Counted from the first letter of the stretch, positions 1-64,000 are shown. The stretch is 64,000 nucleotides of DNA from Dehalococcoidia bacterium (GCA_965249275.1 CBDFLQ010000006.1:32001-96000); one strand, 5' to 3'. Notes: generated by a model not told the origin, from the sequence alone. Translations and numbers: made by a program.

Positions 1-657
1 GGTGATGTACACCTCTGTCCGAGCCCAGGTCTTGATCTTGGAAGGGTCACGACCCGCCCGATTGGCCCCTGTCTCAATCTGCTCCAGGTTCCACTTGATG
101 ATCTCCGGCTCACCAGCCCCGAACATGAGAATCTCGTCCGCGACCTCGCCGGCAAGCTGCATTGCCCTCGGCCCGAGGGGCCCCATGATCACGGGTATCG
201 ACTGGCCGTTGAACGGCGTGTTCCTGATCCACTCCGAGTGCCACGTCTGGCCCCACAGCTCCGCATCCCCTCCTGAGGTGTATGACTTCAGAAAGTTTAC
301 TGTCTCTCTTTGCATCTTCAGGCTAACCGGCCCCCGGGTCGCCTTCCCCGCCTCCCTCGCCCCCGCCCCGAGGCCGATGAACGCCCTGCCCCCCGTGAGT
401 TCCCGCAGGCTCGCAGTGAAGTTGGCGATGACCGCCGGGTGGTACATGAACGGGTCGCACACACCCTGGCCGATATGGATCCGCCGCGTGTTCATCGCCG
501 CGATGGTCATCATGCCGAAGCATTCCCTCGACACGTTGCTCTGATCGACGAATGTTAAGTGGGTGTATCCCCCCTCATCGGCAACCTTCGCATGTTCAGC
601 GATCTCATCGAACCGCAGCTCCGCCCCCAGCCCGATCCCGAAGTCCATTCTCGCCAT
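1..657 (-). CDS. LLM-class flavin/F420-dependent oxidoreductase (3' end runs off window)
   Basis: ATG at 657 (MARMDFGIGLGAELRFDEIAEH...). Near-identical paralog of 793..1848; absent from the ORF track because it is truncated by the window edge. Confidence 0.9.
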   Translation of the reverse strand, partial: MARMDFGIGLGAELRFDEIAEHAKVADEGGYTHLTFVDQSNVSRECFGMMTIAAMNTRRIHIGQGVCDPFMYHPAVIANFTASLRELTGGRAFIGLGAGAREAGKATRGPVSLKMQRETVNFLKSYTSGGDAELWGQTWHSEWIRNTPFNGQSIPVIMGPLGPRAMQLAGEVADEILMFGAGEPEIIKWNLEQIETGANRAGRDPSKIKTWARTEVYIT

Positions 658-792
658 TGCATTTCTCCTATTTCGTCCTGTTGGTAGGCCCCGCGTGGGT
701 GGGATCTGCGTCCGCTCCCGGCTTCTCCCATTATTGCTTGGCGCCGAAGCGGAGCGTTAGTAGGCCAACCCTGGTTGTAGTCATGCCCGCGT

Positions 793-1848
793 CTATCGGA
801 ACTGAGGCATGATGCTGTTGGAAATCTCCCGCATATTGCTCTTCTGGTCGATGATTGCATATTGGACGCATGAGACTCCGCTGATCCCTAGCTCGTGCAG
901 GTCGTAAACTCTTTCGTCTATGTCCTCCAAGCGTCCCGTCAGGTTGATGGAGTCGATCACCCTCTGCGTCGCCAGGTATTTGTGTTCGGCATGCAAAGAC
1001 TCGTGCTCGTAGGGGTTGAAACCCTCGTGGATTTTCTTGTACTCATCCACCAGGCCGGGGCTCTTCCTTTCGAGCCTCTGGTACAGGTCCTGGGCCTCAG
1101 GTGTGTTGCGTTTGAAGATCACTTTGTACAGCTCGCTTGCACAAGACGCCGCATAAGAAGCTACCTCGTGTCTCGCCTCCTCCTTGGACCCTGTAACGTA
1201 AACCTCTGTACGAGCCCATGTCTTGATCTTGGAGAAGTCCCGGCCCGCCCGGTTGGCCCCCGTCTCGATCTGCTCCAGGTTCCACTTGATTAACTCCGGC
1301 TCCCCTGCTCCAAACATCATGATTTCATCGGCAACTTCGCCGGCAAGCTGCAAAGCTCGTGGCCCGAGGGGGCCCATGATCACGGGTATCGATTGTCCGT
1401 TGAACGGCGTGTTCCTGATCCATTCGGAGTGCCACGTCTGGCCCCACAGCTCCGCATCTCCTCCTGAGGTGTAGGACTTCAGAAAGTTTACCGTCTCTCG
1501 TTGCATCTTCAGGCTAACCGGCCCCCGAGTCGCCTTGCCGGCCTGCCTCGTCCCCGCCCCAAGACCAATGAACGCCCTTCCCCCGGTAAGCTCCCGCACA
1601 CTGGCCGTAAAGTTGGCAATGACTGCCGGGTGGTACATAAACGGGTCGCACACACCCTGCCCTATATGGATCCGGCGCGTGTTCATCGCCGCGATGGTCA
1701 TCATGCCGAAGCATTCTCTCGACACGTTGCTCTGATCGACGAATGTCAGGTGGCTGTATCCCGCCTCGTCGGCTACCCTTGAATGCTCCGCAATTTCATC
1801 GAATCGCAGCTCCGCCCCTAGCCCGATCCCAAAGTCCATCCTCGCCAT
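793..1848 (-). CDS. LLM-class flavin/F420-dependent oxidoreductase (Mer-like)
   Basis: 351 aa; HPAVIAN..ELTGGRAFIGLGAG and GPRALQLAGEVADEI motifs of the luciferase-like TIM barrel. Confidence 0.9.
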   Translation of the reverse strand: MARMDFGIGLGAELRFDEIAEHSRVADEAGYSHLTFVDQSNVSRECFGMMTIAAMNTRRIHIGQGVCDPFMYHPAVIANFTASVRELTGGRAFIGLGAGTRQAGKATRGPVSLKMQRETVNFLKSYTSGGDAELWGQTWHSEWIRNTPFNGQSIPVIMGPLGPRALQLAGEVADEIMMFGAGEPELIKWNLEQIETGANRAGRDFSKIKTWARTEVYVTGSKEEARHEVASYAASCASELYKVIFKRNTPEAQDLYQRLERKSPGLVDEYKKIHEGFNPYEHESLHAEHKYLATQRVIDSINLTGRLEDIDERVYDLHELGISGVSCVQYAIIDQKSNMREISNSIMPQFR

Positions 1849-1919
1849 TGCATCCCTCCTGGCTCATCCTGCTTACGGGCTCCTCGCTCCCCGAAAAATA
1901 TCCTTATGCCGCCGACCTG

Positions 1920-2306
1920 TCAAACTTCAGGATGTTCCCGCAAAGGCACGAATATCGAAATCCGGGCCTCGGGTCCCACCTCCCGCGTGTAGTGTCCCTC
2001 CCCTGCTACATCCTCGGCAATCAGAACGTCACCCGGGCCTATCACCCGCTTGTCCCCGTTCCCAACTTCTATCTCAACCGACCCGGTCAACGTGAAAACC
2101 GCAACCTGTCCCGGAGCGTGGTGCCACGGGTTGGACCGCTCCGGGTCGAACCGCTGCACTACTATCCCGCCATGTATGACCGCCCGGGCATCCTGCGGCC
2201 ATCCACTTTCCAATGCCTCAAGCTCCGGCTCGATATCCTCGAAGTGTGACCGGCCATCTTCCCCTTGGTACAATCGTACAATTGCCAAATTCTTCTCCTC
2301 ATTCAT
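1920..2306 (-). CDS. Cupin-domain protein
   Basis: LYQGEDGRSHFED..WHHAP..IEIEVGNG..GPGDVLIAEDVAGEGH cupin pattern. Confidence 0.8.
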   Translation of the reverse strand: MNEEKNLAIVRLYQGEDGRSHFEDIEPELEALESGWPQDARAVIHGGIVVQRFDPERSNPWHHAPGQVAVFTLTGSVEIEVGNGDKRVIGPGDVLIAEDVAGEGHYTREVGPEARISIFVPLREHPEV

Positions 2307-2368
2307 ATTCGTGAAGCTGTCCTCTCTTACCCGTCATCCCCACCCCATCCGTAGTATCATACCCTCCC

Positions 2369-2716
2369 TTGAGATACCTAATCAGCTTCGACGTAGACGG
2401 CACATTGGAAGTCGGAGATCCGCCGGGACCCATCACCCTGGCCCTCGTAAAGCAGGCCAAGGCCCTTGGCCACGTCATCGGCAGTTGCTCCGACCGCACC
2501 CACTCAGACCAGGCCAACCTCTGGCGCACTCACGGCATCGAAGTCGAATTCACGTCCCTGAAGTACGAGCTTCCCGAGGTCCTCGCCCGCTTCCCCTCCG
2601 ACCGCGCAATCCATGTCGGAGATTCCCACGTGGACCGCATGTACGCAGAAAAAGCCGGTTTCACCTACCTCACCCCAGACCCCGACGCCGTCGCCGCACT
2701 CCTTACCCCGGAATAA
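2369..2716 (+). CDS. Small HAD-superfamily hydrolase-like protein
   Basis: ISFDVDGTL (motif I) and HVGDS..D (motif IV); TTG start. Confidence 0.75.
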   Translation: MRYLISFDVDGTLEVGDPPGPITLALVKQAKALGHVIGSCSDRTHSDQANLWRTHGIEVEFTSLKYELPEVLARFPSDRAIHVGDSHVDRMYAEKAGFTYLTPDPDAVAALLTPE

Positions 2717-2754
2717 CCACTCCCCACCAAATCCTTCCCCATCACCTCTCGTCT

Positions 2755-2789
2755 GTCATTCCGAGGCTCCGCGAGGAATCTAGGACTTG
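2755..2789. repeat. REP-like palindrome GTCATTCCGAGGCTCCGCGAGGAATCTAGGACTTG
   Basis: Related copies at 6493-6520, 14800-14827, 36191-36224 and 48635-48660; IS-split copies at ~24197/25261 and ~33034/34098. Confidence 0.85.
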
Positions 2790-2853
2790 CCCACGCTCAC
2801 TACTTTCTAGGTCCTACTCCCCCCGCTCGTTTCGCGCGGCGTAGGCCTGGGTG

Positions 2854-3858
2854 CTACCACGCAAACGCCCTTTTCGGATTCTCGACAGTGACTTGCCGTA
2901 TCACCTCTTCCGACACCCCCGCCTCCCGCAGCCACGGCAAGAACGTGCGCTGTATGTGCCCATAGTCCGGCGCATGGTCTTTTTCTGCCGTCGGCCCCGA
3001 CTCCGGCGCCCTGCCGACCTCTTTCACGAACAAGTCATGGGATAACATGATCTGGTCCTGATACCCCAACCCAAGCAACCCCGACACCATCGCAGAATTA
3101 GTCCTGTCCGACACCACGGTCTGGATACCGATTGTGTCGAACGCTACGAAGCAGCCACGCTCCAATATCTCAACGATTTGACCCACGTTCGTAGTCTGCG
3201 AAACATGCCCGATTATGCACCGTTTAGGGTCGGCCCCAGCAGCGACCAGCGTCTCAATGTGCGCTAACCCCACATTTCCCGAGGGCCAGTCTGCCGAGTC
3301 TGTATGCGTGCCGATCGGTGTGCCCAACTTTGCCTGCACGCGCGCCGCCGACTCCAGGACCCGACGATCGCGTTCGGAAAGGAGCTGGTCCAGAGGCGCA
3401 CTGGGTCCAATGGGCCGCTCATGAGGCTGCAGCCGCGTCCCGACCTTTATTATCCCGCACCTGACGCCCTCATCCACTGCTCCTTCCTCAATTTCCCGCA
3501 TGAAGAAATCTTCTATCGCCTCTGTGCTCTGCGCCTCCCAGTAGGCAGGATACCCCCACGCTCCGAATATGCCTGTGCATGCCACTATGTCCCACCCCGA
3601 GGCCCGGGACAGTTCCACCATCAGCCCCATGTCTCGGCCCAGATCGGCGGGCGCCCAGTCTACAAGACCCGATATCCCAAACTCCTCTCCAGCTGCCTTC
3701 AGTTGCGCCGCCCCTTCCTCGACGGCCTTCCCTCGGTCGAAGACCGACGCGGGGTCGGACGGAGCCCCGAGCAGATGAAAAAAAGTGTGCTCGTGGGGAA
3801 GAATGTGCCCCATATCCGCCGGGTCTTTGTCGCCTAGAACGGTCCTGATTTTGGGCAT
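2854..3858 (-). CDS. Phosphotriesterase-family (PTE/Php-like) metallohydrolase
   Basis: IRTVLG, PHEH, GIIKVG (carbamylated Lys), THT, IGH and SHD metal ligands; ENPKRAF C-terminus. Confidence 0.9.
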   Translation of the reverse strand: MPKIRTVLGDKDPADMGHILPHEHTFFHLLGAPSDPASVFDRGKAVEEGAAQLKAAGEEFGISGLVDWAPADLGRDMGLMVELSRASGWDIVACTGIFGAWGYPAYWEAQSTEAIEDFFMREIEEGAVDEGVRCGIIKVGTRLQPHERPIGPSAPLDQLLSERDRRVLESAARVQAKLGTPIGTHTDSADWPSGNVGLAHIETLVAAGADPKRCIIGHVSQTTNVGQIVEILERGCFVAFDTIGIQTVVSDRTNSAMVSGLLGLGYQDQIMLSHDLFVKEVGRAPESGPTAEKDHAPDYGHIQRTFLPWLREAGVSEEVIRQVTVENPKRAFAW

Positions 3859-3906
3859 CTCATCTCTCCATCAAACTGTTGGCTACTTACATGGGAATTC
3901 ACTGGG

Positions 3907-4911
3907 CTACCATGCAAGCGCCCTCTTAGGATTCTCGACGGTTACCTGCCGGATCGCTTCCTCCGACACCCTCGCGTCCCGCAGCCACGGCACGAACTCC
4001 CGTTGAATGTATCCGTAGTCCGGCGCGTACTTAAGACCGGCATTCGGCCCGCTCTCCGGCACCCTACCGACCTCTTGTACATGCAGATCATGGGACAGCA
4101 ATATCTGCTTTTCGTATCCCAGCCCGATCAACCCGATCACCATCGCCGCCTTGGTACGGTCCGTCACCACGATCTCGATTCCTATGGTGTCGAACGCCAC
4201 GTAACATCCCTTCTCCAACACTTCGATAACGTAGCCCAGATTAGAGGTGTGGGAAGCGTGGCCTATGATGCATTTCTCGGGGTTCGCCCCGGCGCCCGTC
4301 AGCGTTTCAATCTGCTCCAGACCTACGTTCCCCAGACGCCAATCTCTTCTGTCGGTGTGCGTCGTGATCGGGACACCGAGTTTGCCCTGCACCCGAGCCG
4401 CTGCTTTCAATACCCTTCTGTCTTGATCAGAAAGAAGCCGTTCCCCACTAGACACGGGAGCCGTCGGTCTTTCGTGGGGCCGAAGCCGGGTCCCGATTTT
4501 TATAACTCCACACCTCACTCCCTCGTCAATTGCTCCATCCTCGATTTCTCGGGTAAAGAACTCCTCAATCGCTGCATCGCCCTGTCCTTCCCAGTAGGCC
4601 GGATAACCCCAAACACCAAATATCCCTGTCGCCGCGACAATGTCCCACCCAGAGGCCCGGGACAGTCCCATCAGCAAGCCCATGTCCCGGCCAAGATCAT
4701 ATGGCGCGCAGTCCACCAGCCCCGACACTCCCTGCACGGCGTTCACGGCCCTCAGCTTGGCCGCGCCTTCCTCCACAGCCTTCTCCCGATCAAATACCGA
4801 AGCGTGGTCGGACTTTGCCGCCAGGAGGTGGGGAAAGGTGTGCTCATGGGGAAGAATATGCCCCATCTTCGCAGAGTCTTTGTCACCTAGCACCGTTCTT
4901 ATCTTGGCCAT
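3907..4911 (-). CDS. Phosphotriesterase-family metallohydrolase (tandem paralog)
   Basis: Same motifs and length (334 aa) as 2854..3858. Confidence 0.9.
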   Translation of the reverse strand: MAKIRTVLGDKDSAKMGHILPHEHTFPHLLAAKSDHASVFDREKAVEEGAAKLRAVNAVQGVSGLVDCAPYDLGRDMGLLMGLSRASGWDIVAATGIFGVWGYPAYWEGQGDAAIEEFFTREIEDGAIDEGVRCGVIKIGTRLRPHERPTAPVSSGERLLSDQDRRVLKAAARVQGKLGVPITTHTDRRDWRLGNVGLEQIETLTGAGANPEKCIIGHASHTSNLGYVIEVLEKGCYVAFDTIGIEIVVTDRTKAAMVIGLIGLGYEKQILLSHDLHVQEVGRVPESGPNAGLKYAPDYGYIQREFVPWLRDARVSEEAIRQVTVENPKRALAW

Positions 4912-5036
4912 GTCAATTCTCCAGTTTCTCGCGTTTGTCGACTCCCTGCCCGATTATATCCCACACCCCACCCCACCTTTCCCCGATTGACCAATCCCAT
5001 TACACTACCTTCAATCCAAGACCGCGGGAGATTGCC

Positions 5037-6044
5037 ATGCCAGACACAGGAATCGTCGAAAGGCTAAGCACAGGCGAGCCCATGCTCATGGACGGAGGCA
5101 CGGGCTCCGAGATTCAGCGTAGAGGCGCCAACGTCCTCATCGACGCCAGTGCCGATTCCGAGATCCTCGCCTGGTCCGCCACCGCCAACGTTGACTATGC
5201 CGACGTCGTCCAGCAGGTGCACCAAGACTACTTGCGCGTCGGCGCCGAGATAATTATCAGCAACAATTTCTGGGCCACCCGCAGCCGACTCGGCCTCATT
5301 GGTCTCAGCGAGCAGTGGGAGAAGTACGCCTATGCCGCCGGCGAAAATGCCATCCGCGCCCGAGACGCCGTCAACCCCAACGCCTACGTCTTAGGCGGCA
5401 TCGCCGCTCCCTACACCCAGGACTACCGCAAACCCTATACCCAGTCCGACGTCAAGACCCTAGGCTCCGAGCGCTACGCCGAGGAGTTCACCGGCCCCGG
5501 CAAAGTCCTCGCCGACCTGGGAGTCGACGCCCTTCTCGCCGAGTATGTCGGCTACATCGAGGACTGCGTCGCCGCCGTAGATGCCCTGGCAACCATCGGC
5601 CTACCCGTATTCCTGGGAGTCCGGCACATTACCGAATACGGCTGGATGCAATATGGCGAGACCCTGACCGATCTCGCAAAGGCCCTGGAAGGTCACCCTG
5701 TAGAAGGCGTCCTCCTGATGTGCTCTCGCCCCGAGTGCGTTTCCGTGGGCCTGATCGGCCTAAATAAAGCTTTTGATGGGGTGGTCGGGGCATATGCCAA
5801 TGTCGGATATAACCCCATGGCCCCCGTCAGCGGCCGCGTCCACAAGGGAGGCGACCTCCTTTCCGGCTACAGCCCCCTCCGCCTCGCCGACTTCGGGCAG
5901 GACTGGCTCGACATGGGCGCCAAGATAATCGGCGGCTGCTGTGCCACGGGCCCCGAGCACATCATTGCCCTCAACAACGTGATGCACCCTTCCCCGCCCC
6001 TTGTCGCCGACCACGCCGGTTATCACGTGCAGTCGTCCGTTTGA
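5037..6044 (+). CDS. Homocysteine S-methyltransferase family protein
   Basis: LMDGGTGSEI, VHQDYLRVGAEII and IIGGCCATGPEHI; ATG at 5037 after GGGAG. Confidence 0.9.
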   Translation: MPDTGIVERLSTGEPMLMDGGTGSEIQRRGANVLIDASADSEILAWSATANVDYADVVQQVHQDYLRVGAEIIISNNFWATRSRLGLIGLSEQWEKYAYAAGENAIRARDAVNPNAYVLGGIAAPYTQDYRKPYTQSDVKTLGSERYAEEFTGPGKVLADLGVDALLAEYVGYIEDCVAAVDALATIGLPVFLGVRHITEYGWMQYGETLTDLAKALEGHPVEGVLLMCSRPECVSVGLIGLNKAFDGVVGAYANVGYNPMAPVSGRVHKGGDLLSGYSPLRLADFGQDWLDMGAKIIGGCCATGPEHIIALNNVMHPSPPLVADHAGYHVQSSV

Positions 6045-6047
6045 CCC

Positions 6048-6428
6048 ATGCAGAGCGCTTCCCTCCCACCCGAGCCTCAGGCCACCGCCCCTGACGGCTC
6101 GGCTATCCGCTTCCTAATGAAAGGCAGCCGTGGAGAGCTCAACCACTTCACCCTGCCCCCTCACCAGACTTCGACCGCGGTCGTCCACCGCTCAATAGAG
6201 GAGATCTGGTACGTTCTTGAGGGCAAAGGCCAGGTGTGGCGTCAACAGGGTGATAATGAGGAGGTCCTGGACTTGCGTCCAGGCGTCAGCTTCGATATCC
6301 CCACCGGCGCCCGATTCCAGTTCCGCAACACCGGCCCCGAGCCCCTCTCCGTCCTCATAGCCACCATGCCCCCCTGGCCCGGAGAAACCGAAGCCACCCC
6401 CATCCCCGGCCCCTGGCCCCCTTCTTAA
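6048..6428 (+). CDS. Cupin-domain protein
   Basis: APDGS.IR..HRSIEEIWYVLEGKG..FQFRN..TMPPWPG. Confidence 0.85.
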   Translation: MQSASLPPEPQATAPDGSAIRFLMKGSRGELNHFTLPPHQTSTAVVHRSIEEIWYVLEGKGQVWRQQGDNEEVLDLRPGVSFDIPTGARFQFRNTGPEPLSVLIATMPPWPGETEATPIPGPWPPS

Positions 6429-6586
6429 ATCCCCTCTCTCCTCTCCATTATCTCACCGACCACCCCCCTTGCTCTGTCATCCCGATTGTCGTGTCATCCC
6501 GAGGCCCCGCGAGGGATCTAAGGCGTCTGCCCACCACTCACCCTAACCGTACCCACTACTCATCCATTCAGGCGTGGGCCAAAACG

Positions 6587-7741
6587 TCACCCCACCGGCA
6601 CCCTCCACTTCTCAATCGTTTCCTCATTCAACTCTATCCCGAACCCAGACCCCTCCGGCACGAGCATGTAGCCGTCCCGAATCTCAGGCTGCTTCTCCGG
6701 CAGGTCGTACCACAAGGGGTCCCGGTCAGGGTCAGGAAAAATCTCAACCGCAATGCCGTGGGGCACCGACGCCAGAAGATGCAACGCTATTTGCGGCTCC
6801 TCGTGGTGCGCCATCCCGATACCAAAGGCCCGAGCCATCCCTGCGATTCTTCGCCACTCCGTCACACCCCCGGCTATCGTCACGTCCACGTTCAGGATGT
6901 CCACTGCGCCCCGAGCCACGAGGTCCCGGCACCCGTGCCTCGATATCTCACCCTGCCCCGCATTCACGGGTATTCCCTCCCACCGAACGCGGGCATTGCC
7001 TTCGATCTGGTCCTGCCACTGCACCGGCTCTTCCAGCCACGCCAGCCCGATATCCCTCGCTCCCCTCGCAAACCGCACCGCCTCATCGACAGTCCAAGCC
7101 TGGTTTGCGTCCACACTGAGCAGAAAATCTTCGCCTCCCACCCGACGACCCAGCCTCGTTCGCTCCAAGTCTTCCTCTATCGACAGCTTCCCCACCTTTA
7201 GCTTCAGCCCGAATACACCCATGCTTTTGTACGTCTCTATCTCCTCGACGAGACTCTGCATAGGGTCCCCGTCTCGGATGTATCCGCCGATAGCTATAAC
7301 TCTCACCCTGTCCCGAAACCCGCCCAGCAGCTTGTACACCGGCTGACCCAAGACCTTGCCCAGTGTGTCCCACAGCGCGTTGTCCACCGCTGCAATCGCC
7401 TGAGTCACGACCGCGTGCTTCCCCATGTTGATTACGTGCAGCCCCCTCCAGGCCAGGTCCACCGGCGCATCCCACATCCTCTCCCAGTGCCGCTCGACGT
7501 CCCTCACGTCCTCCCCGGCCAGCATCGGCGCAAAAACGTCGTTCACTATCTGACAAATCTTGACGTCGTTCTCATCCTCATCCCCGCCATATATCTGCCC
7601 GACAACCCCGCCCTCCAGCTCCACCCGCGTCACGATAGTATTCCTGCTCGAAATGTAATACGTTCCCCCATGAAACGGCTCCCTCAGCCGCCTCACCAGG
7701 GGTATCGCCTCAATGCGCTTGATCTTCATTGTCACCTTCAT
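6587..7741 (-). CDS. Mandelate racemase/muconate lactonizing enzyme family protein
   Basis: AVDNALWD, KLKVG, VDANQ, WLEEP and GGVTEW motifs; start at 7741 or 7729. Confidence 0.9.
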   Translation of the reverse strand: MKVTMKIKRIEAIPLVRRLREPFHGGTYYISSRNTIVTRVELEGGVVGQIYGGDEDENDVKICQIVNDVFAPMLAGEDVRDVERHWERMWDAPVDLAWRGLHVINMGKHAVVTQAIAAVDNALWDTLGKVLGQPVYKLLGGFRDRVRVIAIGGYIRDGDPMQSLVEEIETYKSMGVFGLKLKVGKLSIEEDLERTRLGRRVGGEDFLLSVDANQAWTVDEAVRFARGARDIGLAWLEEPVQWQDQIEGNARVRWEGIPVNAGQGEISRHGCRDLVARGAVDILNVDVTIAGGVTEWRRIAGMARAFGIGMAHHEEPQIALHLLASVPHGIAVEIFPDPDRDPLWYDLPEKQPEIRDGYMLVPEGSGFGIELNEETIEKWRVPVG

Positions 7742-7847
7742 ACTTGCCAGCCGGCCCAATTACGTGTCATCCGGAGACATCGAGAGAGAGCTAGGACTTG
7801 CGCAAATTTTCCGCAAGCCATCTATGCCATATTTGTGTATTCTTGAT

Positions 7848-8777
7848 CTACGGCTCCTCGCAAAAGGGTAGATTTAGACGGTAAGTGTATCTATCCGTAA
7901 TTGACCGCCATGTGTGCGGTTTACATCCTGCCAGTCGATTGCTGTACAGGGACAACGATTCCAGGTTGTCCAGATCCCCTAGCTCAGGGGGGATCTCTCC
8001 GGTAAACCTTCCATGGAGTTGTAGCACTTCTAACCTTCTCAGGTTGCCTAGCTCAGAGGGTATCTCTCCGGTAAACCCTCCGTGGAGATGTAGCACTTCT
8101 AACCTTCTCAGGTTGCCTAGCTCAGAGGGTATCTCTCCGGTAAACCCTCCGTGGAGATGTAGCACTTCTAACCTTCTCAGGTTGCCTAATTCAGGCGGTA
8201 TCTCTCCCGTCAAACCATAACCGTCGCTATTCAGGCGCAACTCTTTCAAGTTGTTCAGATTGCCTAGCTCAGGCGGTATCTCTCCCCTAATCCCTCCAAG
8301 GAGATCCAGCACTTCCAATTTGCTCAAATTGCCCAACTCAGGAGGTATTTCTCCGTTGTACCAATACGCCCCGAACCCCCGCGCTCCAATTTCTAACACG
8401 GTAATCCGCCCCCTGCCATCGGTTTTTATCCCTCCTATCCAGTTCTCATGCCCAGTAAACACATCGATATTTTCGAGGAACGTTTCCCACCTATCGAGAA
8501 GAGTGTCACCCTCTTGAATAGATGTCCTCCATAGCTGGATACTTGGGTCGGTCTCCCATTGATCGAAAGGTATGTGAAGGTATGGAGGAAGGAATTGTTC
8601 TGCGACTGTTCCATTGGTTGAGTGGAACAGTGCAACCATCGCAGCCCTGTCCGTTTCAGCGCTGCCCCCGTCCCCCGAGCAGGCCTGCGTCAGTAGGATT
8701 CCCCATACCATGACCAGCAGCAGCACAAATACGCGATTTATCCTCCACCCCACCCACCCTTTGAAAACGGTCATCAT
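7848..8777 (-). CDS. Secreted/lipoprotein leucine-rich repeat protein
   Basis: Hydrophobic N-terminus ending LLTQAC; DRAAMVALF..TNG cap; repeated GEIPPELGNL..LEVL.L units. Confidence 0.85.
   Translation of the reverse strand: MMTVFKGWVGWRINRVFVLLLVMVWGILLTQACSGDGGSAETDRAAMVALFHSTNGTVAEQFLPPYLHIPFDQWETDPSIQLWRTSIQEGDTLLDRWETFLENIDVFTGHENWIGGIKTDGRGRITVLEIGARGFGAYWYNGEIPPELGNLSKLEVLDLLGGIRGEIPPELGNLNNLKELRLNSDGYGLTGEIPPELGNLRRLEVLHLHGGFTGEIPSELGNLRRLEVLHLHGGFTGEIPSELGNLRRLEVLQLHGRFTGEIPPELGDLDNLESLSLYSNRLAGCKPHTWRSITDRYTYRLNLPFCEEP
8020..8188. repeat. Perfect 69-bp tandem repeat (~2.5 units) within the LRR gene
   Basis: TGTAGCACTTCTAACCTTCTCAGGTTGCCTA recurs at 8020, 8089 and 8158. Confidence 0.9.
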
Positions 8778-9802
8778 CCCCCCAACTCCCCCCTAACCAC
8801 CCGGGCCCCGTCGACCAGCGCCTTCAGCTTCAAGTAAGAGATCCACCGAGGCAACTGAAAGAAACCGCAGTCGGGGTTCAGGTGCAGCTTCTCGGCGGGC
8901 ACGTACTTCAACACCTCCCGTATCCTCTCCGCCACGTCTTCCGCCGTCTCCAGGTAGAAGGACTTTATGTCCACTACACCGGCCCCCAACTCCTTCTCTC
9001 CGTCAAACTGCTTCCAGATGTCGCTTTCACTCATCTCCCGGTTGGCGAATTCCAGCACCAGTTGGTCGGCCTTCACGTCGTTCAGAGCAGGGAACATCCA
9101 GCCGTACGTTCGCTTTCCTCGGGGCCTGCTCATAAGATTGCCGAAACAGATGTGCAGGGCGTGTTTCGCCTTCACGCCATCGATACAAGCGTTGTAAAGC
9201 CTCACCCATTCATCCACCTCACCGGGAACGACTGCATAGGAAGGCTCGTCCATCTGGATAAATTGCGCCCCCTCCGAGACCAAGGCCTTCAATTCTGCAT
9301 TGATCACCTCCGTCAGTTGCCAGCAAAGTTCCAGTTGATTCTTGTAGGCAGTCCCGGGCCTGATGTGGATGGTCATGGTCAAAGGCCCGGGACACGTGAC
9401 CTTGATCGGTTTGTTTGTATTGGCCTTGGTGAACTTGAACTCATCCACTATCCCCAGCCCAGAGGGCAAGGTGACTTTTTCGATCGCGCGGTATCGGGTC
9501 GGGGTGTCGTAGCCGTACAAGCCCGTCTTGCGCAACGGAGGTTCAACCGCGAGCCCCGTCATTCTCTTCGGAAAGCTCTGTACGAAGTACCACCGACGCA
9601 TCTCCCCATCCGACACCATGTCAATGCCGGCCCGCTCCTGGTCCAGGATCGCCATTCTGCAAGCGTCGTCGTAGACTTCCCGGATGTCGGTCTCACCATA
9701 CTCACCCTGATCAATCTTTTCCAAAGCCGTAAGGAGCCAGCCGGGATACGCATAGCTCCCGATAACGCTTGTAGGCAGAATTGGAAGAGTCTCGTTGCTC
9801 AT
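8774..9802 (-). CDS. Cobalamin-independent methionine synthase II (core/MetE C-terminal) family protein
   Basis: TSVIGSY, SDGEMRR, IQMDEP, HICFGN, LEFA and NPDCGF Zn ligands; ATG at 9802. Confidence 0.88.
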   Translation of the reverse strand: MSNETLPILPTSVIGSYAYPGWLLTALEKIDQGEYGETDIREVYDDACRMAILDQERAGIDMVSDGEMRRWYFVQSFPKRMTGLAVEPPLRKTGLYGYDTPTRYRAIEKVTLPSGLGIVDEFKFTKANTNKPIKVTCPGPLTMTIHIRPGTAYKNQLELCWQLTEVINAELKALVSEGAQFIQMDEPSYAVVPGEVDEWVRLYNACIDGVKAKHALHICFGNLMSRPRGKRTYGWMFPALNDVKADQLVLEFANREMSESDIWKQFDGEKELGAGVVDIKSFYLETAEDVAERIREVLKYVPAEKLHLNPDCGFFQLPRWISYLKLKALVDGARVVRGELGG

Positions 9803-9955
9803 GTGCCTGCTCCTTCTTTGTAATGGCACCAGTCTATAGGAACCACTTCCCTTCAACAAAACCTTACCCTCCGCCTTCCGTCATTCCCGTGACCCGACAA
9901 GAAAATCCAGACCCAGGGGCTGATCCCGTTCACAAAGAGGGATGACATCACCCCC

Positions 9956-9984
9956 TTGACATTATAAGACATGTGTTCTATTAT
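9956..9984 (+). promoter_or_regulatory. Sigma70-type promoter with overlapping LexA-like box
   Basis: TTGACA-17 bp-TATTAT; AAGAC-ATGT-GTTCT at 9966-9979. Same layout at 25519 and 49027. Confidence 0.6.
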
Positions 9985-9999
9985 TGGGCCAGTCTAGAC

Positions 10000-10720
10000 C
10001 ACCACACTCAACCACCTTAAGGAGGTACCAAAAACTAGGGAAGCCCACCCGGCCCACCCGAGGACTCAACGCCCAAGCCCATCCCAACGGCCCATACACG
10101 GGGCCCGCGGCACAAGCGAAAGTGGAACATCCGCCTATGGAGGACCGCCATCTCCTCATCCCACCGGGTCTCGTGTCCCCTTCCCTGACCACCCAGGCGA
10201 TGGAGGGTCCATCGACTCTACGCGGCACGCCCCCTTCCAGGGGCCCCTGCCGAATCGGTGCCCCCTATCAGGGGAGCGCCTATGCGTCGGCATCTACTTT
10301 GCCGGCGAAGCTAAACGGCCCGGCGTTACCGGGATTAGGGCCATCAAGCCCCTACGCGGCTCCACCGTCGTCACCATCGGCGAACTCCATTCCGCCCATG
10401 ACGACTTCGAGCCGAATGCTGTCCCGCACAGCGGTCGAGCGCTGATGCGGGACGGATTGCCCCACCCAGGGACGCCCTCGACACCGGCAAGTCCCCAAAG
10501 GCATGCGTGGGGATACGGCAGGACAGCCGCCGATGTGATAGATCCGCTGTGGTGGACCACAAGCGTCGGCGTAGGTGCCATAGTCATCCTTCATCAGAGT
10601 CCCGGACCTTCCATCGCCTTCCCCTCACCACTAGACAGAACCGGAACCCCACAATCGAAGATCCGCCTCAGGAGGACTGAAGAAAAGGCAGGTGTGTCAC
10701 TAGTCTACCGAACGAGTACA
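10000..10720 (+). pseudogene. Decayed phage-derived element including a terminase large subunit-like fragment
   Basis: Fragments VGIYFAGEAK..AIKPLRGSTVVTIGEL and GLPHP..AWG..DVIDPLWWTTSVGVG..PGPSI align with ORF 25608..26441; the 5' ~200 bp match 49079-49253. Confidence 0.55.
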
Positions 10721-10804
10721 GGGGCACGACCACCCCACCCAACATGCGCTATAATCTTTTCGGCCAAGTTGATACTAGTCCCACATAGCCTGACGGGATT
10801 GCAC

Positions 10805-11968
10805 ATGACTAACAAAAACCTGTTCCCCGTATCCGTAGTCGGCAGTTGGGCCCGGCCCCCGTGGGTCGTGCAGGCCCTTCGCAAGAAGCAAGCCGGCGAA
10901 CTTTCGCAAGACAAGTTCGACGAAATCGCCGACCAGGCTGTTCTCCTCGCCATCAAGTACCAGGAAGACGCTGGAGTCGATATCATCACCGACGGCGAGA
11001 TGCGAAGGGACAACTTCTACTCCTTCGCAGTCGACAAGCTGAACGGCATGCGCCTGATGAAGGTCTCCGAGCTCATGGACTACATGAAGGACCGAGCCTC
11101 CTTCGAAGAGGTGCTCAGGGCCCTGGACGTGCCCGCCTTCGCCATCAAGAGCCCCATCGCCATCGACAAGTTGTCGGCCCGCGATGGCCTCGCCCTGGAC
11201 GAAGCTGACTTCCTAATGGACCACACCGACAAGCAGACCAAGATCCCCCTCCCCGGCCCCTACCTTCTCACCAAGTCCGCATGGTTCGAAGGCCTCTCCG
11301 ACACCGCTTACCCGGACCAGGAAGACCTTTCCAGGGACGTGATTGGCATCTTGCGGGAAGAGGTCCTAAGGCTGAAGGAGCGGGGCGTCGACTTCATCCA
11401 GTTCGACGAGCCCACCCTCTCCCAGGTCGTCTACGGAGACGAAAGCGCCGAGACTTTCATGTGCGCCGCCATGGCCACCCGTAAAGACCCTCGCGACGAG
11501 CTTGAGTCCGCCGTACGCATGATGAACGAGACCGTCGAGGGCATTGATGGCGTCAGGTTTGGCGTCCACGTCTGCCGGGGCAACTGGAGCCGCAAGGAAA
11601 ACGTCTTGCTTAAGGGCAACTACGGCCCCCTCCTCCCCTATCTCATGGCCATGAACATCGACCAGCTCGTCCTCGAATACGCCACCCCTAGGGCCGGGGA
11701 GATGGAGGTCTTCAAGGAGTTCCGCAACGAAAAGGAGATCGGCTTGGGCGTCGTGAACCCGCGCACCGAGGAAGTCGAGTCTCCCGACCAGATCGTGGAG
11801 CGGGTCCGCGAGGCCCTCGACTACTTTGAGCCCGAGCAGGTCTTCCTCAACCCCGACTGCGGTTTCGGCACCTTCGCCGAGCGCTCCATGAACACCGACC
11901 CCATCGCCTACAAGAAGCTCCAGTCCATAACCACGGCCGCAGAGAAGCTAAGAGTAGAGTTCGGTTAG
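10805..11968 (+). CDS. Cobalamin-independent methionine synthase II family protein
   Basis: SVVGSW.RP, TDGEMRR, IQFDEP, HVCRGN, LEYATPRAG and NPDCGF; ATG at 10805. Confidence 0.88.
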   Translation: MTNKNLFPVSVVGSWARPPWVVQALRKKQAGELSQDKFDEIADQAVLLAIKYQEDAGVDIITDGEMRRDNFYSFAVDKLNGMRLMKVSELMDYMKDRASFEEVLRALDVPAFAIKSPIAIDKLSARDGLALDEADFLMDHTDKQTKIPLPGPYLLTKSAWFEGLSDTAYPDQEDLSRDVIGILREEVLRLKERGVDFIQFDEPTLSQVVYGDESAETFMCAAMATRKDPRDELESAVRMMNETVEGIDGVRFGVHVCRGNWSRKENVLLKGNYGPLLPYLMAMNIDQLVLEYATPRAGEMEVFKEFRNEKEIGLGVVNPRTEEVESPDQIVERVREALDYFEPEQVFLNPDCGFGTFAERSMNTDPIAYKKLQSITTAAEKLRVEFG

Positions 11969-12014
11969 TAACCAGCCCGACCGCCTACAGGTCCGCCTTT
12001 GGAGGAATAAAACA

Positions 12015-12536
12015 ATGGCAGAAGAGTTGAATGGGCTTAGACCCGAAAAGTTGAACGAGATTCTCAACTCCCTCAAAGACCCAGAGGTCAAGAAAGCCAT
12101 CAGCGGCCCCTGGCGTTCCCGCGTAAGGTGGCAGACCGGCTTCAAGGGCAAGGCCTACACCCGTACCCACACCGTCGACTTTGACGAGCCCGAAGGCCTC
12201 GACGCGACCGACACCGCCGCTTCCGCCCACGAGCACATCCTCTCCGCCGTCGGTGGCTGCATGATGGTCGGCTTCGTCCTCAACGCCACCAAGCGCGGCA
12301 TCAAGATCAACGACCTTGAAATCGCCCTCGAAGGCCACTTTGACAACATCCTCAAGTGGGCTGGGCTTGACGACGGTAACCCCGGCTACGGCAAAATCAA
12401 TGCCAAGATCTACGTATCCGCCGACGCCGACGAAGATGCCCTCAGAGAGGTCTGGAAGCTCGCCGTCGAAGGCTCGCCCGTCGCCAACACCGTGGCCCGC
12501 GCCACAGAGATCATCCCCGAGTTCGAAAAGATATAA
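12015..12536 (+). CDS. OsmC/Ohr family protein
   Basis: DFDEPEGL..D.AASAHE..LSAVGGC..ATKRGI..LEIALEG..GSPV; RBS GGAGG. Confidence 0.85.
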   Translation: MAEELNGLRPEKLNEILNSLKDPEVKKAISGPWRSRVRWQTGFKGKAYTRTHTVDFDEPEGLDATDTAASAHEHILSAVGGCMMVGFVLNATKRGIKINDLEIALEGHFDNILKWAGLDDGNPGYGKINAKIYVSADADEDALREVWKLAVEGSPVANTVARATEIIPEFEKI

Positions 12537-12629
12537 GTCCTTGCCTGCTATCTCTCCTTGGAAAAACAGAGTTGTCGGAGATTGCGTTGCAATCTCCGAC
12601 AATTTAATTCTTAATGAGAAGGTGGGGAA

Positions 12630-13409
12630 TTGAGCCCCGTAACCTGGGTCACCCCCGACTGGGTCCGAGAACATCTCGCTGACCCCGACATCATCCTCCT
12701 AGACCCCCGACGCCCGATGAAGTACATGTCGGGCCACCTCAAAGGGGCTGTCAACCTTCCCGTCTACACCGCATTCGACGAAGAAGCTCGCCTGATGGAC
12801 CCCGAGCCCCTCGCTCGCTGGGCCGCCGACGCGGGCCTCACCAACAATCGCACCCCTCTCCTCTACGACTCTGTCGACGGCCAGACCGGCGCAATGTTGT
12901 CTTGGGTTCTCCAGTATCTCGGCTGCCCCGAAGTCCTTCTGATGGACACTTTCTTCGAAGGCTGGGCCAAGGCTGGCGGAGAGGTTTTCTACCGCCCTGT
13001 CCCTCCCACCCCCGCCGAATTCTCTCCCACTCCCAACGAATCGATCAGGGCTCGGTGGGAGGATGCCTCACGGGCTTCCAACGCCTCGCTTATAGACTTT
13101 AGAAGCGAGCTTGAATACTTAGGTCGGGACGACGAGCCGGGGACCGGAGGCCACCTCCCTGGCGCCCGACACCTCGAATGGCGCTCTCTTGTGGGAGAAA
13201 ACAACGCCTACCTCGCCCCCGACGACACCCTTGCCTCGATGCTTCAGCCCCTAGCAGCCGACTCACGCGAGGTCGTCGCTTACTGCCGCACCGGGCCCCG
13301 GGCCTCCCTCGGCTTCCTCGCCCTCTCGAAGCTCGGTTACACTCCTAAGCTCTACGACGGCTCCATCACCGACTGGCTCCGCCACAACGGCCCCCTGGAA
13401 ACGTCCTAA
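12630..13409 (+). CDS. Tandem-domain rhodanese/sulfurtransferase
   Basis: GHLKGA, IDFRS..EY, GHLPGA, active site YCRTGPRAS, LYDGS..DW. Confidence 0.9.
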   Translation: MSPVTWVTPDWVREHLADPDIILLDPRRPMKYMSGHLKGAVNLPVYTAFDEEARLMDPEPLARWAADAGLTNNRTPLLYDSVDGQTGAMLSWVLQYLGCPEVLLMDTFFEGWAKAGGEVFYRPVPPTPAEFSPTPNESIRARWEDASRASNASLIDFRSELEYLGRDDEPGTGGHLPGARHLEWRSLVGENNAYLAPDDTLASMLQPLAADSREVVAYCRTGPRASLGFLALSKLGYTPKLYDGSITDWLRHNGPLETS

Positions 13410-13611
13410 CTCTTCTCCCCAGCCCGTAGGGACAACCGGCTGGTCGCCCTCCTCTCACCCCTTGAACGTCATTTCCGTGCTCCAACGCGGGCAGAAGGGG
13501 CGCCGTGGCGTGAATCCAGGGGAGGGGCCGCTCACCCTGAGCCGAGTCGAAGGGTCGAGCGGGGGGTGCCCGCGTAATGCCAACCCCTCATGGTTCCCCA
13601 ACGCCAGCCCC

Positions 13612-14709
13612 TCAATTCACCGCAAACCCATACAAGGCCGCCGCATTCTCCCTCACGATTTTCCTCTTAGCATCCTCGCCGATTCCGGCGAACTGCCTCT
13701 CCACTACCTCACGGGAATGGGGCCATGTCCCCTCGTGGTGGGGGTAGTCGTTGCCCCACAGCAATCTTTCGGGCCCGTAGTAGTCCAACGTGGTCATAGC
13801 TACAGGGTCGTCCCCGAAGGTCACATATCCCTGCCTCTTGAAATACTCACTGGGCAGCATGTCCAGCTTAGGCCGGGCATACATGTGGTGCTTCTGGTAG
13901 GCCTCGTCCATCGCGTGGAGCTCCCAGGCCAGCCACCCCGCCCCCGACTCCACGATCACGAAGTCCATCTTCGGATGGTCCATCAGAACCCCTGAGGAGC
14001 ACAGGTAGACCAGCAGCTCAATCCCGTCCACCAGCGCGCCCATGATGTAGTTGATCACCGCTCCCCCCGGCCCCCGCTCCACCCTCGGGTCCCGACCGCT
14101 GCTTATGTGAAAGTTCAGCGGGACGCCGGTCTCTTCTACCGTTTCCCAGATCGGCTTGTATTCGACACGATTGTAAGGCGGGTCCACGACGCTCGGCAGG
14201 AAGAACGATCCCATCCCCAACCCCGCCGCCCGGCGCATCTCCTGGCAAGCCCAGGGGATGTCGATAACCGGGATCAAGGCTGCCATTGCAAACCGGTCCC
14301 TTCGGCTGCCGAACAGTTCCGTCGTCCAGTCGTTATAGACCCGTGCCACCTCACCTTGGAATTCAGCGTCGGGGGAACAAGCCATCTCCAACCCGAACGT
14401 GCCGGGATAGACCACCTCCGCCCCGACCCCATCGATGTCCTGTGCGTTGAGCCTGTATCCCACGTCCCAACCTTGCAGCCGGCCCTGTTCCCTCAGCTTG
14501 TCCTCGTCCGTTTTCTCGTCCGACCCCATTGCCATTTTCTTTGGCCGCATGCCGTCCTGGATCATCAGCCGCTTCCCGTCCCGCACCTCGATATGCGGGG
14601 CCTTGTGCCGAAGGTGCACAGGCAGTCTCTCCTGCCAAAGCTCCAGGGGCTCGTCCACGTGTGAGTCCGCCGATATCAGCTTATCTTCAAACATATCCCT
14701 CTCCTGCAT
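13612..14709 (-). CDS. Amidohydrolase_2 family protein
   Basis: ISADSHVDEP, LNFHI, VESGAGW, PSEYFKRQ and WGNDYPHHEGTWP. Confidence 0.9.
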   Translation of the reverse strand: MQERDMFEDKLISADSHVDEPLELWQERLPVHLRHKAPHIEVRDGKRLMIQDGMRPKKMAMGSDEKTDEDKLREQGRLQGWDVGYRLNAQDIDGVGAEVVYPGTFGLEMACSPDAEFQGEVARVYNDWTTELFGSRRDRFAMAALIPVIDIPWACQEMRRAAGLGMGSFFLPSVVDPPYNRVEYKPIWETVEETGVPLNFHISSGRDPRVERGPGGAVINYIMGALVDGIELLVYLCSSGVLMDHPKMDFVIVESGAGWLAWELHAMDEAYQKHHMYARPKLDMLPSEYFKRQGYVTFGDDPVAMTTLDYYGPERLLWGNDYPHHEGTWPHSREVVERQFAGIGEDAKRKIVRENAAALYGFAVN

Positions 14710-14916
14710 CCAGAAATAACACTATTGTTGATGCCCCACTTTAGCATGTCCCTACCCTTCCCTAAGCCTCATAATATTCGTAATTCTAGTAATTGCAATG
14801 TCATCCCGAGGCTCCGCGAGGGATCTAAAGCGCTCGCCCAGAATCCACCCATCGTTACGCCCAACACGCGCCGCTCCCCTCTAGCCTCTCAGGCCCCAAC
14901 CCCTTATCATCCCACC

Positions 14917-16386
14917 ATGTCCAGAAAGATCGGCTACCAGTCAAAACTCACCTCCCCCGAGGAGGCCGTCCGAGTCGTTAAGTCCGGCGACCTCGTCTAC
15001 ATCCCCGCCCCGCCCCAGCCCTCAGCCGTCATGCAGGCCCTCGCAGACCGCCGCGACGAGCTACGCAACGTAAAGGTCTGCATAGACAGCCACGTCTTCG
15101 ATCCCGGATGGCTCCAACCCGGATGGGGCGATTCCTTCTATATCGTCACCGAACAGTTCCTGGGCCTTGGTATCGACGCCTACAACGACCATCATATAGA
15201 TTACTCACCCCTCCTCAATACAACCCGTATCCCCAGCCTCCTGGCAAAGGGCGTCCCCAGGCCCATCGACGTTATTCTCATCCTGGTCTCGCCCCCCGAC
15301 GCCAACGGCTTCTGCAGCTTCGGCTACGCCCCCTGGGACAAGGCCAAGTTGGCGAAACTCTCCAAGGTCGTTCTAGCCCAGGTCGACGAGACCCAGATCC
15401 GCACCCATGGGTCCAACTACATCCACGTAGACGACATCGACATGATGGTCGAGCACACCGACCCCCTTCTCTCCGAAGAAGAGGCCAACCAGACCATCTA
15501 CTCCTCCTCAGAGCCCGATGTACGCTCACTCCTTACAACCCTTCTCCCAAAGATGTCCCTCGACGAGCGCACCCGCTACCTCCCCCAGTTGGCCGTCTTG
15601 ACTGCCAAGCAGGTGCGCACCTTCGCCTCCCGAATGGGCTGGACTGAACCCCCTGAAATCGCAAGGTCCGTCGCCGACTATGTCGCAGAGTTAGTCCCGG
15701 ACGGTGCGACATTGCAGACCGGCATAGGAACTCCCGGAGGATATCTTCCGATGCTAGGCGCTTTCGACGGCAAGCAGGACCTCGGCTGGCACTCGGAACT
15801 GGTGGCACCCGGCGCACTTTCGTTGATAGAGCGTGGTATTTTCACCGGGGCCCGAAAGACCATCCACCGCGACAAGGCAATCTTCACCTGCCTGCACGGC
15901 GCAACCGCCCCCGAGATTGAGTTCGCCCACAACAACCCTGCCATAGAGCTCCTCTCCTCCGACTACGTCGTCAACGCCCGCACAATCGCCCAGCACGACA
16001 ACATGGTCTCCATAAACAATGCCCTTTCCGTAGACCTGACCGGCCAGATCAACGCCGAGTCCGTCTTTGGCGCTCGGCAGATCAGCGGTACGGGCGGCCA
16101 GCTGGATTTCCAGTTAGGCGCAATCATGTCCAATGGGGGTCGGGCCTTGACCCTCCTCTGGTCTACGGCCCTCGACGGCGCGGTGTCTCGGATTGTCCCC
16201 CAGCTGGAGGAACGCAGCGTCGTAACCGTGCCCCGCACCTTCGCCGACACCATAGTCACCGAGTACGGCATCGCCCGACTTCTCGGCAAGTCCATCCGGG
16301 AACGGGCCCAGGAGCTCATCAACGTCGCCCACCCCAACTTCCGCCCCGAGCTCAAAAAAGCCGCCGAACGCCTCTTCTATCCCTAG
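14917..16386 (+). CDS. Acetyl-CoA hydrolase/4-hydroxybutyrate CoA-transferase family protein
   Basis: SPPDANGFCSFG, LQTGIG, WHSE (catalytic Glu), SGTGGQLDF, VTEYGIA and AHPNFR; ATG at 14917. Confidence 0.9.
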   Translation: MSRKIGYQSKLTSPEEAVRVVKSGDLVYIPAPPQPSAVMQALADRRDELRNVKVCIDSHVFDPGWLQPGWGDSFYIVTEQFLGLGIDAYNDHHIDYSPLLNTTRIPSLLAKGVPRPIDVILILVSPPDANGFCSFGYAPWDKAKLAKLSKVVLAQVDETQIRTHGSNYIHVDDIDMMVEHTDPLLSEEEANQTIYSSSEPDVRSLLTTLLPKMSLDERTRYLPQLAVLTAKQVRTFASRMGWTEPPEIARSVADYVAELVPDGATLQTGIGTPGGYLPMLGAFDGKQDLGWHSELVAPGALSLIERGIFTGARKTIHRDKAIFTCLHGATAPEIEFAHNNPAIELLSSDYVVNARTIAQHDNMVSINNALSVDLTGQINAESVFGARQISGTGGQLDFQLGAIMSNGGRALTLLWSTALDGAVSRIVPQLEERSVVTVPRTFADTIVTEYGIARLLGKSIRERAQELINVAHPNFRPELKKAAERLFYP

Positions 16387-16529
16387 CCACTGGCCGAACG
16401 GGGGTAGGGAGTCCGCTCGCCCTGAGCCCGTCGAAGGGTCAACCGAGCGGACGGGGCGGGGATGCTTGCTCACCCCACCCCCCCACCACCCCTCCCCTAC
16501 TCAATCCGTTCCCCCCGGTGGTAACATGT

Positions 16530-16543
16530 AAGTTACGTAACTT
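16530..16543. promoter_or_regulatory. Perfect 14-bp palindrome AAGTTACGTAACTT, candidate operator for larA-ppdK
   Basis: AT-rich palindrome 30 bp upstream of the larA start. Confidence 0.4.
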
Positions 16544-16572
16544 GGCGAACACAGCAAAGAGAGACCATCCTA

Positions 16573-17865
16573 GTGCGCGTTGAATTGGCCTACGGAACCA
16601 AGGGCCTGACCATCGACCTCCCCCCCGACCGAACCACGGTCATTGAACCCGCCTACCCCGCCCCCCTCCCCGACCCCGAAGCCGCCATCCTTCACGCTCT
16701 CCGCGACCCAATAGACTCTCTCCCACTCCGGCAACTTGTCCGCGAGTCCCAATCCGTAGCCATCTCCGTCTGCGACGTGACCCGGCCCGTGCCTACGGGC
16801 ACGATCCTCCCAGTCCTGCTCGGAGAACTGAGCCACGTCCCCAAGGACCGGATAACCATCCTGGTCGCCACCGGCACTCATCGATCCAACTCTCGTGAGG
16901 AACTCGAAGGGATGCTTGGGCCCGAGATTGTCAGAGACTATTCCGTCGTCTGCCATAGCGGTTTCGATCCCGACTCCCTCGTCCCCGCCACCCCACCGAT
17001 CGATGGCGTACCGGTCCTCCTCAACCGACGCTGGGTGGAGTCCGACGTCCGCATAACCCTCGGACTTGTCGAGCCCCACTTCTTCGCTGGGTTCAGTGGC
17101 GGCCCCAAGATGGTCGCACCCGGCCTCGCGGGCGTTGACACCATCATGAAACTCCACTCCGCCCCCCTCATCGGCCACCCCGACGCCACGTGGGCCGTCA
17201 CCGAGGGCAACCCCGTCCACGACGCCATCCGACGCATCGCTCGGGACACGGGTGTGAGCTTCAGCATCGACGTGACCGTGGACGACGCACATCGCATCAC
17301 CAGCGTCCATGCAGGAGAGCTCTTCGCCGAGCACGCTTTCGCTTGCGCCTTCGCACGTGATGTCGCCATGCGCCCCACCCCCGAACCCTTTGACGTGGTA
17401 ATCACTACCAACAGCGGCTATCCCCTGGACCTAAACCTCTACCAGGCCGTGAAAGGCCTCTCCGCCGCCGCCCAGGTCGTTAAGCCCGGCGGCTCGATAA
17501 TCTGCGCCGCCGAATGCCGGGACGGCATCCCCGATCACGGCGACTACAAGTCGCTTCTCACTTCCCGCCAAACCCCCGCCGACTTGCTGTCGATGGTCGA
17601 GGCCCCTGGATTCTCCCGCCAAGACCAATGGCAGGTCCAGATACAGGCTCGGCTCCAGCTAAAGGCCAACGTCTACCTTAAATCCGACTACCTGACCCCC
17701 GAGCAAATAGAAGCAGCCCACATCCATCCCATCTCCGACCTGCAGGCCACGGTGGATGAAGTTATAGATTCCTACGGCCCCGAGGCCACCGTTTGCGTGC
17801 TGCCCCAGGGGCCTCAGACCATAGCTCACGTCGACCAGCCTATGCCGGCCGGCATGAGCGCGTGA
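16573..17865 (+). CDS. larA: Nickel-pincer-dependent lactate racemase family protein
   Basis: DVTRP, VATGTHR, EPHFFAGFSGGPK, GYPLDLNLYQAVKG and DQWQVQ. Confidence 0.9.
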   Translation: MRVELAYGTKGLTIDLPPDRTTVIEPAYPAPLPDPEAAILHALRDPIDSLPLRQLVRESQSVAISVCDVTRPVPTGTILPVLLGELSHVPKDRITILVATGTHRSNSREELEGMLGPEIVRDYSVVCHSGFDPDSLVPATPPIDGVPVLLNRRWVESDVRITLGLVEPHFFAGFSGGPKMVAPGLAGVDTIMKLHSAPLIGHPDATWAVTEGNPVHDAIRRIARDTGVSFSIDVTVDDAHRITSVHAGELFAEHAFACAFARDVAMRPTPEPFDVVITTNSGYPLDLNLYQAVKGLSAAAQVVKPGGSIICAAECRDGIPDHGDYKSLLTSRQTPADLLSMVEAPGFSRQDQWQVQIQARLQLKANVYLKSDYLTPEQIEAAHIHPISDLQATVDEVIDSYGPEATVCVLPQGPQTIAHVDQPMPAGMSA

Positions 17866-17875
17866 GGTTCTTATC

Positions 17876-20125
17876 ATGACCAACATCTACCGTTTCACTG
17901 ACGACTGCGAAGACAAAGCCCTCCTCGGCAACAAGGGCGCCAATCTCGTCACCATGACCCGGCTGGGCCTTCGTGTGCCACCTGGTTTCGTCGTATCTAT
18001 TGACGCTTTCAAGGAATACAGGGACAGTAGCACCCTTCCCCTTGACGAAATCGACGAGGCCCTCGCCTGGCTCTCTGAAAAGTTGGGCCGCTCCTTCGAT
18101 AATGGTCTCACGGTATCCGTCCGCTCCTCCGCGCCCGTCTCCATGCCCGGCATGATGGACACCGTCCTCAACGTTGCCAGCCGGGAAGAGGTCCTTTCTT
18201 GCTTGAAGACCGTCTTAGGCTCCTGGGACAACCCCCGAGCAAATGAGTATCGACGCCTTCACGAAATCCCCGGAGATATAGGCACCTCCGCCGTCGTCCA
18301 GTCCATGGTCATGGGCAACCGGGACGAGATGTCAGGCACGGGCGTCATCTTCAGCCGGAACCCGAGCACCGGTGCCCGAGGCCTCTTTGGAGAATATCTG
18401 CCCGTCGCCCAGGGCGAGGACTTGGTGTCGGGCGTCAGGACCCCACAGAGCATCGACGCCCTTAAAAGCCAGATGCCCGACGTCTATGAGGAACTGGAGG
18501 GCCTCTCCCGAGACCTCGAACAGCATTTCCACGACATGCAGGACGTAGAGTTCACCGTCGAGTCCGGCAACCTCTTTATGCTCCAGACTCGCTCCGGCAA
18601 GCGCAGCGGCCAAGCCGCCGTCAAGATCGCCGTCGACATGGTCGAGGACGGGCTCTTAACCCGCAACGAGGCCCTACTCCGCATCACCCCCGACGACATC
18701 CGATCGCTCCTCCACAATCGCATCCAGTTCCCCGAACGCCACCAGGCCATCGCCCGCGGCCTCAACGCAGCCCCGGGCGCCGTCTCCGGCAGGGTCGTCT
18801 TCGACCCCCTGGAGGCCGTCTCAGTCGCCAAGACCTCCGGCGGCGTAATCCTCGTCCGCCCCGAGACCAGCCCCGACGACATCCAGGGCATCGCAGCAGC
18901 CGGCGGGGTCCTCACCTCCCGCGGCGGTCTCACCTCCCACGCCGCCATCGTCACCCGGGCAATGGGCAAACCCTGTGTCTGTGGCGCAGAAGAAGTTACC
19001 GTAGATCTTAAAGACCAGTCCTTCAGCGTCGGAGGTACTGTTGTACGCAAGGGCGACGTGATCACCGTTGACGGCTCCAGCGGCAGCGTCTACCAGGGCG
19101 CTCTTGCCCTCCTTGAGGCCGAGGCCACCCCCGAGCTCGCCAAACTCCTCAGCTGGGCCGACGAGACCAAGCAGATCGGCGTCTGGGGCAATGCCGACAC
19201 CGCGGAAGGCGTAGCCCTGGCCAAGAAACACGGCGCAGAGGGCATTGGCCTCTGCCGCACCGAGCGACAGTTCACCGGCAAGGAGCGGCTCGACGCCATC
19301 CGCGACTTTATCCTCAGCGATTCCCAGGAACAGGAAGAGAAGGCCTTGGCCAACCTCCGAAAACTCCAGAAGCGCGACTTCCTATCGCTCTTCAAGGCCC
19401 TCGGCGACACCCCCGTCATCATCCGCCTTCTCGACCTCCCCCTCCACGAGTTCCTGCCCGTCGAGCAGGACACGGACGACCCCAAGCTCAAACGCCGCCT
19501 CGAAGACCTCCAGGAGGTCAACCCCATGCTCGGGCACAGGGGTGTTCGACTCGCCGTCACCACGCCTCTGGTCTACGCCATGCAGGTTGAGGCCATCGCC
19601 GAGGCCCAGGCCGAGACCAGCGCCCGCGTCTCCATCATGGTCCCTCAAGTAATCACCTTGCAGGAACTCCTATGGGTCAAAAAGCACATCGAGGGGCTCG
19701 GCTTCCGCATCGGCATCATGATGGAGACCGTTCGAGCCTGCATGAGGGCCGCGCCCCTCGCTGAAGAGGCCAGCTTCTTCTCCTTCGGCACCAACGACCT
19801 CACCCAGGCCGTCTACTCCTTCTCCCGTGAGGACGCCGAGAAGAAGTTCCTCACCACCTACCTCGAAAACAGCCTCCTCGACGATAACCCCTTCGAAATT
19901 ATCGACGTCAAGGGCGTGGGTAGGCTCATGGAAACGGCTATTAGCTGGGCCCGAGAAGAGAAGCCCAGCCTGGAAATCGGCGTCTGCGGCGAACATGCCG
20001 GCGAGCCCCGCTCCATCCGCTTCTTCCACGATGCCGGTGTCAGCTACGTAAGCTGCAGTCCCTACCGCATCCCCATAGCCAAGCTCACCGCCGCCCAGGG
20101 CGCCATCCTCAACCCACGAGTCTAG
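17876..20125 (+). CDS. ppdK: Pyruvate, phosphate dikinase (short form)
   Basis: LLGNKGANL, SMPGMMDTVLN, GGLTSHAA (phospho-His), GLCRTE, SFGTNDLTQ, GVCGEH and YVSCSPYR. Confidence 0.92.
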   Translation: MTNIYRFTDDCEDKALLGNKGANLVTMTRLGLRVPPGFVVSIDAFKEYRDSSTLPLDEIDEALAWLSEKLGRSFDNGLTVSVRSSAPVSMPGMMDTVLNVASREEVLSCLKTVLGSWDNPRANEYRRLHEIPGDIGTSAVVQSMVMGNRDEMSGTGVIFSRNPSTGARGLFGEYLPVAQGEDLVSGVRTPQSIDALKSQMPDVYEELEGLSRDLEQHFHDMQDVEFTVESGNLFMLQTRSGKRSGQAAVKIAVDMVEDGLLTRNEALLRITPDDIRSLLHNRIQFPERHQAIARGLNAAPGAVSGRVVFDPLEAVSVAKTSGGVILVRPETSPDDIQGIAAAGGVLTSRGGLTSHAAIVTRAMGKPCVCGAEEVTVDLKDQSFSVGGTVVRKGDVITVDGSSGSVYQGALALLEAEATPELAKLLSWADETKQIGVWGNADTAEGVALAKKHGAEGIGLCRTERQFTGKERLDAIRDFILSDSQEQEEKALANLRKLQKRDFLSLFKALGDTPVIIRLLDLPLHEFLPVEQDTDDPKLKRRLEDLQEVNPMLGHRGVRLAVTTPLVYAMQVEAIAEAQAETSARVSIMVPQVITLQELLWVKKHIEGLGFRIGIMMETVRACMRAAPLAEEASFFSFGTNDLTQAVYSFSREDAEKKFLTTYLENSLLDDNPFEIIDVKGVGRLMETAISWAREEKPSLEIGVCGEHAGEPRSIRFFHDAGVSYVSCSPYRIPIAKLTAAQGAILNPRV

Positions 20126-20228
20126 AATGCCGGATGATAAATCGTCGTGGTTGCCCTCGCCAGACCACGCACACGCATGTCCACTATTGGGTATGTGGTA
20201 ACATTCTCCTTGACTGCTCGCCCCAACC

Positions 20229-20420
20229 ATGCCAAAAGTGCGAGAAGCCATACGCATCGTCGAGAGGGACGGTTGGCGGTTAGACCGGATGAAGGGCAGC
20301 CACCGCCACTTCAAACATCCCGTCAAACCCGGAACTGTCACCATTCCAAGTCATCTCGGTGATGACTTAAACATAAATACTTGGCGAAGCATCTTGCGGC
20401 AAGCGGGTCTTAGGAGGTGA
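20229..20420 (+). CDS. hicA: HicA family toxin (mRNA interferase)
   Basis: DGW..RMKGSHRHFKHP.KPGTVTIP..SILRQAGL. Confidence 0.92.
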   Translation: MPKVREAIRIVERDGWRLDRMKGSHRHFKHPVKPGTVTIPSHLGDDLNINTWRSILRQAGLRR

Positions 20421-20425
20421 AGGCG

Positions 20426-20776
20426 ATGAAGCTAACCTACGTGGTGGTCTTTGAACAAACTCCCAACAACTACTGCGCCTACGTCCCCGATTTGCCGGGT
20501 TGCATCTCCACCCATAAGAACTGGGACGGCATCAAGGCAATGATCAAAGAGGCCATCACCGGCCATGTTGAGATTACCCACGAATACGGCGAACCCGTGC
20601 CGCCGCCACAGATGTCGATCGAAGACGCCCTGGCCTACCACCGTTCCATCCCCAACAACTACGGTGGCTACTTCCCAACCCCCTACGACCTGGAAAAAGA
20701 GGACCCGGTCGCCATCCTGGAGGTTGAGGTTGAGGTCAACTTGGAAGGCGTTTCCGCTACCGCCGCGGGCGGTTAG
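20426..20776 (+). CDS. hicB: HicB family antitoxin
   Basis: YVVVFEQTPNNYCAYVPDLPGCIS..IKEAI.GH; RBS AGGAGG; directly follows hicA. Confidence 0.9.
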   Translation: MKLTYVVVFEQTPNNYCAYVPDLPGCISTHKNWDGIKAMIKEAITGHVEITHEYGEPVPPPQMSIEDALAYHRSIPNNYGGYFPTPYDLEKEDPVAILEVEVEVNLEGVSATAAGG

Positions 20777-20991
20777 CATTCACCTTTCCATTGACAACCG
20801 AAAAGCGAGTCCCATGGCCCCGCAGGGTATAGAATTCGCCCGTTTAAGTTCCTCCTTGGACATCCCTTCCCTCTAGACAAAGAGGCATAAGAAAAGCGCG
20901 GCATTCTTGATGTTCAACAAAACAGGGCGGGCGGGTGGGAACCCATTACCCCGGGGGGTTGGTGGGGGCCTCCCCTCAACCAGCGTTCACC

Positions 20992-21927
20992 ATGACCAAA
21001 TTCACCTTCGGCATGTCCTTCCACGAGACCTACCAATACTCCCGGCAGGCCGTCATCGACTACGCCCGGGCCATCGAGTACCTCGGCTACGACACCCTCT
21101 GGATCACTGAGAACGTCCACTCCGGCGCCGACTCCCTCGAACCCCTCACCACCCTCTCCTTCATGGCCGCCCACACCGAGCACATCAACTTTGGCCCCTC
21201 CGTAATCCTCCTTCCCTTGCGAAAGGCAGTCGGGCTGGCCCACGCCGTCGCCACCCTAGACCGGTTGTCTGGGGGCCGGGTGGTCCTGGGTGTCGGGAAC
21301 GGAGGCACCGTCCCCGGCTCCTTCGAAGCCTACGGCGCATCCATCCGCCAGCGTGGCCGCTACTGCGACGAGGCTCTGGAAGTGATGAAATCCCTCTGGA
21401 CCGGCGACCCCGTAACCTTCTCCGGCAAGCTCCTTGACTTGGACAGCTACGTCCTTGGCGGACGCCCGACGGTAAATCCCCACCCTCCCATCTGGATAGG
21501 GGGCACGGCGGAAGGTGTCCTCAAAAGGGCCGCTCGGTTCGCCGACGGCTTCATCCCCCACAGCATCAGCCCCGAGCTATATCAAGACCTATGGGGCAGA
21601 ATCGAGGAGCACTGCGCGGCCATCGGCCGGGACCCGGCTTCTATAACCAAGGCCATCCAGTTCTACTTTTGCATCGACGACACGCGTGCCGAGGCGCAAC
21701 ACATCGCCGAAAAGGCCCTTGAGCACCGATATCAACGCTCCATGTCCCTCGCCCCAACCGATGATACCCACTACGCCCTCGGCGCCCCCGACGACATCGC
21801 CCGCACCATCCAGACCTTCGCCGACATCGGCGTCACCCACTTCGCCTTCTCCAACGCCCGCCCCCCGCACCAAGTCATGCCCCAAATCCAGACCCTCGCC
21901 CAACAGGTAATCCCCCACTTCCGCTAA
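20992..21927 (+). CDS. LLM-class F420/flavin-dependent oxidoreductase
   Basis: YDTLWITE, ATLDRLSGGRVVLGVG and HPPIWIGG..RAARFADG. Confidence 0.9.
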   Translation: MTKFTFGMSFHETYQYSRQAVIDYARAIEYLGYDTLWITENVHSGADSLEPLTTLSFMAAHTEHINFGPSVILLPLRKAVGLAHAVATLDRLSGGRVVLGVGNGGTVPGSFEAYGASIRQRGRYCDEALEVMKSLWTGDPVTFSGKLLDLDSYVLGGRPTVNPHPPIWIGGTAEGVLKRAARFADGFIPHSISPELYQDLWGRIEEHCAAIGRDPASITKAIQFYFCIDDTRAEAQHIAEKALEHRYQRSMSLAPTDDTHYALGAPDDIARTIQTFADIGVTHFAFSNARPPHQVMPQIQTLAQQVIPHFR

Positions 21928-22122
21928 CCTTTTCTTCCGTCATCCCCATCCCCTGACACGAAAATCCATCCCCTCTCCCATCGGGTATAATTGGATACTA
22001 CACGCGTGCCGACACCGGAAGATTAAAAAGACCCTACCCTTATTATTCTTCGCTAATTCTAATCCTGACAACCCTGGAGCATGATCTCGAAGCGGCGGAA
22101 CAAACCTGGAGACTTTAGCAAT

Positions 22123-24036
22123 ATGGCCAACCCTGACTCAACACGTGAAGCGGACCGGCCCAGGGGGCTGGTGAGGCGCACCGCTGCCTACTTCCGTCCC
22201 TACTGGATCAGGGTCGTGGGAATCACGCTGCTCATCCTCGTTACTGCCGGGCTCGGGGTGGTCAACCCGTTGATGATACGGGAGGTGTTCGACTCCGCCC
22301 TGTTCCCGCTGTCCGGCGCACCACCCGACCTGACCTTGCTGTGGATTCTGGCCGGGGTGATGGCCGGGGTCACCGTGGTCACCGGCGGTCTTGGGATCGT
22401 CCAGACTTACATGACCAACGTAGTGGGTCAGCGCGTGATGCGGGACCTGCGGGACCGGCTCTACAATCACCTCCAGAGCCTGTCACTGGGGTTTTTTACT
22501 GGTGCCCGCACCGGTGAAATCCAGTCCCGCATAGCCAACGACGTGGGAGGGGTTCAGAACGTCGTAACCAACACGGTGTCCAACGTTTTGTCGAACACGG
22601 TCATCGTCCTAAGCACGCTGGTCGCCATGACCATTCTCTCGTGGCAGCTTACGCTGGTGGCCGTGGGCATCGCTCCCGTCTTCTTCCTGCTCACCAAGGT
22701 AGTTGGCGACCGCCGCCGCGCGGTGACGGCCGAGTCCCAGAAGGCGGCCGCTGACATGACCGCCACCACCCAGGAGACTCTATCGATCTCCGGCATCATG
22801 CTGGCCAAGCTGTTCGGCAGACAGGGCCAGGAGAGCGGACGCTTCCACAGCGAAAACCAGAGGCTGGCCGATCTCTCCGTGCGCCTCCAGATGACGGGGC
22901 AGTTCTTCTTCGCCGTGATGCAGATATTCTTCTCCGTCTCTCCCGTCGCCATTTACCTGATAGCGGGCTACCTTCTCACCGGGAGCGCGTTGGGGGGAAT
23001 CACCGCCGGCACCCTGGTCGCCTTCACCACGCTTCAGTCGAGGCTGTTCTTCCCGCTGGGCAGCCTCTTGCAGGTGTCGGTGGAGCTCCAGGCCTCGATG
23101 GCCCTGTTCGAGCGCATATTCGGTTACTTGGACATCAGCCCCGACATTACGGACTCGCCCAGCGCGGTCAGAATGGGCCCTGGGGAGGTGCGGGGCCGTG
23201 TCTCGTTCGACTCTGTGCGCCTATCATATGGGATCGAGCCGGACAACGGTTCGGCAGACCAGCGATGGGCCCTGGATGGCGTGACCTTCCACGTTGAGCC
23301 CGGGCAGTTGGCCGCCTTTGTGGGACCTAGCGGCGCAGGCAAGACGACCATTTCTTACCTGATTCCACGCTTGTACGACCCCACTGCAGGATCGGTGATG
23401 ATTGACGGACTGGACGTCCGGGAGATTAGCCTGGCAAGCCTGGCCCGACTCACCGGTTACGTGACCCAGGAGAGCTACCTTTTCCACTCGAGCATTAGAA
23501 GCAACCTGCTCTACGGGAACCCCGGGGCCACTCAGCAGGAGATCGAAGCCGCCGCCCAGGCTGCCTACATACACGAAAGGATCATGGACTTCCCCGAAGG
23601 CTACGATACAGTGGTCGGCGAACGCGGCTACCGGCTGTCCGGGGGTGAACGCCAGAGGCTTTCCATAGCCCGGGTGATCCTTCACGATCCCCGGGTGCTC
23701 ATAATGGACGAGGCCACGTCGGCCCTGGACTCGGGAAGCGAACGCCAGGTCCAGGCGGCCCTGGAGCCGCTGATGCGTGGCCGGACTACCATCGCCATAG
23801 CCCACCGTCTCTCCACCATCCTCTCGGCAGATGTGATCTTTGCCATGGACCAAGGCAGGATCGTGGAGCAGGGAACTCACGATGAGCTGCTCAGACAACG
23901 GGGGTTGTATGCACGGCTCTACGATGACCAGTTTGAGGGTGGGCGCATTGAGTGTCGCTGCGAGGACGGGGTAGTGCTCTGCGACGGCACTATCGAGCGA
24001 TTTGACACGGCGGCTCTGCCGGTTCTCGGCAGCTAG
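22123..24036 (+). CDS. ABC exporter, fused permease/ATPase (MdlB/MsbA-like)
   Basis: N-terminal transmembrane domain; GPSGAGKT, LSGGERQR, DEATSALD and IAHRLST. Confidence 0.92.
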   Translation: MANPDSTREADRPRGLVRRTAAYFRPYWIRVVGITLLILVTAGLGVVNPLMIREVFDSALFPLSGAPPDLTLLWILAGVMAGVTVVTGGLGIVQTYMTNVVGQRVMRDLRDRLYNHLQSLSLGFFTGARTGEIQSRIANDVGGVQNVVTNTVSNVLSNTVIVLSTLVAMTILSWQLTLVAVGIAPVFFLLTKVVGDRRRAVTAESQKAAADMTATTQETLSISGIMLAKLFGRQGQESGRFHSENQRLADLSVRLQMTGQFFFAVMQIFFSVSPVAIYLIAGYLLTGSALGGITAGTLVAFTTLQSRLFFPLGSLLQVSVELQASMALFERIFGYLDISPDITDSPSAVRMGPGEVRGRVSFDSVRLSYGIEPDNGSADQRWALDGVTFHVEPGQLAAFVGPSGAGKTTISYLIPRLYDPTAGSVMIDGLDVREISLASLARLTGYVTQESYLFHSSIRSNLLYGNPGATQQEIEAAAQAAYIHERIMDFPEGYDTVVGERGYRLSGGERQRLSIARVILHDPRVLIMDEATSALDSGSERQVQAALEPLMRGRTTIAIAHRLSTILSADVIFAMDQGRIVEQGTHDELLRQRGLYARLYDDQFEGGRIECRCEDGVVLCDGTIERFDTAALPVLGS

Positions 24037-24204
24037 GTCTGGACACGCGAGTCGCCGGGGGTTGTCTGCGACGTTCAACCATGACCCTGGTCCACACCCT
24101 CTCCCAACAAATCATCCCCCCTCCCTCCAACCAACCCTCTCATGCTGAGCAGCGCCGAAGGCTCGAGCGAATGCGCACTTCACCCCCCTCTCCCCCGTCA
24201 TTCC

Positions 24205-25260
24205 TGTAGATGTCAGGTAATTCGTTGACAGAATTAGAGAGATTTAAGGGTTTGCAAAGGGGTCTTTCCGTCCATTGCCTGGTGGGGTCTCTGAGTATTG
24301 TAGTAGATCAGGTATTGCTGAAGCTCGTCCTTCAGTTCCGAGACCGACTCGAAGGTTGTCCCCTCCAGCAGGTCCTCGTTCAAGGTTCTCCAGAACCGCT
24401 CTATCTTCCCGTTGGTCTGGGGCCTATAAGGGCGGGTGTAGCGGTGCTTTATGCCCAGCTCATTGAGCATCCGTTCCATGGGGTGGCCCTCGGTGTTCCT
24501 TGGGGAGGCCATCTCGGGGCCGTTGTCGGTGAGGATGGCCTCGAATTGGATGCCGTACTCCACGTTAAGGAAATTGATGGACTTCAGAGTAGCCAACATC
24601 ACGGAGAGACTCTTGATGTCTCCAACCACTTCGGCCCAGGCCAGACGGGTGAAGGCGTCGATGAGGGCCACGAGGTAGTAGCGGTGCTTAGTGCCCACGA
24701 TGGTATCCCGGCTGAGGTAGTGGCTGTCCAGGTGGCCCAGCTCTCCTGCCCGGGTCTTGATGATCTTGCGCTTCGACTGCTGCATCGGCTTTGTGAGCCT
24801 ATTGAAACCGTGGCGTCTGGTGATGGCGTAGATGGTGGAGGGCTTAGGGGTGTTGTGTTTAAGGATGGGTTTGAGTATGGCATAGATCTCGTAACGGTTG
24901 GTACCGTTAAGGCGCTCGTTGATGACCTTCTGCTCAATGTAGGGCAGGGTGCGGCGGGACTTCCACCCGGGACCCCGCTTACGGGGGAGGAAGGCGTTGT
25001 CGGAGGGGGAGAGGAGGAACCGGTTGTAGTACTTGGCGAAGGTCTGACGGCTAGTGCCGTGGAAGGAGTAGAAGTCCTGGGCGAAGCGGAAACGGGGATG
25101 CTTCCTTGCCTTGACCAGTTGATACTCATGGATGAGGAACCGCCACTTCTGAATGTAGTTCCGTTCAAGGGTGAGGTCCTTGCTATTGTCTCGCATTCTC
25201 GCCTCCAGATTGGTGTTGGCCTCTTATACCAATCTGTCAACGAATTACCTAACACTTACA
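24205..25260 (-). mobile_element. IS481-family insertion sequence, 1056 bp, 5-bp ATTCC target duplication
   Basis: TGT...ACA ends; ~28-bp imperfect inverted repeats (TGTAGATGTCAGGTAATTCGTTGACAGA and TGTAAGTGTTAGGTAATTCGTTGACAGA); ATTCC at 24200-24204 and 25261-25265. Confidence 0.9.
24234..25196 (-). CDS. IS481-family DDE transposase (integrase core)
   Basis: GHLD, IDAFTR, ILTDNGPE, RPQTNGKIERFWRTL and YNTQRPH. Confidence 0.92.
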   Translation of the reverse strand: MRDNSKDLTLERNYIQKWRFLIHEYQLVKARKHPRFRFAQDFYSFHGTSRQTFAKYYNRFLLSPSDNAFLPRKRGPGWKSRRTLPYIEQKVINERLNGTNRYEIYAILKPILKHNTPKPSTIYAITRRHGFNRLTKPMQQSKRKIIKTRAGELGHLDSHYLSRDTIVGTKHRYYLVALIDAFTRLAWAEVVGDIKSLSVMLATLKSINFLNVEYGIQFEAILTDNGPEMASPRNTEGHPMERMLNELGIKHRYTRPYRPQTNGKIERFWRTLNEDLLEGTTFESVSELKDELQQYLIYYNTQRPHQAMDGKTPLQTLKSL

Positions 25261-25518
25261 ATTCCGATGCCCCGCGAGGAATCTAGGACTTGTCCTCTCA
25301 CACCCTCCCTCGCCTTTCCTCCCTCTCCCCACTTGGTAGCGATATATCAGCCATGCTGCAGAGCAACATGGCTGATATATCAATAAAACAGGGCGGGTGG
25401 ACGGGACTCAACTTATCCCGGCGGGGTCGGGAGGGGCGTGTCCTACCCCCTCTCCCTCTGATGGGAGAGGGTTGGGGTGAGGGTGATCCTCTTCCCCGGT
25501 AGGTGTGGCATAATCCCC

Positions 25519-25547
25519 TTGACCCGTGTGAACATCTGTGCTATATT
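25519..25547 (+). promoter_or_regulatory. Sigma70-type promoter with overlapping LexA-like box
   Basis: TTGACC-17 bp-TATATT; TGAAC-ATCT-GTGCT at 25529-25542. Confidence 0.55.
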
Positions 25548-25607
25548 CACACCCAGGCCTGACACCCCACGTCGGCCCTAATCAAGGAATAGGACAAAAG
25601 GAGTCCC

Positions 25608-26330
25608 ATGAGTCGCACATGGCTAATCAGGCCCCGTCGTCACAGAGCGGTATCGGACCGCCCGGCCAACGACACGCGCCTCCTCCCCAATCCCTTTCCG
25701 CTCACAATCCCACCCTTCAACTCCCACTACAAGCGCTGCTCCAAGGCCGAACGCCTCCGCCTCCGCAGCGATCAATCAACGTCCCGTTCCCAGCACGGAA
25801 GGTTCCCGGACAAATCACGGCTTGCCCTTTCCAAGGGCCCCTGCCAAGTGCGCGCCCCACTCACCCGGCGCACCATCCTCGCCCCCTCAGGCGACGCCTC
25901 GGAGCACAGCGTCATGTCGCTCCCTCGGGCCATAGCGCCCCCTCCGGACTCCCCCGGCCTAGACCTTGCTGGCGAGTCCGAACAGTCGGACACCCTCCGA
26001 CTCAAAACAAACACACCATTTAAGGATTCCACCGTCGTCACCACCGGAGAACTCCCGACTACGAACGCCGGTCACGGGTCCTCGCTCCCATCCCTTAGGA
26101 TGGTCGGGCGCTTCTGGTGGTCGAGACTGCCCCACACCGAGATTACCTCGCGTCTCTTCCGCATCCTCTCAGAAGCACGGGGCTGTCGCAGAGTCGTCGT
26201 TGATGTGGAACATCCGCTGTGGCGGACAATACGCATCGGTGCAGGCGTCGCCGCCTTCTTGCGCAACCGTCCGGGACCTTCCATCCGCCACCCCTTCCTC
26301 CTCTCCCAACATTCCGGCCTGCTTACTCCG
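25608..26330 (+). pseudogene. Degenerate phage terminase large subunit C-terminal (nuclease) fragment
   Basis: NSHYKR..AERLRL, GLDLAGE, DSTVVT.GEL and CRRVVVD..IGAGVAAFL resemble the RNase H-like domain of Chloroflexota terminases (recognised from memory, not searched); ATPase domain absent. Confidence 0.55.
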
Positions 26331-26649
26331 TCATTCCTGCGGAGGCAGAGCCTGCCCCTGCGGAGGCAGGAATCTATCCCCGGAGGCGGGGCCGGGGCGC
26401 TCCCCCCCCGTAGGGACGACCGGCTGGTCGCCCTGGGGTGAGGCGCCCTCCCACCACCCACGAAAGGCCCCGTCTACTAGCGCACTCCCACGCCGGGAAA
26501 ACCCGGGTTTTCCGCAAAACAATCAAAAATCACGCCTGAGTCCGCGCATCAATCAAAACCCGCCACCCACGAAAGGAGCCGCCTAACCACCCCTCACCCC
26601 CATACGCTATAATGCCCCCCAACACCCCTCCCCACCGGAGAACCCGCCC

Positions 26650-27681
26650 ATGAAAATGGACTTCAGCGTCGCCTGGGGCCGAGAGCTCGCCACCTACGAA
26701 ATCGCCGACCATTCCATAGCCGCCGAAGAGGCCGGCTTCGACATGCTCGGCATCATCGACACCCAGAATCTCGCCCGTGACCCCTACCCCGCCATGACCA
26801 TCGCCGCCCTGAACACCAACCGAGTCCGCATCGGCCCCTCCGTCACCAACACCTTCACCCGGCACCCTTCCGTAACCGCCAACGCCATGGCTACCATCGA
26901 CGAAATATCCGGCGGTCGAGCCTGGGTCGGCCTGGGCTCGGGTTTCAGCGCCGCCCGCACCATGGACGTCGGCGTCCAGCCAATGACCCTCCTCGAAAAC
27001 GTCATCAACTTCATCCACACCTACACCTCCGGCCAGGAGGCCGAGTTCAACGGCGCCAAGATGCACAACGAGTGGATTAGCCGACGCCTCCCCGTCTACG
27101 TCCACGCCGCCGGGCCCAAGACCTGTGACATCGGCGGCAGACTCGGCGATGGGCTCCTGCTCGCCTCCAAGGGCAGCCCAATCGTAGCCCGCTGGTGCCT
27201 GGACCTCGTCCGCCGCGCCGCCGAGTCCGCAGGCCGTGACCCCGATGACCTCGACATCCGGGTCTGTCTACCCATATTCGTCGAAGAAGAAGGGGGCAAG
27301 GGCTGGGACGAGATGGCAGCCTCCGTCGCCACCATGTGCACCGGCTTCTACCTCTCTATATTCCGACACGACCGAAACCCCGCCGTCCGCAGCCTCATCA
27401 GCCAACTCGACGCCGACCTCCTCCAGGACCTCAAGCGTGTCCACGACGCCTATGACTACTACCAACACGAACGCGTCGACGCCGACCACGCCAAGCTCGT
27501 GACCCGCCAGCTCGTCGACTTCGTCGGCCTCTACGGCACCGCCGACCAGATCTGCGAACGCATCTACGAGCTTCAGCAGGCCGGGGTCAAAGCCCTCGAC
27601 TGCCACATGTGGACCTTCATCGACAAGAAGAAGCAGATGCGCCTTATCGGCGAAAAGATCATGCCCTATTTCAGGAACTAA
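26650..27681 (+). CDS. LLM-class flavin/F420-dependent oxidoreductase (Mer-like)
   Basis: IGPSVTN.FTRHPSVTANAMATIDEISGGRAWVGLGSG. Confidence 0.9.
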   Translation: MKMDFSVAWGRELATYEIADHSIAAEEAGFDMLGIIDTQNLARDPYPAMTIAALNTNRVRIGPSVTNTFTRHPSVTANAMATIDEISGGRAWVGLGSGFSAARTMDVGVQPMTLLENVINFIHTYTSGQEAEFNGAKMHNEWISRRLPVYVHAAGPKTCDIGGRLGDGLLLASKGSPIVARWCLDLVRRAAESAGRDPDDLDIRVCLPIFVEEEGGKGWDEMAASVATMCTGFYLSIFRHDRNPAVRSLISQLDADLLQDLKRVHDAYDYYQHERVDADHAKLVTRQLVDFVGLYGTADQICERIYELQQAGVKALDCHMWTFIDKKKQMRLIGEKIMPYFRN

Positions 27682-27709
27682 CCCCGAGACCCGATACGGA
27701 GGACAAGAC

Positions 27710-28570
27710 ATGAGCGACAATTCGACCAGAGGCATTACCGACTGGCACACCCACTGCTACCTCCCCGAGCACCGCAGCCCCGAGGCCATGGCCGAGCGCA
27801 TCAAGTACGGCGTCCGCGGTGGCGAGGCTTGGCCCGAGGAGCACCGTGCCGCGATGGATGAAGGCAACATCACCCAGTTCGTCGTCGTCAACGTCCCTCG
27901 GCGCCCGGGCCACGAGGTCCCCAACGAGTTCATCGCCGAGTACTGCTCTCAGTACCCTGGCCGTGCCATCGGCCTCGCTTCCGTCCACCCCAACGACCCC
28001 ACCGCCTTCGATGATTTCGAGAACAGCGTCAAGAACCTCGGCCTCAAGGGCCTGAAGCTCTCCCCCGTCTACCAGGGCTTCGACCCCTGGTCCCCAGAGG
28101 CCTGGCGCCTCTACTACATGGCCCAGGACTTCGGAGTCCCCGTCATGTTCCACATGGGCGGCATGTACGACCCCAAAGGCACCCTCGAATGGGGAGACGT
28201 CCTAGCCCTGGACAAAGTCGCTCGGGCCGCACGCGACCTCAAGATAATCGTCGCCCACTTCGGCCAGCCCCAGATGCAGGAGACCGTCATGCTCCTGCGC
28301 AAGAACCTCAACGTCTTCACAGACCTCTCAGCCCGGTTCCACCGCAAGTGGCAGCTCTACAACGGCCTCCAGGTCGCCATCGAGTACAAGGTCACCGACC
28401 GCATTCTATTTGGCTCCGACTTCCCGGTCATGAAGCCCGGCCTCGCCGCCGACGCCTTCCGCAACATCAACGACTGGGGTGACGGCATCAAGCTCCCCCC
28501 CATCCCCGCCGACTTCATAGACGAGGTCCTCCACAACCGCCCCTTCTCCATAATGGGCCTTGAAGCCTAA
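27710..28570 (+). CDS. Amidohydrolase_2 family protein
   Basis: DWHTH, GLKLSP.YQ, VMFHMG, VAHFG and LFGSDFP. Confidence 0.9.
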   Translation: MSDNSTRGITDWHTHCYLPEHRSPEAMAERIKYGVRGGEAWPEEHRAAMDEGNITQFVVVNVPRRPGHEVPNEFIAEYCSQYPGRAIGLASVHPNDPTAFDDFENSVKNLGLKGLKLSPVYQGFDPWSPEAWRLYYMAQDFGVPVMFHMGGMYDPKGTLEWGDVLALDKVARAARDLKIIVAHFGQPQMQETVMLLRKNLNVFTDLSARFHRKWQLYNGLQVAIEYKVTDRILFGSDFPVMKPGLAADAFRNINDWGDGIKLPPIPADFIDEVLHNRPFSIMGLEA

Positions 28571-28602
28571 ATCTAGGCCGTACCCGCGGCGCGGCAACGT
28601 CT

Positions 28603-29703
28603 ATGAATAACGAGCTGCGCTCATTCATCAAGGAGTCCCTGGAGCGCGGTCAGTCCAAGGACGCCATCCACGCCGTCCTGACGCAATCGGGGTGGGAGGA
28701 TGGCGAAGTGCGAAACGGCCTGGCGTCCTTCGCCGACGCGGACTTCCCCATCGCAGTTCCCAGGCCGACCCCCTATCTTCATGCCCGCGAGGCGTTCCTT
28801 TACCTCGTTTCCTTTATAGCCCTGTACGTCTCGGCCATCAGCTTCGGCTTCTTGGTCTTCGGCCTCATCGACCATACCTTCCACGACCCCCTTGCCTACC
28901 GCGACCGGTTCCCATCGACTGGAGAAGCGACCTCCATAGCCTCGGTCATCGTGGCCTTCCCCCTCTACCTGTTCCTGATGAAACGCCTGGGCTCGGAGAT
29001 GGCGGCGGAACCGGAAAAGCGGCGGTCGCTGGTGCGGCGATGGCTGACCTACCTCACCCTCGTAATAGCTGCGGGATTCATTCTCGGAGACGTGATTGCC
29101 CTGCTCGCCAACTTGCTGACAGGCGACCTGGCCTTCCTATTCTTACTGAAAGGCCTCGCCATACTGGCAGTCACCGCCTGCATATTCGGGTTTTACCTGT
29201 GGGACATGCGCCGGTCGGAGACTCTGGCCGTCAGTGCCAACGCCACAAATGCCCTGCGTGTATTCTTGGGCATAGTCGTCCTCTTGGTCGTCGCCTGCCT
29301 GGCATATTCAATGTTTCTATTGGGCACCCCCGGGGAGCAACGGAGCCTGAGGTTCGACGAGCAGCGAATTTCCGACCTGAGAAACATCGCTCACAACGTC
29401 GACCTCTACTGGGAGACCAACCAACAACTGCCCGAGAGCTTCGATGACATGTCGGGCACGAGATATTCCATCATTTCTATACACGACCCGGAGTCCGAGG
29501 AAGAATACGAATATCGGGCAATTGAGGAAGCCGGCTATGAGCTATGCGCCGTTTTCTCCGCAGATTCGGCCAGATCCATTGACCCCGACCGCCCATATTC
29601 AGCCGGGTCATGGGACCACGGCACAGGACGCACTTGCTTCCAACTAGAGGCGCAATCGCAGCAACCCCCACCCCCCGCTGCCCCATCTACAGGAGATGGC
29701 TAG
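28603..29703 (+). CDS. Membrane protein, DUF5671-like
   Basis: AREAFLYL, VRRWLTYLTL, GTP..QR..RFD.QR..DL, DPES..EYEY..YELCAVF. Confidence 0.75.
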   Translation: MNNELRSFIKESLERGQSKDAIHAVLTQSGWEDGEVRNGLASFADADFPIAVPRPTPYLHAREAFLYLVSFIALYVSAISFGFLVFGLIDHTFHDPLAYRDRFPSTGEATSIASVIVAFPLYLFLMKRLGSEMAAEPEKRRSLVRRWLTYLTLVIAAGFILGDVIALLANLLTGDLAFLFLLKGLAILAVTACIFGFYLWDMRRSETLAVSANATNALRVFLGIVVLLVVACLAYSMFLLGTPGEQRSLRFDEQRISDLRNIAHNVDLYWETNQQLPESFDDMSGTRYSIISIHDPESEEEYEYRAIEEAGYELCAVFSADSARSIDPDRPYSAGSWDHGTGRTCFQLEAQSQQPPPPAAPSTGDG

Positions 29704-29815
29704 TCTAAGGTGAATCCTGCCCCCCCCACAACTTCGGTTGGGTGGGGAAATCCCCCGTTCGCCCTGAGCCCGTCGAAGGGTCAACCGAGCGAAAGGTGGG
29801 GCGGCAATGGCCCCC

Positions 29816-30814
29816 TCACACCCCCCACACCACCTCCCCCAACCCCTTCAACGTCGCCATCCGATTCTTCGCAGGCAGCCGGAACGTCACCTCTTCCGGC
29901 CCCAACGCCACAATCTCCCTCACACGCTCCCGACACTCCTCCACCCTCCCAACAATCGCCGCGTGCCTGACCAACGCATCCGAGGCCAAGCCGCCCTCCC
30001 CCGCGGACGGCGACCTGCCAAATGACTTCGCACCCCTGATCACTGCAACCTCGTCCCGGAGCGCTTGCGGGGTCTCCTCCTGCCAGCTCGCCGGGGCCCG
30101 ACGAAGCTGATATGTTACTACCGGCCTCACCCGCTCTATCGCCGCTGCCGGATCGTCGTCCCAGGAGATGGTCAGTTGAACGTGCGCCTCGACTTCACCC
30201 GGGCCCTGACCCGCCGCCTCCGCCGCACCACGCAGCCGACGAATCTTGGACGCCATAGCCTCCGCGTCCGATGGTCCCGCAATAAGCGCTCCCTCAGCAA
30301 GCTCGCCCGCCATCTGGATCATCTTCGGCCCCCACACCGAGAGATATATCGGGATTCGACGCTCGACCGAATGCACCCGGTATCCACCCGACCGCCCTAC
30401 CTTGACCTCTTCCCCCGAGACTAAATCCCGCAGGCCCTCAAGCCTCTCCCTGAACCGCGCCATCGACTCCGTCCGAAACCCGACCGCGTTAGCGGAACCC
30501 GGCGCTCCCCTCCCCATCCCCAATACTGTCCGACCATCGCTCAGGTCATCCAGTGTCGCTATGCCGTTGGCTATCACCGAGGCGTGCCGAGTCAGGGGGT
30601 TCGACACCCCCGGCCCGAGCCTGATCCTCTCAGTTGCCTGCGCTGCGACGGTCAACGCCACGTAAGCGTCCTTCGTATAGATGGGCGTATCCCACACCCA
30701 GAGTGTCGAAAACCCCATTGCCTCGGCTTCCCGCGCCACGTCCCCTATCTCCCTCACCGGCGTACGAGGGTCGGCCCACGTTATGATCCCGAATCGCGTA
30801 TCAGACAATTGCAT
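29816..30814 (-). CDS. LLM-class flavin/F420-dependent oxidoreductase
   Basis: LGPGVSNPLTRH..IATLDDLSDGR.VLG and GPKMIQMAGELAEG. Confidence 0.9.
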   Translation of the reverse strand: MQLSDTRFGIITWADPRTPVREIGDVAREAEAMGFSTLWVWDTPIYTKDAYVALTVAAQATERIRLGPGVSNPLTRHASVIANGIATLDDLSDGRTVLGMGRGAPGSANAVGFRTESMARFRERLEGLRDLVSGEEVKVGRSGGYRVHSVERRIPIYLSVWGPKMIQMAGELAEGALIAGPSDAEAMASKIRRLRGAAEAAGQGPGEVEAHVQLTISWDDDPAAAIERVRPVVTYQLRRAPASWQEETPQALRDEVAVIRGAKSFGRSPSAGEGGLASDALVRHAAIVGRVEECRERVREIVALGPEEVTFRLPAKNRMATLKGLGEVVWGV

Positions 30815-30915
30815 ATCCTCGTCTACAATGGGTTGTGCGGGTGTCCTTACCCCGCCAGGACAGTATAATCCGTGTTGTACGGGACTTTTGGATACTAAGC
30901 CGAGGAAATGAAGAC

Positions 30916-32490
30916 ATGCTTGACCTCTTGATAACCAACGGCCTGATAATCGACGGTGCAGGAGGCCCCGGCTTCTACGCCAGCGTCGGTGTCCGAGGCG
31001 AAGACGTAGAGATAATCCGCGGCGACGTTTCCCATGTCGAAGCCACCCGGGTTATCGATGCCACCGGCCACGTCGTCTCCCCCGGATTCATCGACGTTCA
31101 CTCTCACGGCGGTTTCACCATCCTGAAAGAGCCCCTCCACGAGCCCAAGGTACGACAGGGCGTCACCACCGAGCTTATCGGCATCGACGGAAACTCCGCC
31201 GCCCCTTTCAAGACCCAGGAGGACCTTCACCGCTTCATCGAGATGGATGCCGGCCTCAATGACAGGCCTCCTATGCCCACCGACTGGTCCTCCGTTGCCG
31301 ACTTCCTCGCCCTCTATAACAACAACGTCTCCGTCAACATCTGCTACATCCTCGGCAACTCCCCGGTCCGCATCTGGTCCGTCGGCTGGGACGACAGGCC
31401 CGCCACCGGCGCTGAAATCGAGGACATGAAGTCGGTCATCAGGGAGGCGATGGAAGACGGCGCTTTCGGCCTATCCACGGGTCTTGACTACCCGCCCGGC
31501 GGCTACGCCGACACCAATGAACTCATCGAGCTTTCGAAGACCACGTCAGCAATGGGCGGCTTCTACCACACCCACACCCGTGCCTCCCTAAAGTCCCAGG
31601 GCCTCCTGGCCCCCTGGCACGAGGCCATCGAGATCGGGCGCAAGAGCGGCATCCCGGTCCACCTCACCCACTACCGGCAGAGCGCACAGGGCGTAGGGTC
31701 ACACCTCGACTACATCGGACTCGTGGAAGACGCCCGCGCCGAGGGCATGGACGTCACCTTCGACTGCTACCCTTACATTTACTCCAGCACCCGCGCCACC
31801 ATCGAGCTCCCGCTATGGACCATGGACGGCGGCCCCGAGCGCATCTTCGAAGTCCTCTCCAGCCCCGACGACCGGGCCAGATTGGTGGCGGAGATGAAGT
31901 CCGGCGGCCGGGACGCGACGGCCAACTGGCTGACCAACCTTCAGAAAGAGCACAACAAGCAATACGAGGGCCTATCGGTGAAGGAAATCGGGCGGATGCG
32001 GGGCCAGGACCCGGTGGAAGCCTTCCTGGACATACTACTGGACGACGGCCTTGACCTGTGCATCGTTGGCGTGGGTACCAACGCCAATACCCTACCCACT
32101 TTTGTGTCTCACCCCTGCGGCATGGTCGGGAGCGACGCTGTGCTCATGGGTGAGTTCCCAAGCCCCCGGACCTACGGCTGCTTCCCCGTAATCCTCGCTG
32201 AGAACGTCCGCGCCGAGAAACAGCTCCGCCTCCCTGAGGCCATCCGCAAGATGACCTCCTTCCCTGCCCAGCGCCTGGGCCTCAAGACCCGTGGCCTCCT
32301 CCGAGACGGATACAAGGCCGACATCACCATCTTCAACCCCGAAACCGTCAAAGCCCCCGCCACCCGAGAAAACCCCAAGCAATTCCCCCTGGGCATCCCC
32401 TACGTCATAGTCAACGGCAAAGTAGTCGTCGACGAAGGCCAACACTCCGGCCAACTCCCCGGCCGAGCCCTCCGCTTCGGCCAAGACTAG
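30916..32490 (+). CDS. N-acyl-D-amino acid deacylase (D-aminoacylase) family protein
   Basis: PGFIDVHSH, QGVTTE, GLSTGLDYPPG, PRTYG.FP and EAIRKMTSFPA; ATG at 30916. Confidence 0.9.
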   Translation: MLDLLITNGLIIDGAGGPGFYASVGVRGEDVEIIRGDVSHVEATRVIDATGHVVSPGFIDVHSHGGFTILKEPLHEPKVRQGVTTELIGIDGNSAAPFKTQEDLHRFIEMDAGLNDRPPMPTDWSSVADFLALYNNNVSVNICYILGNSPVRIWSVGWDDRPATGAEIEDMKSVIREAMEDGAFGLSTGLDYPPGGYADTNELIELSKTTSAMGGFYHTHTRASLKSQGLLAPWHEAIEIGRKSGIPVHLTHYRQSAQGVGSHLDYIGLVEDARAEGMDVTFDCYPYIYSSTRATIELPLWTMDGGPERIFEVLSSPDDRARLVAEMKSGGRDATANWLTNLQKEHNKQYEGLSVKEIGRMRGQDPVEAFLDILLDDGLDLCIVGVGTNANTLPTFVSHPCGMVGSDAVLMGEFPSPRTYGCFPVILAENVRAEKQLRLPEAIRKMTSFPAQRLGLKTRGLLRDGYKADITIFNPETVKAPATRENPKQFPLGIPYVIVNGKVVVDEGQHSGQLPGRALRFGQD

Positions 32491-32793
32491 CCCCCAAAGT
32501 CCCCCATTCCAGGTGGCAGCGGGGAGGTCCAATCCCCTCTCCCTCGACGGGTCGCAGATGCGCCGCGAGGCGTGCGAGGGCTAGGGTCGAAGAATCGCCG
32601 AGGAGAGTGAGGGTGACCCTTCCTCCGTAATCCCGCCTCCCGAGCCGGAATCCAGTGCCGGGTGGGGCCGCTCGTGCTGAGCCCCGTCGAAGTATGAGCG
32701 GGATGGGGGGCGCACCCCCGCCGGCAGAAGGCCAGCCTAAGGGGTGATTTCCACAAGTTGACCCCAATCCAACAGGCAGACTAGACTTCAACC

Positions 32794-33027
32794 ATGCGAA
32801 AACGCCTACAAGTCCTCCTGGACGATACGGAATACCGAGAAATCCAAGACCTTGCCCGACGCCAGGGAGTCACCGTCGCCGACTGGGTCCGCCAGGCACT
32901 CCGCGAGGCCAGAAGCGCCCATCCAAGCATGATGGAAACCAAGCTGCGCGCCATCACCGACGCCTCCCAACACCACTTCCCCACCGCCGACATCCAAACC
33001 ATGCTCCGTGAGAGCGCCTCTCGCTAG
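32794..33027 (+). CDS. CopG/ribbon-helix-helix antitoxin-like protein (orphan)
   Basis: KRLQVLLDD.EY.EI..AR....TVADWVRQALR..FPTADI; no toxin follows, a REP and IS follow instead. Confidence 0.7.
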   Translation: MRKRLQVLLDDTEYREIQDLARRQGVTVADWVRQALREARSAHPSMMETKLRAITDASQHHFPTADIQTMLRESASR

Positions 33028-33041
33028 CACATCGTCATTCC

Positions 33042-34097
33042 TGTAAGTGTTAGGTAATTCGTTGACAGATTGGTATAAGAGGCCAACACCAATCTGGAGG
33101 CGAGAATGCGAGACAATAGCAAGGACCTCACCCTTGAACGGAACTACATTCAGAAGTGGCGGTTCCTCATCCATGAGTATCAACTGGTCAAGGCAGGGAA
33201 GCATCCCCGTTTCCGCTTCGCCCAGGACTTCTACTCCTTCCACGGCACTAGCCGTCAGACCTTCGCCAAGTACTACAACCGGTTCCTCCTCTCCCCCTCC
33301 GACAACGCCTTCCTCCCCCGTAAGCGGGGTCCCGGGTGGAAGTCCCGCCGCACCCTGCCCTACATTGAGCAGAAGGTCATCAACGAGCGCCTTAACGGTA
33401 CCAACCGTTACGAGATCTATGCCATACTCAAACCCATCCTTAAACACAACACCCCTAAGCCCTCCACCATCTACGCCATCACCAGACGCCACGGTTTCAA
33501 TAGGCTCACAAAGCCGATGCAGCAGTCGAAGCGCAAGATCATCAAGACCCGGGCAGGAGAGCTGGGCCACCTGGACAGCCACTACCTCAGCCGGGATACC
33601 ATCGTGGGCACTAAGCACCGCTACTACCTCGTGGCCCTCATCGACGCCTTCACCCGTCTGGCCTGGGCCGAAGTGGTTGGAGACATCAAGAGTCTCTCCG
33701 TGATGTTGGCTACTCTGAAGTCCATCAATTTCCTTAACGTGGAGTACGGCATCCAATTCGAGGCTATCCTCACCGACAACGGCCCCGAGATGGCCTCCCC
33801 AAGGAACACCCAGGGCCACCCTATGGAACGCATGCTCAATGAACTGGGCATAAAGCACCGCTACACCCGCCCTTATAGGCCCCAGACCAACGGGAAGATA
33901 GAACGGTTCTGGAGAACCTTGAACGAGGACCTGCTGGAGGGGACAACCTTCGAGTCGGTCTCGGAACTGAAGGACGAGCTTCAGCAATACCTGATCTACT
34001 ACAATACTCAGAGACCCCACCAGGCAATGGACGGAAAGACCCCTTTGCAAACCCTTAAATCTCTCTAATTCTGTCAACGAATTACCTGACATCTACA
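33042..34097 (+). mobile_element. IS481-family insertion sequence, 1056 bp, second copy, ATTCC target duplication
   Basis: Same inverted repeats as 24205..25260; ATTCC at 33037-33041 and 34098-34102; a few SNPs versus the first copy. Confidence 0.9.
33106..34068 (+). CDS. IS481-family DDE transposase
   Basis: 320 aa; differs from 24234..25196 at only two residues (R/G, E/Q). Confidence 0.92.
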   Translation: MRDNSKDLTLERNYIQKWRFLIHEYQLVKAGKHPRFRFAQDFYSFHGTSRQTFAKYYNRFLLSPSDNAFLPRKRGPGWKSRRTLPYIEQKVINERLNGTNRYEIYAILKPILKHNTPKPSTIYAITRRHGFNRLTKPMQQSKRKIIKTRAGELGHLDSHYLSRDTIVGTKHRYYLVALIDAFTRLAWAEVVGDIKSLSVMLATLKSINFLNVEYGIQFEAILTDNGPEMASPRNTQGHPMERMLNELGIKHRYTRPYRPQTNGKIERFWRTLNEDLLEGTTFESVSELKDELQQYLIYYNTQRPHQAMDGKTPLQTLKSL

Positions 34098-34206
34098 ATT
34101 CCGAGGCCCCGCGAGGAATCTAACGCGCCAGCCCTAACCCAACCCCCTTCTTCCCCACCCACCCCTACCCTACGCATTAAGTTAAACTGTTGATGGTATC
34201 TGGCCA

Positions 34207-35196
34207 ATGGAACGCCTAAAGGCAATTATTGATTCCGCAAAGCGTTACGCTCGTCACCCTTACCTCCCCGAGTCCCGCGGAAGCTGGATAGCCCTCGCAG
34301 TTGCAATACCCTTAGTATCAACGGCGGGGCTGGTCATTTCAGGGCTTTTCTCGGAGGCGTTCCGAACCTGGCTAATGGGCATGGAGTCCGGCGGTGCCGC
34401 AATCCGCAATGCTGGCCTTATTATTGCAGCTCTAACCGCACTACCAGTGGCGATCTGGCGCGGAATCGTCGCAGATAAGCAAGCCGACGCAGCGCAGCAG
34501 AGTCTAAGAAACGAACGCTATCAAAAGGGCGCCGAAATGCTAGGCGACGAAAACCTGTCGGTTAGGTTAGTGGGTATCTACACCCTGCAACGCCTAGCAG
34601 AGGAGCATCCGAGAGAATTTCACGTTCAAATCATGCGCCTTTTCTGTGCCTTCGTTCGTAACCCTACAGCTGATGAGAAGTATGAGTTAGAGCTAGAAAA
34701 GTTAGCAAGAGAATCAGGGGATTCTTGGATACGCGATGATGTTCAACTTGCAATGACATCGATAGGTAGACGCGACTCTCTTCGCATTTCTTTGGAAGCA
34801 GAGGCAGGTTATAGGCTAGAGTTGTCAGGCATAAGGCTAAGGCACCTAACCCTAATGCAGGGAAATCTGACAGACGCTGCCTTGCAAAACACAGATCTAT
34901 CTAACGCTTACCTAGTGAACACAAATCTGAGCGAATGTATGCTCCAAGAAGCAAATCTTAGCGGAGCAAAACTAGTGGGTGCTATCGTGTCAGGGACATC
35001 CCTAGGGCGAGCAGTTCTCAAGGCAGGTGGTGACGCAAGAATCACCATATATTCCTTCGGCCCAGTAACCGGCCTTACCCAGAGCCAAGTAGACCAATCT
35101 CGAGCCGATCCCAACAACCGACCCAAGCTGGAAGGCGCGATAGATGCGGAGACCGGCAAACAGTTAGTCTGGCGAGGCGCGCCTCTCAAAGACTAG
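34207..35196 (+). CDS. Membrane-anchored pentapeptide-repeat protein
   Basis: Two transmembrane segments; ERYQKGAEMLG..VRL.GIY.L; A(N/D)Lxx repeats; lower GC. Confidence 0.85.
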   Translation: MERLKAIIDSAKRYARHPYLPESRGSWIALAVAIPLVSTAGLVISGLFSEAFRTWLMGMESGGAAIRNAGLIIAALTALPVAIWRGIVADKQADAAQQSLRNERYQKGAEMLGDENLSVRLVGIYTLQRLAEEHPREFHVQIMRLFCAFVRNPTADEKYELELEKLARESGDSWIRDDVQLAMTSIGRRDSLRISLEAEAGYRLELSGIRLRHLTLMQGNLTDAALQNTDLSNAYLVNTNLSECMLQEANLSGAKLVGAIVSGTSLGRAVLKAGGDARITIYSFGPVTGLTQSQVDQSRADPNNRPKLEGAIDAETGKQLVWRGAPLKD

Positions 35197-35205
35197 GCGC
35201 ACCCC

Positions 35206-36054
35206 CTAAAACGCGTCCCCACCCCGCACATAAGCCCCCAGGTCCTGCCCCGTGTTCCGGTTCACCAGGTTCCGACCGTACATCGGGTGCCTCATCCCCC
35301 GCACCTCGTGCTCGATCTCGAAAAGCACTTCCCCCGACTCCGGGTCGACGATCTTCTGGAACCTGAACTGGTGATTTCGTATCTCCTCGGTGATCAGACC
35401 TCGCTCCGACAGAGCAGTGAACGGCCCCGAGAACCCCGCCACGTATATCGCAATGTGATGCCCGTCATAGTCGGGGACATCGCCGTCTGACTCGCAGAAC
35501 CGCAGCTCCTGCCCCGCCCCAATGCTCACCTTAGCCATCCCATCCGACGCCTCCGCCGGAGCGCCCATGATCTGCCGGTAGAACGCCGCAATCCCCTCCG
35601 CCGTCCCCGACGGCACGCCAAACTCCACGTACGGTATCCCCAGCGACATCTCTCCAAACTTATCTGAGCTGCCGTCGTAGCACCGGAACGAGTTTCCCCA
35701 CGGGCCAGTTATATCAACACAGCAGTGCTTGTCCTCCCAAGCAAACTCCGTCCCCGCAAGCCTCTCCTCCGCCTCCGAGAGCCGCTCCCTTAGCTGGTCC
35801 AGGCTCGGGGTCACCAGCCCGACGTGCCCCCGCAGGTGCTGGGCCTGGTTTGTCGGCAAGTGAAACTGCTGGTTGCCCAGGTTTACCCACATATTGTCCA
35901 CCCCGACCATCAGGTACGGGTCTCGGGTTCCGCCCAGCGCGGTCAGATAGAATGCCGTCGCCGTCGACTGATCCGGCACCGTCAGATTCACGTGCTCCAT
36001 CCCGACTATATTCCCGACGTCCTCCGCTTGCAGTGCGATCTCTGGATTGCTCAT
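35206..36054 (-). CDS. VOC/glyoxalase-like conserved protein
   Basis: EHVNLTVPDQ..A..FY, QQFHLP and YDGHHIAIYV. Confidence 0.7.
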   Translation of the reverse strand: MSNPEIALQAEDVGNIVGMEHVNLTVPDQSTATAFYLTALGGTRDPYLMVGVDNMWVNLGNQQFHLPTNQAQHLRGHVGLVTPSLDQLRERLSEAEERLAGTEFAWEDKHCCVDITGPWGNSFRCYDGSSDKFGEMSLGIPYVEFGVPSGTAEGIAAFYRQIMGAPAEASDGMAKVSIGAGQELRFCESDGDVPDYDGHHIAIYVAGFSGPFTALSERGLITEEIRNHQFRFQKIVDPESGEVLFEIEHEVRGMRHPMYGRNLVNRNTGQDLGAYVRGGDAF

Positions 36055-36329
36055 GTCGCCTCCCTACCGGGGCGCTGTGACTGCACTCCCCGGTCTCGTT
36101 GCTCGGTCTACCATTCGACCTATTCTATACCATCCCATCTACAGTGCCCCAACCGACCTAAGACATACAATGCCGAGGCCCCGTTTTACTGTCATTCCGA
36201 TGCCCCACGAGGAATCTAGGACTTACCGCTTCACCTATCTCCCAGCATCAACTCTCCTCCTTCCACCTTCCACCACCTCTGAACGATGAGCGCACGACAG
36301 AACACATCTCTGTCAACTTCCTGTCCCCT

Positions 36330-36650
36330 CCCCCGGTACTGAATTACACCTACCTGCCGCCACAATACACTAGGCTGTACATGCTGTTCCATGCCACCCA
36401 TCACTGCACTAGGCGACTACCGCAAAACATACCTCAAGCCTATTCTTTCCATCTTCCCCCCCAAGTACTGAATTAGGAGCCTCCTGCAACACATACCTCA
36501 ACTCTATTCTTTCCCCCCTCCCCCAGGTACTGAATTAGGGGTATGCGTATGCGCAAAGCGCATACGCATACCCCTATTCATCTCTCCCCCTCTCCCTTTA
36601 AGGCCCTAAGGGAGAGGGGGACCAAGGGGGTGAGGGTTCCCCAGGGGTGG
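36330..36650. repeat. Degenerate ~63-bp tandem array ending in a perfect 19-bp hairpin and a REP
   Basis: GTACTGAATTA..CTATTC units at ~36336, ~36402, 36465 and 36527; hairpin at 36536-36576. Confidence 0.7.
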
Positions 36651-36669
36651 GGCGGGGTATCCCTCCTCC

Positions 36670-37842
36670 CTAAGGCCCCTCCTGTTCGAACGTCCTCAAA
36701 GTCCGAGCCGGAGGCCGAAAATACTCCTCCGCCTCCAGCTTACCCTCGTCAAGCTCTATCCCTAGCCCCGGGGCCGTCGGCAGTTCGATATACCCGTCCT
36801 TCACCTTTATCGGCTCGACCGTTATGTCATTCGCCTTCTCTGCGAAGTTCACGAAGTACTCCGTGATCAGGAAGTTCGGAATGCACGCCGACACCTGCAC
36901 CGTCGACGCCAAAGCCACCGATGTGCTGTTGTAGTTGTGAGGCGAGACCGCCACGTAGTGAGGCTCGGCCATCGCCGCAATCTCCTTCAGCTCCAGGATT
37001 CCGCCGCAGTTGGCAACGTCCGGGTTGATGATATCCGCGGCTCTGGCCTCGAAGACCTCACGGAACGCTGCCTTGCCGTAAAGTGCCTCGCCCGTAACCA
37101 CCGGAATCCCGATCTCGCTCCTGACCTCTGCCAGCGCCTTCAGGTTCTCCGACGGGACCGGCTCTTCATACCAGAACGGGCGGAACCGTTCGACCTGCTT
37201 CGCTACCCTCACCGCGTTCATCGGCGAAAGCCGCCTGTGCACCTCGATCAGTATGTCGACCCTATCGCCCACCGCCCCCCTCACCGCCGCTATATTGTCC
37301 ACCGCCGCCTCCTCGACCTCCTTGTCCACGTACAGCCGCCAAGGCCCGGGGAACGGGTCGAACTTCAACGCCGTGAACCCTTCCTCCACCACCTCTCTGG
37401 CCATCGTTGCGTAGTCTTCCGGGTCCTTAGCTCCGCCGTACCAGCCGTTGGCGTAGACCCTGATCTTGTCCCGGCACGCCCCGCCGAGCAGCTGGTACAC
37501 CGGCACACCTAGCTTCTTCCCCACGATGTCCCAAAGCGCCTGCTCGATGCCGCTCAGTGCGCAATAGAACTCCATCGACCCCCGACGCCCCGCATAGTCG
37601 TCGTAGGCCATCTGCGTCGTGTGCTTGATGTTGAACGGGTCCCGACCCACGAGGTAGCGCCCCAGCTCTTCGACGTGGGCCTGGATCGACCGGTCCCGGT
37701 CCAGCTGGGTGTATGCTTCACCCCAGCCGTGGATACCGGCGTCGGTCTCCACCTTAACGAACAGCCAGCTTTTCCCACCGATCATCCCCGCCCTGTGACC
37801 CTTGGAGTAGACCAGGTACGACTTGATGTTCTCAATCTTCAT
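36670..37842 (-). CDS. Galactonate dehydratase-like enolase-superfamily (MR/MLE) protein
   Basis: WLFVKVETDAGI.GWGE, SGIEQALWDI.GK, YANGW, KFDPF, EVHRR, YEEP and SPHN; ATG at 37842. Confidence 0.9.
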   Translation of the reverse strand: MKIENIKSYLVYSKGHRAGMIGGKSWLFVKVETDAGIHGWGEAYTQLDRDRSIQAHVEELGRYLVGRDPFNIKHTTQMAYDDYAGRRGSMEFYCALSGIEQALWDIVGKKLGVPVYQLLGGACRDKIRVYANGWYGGAKDPEDYATMAREVVEEGFTALKFDPFPGPWRLYVDKEVEEAAVDNIAAVRGAVGDRVDILIEVHRRLSPMNAVRVAKQVERFRPFWYEEPVPSENLKALAEVRSEIGIPVVTGEALYGKAAFREVFEARAADIINPDVANCGGILELKEIAAMAEPHYVAVSPHNYNSTSVALASTVQVSACIPNFLITEYFVNFAEKANDITVEPIKVKDGYIELPTAPGLGIELDEGKLEAEEYFRPPARTLRTFEQEGP

Positions 37843-37853
37843 GCCGCTCCCCT

Positions 37854-39113
37854 TCACCCGATGACCGCTATCGCCTCGACCTCTATGAGGGCCTGGGGAT
37901 CGAGCAGGCGGTTGCATACCGTCGTGGAGGCCGCCGGAAGCTCCGACCCGAAGAACTCCCGTCGCACGTCGATCGCCTTGTGGTAGTTGGGGAGAGCTGC
38001 CTCGTCTATGTAGTCGGTGACCTTCAGCACGTCCTTGAAGCTCGCTCCTCCTGCCTCCAGCACTTCGGCTATGTTCTGATAGGTCTGTCGGGTCTGTGCC
38101 TCCACGTCCCCAATTGCCAAAGCCCCCGACTCCGGGTGATGTCCCGTCGTCCCCGATATGAAGAACAGGTTGCCCTTTTTCACGCCCGGCAGGAATGTAA
38201 TCCCCTGCGCGTGGGCCCGCTCCGCCAACACCTCTTCCTTCTTTCCACCCTTCACCGCCACCATATTAATCTCGATCATCCATTCCGGGGCGTTCAGGGC
38301 CAGGCACACGACACCCGTTGAAGCCGGAAATTCCTCCCCGAAGAACTCTCTCCTCAAGTCCGCCGTCAGCCTGTAGAAGGGCCGTGCCGCCGGGATGATG
38401 TAGTCCCGGGTCATTATCACGTCTTCCCGAGTCACCCCACCCTCTGCCAGTATCATGTCGAACTTCTCGAACAGATAGCGCGTCTGCTCGACCAACGACC
38501 ACGGGCAGGCCCGCTCGTCGTCGTCATCAATGTACCAGGGGGCCTGTCCGGCAGACCACAATATGTCGTTCTTGAACACGCCGGGGCGGTTAGTTCCACC
38601 CTCGTAAGATGCTATGGACTTTTCCGGCGAGGGCGGGAAACCCGGATTGATATACCTCTTCTCGCCGGGCTTGATGTCGAGGACAAGGTCAACGCTCCAG
38701 ATCGCATTCAGGTTCAGGTTGCCCTGCATGTAAAGCCCGGTTCCCGGCGCATAGTTCGGCCCGAAATTGCTTCGCCACGTTTCCGGCGTGACCGTTGGAG
38801 ACGAGCGGAACGCCCTCTTGTAGTGCGACAAAGGAGGACTGCCCGCCGCGGACGTGAAGATCGTCCGATTGGTCATGTCCTCCGGCTTCCCACCCGACGT
38901 CTCGATCAGGAGCTTGTGCTTCTCCATGATCACGTCCATCTGCTCTACCGCATCGCCCGTGCACTCGATCTTCCCCGTCTCCGAGTTCTCACGCTCCGCA
39001 GTCTGCCCCGATAGAAACAGGATTCCGTCCTTCTCCGCCGCCAGAGAGTAGGGCATCTTCGAGTGGTCGAAGTAAGGCCAGTTGGCCGGGTTGATTAGCC
39101 GTCTTTCCGCCAT
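37854..39113 (-). CDS. Triple-domain Rid (YjgF/YER057c/UK114) family protein
   Basis: Three repeats of LFLSGQ/LWSAGQ/FFISGT..Q....IE(I/V)..A; ATG at 39113. Confidence 0.8.
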   Translation of the reverse strand: MAERRLINPANWPYFDHSKMPYSLAAEKDGILFLSGQTAERENSETGKIECTGDAVEQMDVIMEKHKLLIETSGGKPEDMTNRTIFTSAAGSPPLSHYKRAFRSSPTVTPETWRSNFGPNYAPGTGLYMQGNLNLNAIWSVDLVLDIKPGEKRYINPGFPPSPEKSIASYEGGTNRPGVFKNDILWSAGQAPWYIDDDDERACPWSLVEQTRYLFEKFDMILAEGGVTREDVIMTRDYIIPAARPFYRLTADLRREFFGEEFPASTGVVCLALNAPEWMIEINMVAVKGGKKEEVLAERAHAQGITFLPGVKKGNLFFISGTTGHHPESGALAIGDVEAQTRQTYQNIAEVLEAGGASFKDVLKVTDYIDEAALPNYHKAIDVRREFFGSELPAASTTVCNRLLDPQALIEVEAIAVIG

Positions 39114-39156
39114 GTTGTCTCCTTGAAATAGAGTGCTAAATCGTCTAGCCGTCCCG

Positions 39157-40554
39157 TTATGCTTTCGGGAAGTCGGGGCCCGGGTAGGCGGGCACGTATA
39201 TGTCCTCGTATTCCTGCTTGAAGCGCTTCCACACCCTGAGCGTCGCCTCCCGAGCCTTCTCCACCACCTCTCCCTCATCCATGCTCAGCACCTTTCCCTG
39301 TCGCATCACGAACTCGCCGCCCACCATCACCGACTCAACATCCGCAGTCTCTCCGTAGTGCACGAGGTTCGACACCGGGCTGATTGCCGGTACCAGGTGC
39401 GCCCGACCCAAGTCCACGAAGGTCAAATCTGCCAACTTCCCAGCCTCGATTGACCCGAATTCCTGCTCCATACCCACGGCCTTTGCACCGTTTTGAGTCG
39501 CCCAGTCCAGCATCGTCTGGGGCGTCGGGGTGGGGGGATCGTCGTCCCTCAGCCCGCGATTGAGCACTATGCCGACGTTCAGGGCCTGGAACATGTTCTC
39601 GCTCATGTTGTCCGTACCCAGTGTCACGTTCACCCCGGAATCAGTGATATTGGGCATCTTCGGCGCCGGATACCGGCCCGTCCGTGCGCTGGGCGCGGGA
39701 CAGTGGGCCATGTGGGTCCCTGTTTCCGCCAGGATTTCGACGTCCGCCTCATCGCAGAAGAACCAGTGTGCCGCCAGAACGTCGGACCCGAGCCACCCGT
39801 TGTCACGCAGATATGCCGCCGAGGACTTCCCGCTAATCGACCTCACCTGATCCAGTTCTTTCTGGCTCTGCGCCAGGTGCACCGTCCGCCGAAGCCCGTG
39901 CTTCTCCGACAAGTCCAGCAGCTTTCTCAGCATCCACGGGGAACAGTTGTCGGGCGCGTGGGCTGCCACCTGGCACTGCACCCGACCCCCGTCCATCCCA
40001 TGAAACTCCTCGATGAGCCGCTCGGCCCTGTCCAGAAACTCCTGCCCCCACTCCTCCGAATATTCGTATATGCCATACCGGATTTTCAGGTTCAGGGCGT
40101 CTGCACAGCTTTCGCTCAGAAACAACCTCAGCCCCGAGTCCGCCATGGTTTGCGCGTACTGATAGACGTGCCGGAACGGGTCAACCATCGTCGTCGTCCC
40201 CGACCTGATCGCCTCCAGGCACCCGAGAGCGTTCATTGCCTGCCGGTCCTCCGCGGTCATGGCAAAGGAGATCGGCGACATGTATCCGTATATCGCATCC
40301 CCGCCCATGTCCTCCACCGTCCCCCGAAGCACCGTCAGCACCGAGTGAGTATGTGCGTTGACGAAGCCCGGCATAACCGCCCGCCCTGAGGCGTCGATCC
40401 TATCCAGGCTCTCATATTTTCGCCTCATCTCCCCCGACTCCCCCACTTCCAGAATCCTCTTCCCCCGAACTGCAACCGCCCCGTCCTCTATCACCGTACC
40501 TTCGGCGTCGCACGTAATCACAACAGCATTTTCTATCAACGCATCCATAGTCAA
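39157..40554 (-). CDS. Amidohydrolase, TRZ/ATZ/SAH-deaminase-like
   Basis: PGFVNAHTH, SGTTT, HLAQS, LGTDN and GSIEAGKLADL. Confidence 0.88.
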   Translation of the reverse strand: MTMDALIENAVVITCDAEGTVIEDGAVAVRGKRILEVGESGEMRRKYESLDRIDASGRAVMPGFVNAHTHSVLTVLRGTVEDMGGDAIYGYMSPISFAMTAEDRQAMNALGCLEAIRSGTTTMVDPFRHVYQYAQTMADSGLRLFLSESCADALNLKIRYGIYEYSEEWGQEFLDRAERLIEEFHGMDGGRVQCQVAAHAPDNCSPWMLRKLLDLSEKHGLRRTVHLAQSQKELDQVRSISGKSSAAYLRDNGWLGSDVLAAHWFFCDEADVEILAETGTHMAHCPAPSARTGRYPAPKMPNITDSGVNVTLGTDNMSENMFQALNVGIVLNRGLRDDDPPTPTPQTMLDWATQNGAKAVGMEQEFGSIEAGKLADLTFVDLGRAHLVPAISPVSNLVHYGETADVESVMVGGEFVMRQGKVLSMDEGEVVEKAREATLRVWKRFKQEYEDIYVPAYPGPDFPKA

Positions 40555-40693
40555 TCTTCCTCCGGCCCTATTCTATCAGCCGAGTGAGGGAGCAGTGATA
40601 GAATGAGACATTCTCTCCCGTGCACATGCGGAGGAGGAGCAGGTTCAAATCGGCTGCATGCGGGCGCACGACAAGTCGTAAAAGGAGAAGAGC

Positions 40694-41629
40694 ATGAACA
40701 CCAGGATCATCATGGCCATAGCGCTGCTGATGAGCATCCTAGCGCTGAAATGTGTGAGCGCCGTTCCCACTGCGATGCCTGGGTCGACACCTATGCCTAA
40801 ACCGACACCGACATCCACACCCATCCCTACCCAAATACCGGGTCGGGCAGACCTCTACGAGACCGTATTTCCTCCCGAGCACATGTCCTACATCTGGTGG
40901 AACTGGGACAGGCCTGCGGATGAGTTCAGGGAGCTTGAGGTAGACTTCACCATCCACAATGACCCGGGAGACTTTTCCGATAGATACGGCCTCTATCTGA
41001 TGGTGTGCCAGGGGAGCATTTCCGGGAGGGCCTTCTATTTCGGCCTGCAGACTAATACCTATGATCCGGGTCAACAGCGAGGGCGAGGGAAGGGGTTAAT
41101 CTTCTCTCGCTGGGGCGAGCGGGGCCTATCCTTTGCCAGGATTGCAGATAGTGAGCAGGGCTGGTACGAGTCCTCAGGCCACGAAGGAGACTTCATCGGA
41201 GTAAGACGGAGCTACGACTGGACTACAGGCGATTATCGAATGCGCCTTGCGCCAGATGGGAAGGATGATGACGGCGAGTGGTACGGCGTCTGGTTAACCG
41301 ACCTCGCTACTGACGTCACCACTTGGGCCGGATCCTTAAAGTTCCCACTGGTCAACGGAACAACTGTTGTCAGCACCCCTACCTACTCCACACTGGAGAT
41401 ATATGGTCAACCCATCCGCCCCATAGACATCCCGGAATGGAGTGTCAGTGTAGAGCGCCCCCGAGGCGATGGTGTCGAGGCCAGTTGGGGCAACCCCGGC
41501 TATTCGGGCTTTATGCGCGAGATTCACAATTCGGACGTTCTCTACGACCCTGCAACCAACTCCGTTCACTTCCGCGTGGGAGGCACCACGGAGCGGATGG
41601 GATCTGCCCAGCCAATTCACTTCCGCTGA
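40694..41629 (+). CDS. Secreted protein, DUF3472-like
   Basis: Signal peptide and PT-rich linker; FYFGLQT, GLIFSRW and EGDFIGVRR.YDW. Confidence 0.6.
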   Translation: MNTRIIMAIALLMSILALKCVSAVPTAMPGSTPMPKPTPTSTPIPTQIPGRADLYETVFPPEHMSYIWWNWDRPADEFRELEVDFTIHNDPGDFSDRYGLYLMVCQGSISGRAFYFGLQTNTYDPGQQRGRGKGLIFSRWGERGLSFARIADSEQGWYESSGHEGDFIGVRRSYDWTTGDYRMRLAPDGKDDDGEWYGVWLTDLATDVTTWAGSLKFPLVNGTTVVSTPTYSTLEIYGQPIRPIDIPEWSVSVERPRGDGVEASWGNPGYSGFMREIHNSDVLYDPATNSVHFRVGGTTERMGSAQPIHFR

Positions 41630-41770
41630 GTAACCATCCACTTGATATCCGAGATGGCACGCTACAATAGGAAGACTGCGATAGAATACTTGCAATACAC
41701 CAACTAGGTGGCGACTCCCCAGTAACTTGGCTAACTCGGCGCTCCCGTGCATGTGCGGAGGAAGAACGGC

Positions 41771-42799
41771 TTGGCATCCGACCCCCATCAGACTCTCGAC
41801 TACCTTGAAGCCGTCGAGTATTACTTCAAACAAGGCCTCACCGACGGCCTGCCAGTAGTCCCCCCCACCCCTGGCCGGCTCGCCGAATTCCTCGACTCCG
41901 TCAACCTGAAACCCGACGACATCGTTGGCATCGTACCCGTTGGCGCTATCCCCATAACCGCCGAAAAGGTGGCCCTCAACGCCGTCATGGCCGGCTGCCT
42001 CCCCGAGTACATGCCCGTCATAGTGACCGGCATTGAAGCGATGGTAGACGACGAATTCAGCCTCAACGCCACTGCCGCAAGCACCTCCGGGTCGTCTCAC
42101 ATGCTTGTGGTCGGGGGCAAGGTGGTCGACGAACTCGGCATCAACTACGGCGTCAATATGCTGGGCCCCGGCGCGCGAGCTAACTCAACAATCGGCAGGG
42201 CCATCAGGCTCATACTCATGAACGTCTGCGGTGCCTTGCCCGGCGTGTTGGACAAGTCGACCCTCGGCAATCCGGGCAAGTACACGGCCTGCATCGCCGA
42301 GGACGAGTCCCTCACTCCCTGGCCTCCCCTCCGCGCCGACTACGGCATCCCCGAGTCCCAGGACGCTGTCACCGCCTTCGCCTGCTACGCCCCCGTGCAG
42401 GTCTCCGACCACCGCAGCGGCACCGCCGAAGAGGTCCTGACCCGCATCGCCGACGCCATTGTCGCCTATCCTTACTACGCTCGAGGGTGCGAGATCATGG
42501 TCGTCCTCGTCCCCGAGCACCTGACCCATATCCTGCGTGCCGGTTGGACCAAGAATGAAGTCCGGCAGTTCCTGCACGAGGCTACGCAAAGACCTATGGA
42601 CTTCTGGAAAGCCCGCCCCGACAGTGGAAAGAACGACTTCCGGGAGGGCATCGGACTCTCAGGCGTCACAGCCTCCCCCGACGATTTCCTGATAGTCCCC
42701 GCAGGCGGCAGCGCTGGCGGGTTCTCGGCTTTCCTGGTTTCATGGGGCAGCGAGGTAGACTACAGCCGCAGCGTCACCCGGCCCATAGGACAACCCTGA
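41771..42799 (+). CDS. Conserved protein associated with UGSC-family (seleno)proteins
   Basis: GLTDGLPVVPPT, TAEKVALNAVMAGC.PEYMPV and RANSTIGRAIRL; TTG start after GGAGGA. Confidence 0.8.
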   Translation: MASDPHQTLDYLEAVEYYFKQGLTDGLPVVPPTPGRLAEFLDSVNLKPDDIVGIVPVGAIPITAEKVALNAVMAGCLPEYMPVIVTGIEAMVDDEFSLNATAASTSGSSHMLVVGGKVVDELGINYGVNMLGPGARANSTIGRAIRLILMNVCGALPGVLDKSTLGNPGKYTACIAEDESLTPWPPLRADYGIPESQDAVTAFACYAPVQVSDHRSGTAEEVLTRIADAIVAYPYYARGCEIMVVLVPEHLTHILRAGWTKNEVRQFLHEATQRPMDFWKARPDSGKNDFREGIGLSGVTASPDDFLIVPAGGSAGGFSAFLVSWGSEVDYSRSVTRPIGQP

Positions 42800-42817
42800 C
42801 CTATTACGAGGAGCAAT

Positions 42818-43396
42818 ATGGATACCGGCAAGCAACACGCGCAGCGCGTCCCCGCTATGGACCCCCGGGGCGCGACCCCCTCCACAAGCGTCCCCATGGC
42901 CGCCCGACCCTCTAGTCTGGACGGCATAACTATTGGTCTCGTCGACAACACAAAGATCAACGCTGGCAAGCTCTTGGACCGGCTCGCCTCCCTACTGGAA
43001 GCGGAGGCTCGTCCCGCCCGTATCGTCCGGTTTTCCAAGCCCGACGCCACCCGGCCCGCCCCCCCGGACTTGGTTAAACAGATCACCCAGGAGTGCGACG
43101 CAGCAGTCCTCGCCATCGGGGACTGAGGCTCCTGCAGCCAGTGCAGTTTGCACGACGGTATAGAATTGGAGATGAACGGCATCCCGACCGCAGTAATAAT
43201 CACCGAGGAGTTCGAGGTTCCCGCCAGGACCATCGCCCGCATGAGAGGAATACCGGACTACCCCTACGCCAAGGTGGGCCATCCCATCGGTAGCCTGAAT
43301 GAGCATGCCCTTCTGGAAAGAGCCAGGTCGGCGCTACCCCAGGTGCTTAGCATCCTCACCCGAGACCCAAGTCAAAGAAATGGACGGAAGCAATAG
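42818..43396 (+). CDS. UGSC-family selenoprotein (TGA at 43124-43126, codon 103)
   Basis: ORFs 42818..43126 and 43148..43396 are in frame: AIGD-U-GSCSQCSLHDGIELE..GIPT; hairpin GTGCA-GTT-TGCAC at 43141-43153. Confidence 0.85.
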
Positions 43397-44460
43397 TGGA
43401 CAATTCTTCTCTCTCTCCCTCGAATGAAAGCAGGCGCGGATCGGGCCTGAGGCGCCTGGGCCGCATTCTGGCCTCTCCATTTTCCAGGTCCCGCCGCGAA
43501 GGTCAGATCCGAGTGATCCAGACGTCTCCCGAAATCGCCAACCAGAACACCCCCAGAGGTAGAAAACTGAACATCAAAAGGAACAAGGCTTCAACAGGGT
43601 CCGGTGTGTACATTGACGTCGAGAACCTTCAGGGCGAGGCCCAGGACCTCATTTCAACCCTCATGTTTAACTGGCCCCACCCCGCTCCTTCCCCTTCTCG
43701 TCTGACCCTCTACGTCCGTGCAGACCAGGTCGAGCTTTGGCGTCTATGGGCCGTCGACCAATTTAATAACGTACAGGTCATCGTCAAAGGCATCCAGCAC
43801 TTCAGCCGGGACTCCTCCAAGAACTCCGCCGACATCGCCATCGCCACCAACGCCATCGCCGATTTCGTGCGCGGCAGGATTGCTCATGTTGTCGTCTTGA
43901 GTGACGACAGCGATTTCATATCCCTCTATGCCTCCATCCACGACGAAGTAGACCAGAACGAAGGCGCCACTCCGTTCCTATGGGTGGTCACGGACCGCCA
44001 CAAGTCACTCTCCGCCAATGTCAAGCAGTTCGTCCCTCGGAATATCCTTCACGTGATATCCGCGGATGTCCGCTCCCCCAAATCCCCCCCACCGCCCCCA
44101 CCCCTCCGGGCTAGAGCCCCCATCTCAAGACGTCCCGTATCCCCAACTCCCCCACCCCCATCCGCACCTCCGACTCCGCCACCCCTTACACCCGTCCCTT
44201 TGGGTAGCCCCTGGGCCGACATGGCCCGAATTATTGTCCGGGAGCGTCCTGTCGGCGCCTTCAAGAGCACTGACTGCCAGGACATCATCCGACGCCACTG
44301 GTCCGGCCACCGGATGGCCAGGGCAGGAGGCGGCACTTTCGGCACCGAGTTCAAAAAAAGCGTCTGGCCGGAGCTTGAAAAACTTGGTGTAAAAATCCCT
44401 AACCTAAACCGGAAACCCGTTACCTACGAGATGACCAAAGAGGCCAAAGCAGCGGTCTAG
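43396..44460 (+). CDS. NYN-domain (PIN-like) protein with Pro-rich linker
   Basis: VYIDVENL, KNSADIAI and VLSDDSDF. Confidence 0.8.
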   Translation: MDNSSLSPSNESRRGSGLRRLGRILASPFSRSRREGQIRVIQTSPEIANQNTPRGRKLNIKRNKASTGSGVYIDVENLQGEAQDLISTLMFNWPHPAPSPSRLTLYVRADQVELWRLWAVDQFNNVQVIVKGIQHFSRDSSKNSADIAIATNAIADFVRGRIAHVVVLSDDSDFISLYASIHDEVDQNEGATPFLWVVTDRHKSLSANVKQFVPRNILHVISADVRSPKSPPPPPPLRARAPISRRPVSPTPPPPSAPPTPPPLTPVPLGSPWADMARIIVRERPVGAFKSTDCQDIIRRHWSGHRMARAGGGTFGTEFKKSVWPELEKLGVKIPNLNRKPVTYEMTKEAKAAV

Positions 44461-44477
44461 TAAGGGAAATCAGGCCA

Positions 44478-46448
44478 TTGGCTACCCCATTTCCCCACCT
44501 GTTCCAACCGATAAAGGTCGGCAAGTACACCCTTAAGAACCGGATAGTGAACGCGGGCCACGCCGCCCACTTCCAGGGCGAGGGCGGCCTCCCCGACGAA
44601 AGGTACGTCCACTACGTCCGGGAGCGCGCCAAGGGCGGCGCGGCGATGGTCGTCCTCGGCAACACCGTCGTCTACAACGACGGCGAAGTCCCCCTCTCCA
44701 TGGCCAACTACGACGACCGTGTCATTCCCATCTACAGGCGCATGTCCGCCGCCACCCATGAGTTTGATACACCTCTCCTCACCCAACTCGGCCACCGAGG
44801 CAAGATGGTGGTAGATGCATCAGGCGTCCTGGGGAGACCTCTCATGGCCCCCTCCGCCGTCCCCCCACCCCACTTCGCCAGCCCCCAGTACATGCCCCAC
44901 GAGATGGACATTGATGAGGTGAAAGAGGCAGTCCAGCAGTTCTCCGACGCCGCCGCCCGGGTCCGCGAGGGTGGTCTCGATGGCACCGAAATCCTCGTCG
45001 GCCTCGGCTACCTCATCTCCGAATTCCTCTTCCCCGACTCCAACCGCCGCACCGACAAGTATGGCGGCAGCACGCTCGAGGAGCGCATGACCTTTCTCTA
45101 CGAGGTCATCGACGGCTGCCGCAAGGCCCTTGGCCCCGACCTCCTCCTCGGCGTCCGCCTGTATGACGACATGGTCGACTATAGTATCGGCATGAGCGAG
45201 CTCAAGGCCATCGCTCCCCTCCTCGAACGCACCGGCGCTATCGACTATCTGAACGTCTGGCAGGGCGCAATCCCCGACCCCAAGTCCTTCGCCGACCACT
45301 GGCCCAGCTACTACCGTGAGCCCGGCCAATTCGTCTACAAAGCCAACGAGATCAAGCAGTTGGTCAACCTGCCCGTCCTGGGCGCAGGCCGCATCGACTC
45401 CCCAGCCCTCGCCGAGCAGCTCCTAGCTGACAGCGTCGTCGACTTGGTCGGCATGGTCCGAGCCCTCATAGCCGACCCCCATCTCCCCAACAAGGCCCGA
45501 GAGGGTCGCGCCGAGGAGATTCGCTACTGCATAGGCACCAACCAAAGCTGCGCCGGGCACATCCTCATCGGCTTGGGCGTCGGCTGCATCTACAACCCCG
45601 TGACCGGTCGAGAGAAGGAGTGGAGCATCCTGCCCCCCGCCCCTCAGAAGAAAAAGGTCGTCATAGCCGGCGGAGGCCCGGCCGGTATGGAAGCCGCCCG
45701 CACTGCCGCCATGAGAGGCCATCAGGTCGTCCTCTTCGAAAAGGGCCCCCGACTCGGCGGCCAACTGAACCTGATTCTGAAGACCCCTAGGCGGGACCAC
45801 TTCGAAGAAGTGATTTTATTCTTCGAACGCCAGCTTAACAGGCTGGGAGTCGATATCCGGCTCAACACCGAGGCCACCCCCGACCTCATCCTCGCCGAAT
45901 CCCCCGACTCAGTCATCATCGCCACTGGTTCCACGCCCTACACCCCAGAAATCCCGGGCGCCGAGGGCCGGAACGTCGTCAACAGCTGGGATGTCCTGGA
46001 AGGCTCGGCTGAGTTGGGAGACCGGGTCGTCGTGATCGACACCCAGGGCCGCCCCGAGGCCTCCACCATCGCAGACTTCCTCGTCTCCGGCGGCAAGTCC
46101 GTCGAAGTCGTCACCGGCCTTCAGTATGTGGGCCGGGAGATTACCCCGCCCCTTTGGCAGCACATCTACGAAAGCCTGCTCCGCAAAGGCGTCAAGATGA
46201 CACCCTTCACCGGAGTCTTCGAAATCCTCGAGGACTCCCTCTACGTCTACGACACCATCACCTGGGCCCCCCGCTACATCACCGGCGTCGACACCGTAGT
46301 AGTAGCCGCCGGCGGCCAGGCCGTGGACACCCTTTACCGAGACCTCAAGGGCCGCACCCCTAACCTCCAGGCCATCGGAGACGCCCTCCAACCGAGAGAC
46401 ATCGAAGTCGCCGTAGTAGACGGCCACCGCGCCGCCCGTGCCATCTGA
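44478..46448 (+). CDS. NADH:flavin oxidoreductase (old yellow enzyme/TMADH/2,4-dienoyl-CoA reductase-like)
   Basis: LKNRIV, ERAKGG, NRRTDKYGG, CIGTNQSC..CIYNP and GGGPAGMEAA. Confidence 0.9.
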   Translation: MATPFPHLFQPIKVGKYTLKNRIVNAGHAAHFQGEGGLPDERYVHYVRERAKGGAAMVVLGNTVVYNDGEVPLSMANYDDRVIPIYRRMSAATHEFDTPLLTQLGHRGKMVVDASGVLGRPLMAPSAVPPPHFASPQYMPHEMDIDEVKEAVQQFSDAAARVREGGLDGTEILVGLGYLISEFLFPDSNRRTDKYGGSTLEERMTFLYEVIDGCRKALGPDLLLGVRLYDDMVDYSIGMSELKAIAPLLERTGAIDYLNVWQGAIPDPKSFADHWPSYYREPGQFVYKANEIKQLVNLPVLGAGRIDSPALAEQLLADSVVDLVGMVRALIADPHLPNKAREGRAEEIRYCIGTNQSCAGHILIGLGVGCIYNPVTGREKEWSILPPAPQKKKVVIAGGGPAGMEAARTAAMRGHQVVLFEKGPRLGGQLNLILKTPRRDHFEEVILFFERQLNRLGVDIRLNTEATPDLILAESPDSVIIATGSTPYTPEIPGAEGRNVVNSWDVLEGSAELGDRVVVIDTQGRPEASTIADFLVSGGKSVEVVTGLQYVGREITPPLWQHIYESLLRKGVKMTPFTGVFEILEDSLYVYDTITWAPRYITGVDTVVVAAGGQAVDTLYRDLKGRTPNLQAIGDALQPRDIEVAVVDGHRAARAI

Positions 46449-46556
46449 GGGTCTTAGCGGTTGACGTCCTCATAGCGATGCCCGACGAATCTAATTCAAA
46501 CTTCCCTATGAAAATACACCTAAGTGTGATACAGTTCTTCACAAGGAAGTGAACGT

Positions 46557-47318
46557 ATGAGCTATATCTCTTCTATTGAATGGACAGAGACAACCTGGAA
46601 CCCTGTAACTGGCTGCACGAAAATCACGCGAGGATGCGACAATTGTTACGCTGAGCGTCTTGCCGAGCGTTTTCGAGGAACTCCCGGGCATCCCTTTGAA
46701 AATGGTTTTGACCTCACCCTTCGCCCAGAACGCATATCGCAGCCACTCTCCTGGAAGCGATCGCGAATGGTATTCGTGAATTCGATGAGCGACCTATTCC
46801 ACAAGGACATCCCGACCAAATACATAGATAGCGTATTTGACACTATGGAATCGGCTGATTGGCACATTTTCCAGATACTTACTAAGCGCAGTCCACTAAT
46901 GAGAGATTACTTACAGAATCGGTATGGACCGCGCCTTGCTCCTCGACACATTTGGTGCGGGGTGTCTGTCGAGGACGACAAAGCGACCGCGAGAATAAGA
47001 CACCTCAAAGACTCCCCGGTATCGACTCGGTTCCTATCCATAGAACCGCTCCTTGGCCCTATTGGAGATATAGACATAGACGGTATCTCCTGGGTCATAG
47101 TTGGTGGAGAGAGTGGCCCCAATGCTCGGCCTATGAAGCCAGAATGGGTCATTGAAATCCAAGAAACTTGTGATGAACTAGATATTCCTTTTTTCTTCAA
47201 GCAGTGGGGTGGCCGCACTCCGAAATCAGGGGGCCGGTTGCTTGAAGGGATAGAGCACAATGCCTTCCCTGCTTATTTGCAAGAGGAGAAAGAATATGCC
47301 GTTCATATGGCATCCTAA
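46557..47318 (+). CDS. DUF5131 / phage Gp37-Gp68 family (three-Cys radical-SAM-like) protein
   Basis: IEWT..TWNPVTGCTKI..GCDNCYAE, FVNSMSDLFH, WVIVGGESG and FFFKQWGG. Confidence 0.92.
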   Translation: MSYISSIEWTETTWNPVTGCTKITRGCDNCYAERLAERFRGTPGHPFENGFDLTLRPERISQPLSWKRSRMVFVNSMSDLFHKDIPTKYIDSVFDTMESADWHIFQILTKRSPLMRDYLQNRYGPRLAPRHIWCGVSVEDDKATARIRHLKDSPVSTRFLSIEPLLGPIGDIDIDGISWVIVGGESGPNARPMKPEWVIEIQETCDELDIPFFFKQWGGRTPKSGGRLLEGIEHNAFPAYLQEEKEYAVHMAS

Positions 47319-48558
47319 CGATCCACCGCCCGCCATTGAGGACCACAGCAAGGCAAAACTCGCAGTCCTGCGCCGATATCTCAGTGCATACTTTGATAGG
47401 TTAGGTAACATTCCTGCTCGTGATGAATTCAGGCTTGACCTTGTCGATGGGTTTGCCGGAGGGGAAACATTCCAAGACGGTGGCCTCATCGAGTCCGGTA
47501 CACCTCTCATAATGCTGGAAGAGGCCGAAGCTGCGCGAGAAAGGTTGAATCAGAGTCGAAGTAAGCCATTGCTATTCAATTGTAAGTTTCACTTTGTCGA
47601 CGTGAACCCTAACCATACCCAGCATCTTAGGATGGTCCTTGCGGACAGGGGATACCACGTAAATGGTGAGGAGATTGTTGTCCATGACGGACGTTTTGAA
47701 GATGTAGCCGAAGCTATCATCGCAGACGTCCTCATTCGGCAGCCCCGAGCGGGTCGTGCGATTTTCCTTTTGGACCAATGCGGTTTCTCACGAGTATCAC
47801 TTAACCTAGTGAATCGCATTTTCCAGAGGCTGCCGGCGGCGGAGGTTATACTTACGTTTGCAGCGGACAACTTGATCAACCACCTATCAGATACTCCAGA
47901 ACTCATCCGGGCAGTTGCACCTCTTGAATTGACCGAAGCTCACATACGCGACTTAATTGAGCTCAGCAATGGTGATGGTGGAAGGGCACTTGTACAGAGA
48001 GTATTGCGAGGACATATTCGTAACTCAACTGGGGCAACATTCGATACCCCCTTCTACATCCGTCCTAAGGAATCCCGTCGCGCCCTATGGTTTCTTCATC
48101 TTTCTAGGCATCCAACAGCTCGTGACGTGATGATCCAATGCCATTGGAAGAGTTTCAATACGTTCGAACACTACGGTTCAGGTAGTTTCGACATGTTAGG
48201 CTGGGACGCACTAAGACCAGGAGCTGGTACATTGCCTCTATTTCGTTTTGATGAATTTGACGCTGAGCACATGAAGACGAAACTCCTCACATCAATGCCT
48301 CAAGAGTTATATGCTCTAGCAGCAGAAAGTGCGATTACTGTTAACGCTGTTCGGCATATGTTGGCCAACAGGACAGCTGCCAGATTCTCAGACCTAGACG
48401 AAGTCATATTACAGCTTTCTAGGGAAAGAGAATTCGATATCTTGACCACTGACGGGAAGGAGCGTTCTAGAAACCTAACTCGGTTAAGTCCAACTGATCT
48501 GATCGCAGTACCAAGCATGAGACTGCTTCCCGGGCTTTCTCGCATGCCTTTACAATGA
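47296..48558 (+). CDS. tcmP: Three-Cys-motif partner protein (Rossmann methyltransferase-like)
   Basis: HSKAKL..L..YL, DGFAGG, GTPL and FLLDQCGF; overlaps the end of the DUF5131 gene. Confidence 0.82.
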   Translation: MPFIWHPNDPPPAIEDHSKAKLAVLRRYLSAYFDRLGNIPARDEFRLDLVDGFAGGETFQDGGLIESGTPLIMLEEAEAARERLNQSRSKPLLFNCKFHFVDVNPNHTQHLRMVLADRGYHVNGEEIVVHDGRFEDVAEAIIADVLIRQPRAGRAIFLLDQCGFSRVSLNLVNRIFQRLPAAEVILTFAADNLINHLSDTPELIRAVAPLELTEAHIRDLIELSNGDGGRALVQRVLRGHIRNSTGATFDTPFYIRPKESRRALWFLHLSRHPTARDVMIQCHWKSFNTFEHYGSGSFDMLGWDALRPGAGTLPLFRFDEFDAEHMKTKLLTSMPQELYALAAESAITVNAVRHMLANRTAARFSDLDEVILQLSREREFDILTTDGKERSRNLTRLSPTDLIAVPSMRLLPGLSRMPLQ

Positions 48559-48751
48559 GCACATAGCGACAAGCCTCATACCCATTATTCCCGTGCCCGG
48601 CATGAGACTCAATCCCCTCCCTTGACCCCACCCCCATTCCGAGGCCCCACGAGGAATCTACAGCCCTCTCCCTAATTCCACCTTGTCCGCTGAAACCCAC
48701 CCCCTCCATCCGTCATTCCGGCCCCCGAGCCGGAATCCAGCCCTTCCTTCT

Positions 48752-48985
48752 ACCCAGTATTGAACTAGAGGCCCGCACGGGTGCTGTGCACCCGTGCGGG
48801 CCTCTGTTCTTATCTCCCCCCTAACGTCAATCCCGACTCCGATCGGGAATCCATCCCCATCCCCCCAGTACTGAATTAGAGGCCCACGTGCGTGCTCTGC
48901 ACGCACGTGGGCCTCTATTCTTATCTCCCCCTCTCCCTTGAAGGCCCTAAGGAAGAGGGGGATCAAGGGGGTGAGGGTTCCCCGG
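48752..48985. repeat. Two hairpin cassettes plus a REP, same family as 36527-36650
   Basis: Perfect 18-19-bp stems at 48767-48805 and 48877-48917 between CAGTA(C/T)TGAA(T/C)T and (A/G)TTCTTATCTCCCCC. Confidence 0.85.
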
Positions 48986-49011
48986 TGGGGCTGGGGCGGT
49001 GTCTTCCCAAG

Positions 49012-49755
49012 TGTGACACGAACCCCTTGACCCTGCCCGAACACCCGTGCTACTATCCCCACCGTTCGAACACCAACCCAACCACCTTAAGGAGGAACCA
49101 AAAACCCAGGGAAGCCCACCCGACCCATCCGAGGACTCAACGCCCAAGCCCATCCCAACGGCCCTCACACGGGGCCCGCGGCTCAAGCGACCGGCGCCAT
49201 CTCCTCATCCCCACCGGGTCCCGTGCCCCTTCCCTGACCACCCAGGCGATGGAAAGACGCCCTGGTTCGCTATCGTTCCATGTGAGGCTCCTAACGGAGA
49301 TGCCGCTCCTTCAAGCGGAATAGCGGTCGGATAGGCCCGGCGCCGAGGTCCTCTCGGTACACCGTCCGCTTAATTCAGCCGGGAGCCGGTGGTCCCTGCA
49401 CTCCGGGTCGCACCGGCAAACTTGGACATATTACGCCTGCAAGAGGCTCCACCCGGACGCTGGACGAGCCTCCTAGCCGCCCTATAGCGGTGCAGCCAAC
49501 CCCTCGGAGTCAGGCTCGGACTTGGTGGCCCTGACGGTCCCTGCCCATGTCCAGCGTATACAGGGCCAAAGGCCGCAGCAGCGGCAAAAGCGGGCCGGAC
49601 GCCCTTGCCCCGGGGTGTCGGAGCACCCGAAGCACAGGAACGGGGGCAGCGTCCAGCAAGCGTCTTTCATCGCCAACCACCCAGACAGAACAACCAAAAC
49701 CCCACCCTCCCACAACTGAATAAACCGGCGTGTCACTATCCCACCCAACGAGTGT
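49012..49755 (+). other. Non-coding/decayed element homologous at both ends to 9942-10720
   Basis: 49079-49253 matches 10010-10204; 3' GTGTCACTA..ACC.AACGAGT matches ~10694-10717; middle section differs. Confidence 0.6.
49027..49056 (+). promoter_or_regulatory. Sigma70-type promoter with overlapping LexA-like box
   Basis: TTGACC-18 bp-TACTAT; CGAAC-ACCC-GTGCT at 49038-49051. Confidence 0.55.
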
Positions 49756-49802
49756 CCTCCCTTGACCCCACCCCCCGCCCCCCTCTAATATCTCCCCGCG
49801 GT

Positions 49803-49877
49803 GCGGGAGTAGCTCAGTGGTAGAGCCCCTGCCTTCCAAGCAGGCTGTCGCCGGTTCGAATCCGGTCTCCCGCTCCA
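49803..49877 (+). tRNA. tRNA-Gly (anticodon TCC)
   Basis: GCGGGAG/CTCCCGC acceptor stem, AGCTCAGTGGTAGAGC D-arm, CCTGC-CTTCCAA-GCAGG anticodon arm, GGTTCGAATCC T-arm, encoded CCA; upstream TTGACC..TAATAT. Confidence 0.97.
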
Positions 49878-49878
49878 C

Positions 49879-51063
49879 TCACAGGCTCGCCAACGCCTGT
49901 CCCAGGTCCGCCTCAATGTCCTCCGCCGACTCTATCCCGCACGACATCCGGATCAGCCCGCCGTAGATTCCAACCTCCTCCCGCTCCCCCTCCGTCAAAG
50001 ACCTGTGCGACGTCTTCGCCGGGTGCGACACCGTCGTGCACGTCTCCCCCAGGCTCGCCGCAAACCTGATCATCTTCAGAGACCGTATGAACCTCGACGC
50101 CGCCTCCACCCCACCCCTCAGCTCGAACGACACCATGCTCCCGAATCCACCCTCCAACGTCGACTTCGCCAACTCATGCTGCGGGTGACTGTCCAGACCC
50201 GGATAGTGAACGGCCGACACCGCCGGGTGTCCCGACAGGAACTCCGCCGCCCTCATGGCGTTTTCGCAAGTGCGAGCCACCCGCAAGGGCAGCGTCCGTA
50301 TCCCCCGCACGATTAGCCACGCCGCAAACGGGTCCAACGTACTTCCCCACACCCTGTTCGACTGCCGTATCGACGCCATCGCCTCGAACCGACCCGCCGC
50401 CACCCCTCCCATCACGTCCGAGTGCCCGCCTAACAGCTTCGTCGCGCTGTGGATTGTCACGTCAGCGCCCAGTTCCAGGGGCCGCATCAGCAGCGGCGTC
50501 GCCAGCGTGTTGTCCACTACCACCTGCACACCCCTCTCACCCGCCAACTGGGCAATCCCCTCCACGTCCGTCAGCCGCAGCAAAGGGTTCGTTATCGACT
50601 CTACGAGAATGACCTTCGGAGACCGCTCTAAAGCCCGCTCAACCAGCCCCAGGTCCGTCACATCCACGAACTCCACCCGAACCCCGAGCCTAGGCAGGTG
50701 TTGCCTCAGAAGCAGGTTTGTACCCCCGTACAGCACGTCCCCCGCCAAAACCGTGTCTCCAGCCTCGACCATGGATAACAGCGTGTTACCGATCGCCCCC
50801 ATCCCCGAGGCAAACGCCACCGCATCGTCGGCATTCTCCAGTTCGGCCACGACCCTCTCCAGGGTCTCAACGTTGGGGTTCCCATCCCGGGAGTAGATGA
50901 ACCCATCCTGGCTGCCCGCATAGATATCGTCCAGCAGCTCCAGGCTCTCGACTTCAAAGACGGAACCCTGGTAAATGGGCGCCATCAAGGGCCTAGTCGC
51001 CGACTCCACGTCCCTCCCCGCCGACGCGCATATACTCTCCACCGACCGCCTCTTGCCGTTCAC
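49879..51063 (-). CDS. Cys/Met metabolism PLP enzyme (cystathionine gamma-synthase/methionine gamma-lyase family)
   Basis: YSRDGNP, FASGMGAI, VVVDNT and HSATKLLGGHSD (PLP Lys). Confidence 0.92.
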   Translation of the reverse strand: MNGKRRSVESICASAGRDVESATRPLMAPIYQGSVFEVESLELLDDIYAGSQDGFIYSRDGNPNVETLERVVAELENADDAVAFASGMGAIGNTLLSMVEAGDTVLAGDVLYGGTNLLLRQHLPRLGVRVEFVDVTDLGLVERALERSPKVILVESITNPLLRLTDVEGIAQLAGERGVQVVVDNTLATPLLMRPLELGADVTIHSATKLLGGHSDVMGGVAAGRFEAMASIRQSNRVWGSTLDPFAAWLIVRGIRTLPLRVARTCENAMRAAEFLSGHPAVSAVHYPGLDSHPQHELAKSTLEGGFGSMVSFELRGGVEAASRFIRSLKMIRFAASLGETCTTVSHPAKTSHRSLTEGEREEVGIYGGLIRMSCGIESAEDIEADLGQALASL

Positions 51064-51247
51064 TGCATTTCCCCTTTCTAGTTCAAGTCCTTTGCATTGT
51101 CAGTCCGGAGGAGTGTCTTATCCCCTCCCTTGCATATCCGTCATTCCCGCCCTGGGGCCGAGGTATTCCGCTCGCCCTGAGTCGAGTCGAAGGGTCTCAA
51201 GAGCGGAATGGGCGGGATCTGTACCGTCCAGTCCCCTCTCCCTCGAT

Positions 51248-51376
51248 TAGACATTTTCATAACCTGTGTTGGAGGGGCGTGGGGCCGCTCGTGCTGAGGC
51301 TCTCGAAGTATGAGCGGGGGGATGTTAGCGCATCTGGATGGAACAACAGATGCGATCTGCAGTTACCAAAATATCT
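51248..51376. mobile_element. MITE-like 129-bp insert within a REP, with CTCGAT duplication
   Basis: Imperfect terminal inverted repeats AGACATTTTCATAAC / GTTACCAAAATATCT; CTCGAT at 51242-51247 and 51377-51382; empty-site version at ~63902. Confidence 0.55.
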
Positions 51377-51440
51377 CTCGATGGGAGAGGGTGATGGTGT
51401 TCCAATGCCTACAACCAACACTAGGTAGAGCTAAGCTCCC

Positions 51441-52715
51441 CTACCCCACCCCCAACACCTGCCTATAAAGACGCAGATTGTCCCTCAACACCCGAGTAAT
51501 AAGGAAATTCTCCCTCACGTGCTCTCGAGCCTGTCGCCCCATTTCCTCCGCCATATCCGAGTCCTGCAAAACACTCAACGCCCTCTCCGCACACTCCTCC
51601 GTCGACCCAATAAGAAATCCGGTCTTGCCGTCCAGGACTTGAAGCGTCAGTCCCCCCGTCCGACCCGCGATCACCGGCTTCCCGTGCCACAACGACCCCG
51701 TCGCGCTCAGCCCGAAACCCTCTCTCGTCGACTTCTGCACCATCACCCGCGCAAGGGTCTGCACTGCGTTCACTTCCCTGTCCGTCATCCCCTTGAAGTT
51801 CGTGATCAGATGGACGTCCGGGTCCTCCCCTGCGCGCCGGGCCGTCTTCTCGAAGAATCCGAGCCCCTCGGGGTCGTCCGCAGCCGTCGGCCCGATCATG
51901 ATCAGCTGGATCCCGGGCACCTCCTTCTTGACCAGCCGGTACGCATCCACGACACCTAACGGGTCCTTCCACGGGTCGAACCGCGACACCTGCGCCATAA
52001 TCGGCCTCTTCGGGTCCACCCCGAATGGGTCCAACACTCGGGCTGCCTCAATCGATGTCAAAGGCACATTCTTCTCGTCCAACGGATCAATCCCTGGCGC
52101 CGAGACCACCGCAGTCGGCCCTCCGTACCCCCCGATGATGAACTCCTCCATGCTGAACTCTGCCGCATCGTACAGCCGGATGTAGTCCTGGAGGTTGGCC
52201 CACACGTCGGGTTGGGCGTCCGTCAGGTCGATGTGGCAGCGCCAAATCCACTTCGTATCGCTGCCGCGTCGGTCTCCCATGAAGTGCAGAATGGGCGCAG
52301 GCTGAGGATCGTGGACGAAGACGATGTCGTATTCCGCGTACAGGTCTCCGGCGTTCCTCCGGTTGTATTCCAGCCACGTGTCCCACATCTCCGCCGTCCA
52401 CTCGACCCGCTTCCCTTGCAGGCTGTTGTGCATGCTCTTGGTCACGTCGAAGAACGGCGCCTCACCCCTGATCGTCCGCCACTCCGCCTCGACACCCACG
52501 TCGTTCAAAAGTGGAATCAGCGCCTCAAAGATATCAGCGACACCCCCGCCGCTCGCCGAGGAGTTGAGGTGCAGGACCGTCTTCCCCTTTAACCCGGCCG
52601 CCAGCTCCCGAATCTCCTCCACGGGCCCCCGCCCCGTGACCGCCGCGTAGTCTCCCAGCCGCCTGTGTCCCACCTCCCTCACCGGCAGGCTCGTCTTCCT
52701 GGTCGTCTCTGTCAC
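51441..52715 (-). CDS. treT: Trehalose synthase-like GT4 glycosyltransferase
   Basis: NSSASGGGVA, VHDPQP, WRCHID, QVSRFDPWKDP and QKSTREGFGL. Confidence 0.85.
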   Translation of the reverse strand: MTETTRKTSLPVREVGHRRLGDYAAVTGRGPVEEIRELAAGLKGKTVLHLNSSASGGGVADIFEALIPLLNDVGVEAEWRTIRGEAPFFDVTKSMHNSLQGKRVEWTAEMWDTWLEYNRRNAGDLYAEYDIVFVHDPQPAPILHFMGDRRGSDTKWIWRCHIDLTDAQPDVWANLQDYIRLYDAAEFSMEEFIIGGYGGPTAVVSAPGIDPLDEKNVPLTSIEAARVLDPFGVDPKRPIMAQVSRFDPWKDPLGVVDAYRLVKKEVPGIQLIMIGPTAADDPEGLGFFEKTARRAGEDPDVHLITNFKGMTDREVNAVQTLARVMVQKSTREGFGLSATGSLWHGKPVIAGRTGGLTLQVLDGKTGFLIGSTEECAERALSVLQDSDMAEEMGRQAREHVRENFLITRVLRDNLRLYRQVLGVG

Positions 52716-52825
52716 CTAAATCTCCTCGCGGGCTTCGCACAAGACGAGGCGCTCACTTTTACCGCGAGCGCCTCCCTCGTAGTCCCGTCTTCTTTTGCTT
52801 TGCTTATGTCGACTCGTTAGATATG

Positions 52826-53245
52826 TCAGGCCGGATGGAATACCAGGCTCTTCCTTGCCCCTTCTCCTTCACCTTCCTCTTTGAAGGAAGCCTCCACCGA
52901 CATCCCTATCGACACCGCACCCGGGTCCGTCGCATCGAACCCGTCAAGCATAGCAGTGATGCCGGGGCCTTCCTCAGTCTGGACCACCGCACTCAAATAC
53001 GGCTTGTCTCGACCATAACCCTTGGCCGCCATGCCCGTCGGCACGATGGTAATCGCAGTGAACCCGATAACCTTGCCCTTGCCGCTCAGCTCTTTCCAAC
53101 CCATGTCCGTGCCGTGGCACTCGGGGCAAACAGGCCGGGGAGGCAGGTACAGTATGTCGCACTTCTCACAGCGGGAAGCCATCAGCTTCCCTTCGGAGAC
53201 GTGCCGATTGTAGCTGGAAATCGTAAAGTCGCTCTGCTCCATCAT
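52826..53245 (-). CDS. DUF35 Zn-ribbon/OB-fold protein (thiolase partner)
   Basis: CEKC..LPPRPVCPEC..SGKG; overlaps the thiolase stop codon. Confidence 0.9.
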   Translation of the reverse strand: MMEQSDFTISSYNRHVSEGKLMASRCEKCDILYLPPRPVCPECHGTDMGWKELSGKGKVIGFTAITIVPTGMAAKGYGRDKPYLSAVVQTEEGPGITAMLDGFDATDPGAVSIGMSVEASFKEEGEGEGARKSLVFHPA

Positions 53246-54522
53246 GATCTTCGCTCCATGATGTGCACCGCACAGGTCCCGCCCGTGCCCCCGACATTAT
53301 GCGTGAGCCCCAACCTTAGGTCCTTGTCCTTCAACTGTCTGTCACCGGCTCGTTCGGTAAGCTGCATCCACATCTCAAGCACCTGCCCTGCGCCCGTGGC
53401 CCCTACCGGATGGCCCTTCGACTTCAGTCCGCCCGACACGTTCACCGTGCAGGGCGCTTCACGAGAGGTCTGCCCTTCAGCGGCGGCGAATGCGCCCTTG
53501 CCAGGCTCGAACAGCCCAATGTCCTCTATCCCGATGATCTCAGCGATGGTGAAACAGTCGTGTACTTCCGCCATGTCCAGGTCGCTCGGCGAGATGCCGG
53601 CCATTTCAAAGGCTTGTCGCGCTGCGATCCGCGCCGAGGGTATCGAAGTGATGTCTCCGGCCCATGTCGCCAGGGGTCCGGCGCTGGCCTGAGCGGTCGC
53701 AACTACGCTTACGACTTCATCGGTGTACTCCCGAGCCACGTCCTCCGCGGCCAGGATTATGCATGCTGCGCCATCGGTCACTGGCGAGCAGTCGAATAGG
53801 TGAAGCGGAGATGCCACCTGTGGGTTGGCCCGGGGGTCGTTCAGGAATTCGAACTCATCTGTCCATGTGGGCACCGGCCTGCCTCGCTTTGCCGCGCTCG
53901 CCTTCCGCCTCTCCATGAAGTCGGCAATCGACACATTGAACTGTGCCTTCGGGTTAAGCGCCCCATTTCGATGGTTTTTGATCGCCACGTGCATCAGGTG
54001 TTCGCGCGTCGCCCCATACCTGTCCAGGTACGCCGACCCCATCGCCGCGTACAGGCCCGGGAACGTGAACTGCGCCTGGTCCAGCTCCATTGGCACATCG
54101 CTAGCCGCAGCCAGGGCATCCTGGACCTCTTCGGTGGCAAGAGAAGTCATCTTCTCCACACCCCCGACCAGCACCACGTCGTACATGCCGGAGGCTATCG
54201 CCATGATGCCTTCCCTGAAGGCCAAGCCGCTGCTGGCACAGGCCCCCTCCACCCTTGTCGCGGGCCGGGGTGCGAGCCCCACCCAGTCCGCCATCAGGTG
54301 TCCAAGGTGTCCCTGCCCTTCGAACAGGTCCGCAGAGAAGTTGCCGACATAGAGGGCCTCAATGGCCTCCGGGTCAATCCCCTTGCTCACGGAGCCGATG
54401 GCCTCGGAGTAGGCCTCTCCGAAAAGGTCTCGGGTGCTCTTCTCGGCAAAGGCGCCGAACTTCGACATGCCTCCGCCTATTATGCTGACACCCCGCCCCA
54501 GCTTTCGTTTCTTGGCCGCCAT
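53242..54522 (-). CDS. Thiolase (SCP-x/archaeal type)
   Basis: VEGACASSG, VGGVEKMT, DCSPVTDGAA, EVHDCFT and KGHPVGATG. Confidence 0.92.
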   Translation of the reverse strand: MAAKKRKLGRGVSIIGGGMSKFGAFAEKSTRDLFGEAYSEAIGSVSKGIDPEAIEALYVGNFSADLFEGQGHLGHLMADWVGLAPRPATRVEGACASSGLAFREGIMAIASGMYDVVLVGGVEKMTSLATEEVQDALAAASDVPMELDQAQFTFPGLYAAMGSAYLDRYGATREHLMHVAIKNHRNGALNPKAQFNVSIADFMERRKASAAKRGRPVPTWTDEFEFLNDPRANPQVASPLHLFDCSPVTDGAACIILAAEDVAREYTDEVVSVVATAQASAGPLATWAGDITSIPSARIAARQAFEMAGISPSDLDMAEVHDCFTIAEIIGIEDIGLFEPGKGAFAAAEGQTSREAPCTVNVSGGLKSKGHPVGATGAGQVLEMWMQLTERAGDRQLKDKDLRLGLTHNVGGTGGTCAVHIMERRS

Positions 54523-54583
54523 TGGCTCCTCCTTAGGCAGGTCTATTCCCCTGCTTTGCCTTGTTCCTTCTTGGTCGTCGAGG

Positions 54584-56065
54584 CTAGTCTTTGAGTTCTA
54601 GAGTAGTGACGCTGCCCGTCGATAGGGTAGCGACCCTGATTGCGTGATTGTTCGTGTCGGCAATGTACATCTTGCCGTTCACAATGGCCAAACCTTCCGG
54701 CTCATAGAAGAGGGCCGCCCTGGCGGGGCCGTCCTCAAACCCCGTGTCCCCAAGCCCGGTGAAGCTCACGACGGCCTGGGTCAGAGGCTCGATTCGCTTG
54801 ATCTTGTTGTTGTAGGTGTCAGTCACGTACAGCATCCCCTCGTGCCAGCACACCCCTTGTACGTGCTGAAGAAGTGCCCTGTCCCCGACTCCATCCTTGT
54901 CCCCGAAGTCGAACAGGCCCGTTCCCACCAGCGTGCTCACCTTCCCCGATTCTCCTCGAGTTGCCATGCGTATTGCGCTAGTTTCGCTGTCCGCGAAGTA
55001 GATCGTATCTCCGTCAGTGTCTATCCCTGTCGGCTGGGCCAGCATCGCGTTGCGGAGAGTCCCGTCCTTGATGCCCTCCCTGCCGCTTCCGGCAAATGGT
55101 CCCACGTACCCGGACTCCAGGTGCATCACCCAAAGCTGGTGGAACCCCGCCATGGCGATGTAGAGCATCCCGTCCAGGCAGGTCAGGTCCCACGGCGAGT
55201 TCAAGGCTACCGACCCCACCCCCCCGTCGTGGAACATCCGGGCCTGCTCTCCCGTCCCGGCTATCGTCTCCACCCGACGCTCCCGCAGGTCTACGCGGCG
55301 GATTGCGTGATTCTCCGTGTCGGCCACGTAAAGGCTGTCGCCCGACAGGGTCAGACCATGAGGATGGTGGAATTTTGCGTCGGCGTAGTCACCATCCTCC
55401 AGCCCCACATCCCCACCCCCGATCACGTCCAATATCTTCCCGTCCAGGGAAATCGAGAGCACTCTGTTATGGTTGGAGTCCGAAACAAAGAGCCGAGACC
55501 CCTTCTCATCGGCGATGATCTTGCTGGGGAACGAGAGCGTTCCGCCTTCCTCCTTGTGCACCGAAAGCCCGGGAATCGGGGTCCGGTCCAGCGTGCCCCT
55601 CGCCTCAAACTCGGTGATCATGTCTCGGATCACCCTGTCGAACGCATCGAAGGTTATCTCACCCTCGTGCCTCCCCAGGATGTTCCCTTCAGGGTCGACT
55701 ACGTAAAGCGTCGGCCAAGCCCTCGCCGAGTACTGGCTCCACACCCGGAAATCCTTGTCGTTCACCACCGGGTGCTCGAGCTCGAACCGCCGGATCGCCT
55801 TCTCGATGTTGGCTGTGTCTTTCTCGGAGGTGAATTTGGCAGAGTGGACGCCCACCACCACCAGCTCCTCCTGGTACTTCTCTTCAAGTTTCCGCAACTG
55901 CGGAAATATGTGCATGCAGTTAACTCAGCAATATGTCCAGAAGTCCAGGATGACTATCTTGCCCTTCAGGTCCTCCATGCTCAAAGGACGCTCGACGTTC
56001 AGCCAGTCGATGTCCCTCGGAAAGTCCGGGGCCTTTACGCTGCCTACCATTGTCTGTTGTGCCAT
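54584..56065 (-). CDS. Thioredoxin-like/NHL-repeat selenoprotein (TGA at 55925-55927, codon 47)
   Basis: Reads [40 protein letters not shown] in frame with ORF 54584..55915; RBS GAGGAG; hairpin at 55889-55906. Confidence 0.85.
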
Positions 56066-56115
56066 TACGGATTACTCCTCAGTTTTCCAAAGGGCCCCGA
56101 TATCCGTTCGACTCA

Positions 56116-57096
56116 CTACCCGGTTACCCTAATCACCCACACGGCGGGAAGGCCGCTAGCAATTTGTTCCCAGCTGTCTCCCGCATCCTCACTAGCGAAC
56201 AATTCCCCATCCGTTGTGCCGGCGTAGACCGCACCCGGTGTAACAGGGTCCGCAACCAGTCCCCTCACCATTGCGTGAAGTCTGTCCGGCAACCCGTTAC
56301 CGAGCCTCTCCCAAGTCGAGCCCGCATCTCGGCTCCTGTAGATCCGCGCCAGCGCTCCACCCGGCCCTCCGAAGGTTGTCGGGTTGTCCGCCGCTGCTCC
56401 TATGTACAGCAGATTAGGGTCTCGGCTGTCCAAGATAATGGGGTGGGTGTAGGGGTTGTCCATTCCACCCTGCAGGTGCTCCCAGTTCCGGGCCCCGTCC
56501 GTCGAACGGTAGAAACCGTCGCCCGTCGTGGAGTACATCACCTTCGAGTCCCGCGGATGGGAAAGGATATAGTGAATGTCTTCGTAGATGCCTTCGCCGT
56601 AGCTCTCCCACGTCTCACCGCCGTCCCCGCTCCGGATAAGCCCCCCCACCTCCACCCCTGCAAATACCGTGTCCGGCTCATCCGCTACGAAGTCGAACGT
56701 GCGAACGTGGGATATGAAGGGAGGTGCGGGGAATGACCACGTCGGGTAGGAGGGCAGATCCTTCACCGCCTTCAGCTCGACCCAGCTTTCGCCCCGGTCC
56801 CGGCTCCTGAACACAGCCGCCGGTTCCGTGCCGGCAAAGACCGTGCCGGACTGGTGCGGGGAAACGCCCAGACCTCTGATATCCCCCTCCAAACCTTGAG
56901 TCCAGGCCCCCGATGGCGAATCGGCCCAATAAACGCCGTCCTTAGTCACACCCGCATACAGCCGTCCCGAGGCATCTATCTCCAGCTTCTGCACCCACTT
57001 CCCGTCCATCGACTCAGCGGACTGTCCCCATGACCCTTTCTCCTTCTCCATGACCATGATCCCCGACTCAGTTCCCAACAACAGCTTCTTAGTCAT
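56116..57096 (-). CDS. BNR/Asp-box beta-propeller protein
   Basis: Repeated RSxDxGxTW motifs; AGTEPA. Confidence 0.85.
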   Translation of the reverse strand: MTKKLLLGTESGIMVMEKEKGSWGQSAESMDGKWVQKLEIDASGRLYAGVTKDGVYWADSPSGAWTQGLEGDIRGLGVSPHQSGTVFAGTEPAAVFRSRDRGESWVELKAVKDLPSYPTWSFPAPPFISHVRTFDFVADEPDTVFAGVEVGGLIRSGDGGETWESYGEGIYEDIHYILSHPRDSKVMYSTTGDGFYRSTDGARNWEHLQGGMDNPYTHPIILDSRDPNLLYIGAAADNPTTFGGPGGALARIYRSRDAGSTWERLGNGLPDRLHAMVRGLVADPVTPGAVYAGTTDGELFASEDAGDSWEQIASGLPAVWVIRVTG

Positions 57097-57428
57097 GCCC
57101 GCTCCTCCTGCTTGTCATCGGCCTCCATTGTTTCATTGACTCGCTTCGCCATGAGGTCCGGTCGGATTCTAAGTTCGCCCCGCCGATAGGCCATCACAAT
57201 CTCCGGGTCCACCTCTATGGCGGGGCGCATCTGGGCGAAGTCCTCCGCGGTTAGCTCCGGGTTGTCTGGGTCTCGTGCGATGCCAACGTCGATGGCCACT
57301 TCCTCACCATATAGCGTCTCTACCTCCTCGAAATCCATTTCCAAAGCGGCTAGTTTCTCAACCAGCGCTCTGTCGATTTCTACTTCGCCGGGTGCGGGCG
57401 CGGCCTCATTCGATTTACCGCTCAGCAT
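57093..57428 (-). CDS. BrnA-like antitoxin with atypical C-terminus
   Basis: IARDPDNPELTAEDFAQMRP motif; ATG at 57428 overlaps the brnT end. Confidence 0.6.
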   Translation of the reverse strand: MLSGKSNEAAPAPGEVEIDRALVEKLAALEMDFEEVETLYGEEVAIDVGIARDPDNPELTAEDFAQMRPAIEVDPEIVMAYRRGELRIRPDLMAKRVNETMEADDKQEERA

Positions 57429-57675
57429 ATTCCTTGCGCTCCTTGGGTTTCGCAATCCTGAAACTTATGACACGCCTCCGTTCGCCCCGAATAACGTATA
57501 CCAAGTGATGGAGTCGGCCTTTCAAATAACCTGTGGCAGTCAATCGTGGCTCGGCATACCCTTCACTTGGCCGGATTAAAGCCGTATTCCACTCGAATTC
57601 GTAGACTGAGTAAAAGTCGACCTTGTGCTTCTGAAGGTTCGCTAATCGCTTTACCTCATCCCACTCGTATTCCAA
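57415..57675 (-). CDS. brnT: BrnT family toxin
   Basis: YEWDEVKRLANLQKHKVDF..E.R..RVISFRIA..KE. Confidence 0.88.
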   Translation of the reverse strand: MEYEWDEVKRLANLQKHKVDFYSVYEFEWNTALIRPSEGYAEPRLTATGYLKGRLHHLVYVIRGERRRVISFRIAKPKERKEYAER

Positions 57676-57795
57676 GGTTCAACTATAAGCCCTGTAGGTG
57701 GGGCTATCAACTCTAATGTGTATGACACAAGAATCACAGCGTCTCAATCCCTTTCCTGCTCCCGACTTTCGATCAACTTCTCTCCGTCAGACGGC

Positions 57796-57954
57796 TTATT
57801 GAGTACTGCTAGTCCTCTTGATCGTCTTAATCGTCCTCCGCGCCGCCTCGCGTGCCCATTCTATTTCTTGCTCCAGGTTGGGAACAGATTTCAACTCACC
57901 TCGTTCGAACTTCTCAAGAATTTCAAGCTCTTCTGCGTCTAAATTCTGCTTCAC
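57796..57954 (-). pseudogene. Truncated CopG-type antitoxin remnant (52 aa; not in the ORF track)
   Basis: GTG start after GAGG: MKQNLDAEELEILEKFERGELKSVPNLEQEIEWAREAARRT..; the RHH half is missing. Confidence 0.55.
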
Positions 57955-58071
57955 AATTGCCACCTCAATCCCATTGTAATCCGTACACGCTTTGGAAGTT
58001 TGAGCCTATTCTAATCACACTACCAAAATGGCGACTTCTGTGTCGTAATTTAGCAAATTAGAATCTCTACC

Positions 58072-59249
58072 CTACCCCGTCCCCAGATACTCCAGCGCCG
58101 CTTCCGTCATCACCTTCAACCCGACCTCCAGCGCCCGCTCGTCGAAACCGAACGTCCCGCTGTGATGAGGCCCGTACTCCCCCTCCTCATCCCCACCCCC
58201 GACGATGAAGTAGCACCCCGTCACTTCCTTCTGGAAGTACGCCATGTCATCGCCACCCATTGATGGCTCGCAGTCAATAACGTTTTCATCTCCAATGGCC
58301 CGAGTTGCGGCGCTGCGGACCAAGGCCGTCATTGCGGGATCGTTCATAACCACCGGGCTCTGATAAATGTCCTCAAATGCGTACGACGCCCCCGCCGCGG
58401 CCGTTATACCGCTCAGCACTTCTTCAATCCGCCCCATGACCCTGTCCCGCGTCCCGTCGTCAAAGGCCCGTACCGTGCCCTTTAGCTCGACCTCATCAGG
58501 GATTATGTTGAACGCCGTCCCGCCCCTTATCATCCCGATGCTCAGCACCGCCGCCTCCAACGCACCCACGTTCCGGCCCACTATCTGATGCAGTGCACTC
58601 ACTACCTGACCCGAGACCAATATCGGGTCGATCAACGATTCCGGGTGGGCCGCGTGACCTCCGGTCCCCTGGATTCTGATCGTGAACTCGTCCACGCTGG
58701 CGAACATACCCCCACCCTTACCCCCACCTTGCCAACGTCAAGCCCATTGATGATGTGAAGGGCCAGGGCCGCATCTACCTTCGGGTCCTCCAGCGCGCCC
58801 GACTCGATCATCCCCAGGGCCCCGCCCGCGGTCTCCTCCGCCGGCTGGAAAGCGAACTTAACATTCCCTTTGAGCTCCCCCCTCATCCCCACCAGCACCG
58901 ACGCCACTGACATAGCCACGGCTACGTGTCCGTCATGGCCTCAGGCATGCATCTTCCCCGGCTCACGAGAGCAATAGTCCGCATCGCTGTCCTCCTCGAC
59001 GGGCAACGCGTCCATGTCCGCCCTGATGAGCAACGTCCTCCCACCCGACCCCCCTCTCAGCAGTCCTGTAACCCCCGTACCCCCCACCCCAGTCTTCACC
59101 TCCAGCCCCAGTTCCCTTAACCCATCTGCCACCATCCCCGCCGTCCTCTCCTCCTCGAAAGACAACTCCGGGTGGCTGTGAATGTCCCTCCGAAGTGCCA
59201 CCATTGAGGGTATAACTTTCTCGTATGCGTGGTTCAGGTCTAGCGTCAT
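58072..59249 (-). CDS. M20D amidohydrolase (hippurate/IAA-amino acid hydrolase family) with TGA at the metal-binding Cys and one frameshift
   Basis: RRDIHSHPELSFEE, RADMDALP, MHA-TGA-GHDGH, FQPAEE, GGHAAHP, MGGDD and PHHS..FDE; frame change at the C5 run 58709-58713. Confidence 0.8.
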
Positions 59250-59748
59250 GGAAAGTCTCCTTGAATATGGACTAGTGCAGCCCAGGCTAAGCGGATTCTA
59301 TATCACGCCCCGAGCCCCATCCAATACCCCCACCCCACCCCTCTATAGACGCAACCATTGTGGCTGCCCTGCCCCTTCCCTCCGTCATTCCAGTGCACCG
59401 ACACGGGAATCCAGAAATGACCTACTCGCGTTCCCTTCCAACTGTGACATCAACCCCTTGCTCCACCCCACACCCCATCCTATATAATAGTCCCATGCCA
59501 GCGTGCTCTTCCCTCTCTTCCACTCGGTATCCTTGCCCTCGGGAAAACGCGTGCAAAAACGTTTTCTTTCCGCAAATCAATCAAAGCAGGCACGAGTTTT
59601 GATTGTAACTATCAAAACTCCCCATTTTGACAAGATGCAAAAACCATCCAGTGTCCCCTCCATCTGTGACCCCCGCCCCTTGACCCCCGACCATGTGCGC
59701 GGTAATCTATTTCTAGGTATTCGCTAGACAGCAAGTCAGGAGAACCAA

Positions 59749-60090
59749 ATGGTAAGCCTAACCCCTCTGGCCCTTGAAAAAGTCAAGGAGTTCATCGCCG
59801 AGCAGAGCGAAGAAGAAATCTCGCTTCGCGTCATGATCGCCGGCATGGGCTGCGGCGGACCTCAGTACATGATGTCCCTCGACAACGAGATCTCTGCCGA
59901 GGACCTCACCGTTGAGCAGGATGGCCTGACAGTTGTCTACGACCCCGAGAGCGCCCCCATGCTTGACGGCTCGCAGATCGACTACATCGAGACCCTCGAA
60001 CGCTCTGGCTTCACCGTCAACAACCCCAACTTCCAGGCTGGTGGCGGCGGAGGCTGTGGTGGCAACTGCGCCTGCGGCCGAGGCGGCTAA
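59749..60090 (+). CDS. HesB/IscA/ErpA A-type Fe-S carrier protein
   Basis: LRV.IAGMGCGG.QY, IDY....GF..NNPN and C.CG. Confidence 0.9.
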   Translation: MVSLTPLALEKVKEFIAEQSEEEISLRVMIAGMGCGGPQYMMSLDNEISAEDLTVEQDGLTVVYDPESAPMLDGSQIDYIETLERSGFTVNNPNFQAGGGGGCGGNCACGRGG

Positions 60091-60125
60091 CCCCCGACCT
60101 CACATAATCGGCCTTGACGAAATCG

Positions 60126-60154
60126 GGCCCGCCGAATGGCGGGCCCTTTCTTTT
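60126..60154 (+). terminator. Intrinsic terminator
   Basis: GGGCCCGCC-GAAT-GGCGGGCCC-like stem followed by TTTCTTTT, downstream of the HesB gene. Confidence 0.8.
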
Positions 60155-60207
60155 GATTGTACGTTAGTGTTATACTGGCATCACATCACAGTCAAAAAGG
60201 AGTTACA

Positions 60208-60450
60208 ATGGCTGTAAATCTCTCCATTAGAGAAGTTCCCGACGATTGGGCTGAAAAGCTGAAAGAAAGGGCAAGGCGCAACCACCGCTCGCAGCAGGGA
60301 GAACTGCTAGCAATACTTGAAGAAGCCCTCAGGCCCGGACGCCTATCTATAGAAGAAGTTCACCAAAAGATTCAAAGTATGCATTTACGCACACCCGATG
60401 AATCTACCCAATGGATAAGGGAAGATCGAGATGCCGGGTATAGTAGCTGA
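60208..60450 (+). CDS. FitA/Arc-like ribbon-helix-helix antitoxin
   Basis: NLSIREVPD..AEKLKERARRNHRS.QGEL.AILEEA..IREDRD. Confidence 0.88.
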   Translation: MAVNLSIREVPDDWAEKLKERARRNHRSQQGELLAILEEALRPGRLSIEEVHQKIQSMHLRTPDESTQWIREDRDAGYSS

Positions 60451-60814
60451 TGCATCCGTCCTAGCCGCAATTGCCTTCGGAGAACCCAATAGGTTGCAAG
60501 CACTTGCCCTCGTATCGGGCCATGAGATTCATGCTCCGTCCCTCATGGCATTTGAGATGACCAACATTGCTTGGAAGAAGATTCTTAGAAACCCTTCTCA
60601 ACATCTGACTACATCAAAAGGGCTTGATGCGATGCTCAGCGGAGCTATCTATTGGACTAAAGTGGACTTCAATAAGACCCTCGAATTAGCCCTCGAGACT
60701 GGACTGACCGCCTACGACGCCAGTTACCTCTACCTGGCTCAGACCCTCAGCATGCCGATAGCCACCTTCGACAGGAAATTGAGCTCTGCAGCCCAAGCCC
60801 GAGGCATCTACTAG
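60431..60814 (+). CDS. vapC: VapC/PIN-domain toxin
   Basis: VADASV, E..N, LTAYDASYL.LA and TFDRKL. Confidence 0.9.
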   Translation: MPGIVADASVLAAIAFGEPNRLQALALVSGHEIHAPSLMAFEMTNIAWKKILRNPSQHLTTSKGLDAMLSGAIYWTKVDFNKTLELALETGLTAYDASYLYLAQTLSMPIATFDRKLSSAAQARGIY

Positions 60815-60836
60815 CCTACCCCCCCACCCCGCCCCC

Positions 60837-62849
60837 CTAGGGCCGAATCCGCGTCCGTTTGTGGTTTATGTAGTCCACCAGGATGTACTCGCCCAGCCGG
60901 TCCGCTGTCGTGAAGAACGCCCGACCCCTGTTTATCTTCGTCACCTGTTCCATGAAGTCGATCAGGTAGTAGCTCGTGTCCAGCATAAAGACGTTGAGGG
61001 TTATCCTGTCCTTGGTGCAGCGCTTCACCTCTTGCAGGGTGGCCTGCACCGTTAGGAGACTCGGCGGCCACGCGAAGTAGGGATACCCCTGCTCCATGTG
61101 GGCGGTCGGCTCACCATCGGTGATCATGATGATCTGCTTGTTTTCACATTTGCGCTTCGCCAGGTACTCGCGCGCTAGCTGTAACCCGTGGTGCATGTTG
61201 GTACCGGGCGCACTATCGCTCGCTCCCGCCTCCGGCAGGTCCCGAGCCAATATCTCCTTCGCCATCAACGAAAAGCCGATTATGTGAAGATCATCCTTCG
61301 GGTACTGTCCCGATATCAGGCTGTGCAGCGCCAACGCCACCTTCTTAGCCCCGAAGAAGTCGCCGCTCATATCCATAGACCGGCTCTGGTCCAGCAGCAG
61401 CACCGTCGCACTCCGAGTCTGATGCTCGGGCTTGTAGATCTCCAGGTCCTCGGGTGTCATGTTCACCGGGATCCCCGGCCCCGACCTCTCCACCGCATTC
61501 AGTATCGTCCGCGGGATATTCAGCCGGAACGGGTCCCCGAATTCATAGGTCTTTGTCTCCTGCACGTCTTCCAACCCGATCCCGCTCCGCTGAGTCTCGT
61601 GGGCCGCGCGCCGGTCCTTCTTCATGTGCCCGAATATATCCCTCAAAGCCTTCTGCCCGATCCTCCGCAGCCCCTTCGGAGAAAGTTCCATCCGGCCGTC
61701 CTTGAACCGGAGATAGCCCGCTTCTTCCAACTCCCGGGCCAGTTCCCTCAGCGTCTCGATATTATCCTCCGCCTCCTGTCCCAACACCTCATTCAGCTTC
61801 TTCGTATCGATCCCCTCCAGCCCCCGGCTAGCCTGCGCCTTACGCAGCTGGGCCTCCAGCTCCTCCATGTTCTGTAGCTTGGACATCAGCTCCATCGCCT
61901 GGTCCCAGCTGAGCTCCTCTTCACCTTCAAACGGGTAGCCGCTTTTGCGCCGCCGCGTGGGATGCAGGGCTTCCAGGTTCTCCGCGAGGTTCGCCATCAG
62001 GTCTGCCAGGTCGGGGTCAGTGAGTTGGGACTGCATCATCTGCTCCAACGACTCCCGCGCCTCATCCGACAGGCTGTTCATCAACGACTGCATCTGCGAA
62101 ATCCGCCTCTGCAGCTCTTCTACGAACTCCTCCAGAGTGTCGGGCATGTCGGGGAAAGCTCTCCCGTACCTCTGCTTGAACTCGTCGTAGCCGGAATCGA
62201 GCCCCATGCGCTGCCGTTCGAGCATCTCATTGAGGTCGGAGAGCATCTGTTTTATGGCGTCCATTTCGCCGGCGCCCATGTTCTGCATCCGCTCCGCCAT
62301 GTCCCGGGCGTAAGGATCGAGCATCTTCTGGCGCAGCATGTCCAGCAGTTTCTGGAACTCCTCCCGCGCCTCCTCGTCGAAGAACTCGTAGTCCATCAGC
62401 TCCTTGAACATGCCGCCGGGGCTTTCGGGAAGGCCGTCGAGCGTGTCTTGTTTCCGTTGCACCATCCGCTCCAGCATCTCCTGCATCCCCTCCCCGGGCC
62501 CATCCCCCGTCTCGGCTTGTGCATCCTCCAGCCGCTTCTCCAGCCCTCCCCTCTCCATATCGACTATCTGGTCGAGTTTCTCTTTCAGATCCTCCATCAT
62601 CGAATCAAGGTCGTACTGCTTGAGCTGCCGTTCCTTCTCCCGACGAAGCTGGTTTATCAGGTCCCGCAGTCCCTGAATCCGCATACCCTGTCGAGTCTGC
62701 ATCCCCCTCTCTGTGAGCCGTTGGAGAGCAGATTCAAGGTTGCCATAGGCTAGAACGTCCTTCGTCAACTCATCCAGCAGCTCTTCGGCAGACGCCTTGA
62801 ACGGCTCCTGGGTCCCGTCCCATTTCGAATACCTGTATCGAATGCTCAA
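60837..62849 (-). CDS. VWA-domain protein with coiled-coil N-terminus
   Basis: YRYSKWDGTQ; DQSRSM (MIDAS), GTNMHHGL and ITDGEPTAH. Confidence 0.85.
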   Translation of the reverse strand: MSIRYRYSKWDGTQEPFKASAEELLDELTKDVLAYGNLESALQRLTERGMQTRQGMRIQGLRDLINQLRREKERQLKQYDLDSMMEDLKEKLDQIVDMERGGLEKRLEDAQAETGDGPGEGMQEMLERMVQRKQDTLDGLPESPGGMFKELMDYEFFDEEAREEFQKLLDMLRQKMLDPYARDMAERMQNMGAGEMDAIKQMLSDLNEMLERQRMGLDSGYDEFKQRYGRAFPDMPDTLEEFVEELQRRISQMQSLMNSLSDEARESLEQMMQSQLTDPDLADLMANLAENLEALHPTRRRKSGYPFEGEEELSWDQAMELMSKLQNMEELEAQLRKAQASRGLEGIDTKKLNEVLGQEAEDNIETLRELARELEEAGYLRFKDGRMELSPKGLRRIGQKALRDIFGHMKKDRRAAHETQRSGIGLEDVQETKTYEFGDPFRLNIPRTILNAVERSGPGIPVNMTPEDLEIYKPEHQTRSATVLLLDQSRSMDMSGDFFGAKKVALALHSLISGQYPKDDLHIIGFSLMAKEILARDLPEAGASDSAPGTNMHHGLQLAREYLAKRKCENKQIIMITDGEPTAHMEQGYPYFAWPPSLLTVQATLQEVKRCTKDRITLNVFMLDTSYYLIDFMEQVTKINRGRAFFTTADRLGEYILVDYINHKRTRIRP

Positions 62850-62895
62850 ACCATCACCTGCTAGCTACCGTGTTTTACTGTGGCCCTCTCAGCGG

Positions 62896-63816
62896 TCAAG
62901 ACCGGAACGAATCGACCGTTCGGCTCAATCCCTCTTCCAGCGACACCGTAGGCTCCCACCCCAACACCCGACGCGCTTTTTCGGTGTTGAGGACTATCTT
63001 GAACACCTCGCCCTCGCTCAATGTCCTGTACTGGGGACTGAGCGAGTTGCCCGTTAGTCTGTCCAAATGACCGAATATCTCTTTCACTGAAGTCCCCATC
63101 CCCGACCCTAAATTGAACGCTTCGTCATCCCCGGTGCTGAGACAAATGACGTTGGCCCGAGCCACGTCCTGAACGTACAGGAAGTCCCGTTCCTGTTCGC
63201 CTGTCCCGTTGATCGTGACCCGTTCATTCTTCAACATCTTGCCCGCAAATATTGCGACTACTCCGGCCTCACCGCCGGGGTTCTGCCGGGGTCCGTACAC
63301 GTTGGCGTAGCGCAAAGCCGTATACCTCAGACCGAACAGGCTGCGATAAATGGGCAGGTACAGTTCAACCGCAGCCTTAGCTGCCCCGTAGGGGGCCAAA
63401 GGCTGGATTAGGTGGCTTTCGTCGCATGGCAGGGATATTGGCTCTCCGTAAATAGCCCCTCCGCTCGAGGAGAAGATTATCTTTTCAACGTCATTATTAC
63501 GGCATTCCTCAAGGACGTTAAGCGAACCCATTATGTTCTCGTCGGCATCCACCAGGGGCCCGCGTATCGACTTAGTTATGCTAGCCTGCGCCGCCAGATG
63601 ACAGACGAACCTCGGCTTATGCTCCTGAAATATACGTGCCAGGCCCGGGTCCCGAAGGTCGGCTTCCAGGACCAGGACGTCGGGGTTGACGTTCCCCCTG
63701 TTGCCCGTGACCAGGTTATCAATGACCACAACCTCGTAGCCCTCTTCGAGCATCGCATCGACAACGTGGGAGCCGATGAATCCCGCTCCCCCTGTCACCA
63801 GAACCTTGTCAGCCAT
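62896..63816 (-). CDS. NAD-dependent epimerase/dehydratase (UDP-glucose 4-epimerase-like)
   Basis: VTGGAGFIGSH, YGAAK, LRYANVYGPRQ and RDFLYV.DVA. Confidence 0.92.
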   Translation of the reverse strand: MADKVLVTGGAGFIGSHVVDAMLEEGYEVVVIDNLVTGNRGNVNPDVLVLEADLRDPGLARIFQEHKPRFVCHLAAQASITKSIRGPLVDADENIMGSLNVLEECRNNDVEKIIFSSSGGAIYGEPISLPCDESHLIQPLAPYGAAKAAVELYLPIYRSLFGLRYTALRYANVYGPRQNPGGEAGVVAIFAGKMLKNERVTINGTGEQERDFLYVQDVARANVICLSTGDDEAFNLGSGMGTSVKEIFGHLDRLTGNSLSPQYRTLSEGEVFKIVLNTEKARRVLGWEPTVSLEEGLSRTVDSFRS

Positions 63817-64000
63817 GCCCCTTTTCCCAGCTACTTCTCACTTCCCGGTGTAAAGACTCTTGCACCACAATGCCCAACATCTCCTGGGGTGGTGTCCTGT
63901 CCCCTCTCCCTCGATGGGAGAGGGCTAGGGTCGAAGACTCGCCGAGGAGAGTGAGGGCGATTCGATTCTTCCGAAAGCTGTTAAGCACAATTCTCAAAAG

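Follow-up and report, generated by a model that had tools for sequence, protein, structure and literature searches.

A predicted selenocysteine form of an M20D metallo-amidohydrolase in Dehalococcoidia, with counterparts in other phyla

We analysed 64,000 nt of DNA from a Dehalococcoidia bacterium (GCA_965249275.1 CBDFLQ010000006.1:32001-96000); this whole stretch is called the window below. An M20D amidohydrolase gene lies on its minus strand at 59249..58072, and its parts are collected in Table 1. The gene opens with an ATG at 59249, the same Met at which its orthologs begin. Its first part reads MTLDL...REPGKMHA and meets a TGA at 58943-58941, after which the frame stays open as GHDGHVAVAMSVASVL...FQPAEETAGG...GKVGVRVG. 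Beyond a run of five G, the remaining protein, MFASVDEFTIRIQGTGGHAAHPE...EYLGTG, is found in the next frame and closes with a TAG stop at 58072. The Pfam domain Peptidase_M20 (PF01546) was detected on both pieces and M20_dimer (PF07687) on the second piece only. The C-terminal ligand His belongs to an HH pair (ortholog residues 362-363) within the third part of the coding sequence. A preliminary description, made from the sequence alone, had placed an in-frame TGA at the Cys of the motif MHACGHD (58941-58943), with the frame running on to FQPAEE; both the coordinates and the motif proved correct.

Table 1. Features of the amidohydrolase gene, in window coordinates
Feature	Position	Strand	Basis
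Shine-Dalgarno-like AAGGAG, 7 nt upstream of the ATG	59257..59262	-	Direct sequence reading
Coding sequence part 1, M1-A102, up to the predicted Sec codon	58944..59249	-	Frame translation, Pfam, common ortholog start
UGA, predicted selenocysteine U103, at the Cys position of MHACGHD	58941..58943	-	Ortholog and structure alignments
SECIS-like stem-loop, +6..+42 after the UGA	58899..58935	-	RNAalifold consensus, frozen codons, hairpins of other clades
Coding sequence part 2, G104 to about G179, with His105, E138-E139 and His165	58714..58940	-	Frame translation, ortholog and structure alignments
G5 homopolymer (G6 in 9/9 relatives): one-base deletion, frame shift in the assembly	58709..58713	-	Comparison with relatives; public contigs
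Coding sequence part 3, shifted frame, MFASVDEF... to TAG, with the dimerisation domain and the C-terminal ligand His	58072..58708	-	Translation, Pfam, alignments, omega

The surroundings of the gene were also inspected. In the 500-bp intergenic region upstream of it (about 59270-59500), GGGGTGGGG-like G-runs are abundant on the minus strand. A HesB/IscA-like ORF for Fe-S biogenesis (PF01521; 59749-60090, plus strand) is divergent from the amidohydrolase gene and carries Cys here; HesB-like proteins are selenoproteins in some bacteria. Just downstream, on the minus strand, is a BrnT-family ribonuclease toxin (69 bits) with an adjacent 55-aa ORF that has no Pfam match and could be an antitoxin (57415-57675 and 57796-57963, both minus strand). 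These neighbours, the HesB-like gene and the BrnT toxin pair, were uninformative on function.

Family membership was assessed with an intact ortholog, P0002, which is 96% identical to the window's protein. It scored 355.4 bits on TIGR01891 (cut-off 153.75) and gave full-length matches to four Cys-type M20D enzymes of known structure: YxeP of B. subtilis (1YSJ, E = 1.3e-78), SACOL0085 of S. aureus (4EWT, 4e-72), ILL2 of Arabidopsis (1XMB, 2e-68) and the N-acyl-glutamine aminoacylase N-AGA of Corynebacterium (6SLF, 7e-47). With E-values from 1e-78 to 7e-47, these belong to the same fold family, and they have in common the Peptidase_M20 and M20_dimer layout, five ligand positions and an MHA-x-GHD motif, but they carry Cys where the window gene has a UGA and a SECIS-like hairpin. 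MHACGHD aligned letter for letter to all four, and the five ligand positions (motifs MHACGHD, QPxEE, xxH and xH) aligned to those of 6SLF and 1YSJ as U103, H105, E138/E139, H165 and H362/H363. In the metal-site account of PMC7209930, from which the ligand identities at the five positions were taken, the sulfur of Cys-105 in 6SLF ligates both zinc atoms, in agreement with the preliminary description, which had called the motif Cys a metal ligand; the corresponding account in a review (PMC11511702) is the same. Since this Cys-105 aligns with the UGA, a Sec would bridge the binuclear centre of a hydrolase, and by homology Sec103 is the putative bridging ligand.

The substrate was sought in protein models and gene neighbourhoods. 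P0002 reached 366.2 bits on CpsA (NF040868, cut-off 500) and 272.3 bits on DoeB2 (NF038260, cut-off 550), below the cut-off in both cases. In Pfam searches, no conserved neighbour was found among 46 flanking frames of 12 Sec loci. As the scores stay below these equivalog cut-offs and the neighbours differ by clade, the substrate can be named only as specifically as 'N-acyl amino acid or small peptide'. Another M20 family hydrolase with a selenium-linked annotation is YgeY (NF009555, 'selenium metabolism-linked'), but the match to it is weak and covers only part of the model (24 bits, cut-off 321). Its tie to selenium is one of gene context, and YgeY is not known to contain Sec itself.

We searched the whole genomes of 60 relatives for orthologs with the N-terminal 180 residues. 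The organism's family (f1) yielded ten orthologs with 67-97% identity, from the window genome, eight congeners and one species of another genus; two further genera of the family gave no match at the search threshold. In all ten, TGA occupies the Cys codon of MHA-C-GHD and is the only in-frame TGA, and the genes of the nine relatives are otherwise uninterrupted (390-392 aa). In the class, the next ten homologs by rank (at most 59% identity) contain no stop and have TGT or TGC at this codon. Next to the ten family orthologs, the 19 genomes of the 401-genome class sample and the 33 loci across phyla that are described below, with TGT or TGC in the distant homologs, dispose of the possibility, raised in the preliminary description, that the TGA is unique to this genome.

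Selection was estimated as pairwise Nei-Gojobori omega on a codon alignment of the ten orthologs (45 pairs), with the frame break of the window written as NNN. Downstream of the TGA, omega was 0.046-0.122, with dS above 1 in many pairs, and upstream, in the N-terminal 102 codons, it was 0.068-0.47 in the same 45 pairs. From these ranges, constraint on the coding sequence behind the TGA is no weaker than on that in front of it. Relaxed selection downstream, which the preliminary description had named as a possible outcome, was not seen, with omega of 0.05-0.12 pointing to strongly purifying selection. The codons from the TGA to the next Met, GHDGHVAVA after the TGA, are conserved as protein in 10/10 orthologs. 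No Cys paralog was found in the window genome, where the next M20 matches are 28% identical. We rejected genome-wide reassignment of TGA, because the codon still terminates 239/916 long frames in the genome; within the window it ends 2/10 Pfam-supported ORFs. On these comparisons, the TGA is very probably a true Sec codon rather than a nonsense mutation.

The machinery for selenocysteine was examined in the window genome and its congeners. The window genome encodes SelA (452.6 bits), SelD (388.7 bits; G000:C2:14217-15140, locus L012) and, in a 620-aa frame, a SelB winged-helix domain. The SelD frame contains one in-frame TGA, so SelD is itself likely a selenoprotein. No tRNA-Sec was found in the window assembly (2.9 Mb, seven contigs, scored 87% complete), where the best Rfam matches were tRNA-Ser and ARAGORN listed 44 tRNAs, none of them SeC. 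In the congeners, selC was detected in 5/5 genomes as a 95-nt match (65.8-67.3 bits, cut-off 47), and ARAGORN called a tRNA-SeC with anticodon TCA in both congeners checked. The gene and some 3 kb of flanking sequence are present in 5/5 congeners, but when the 3.1 kb around selC in the closest relative (L074, gene at 1501-1599) were compared with the window assembly by blastn, there was no match. Given this missing region and the completeness of 87%, selC most likely falls in an assembly gap. Of the Sec machinery that the preliminary description had proposed to look for, selA, selB and selD were thus found in the genome itself, but selC only in the five congeners.

A second in-frame TGA was seen in the window at 55925-55927 (minus strand), within a thioredoxin-fold C-U-V-N-C motif. 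The ORF concerned has 443 aa and contains NHL repeats and a Thioredoxin_8 domain that is cut at its N-terminal side; extended upstream through the TGA to a Met at 56065, it occupies 54584-56065 (minus strand). It is a second candidate selenoprotein, with Sec in a thioredoxin-fold redox motif.

The UGA of the amidohydrolase gene could instead be read through as Cys or Trp, by near-cognate decoding or by a selenium-free tRNA delivered by SelB. The missing tRNA-Sec in the 87% complete window assembly would fit such decoding, and natural recoding variants of the Sec system are among the cases cited in PMC5424206. We nevertheless consider it very improbable, given that SelA and SelD are present, SelD itself with an in-frame TGA, that all five congeners have a canonical tRNA-SeC (TCA), and that the second TGA of the window, in a thioredoxin-fold C-U-x-x-C, fits ordinary use of Sec.

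A selenocysteine codon is expected to be followed by a SECIS element. In the E. coli fdhF type, this is a stem-loop a few nucleotides after the UGA, with an apical loop about 20-25 nt downstream that holds a G and a U. The preliminary description had quoted a 22-nt hairpin at 58930-58909 with G and U at +22 and +23 after the TGA. Its letters, its position and the G/U were right; the loop of 2 nt in which it was drawn is infeasible, and a CGUG tetraloop takes its place (58920-58917; +22 is the G and +23 the U). The upper stem has 7 bp, ACGUAGC/GCUAUGU (58927-58921 with 58916-58910), and is set on a lower stem. The consensus fold, obtained with RNAalifold on the ten sequences of family f1, spans +6 to +42. 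One pair of its lower stem, formed by the third bases of an Asp codon and an Ala codon, alternates between C-G and U-A, and is C·A in two sequences.

Within the family, the hairpin stands out by its frozen codons. Among the ten orthologs, 210 degenerate columns have an invariant amino acid, and the codon is invariant in only 22 of these. Five such codons follow one another at +5 to +9 (CAC GTA GCC GTG GCT). No run of invariant nucleotides in the gene is longer than the 16 nt on the apex of the hairpin (58928-58913), and the second longest (8 nt) spans the TGA; only at the apex are synonymous sites frozen over a long distance. The hairpin was 96% paired in the family, against 15-52% at slid registers. 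Covariation inside the family was no better than in shuffles (285/500 as good), because the hairpin scarcely varies there.

Measures based on single sequences were less informative. The fold of the hairpin region in the window gene was unremarkable (z = -1.82, with 8/200 shuffles as good), and the z-scores of most orthologs were not distinctive either. Minimum free energy split Sec from Cys forms weakly (-15.3 vs -12.3 kcal/mol, p = 0.018, a value that overstates the support since related sequences are not independent). A search of 58700-59300 against 4227 Rfam families at a permissive threshold returned no match. The evidence for the hairpin comes from comparisons across genomes.

When unique sequences were compared at the same position, 36/37 Sec sequences had an uninterrupted stem of at least 6 bp, compared with 5/17 Cys sequences. 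The G+C content was 0.68 in both sets, and the Cys forms with a hairpin (5/17) have it in a G+C-rich stretch. Hairpins of other clades include GGCCAUC-GGUCU-GAUGGCC, CCGCCAUC-GGGGU-GAUGGCGG, CCGCGGC-GGUCCUG-GCCGCGG and CACCGC-GGUC-GCGGUG; each lies at the same distance from the UGA and is written in different letters. We tested the helix on 19 distinct sequences from outside family f1 in one shared register. Pairing of the 8-bp helix was 94.1%, against a mean of 77.2% in shuffles and 22-66% at slid registers. Compensatory double changes occurred in 5/8 pairs, and 24 cells were changed on both sides (7.9 ± 2.0 in shuffles). None of 500 shuffles reached the observed pairing or covariation, although these p-values and helix figures overstate the support, as related sequences are not independent. 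The cross-clade pattern in these sequences is what a SECIS element predicts. The likeness to the fdhF type extends to the loops, which are GGUC, GGUCU, GGGGU or CGUG in different Sec-M20D clades; the clade of the window differs from it in its CGUG tetraloop and in having no Rfam match, and binding by SelB is putative.

The frameshift that the preliminary description had noted is present in the assembly, as G5 at 58709-58713 where the relatives have G6. The site reads GTGGGGGTATG in the window and GTGGGGGGTATG in the closest relative, and nine relatives read VGGMFASVDEF across it. This deletion in the G-run is the only indel inside the gene relative to the closest relative. Omega after the frameshift was 0.06-0.08 between the window copy and its three closest orthologs. 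Homopolymers are the usual place of long-read assembly errors. In four public runs, contigs were found with the extra base, which gives the six-G, in-frame form; the depth with that base out of the total depth was 18.8/37.9 in X1, 36.9/36.9 in X2, 9.98/9.98 in X5 and 37.3/61.8 in X7, in contigs that include close relatives and are not assignable to the window strain. We therefore rate an assembly error or a minor strain variant as the most likely source of the G5 form, and as a probable one.

Alternatively, the window copy could be a recently inactivated pseudogene, in which the TGA would be an ancestral Sec codon, the change from G6 to G5 real and the C-terminal 211 residues lost. The assembly does show G5, and in X1 the extra base accounts for only about half of the depth, so the five-G form may exist in nature. 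Against inactivation stand the extra base in contigs of X1, X2, X5 and X7, the low omega past the frameshift, the homopolymer position of the sole indel and the lack of a Cys paralog that could substitute. We regard such a loss as unlikely. The caveat of a pseudogene in the preliminary description therefore concerns at most the window copy, because of the frameshift in its G-run; the TGA is not touched by it.

To estimate how widely the arrangement occurs, we scanned one genome each for 185,579 prokaryotic species with the pattern M-H-A-TGA-G-H-D-G-H. The scan gave 33 loci in at least six phyla. Seven of the 33 were apparently the same genes as loci of family f1, judged by identical scores. 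The remaining loci were from MAGs labelled as other Dehalococcoidia, Planctomycetota, Methylomirabilota, Armatimonadota, Candidatus Fervidifonticultor, Poribacteria, a deltaproteobacterium and a Clostridia bacterium. After the TGA, 278-293 codons were open in 31/33 loci; one stops at 203 and one runs off its contig. The locus with 203 open codons (L040, a Planctomycetales MAG), compared with about 290 elsewhere, may be a truncated or broken copy. SelA was present in 9/10 sampled genomes of the other TGA-bearing clades.

The most divergent TGA form (L063:2091-2117, minus strand; 31% identity) is from a Clostridia MAG, where genes for aspartokinase, DapA and DapB lie beside it. With a stem of 5 bp, it has the weakest hairpin of all. 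The gene may encode the N-acetyl-diaminopimelate deacetylase of the lysine pathway in a Sec form; it may also be a pseudogene, a reading that we keep because of the weak 5-bp stem.

The distribution within the class was assessed in a systematic sample of 401 genomes, 86 of which carried homologs at E ≤ 1e-60 (one of them, G253, is flagged as unpublished and was counted as a form without the stop). The TGA form was present in 19/86 homolog-bearing genomes: ten in the window's family, seven in genus g77 and two in family f64. In family f34, TGA was found in 7/7 matched genomes of g77 and in 0/6 matched genomes of other genera. Among the loci that were fetched, TGA was at the Cys codon in 9/9 TGA forms, and TGY was there in 10/11 Cys forms, the motif regex having missed one.

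Phylogenies were built with two programs. A FastTree phylogeny of 95 rows (33 Sec and 62 Cys; seven duplicates, three partial genes and every second database protein were omitted) needs nine changes of the Sec label, of which well-supported branches force at least three. A quick IQ-TREE phylogeny of 62 rows needs seven, with at least two forced, and nests the Sec clade of g77 within a family-f34 clade with Cys forms (99% support). A tree constrained to keep the 24 Sec rows in one group is worse by 167 log-likelihood units and is rejected by the AU test (p = 0.0002). On these trees the predicted Sec forms are polyphyletic. The AU rejection and the forced changes together indicate that Cys and Sec were exchanged more than once, whether by gain or by loss of Sec.

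In public protein collections, the close orthologs appear in shortened form. Among the 120 matches listed from a collection of 5.8 billion proteins, 15 clusters with 71-95% identity were all 269-282 aa long and covered 69-72% of the ortholog, from which we conclude that they are truncated at the UGA. The full-length matches among these 120 were at most 53% identical, and 105/105 that were checked carry the Cys motif. The short clusters are what would be expected if the TGA were a plain stop, so that the gene gave either two proteins or just a C-terminal one of 280 aa. Such a gene, however, would leave an annotated piece that begins after His105 and has two of the five metal ligands missing, while GHDGHVAVA is conserved as protein behind the TGA in every family ortholog and the N-terminal 102 codons are under purifying selection. 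It would also leave the hairpin and the Sec machinery without a role, and the same arrangement recurs in unrelated phyla, always at exactly the Cys codon. We consider a plain stop extremely improbable, and a Sec codon remains our reading. Since gene callers stop at UGA, annotation and selenoproteome counts for Dehalococcoidia, Planctomycetota, Methylomirabilota and others miss the Sec-M20D genes.

Earlier reports were sought in models and in the literature. NCBIfam holds no Sec-specific model for an M20D amidohydrolase, and full-text literature searches brought up no selenoprotein described as an M20 enzyme, amidohydrolase, hydrolase or peptidase. Nor did term look-ups find one in the main texts of BSepDB (PMC13326102), deep-Sep (PMC12013277), the Haft preprint (10.1101/2022.07.06.499078), the GOS survey (PMC2398784), the ISME J 2016 study (PMC5029168) and SelCysML (PMC13745706). 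BSepDB, by the count in its main text, comprises 111 families and subfamilies (PMC13326102), and Sec-M20D may already be listed among them. Two candidate precedents were discarded: Sapep (PMC2937973), which belongs to a different M20 subfamily and whose cysteines are not ligands, and a Campylobacter avium genome note, which is unrelated.

The best explanation of these data is that the gene is very likely the selenoprotein form of an M20D (TIGR01891-type) binuclear metallo-amidohydrolase, functional in its lineage. At the level of sequence, the selenocysteine interpretation of the preliminary description is supported. In the proposed mechanism, SelB with Sec-tRNA(Sec) would bind the stem-loop that starts 6 nt after the UGA, and Sec would be inserted at residue 103. 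Once the protein has folded, the selenolate would replace the conserved Cys thiolate and ligate both active-site metal ions, with His105, the Glu pair 138/139, His165 and the C-terminal His as its partners. By means of metal-activated water, the amide bond of an N-acyl-amino acid or small peptide would then be hydrolysed, as it is by the Cys homologs. We infer the actual insertion of selenium, the metal bridging, the substrate and the benefit. As to the benefit, our guess is that selenium gives tighter or altered metal binding, or a bridging ligand that resists irreversible oxidation.

Known selenoenzymes are almost all oxidoreductases, and redox chemistry is the usual explanation for the cost of Sec. 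As a direct metal ligand, Sec is known from formate dehydrogenase (Mo/W-Se) and [NiFeSe] hydrogenase, where it is inserted at a UGA by SelB with a 3' hairpin. Both catalyse redox reactions and have a single redox-active metal site, whereas the window enzyme would have a Lewis-acid binuclear hydrolase centre in which Sec bridges both ions. A Sec that holds two metal ions in a hydrolase would be an unusual non-redox use of selenium, recurrent in several phyla. With restrained confidence, we lean towards regarding M20D as an undescribed selenoprotein family, in which Sec would have repeatedly and independently replaced the metal-bridging Cys of a non-redox hydrolase, with at least two and perhaps seven to nine switches in six or more phyla. 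If true, this would be a natural experiment in which selection has favoured selenium for a Lewis-acid role that is coordinative alone (a change in metal affinity or selectivity, or a bridging chalcogenide shielded from irreversible oxidation) and not for redox catalysis. The several switches between Cys and Sec would provide matched natural pairs, such as genus g77 and its sister genera in family f34, and such pairs would allow a direct test of what selenium adds in affinity, metal choice, pKa and resistance to oxidation.
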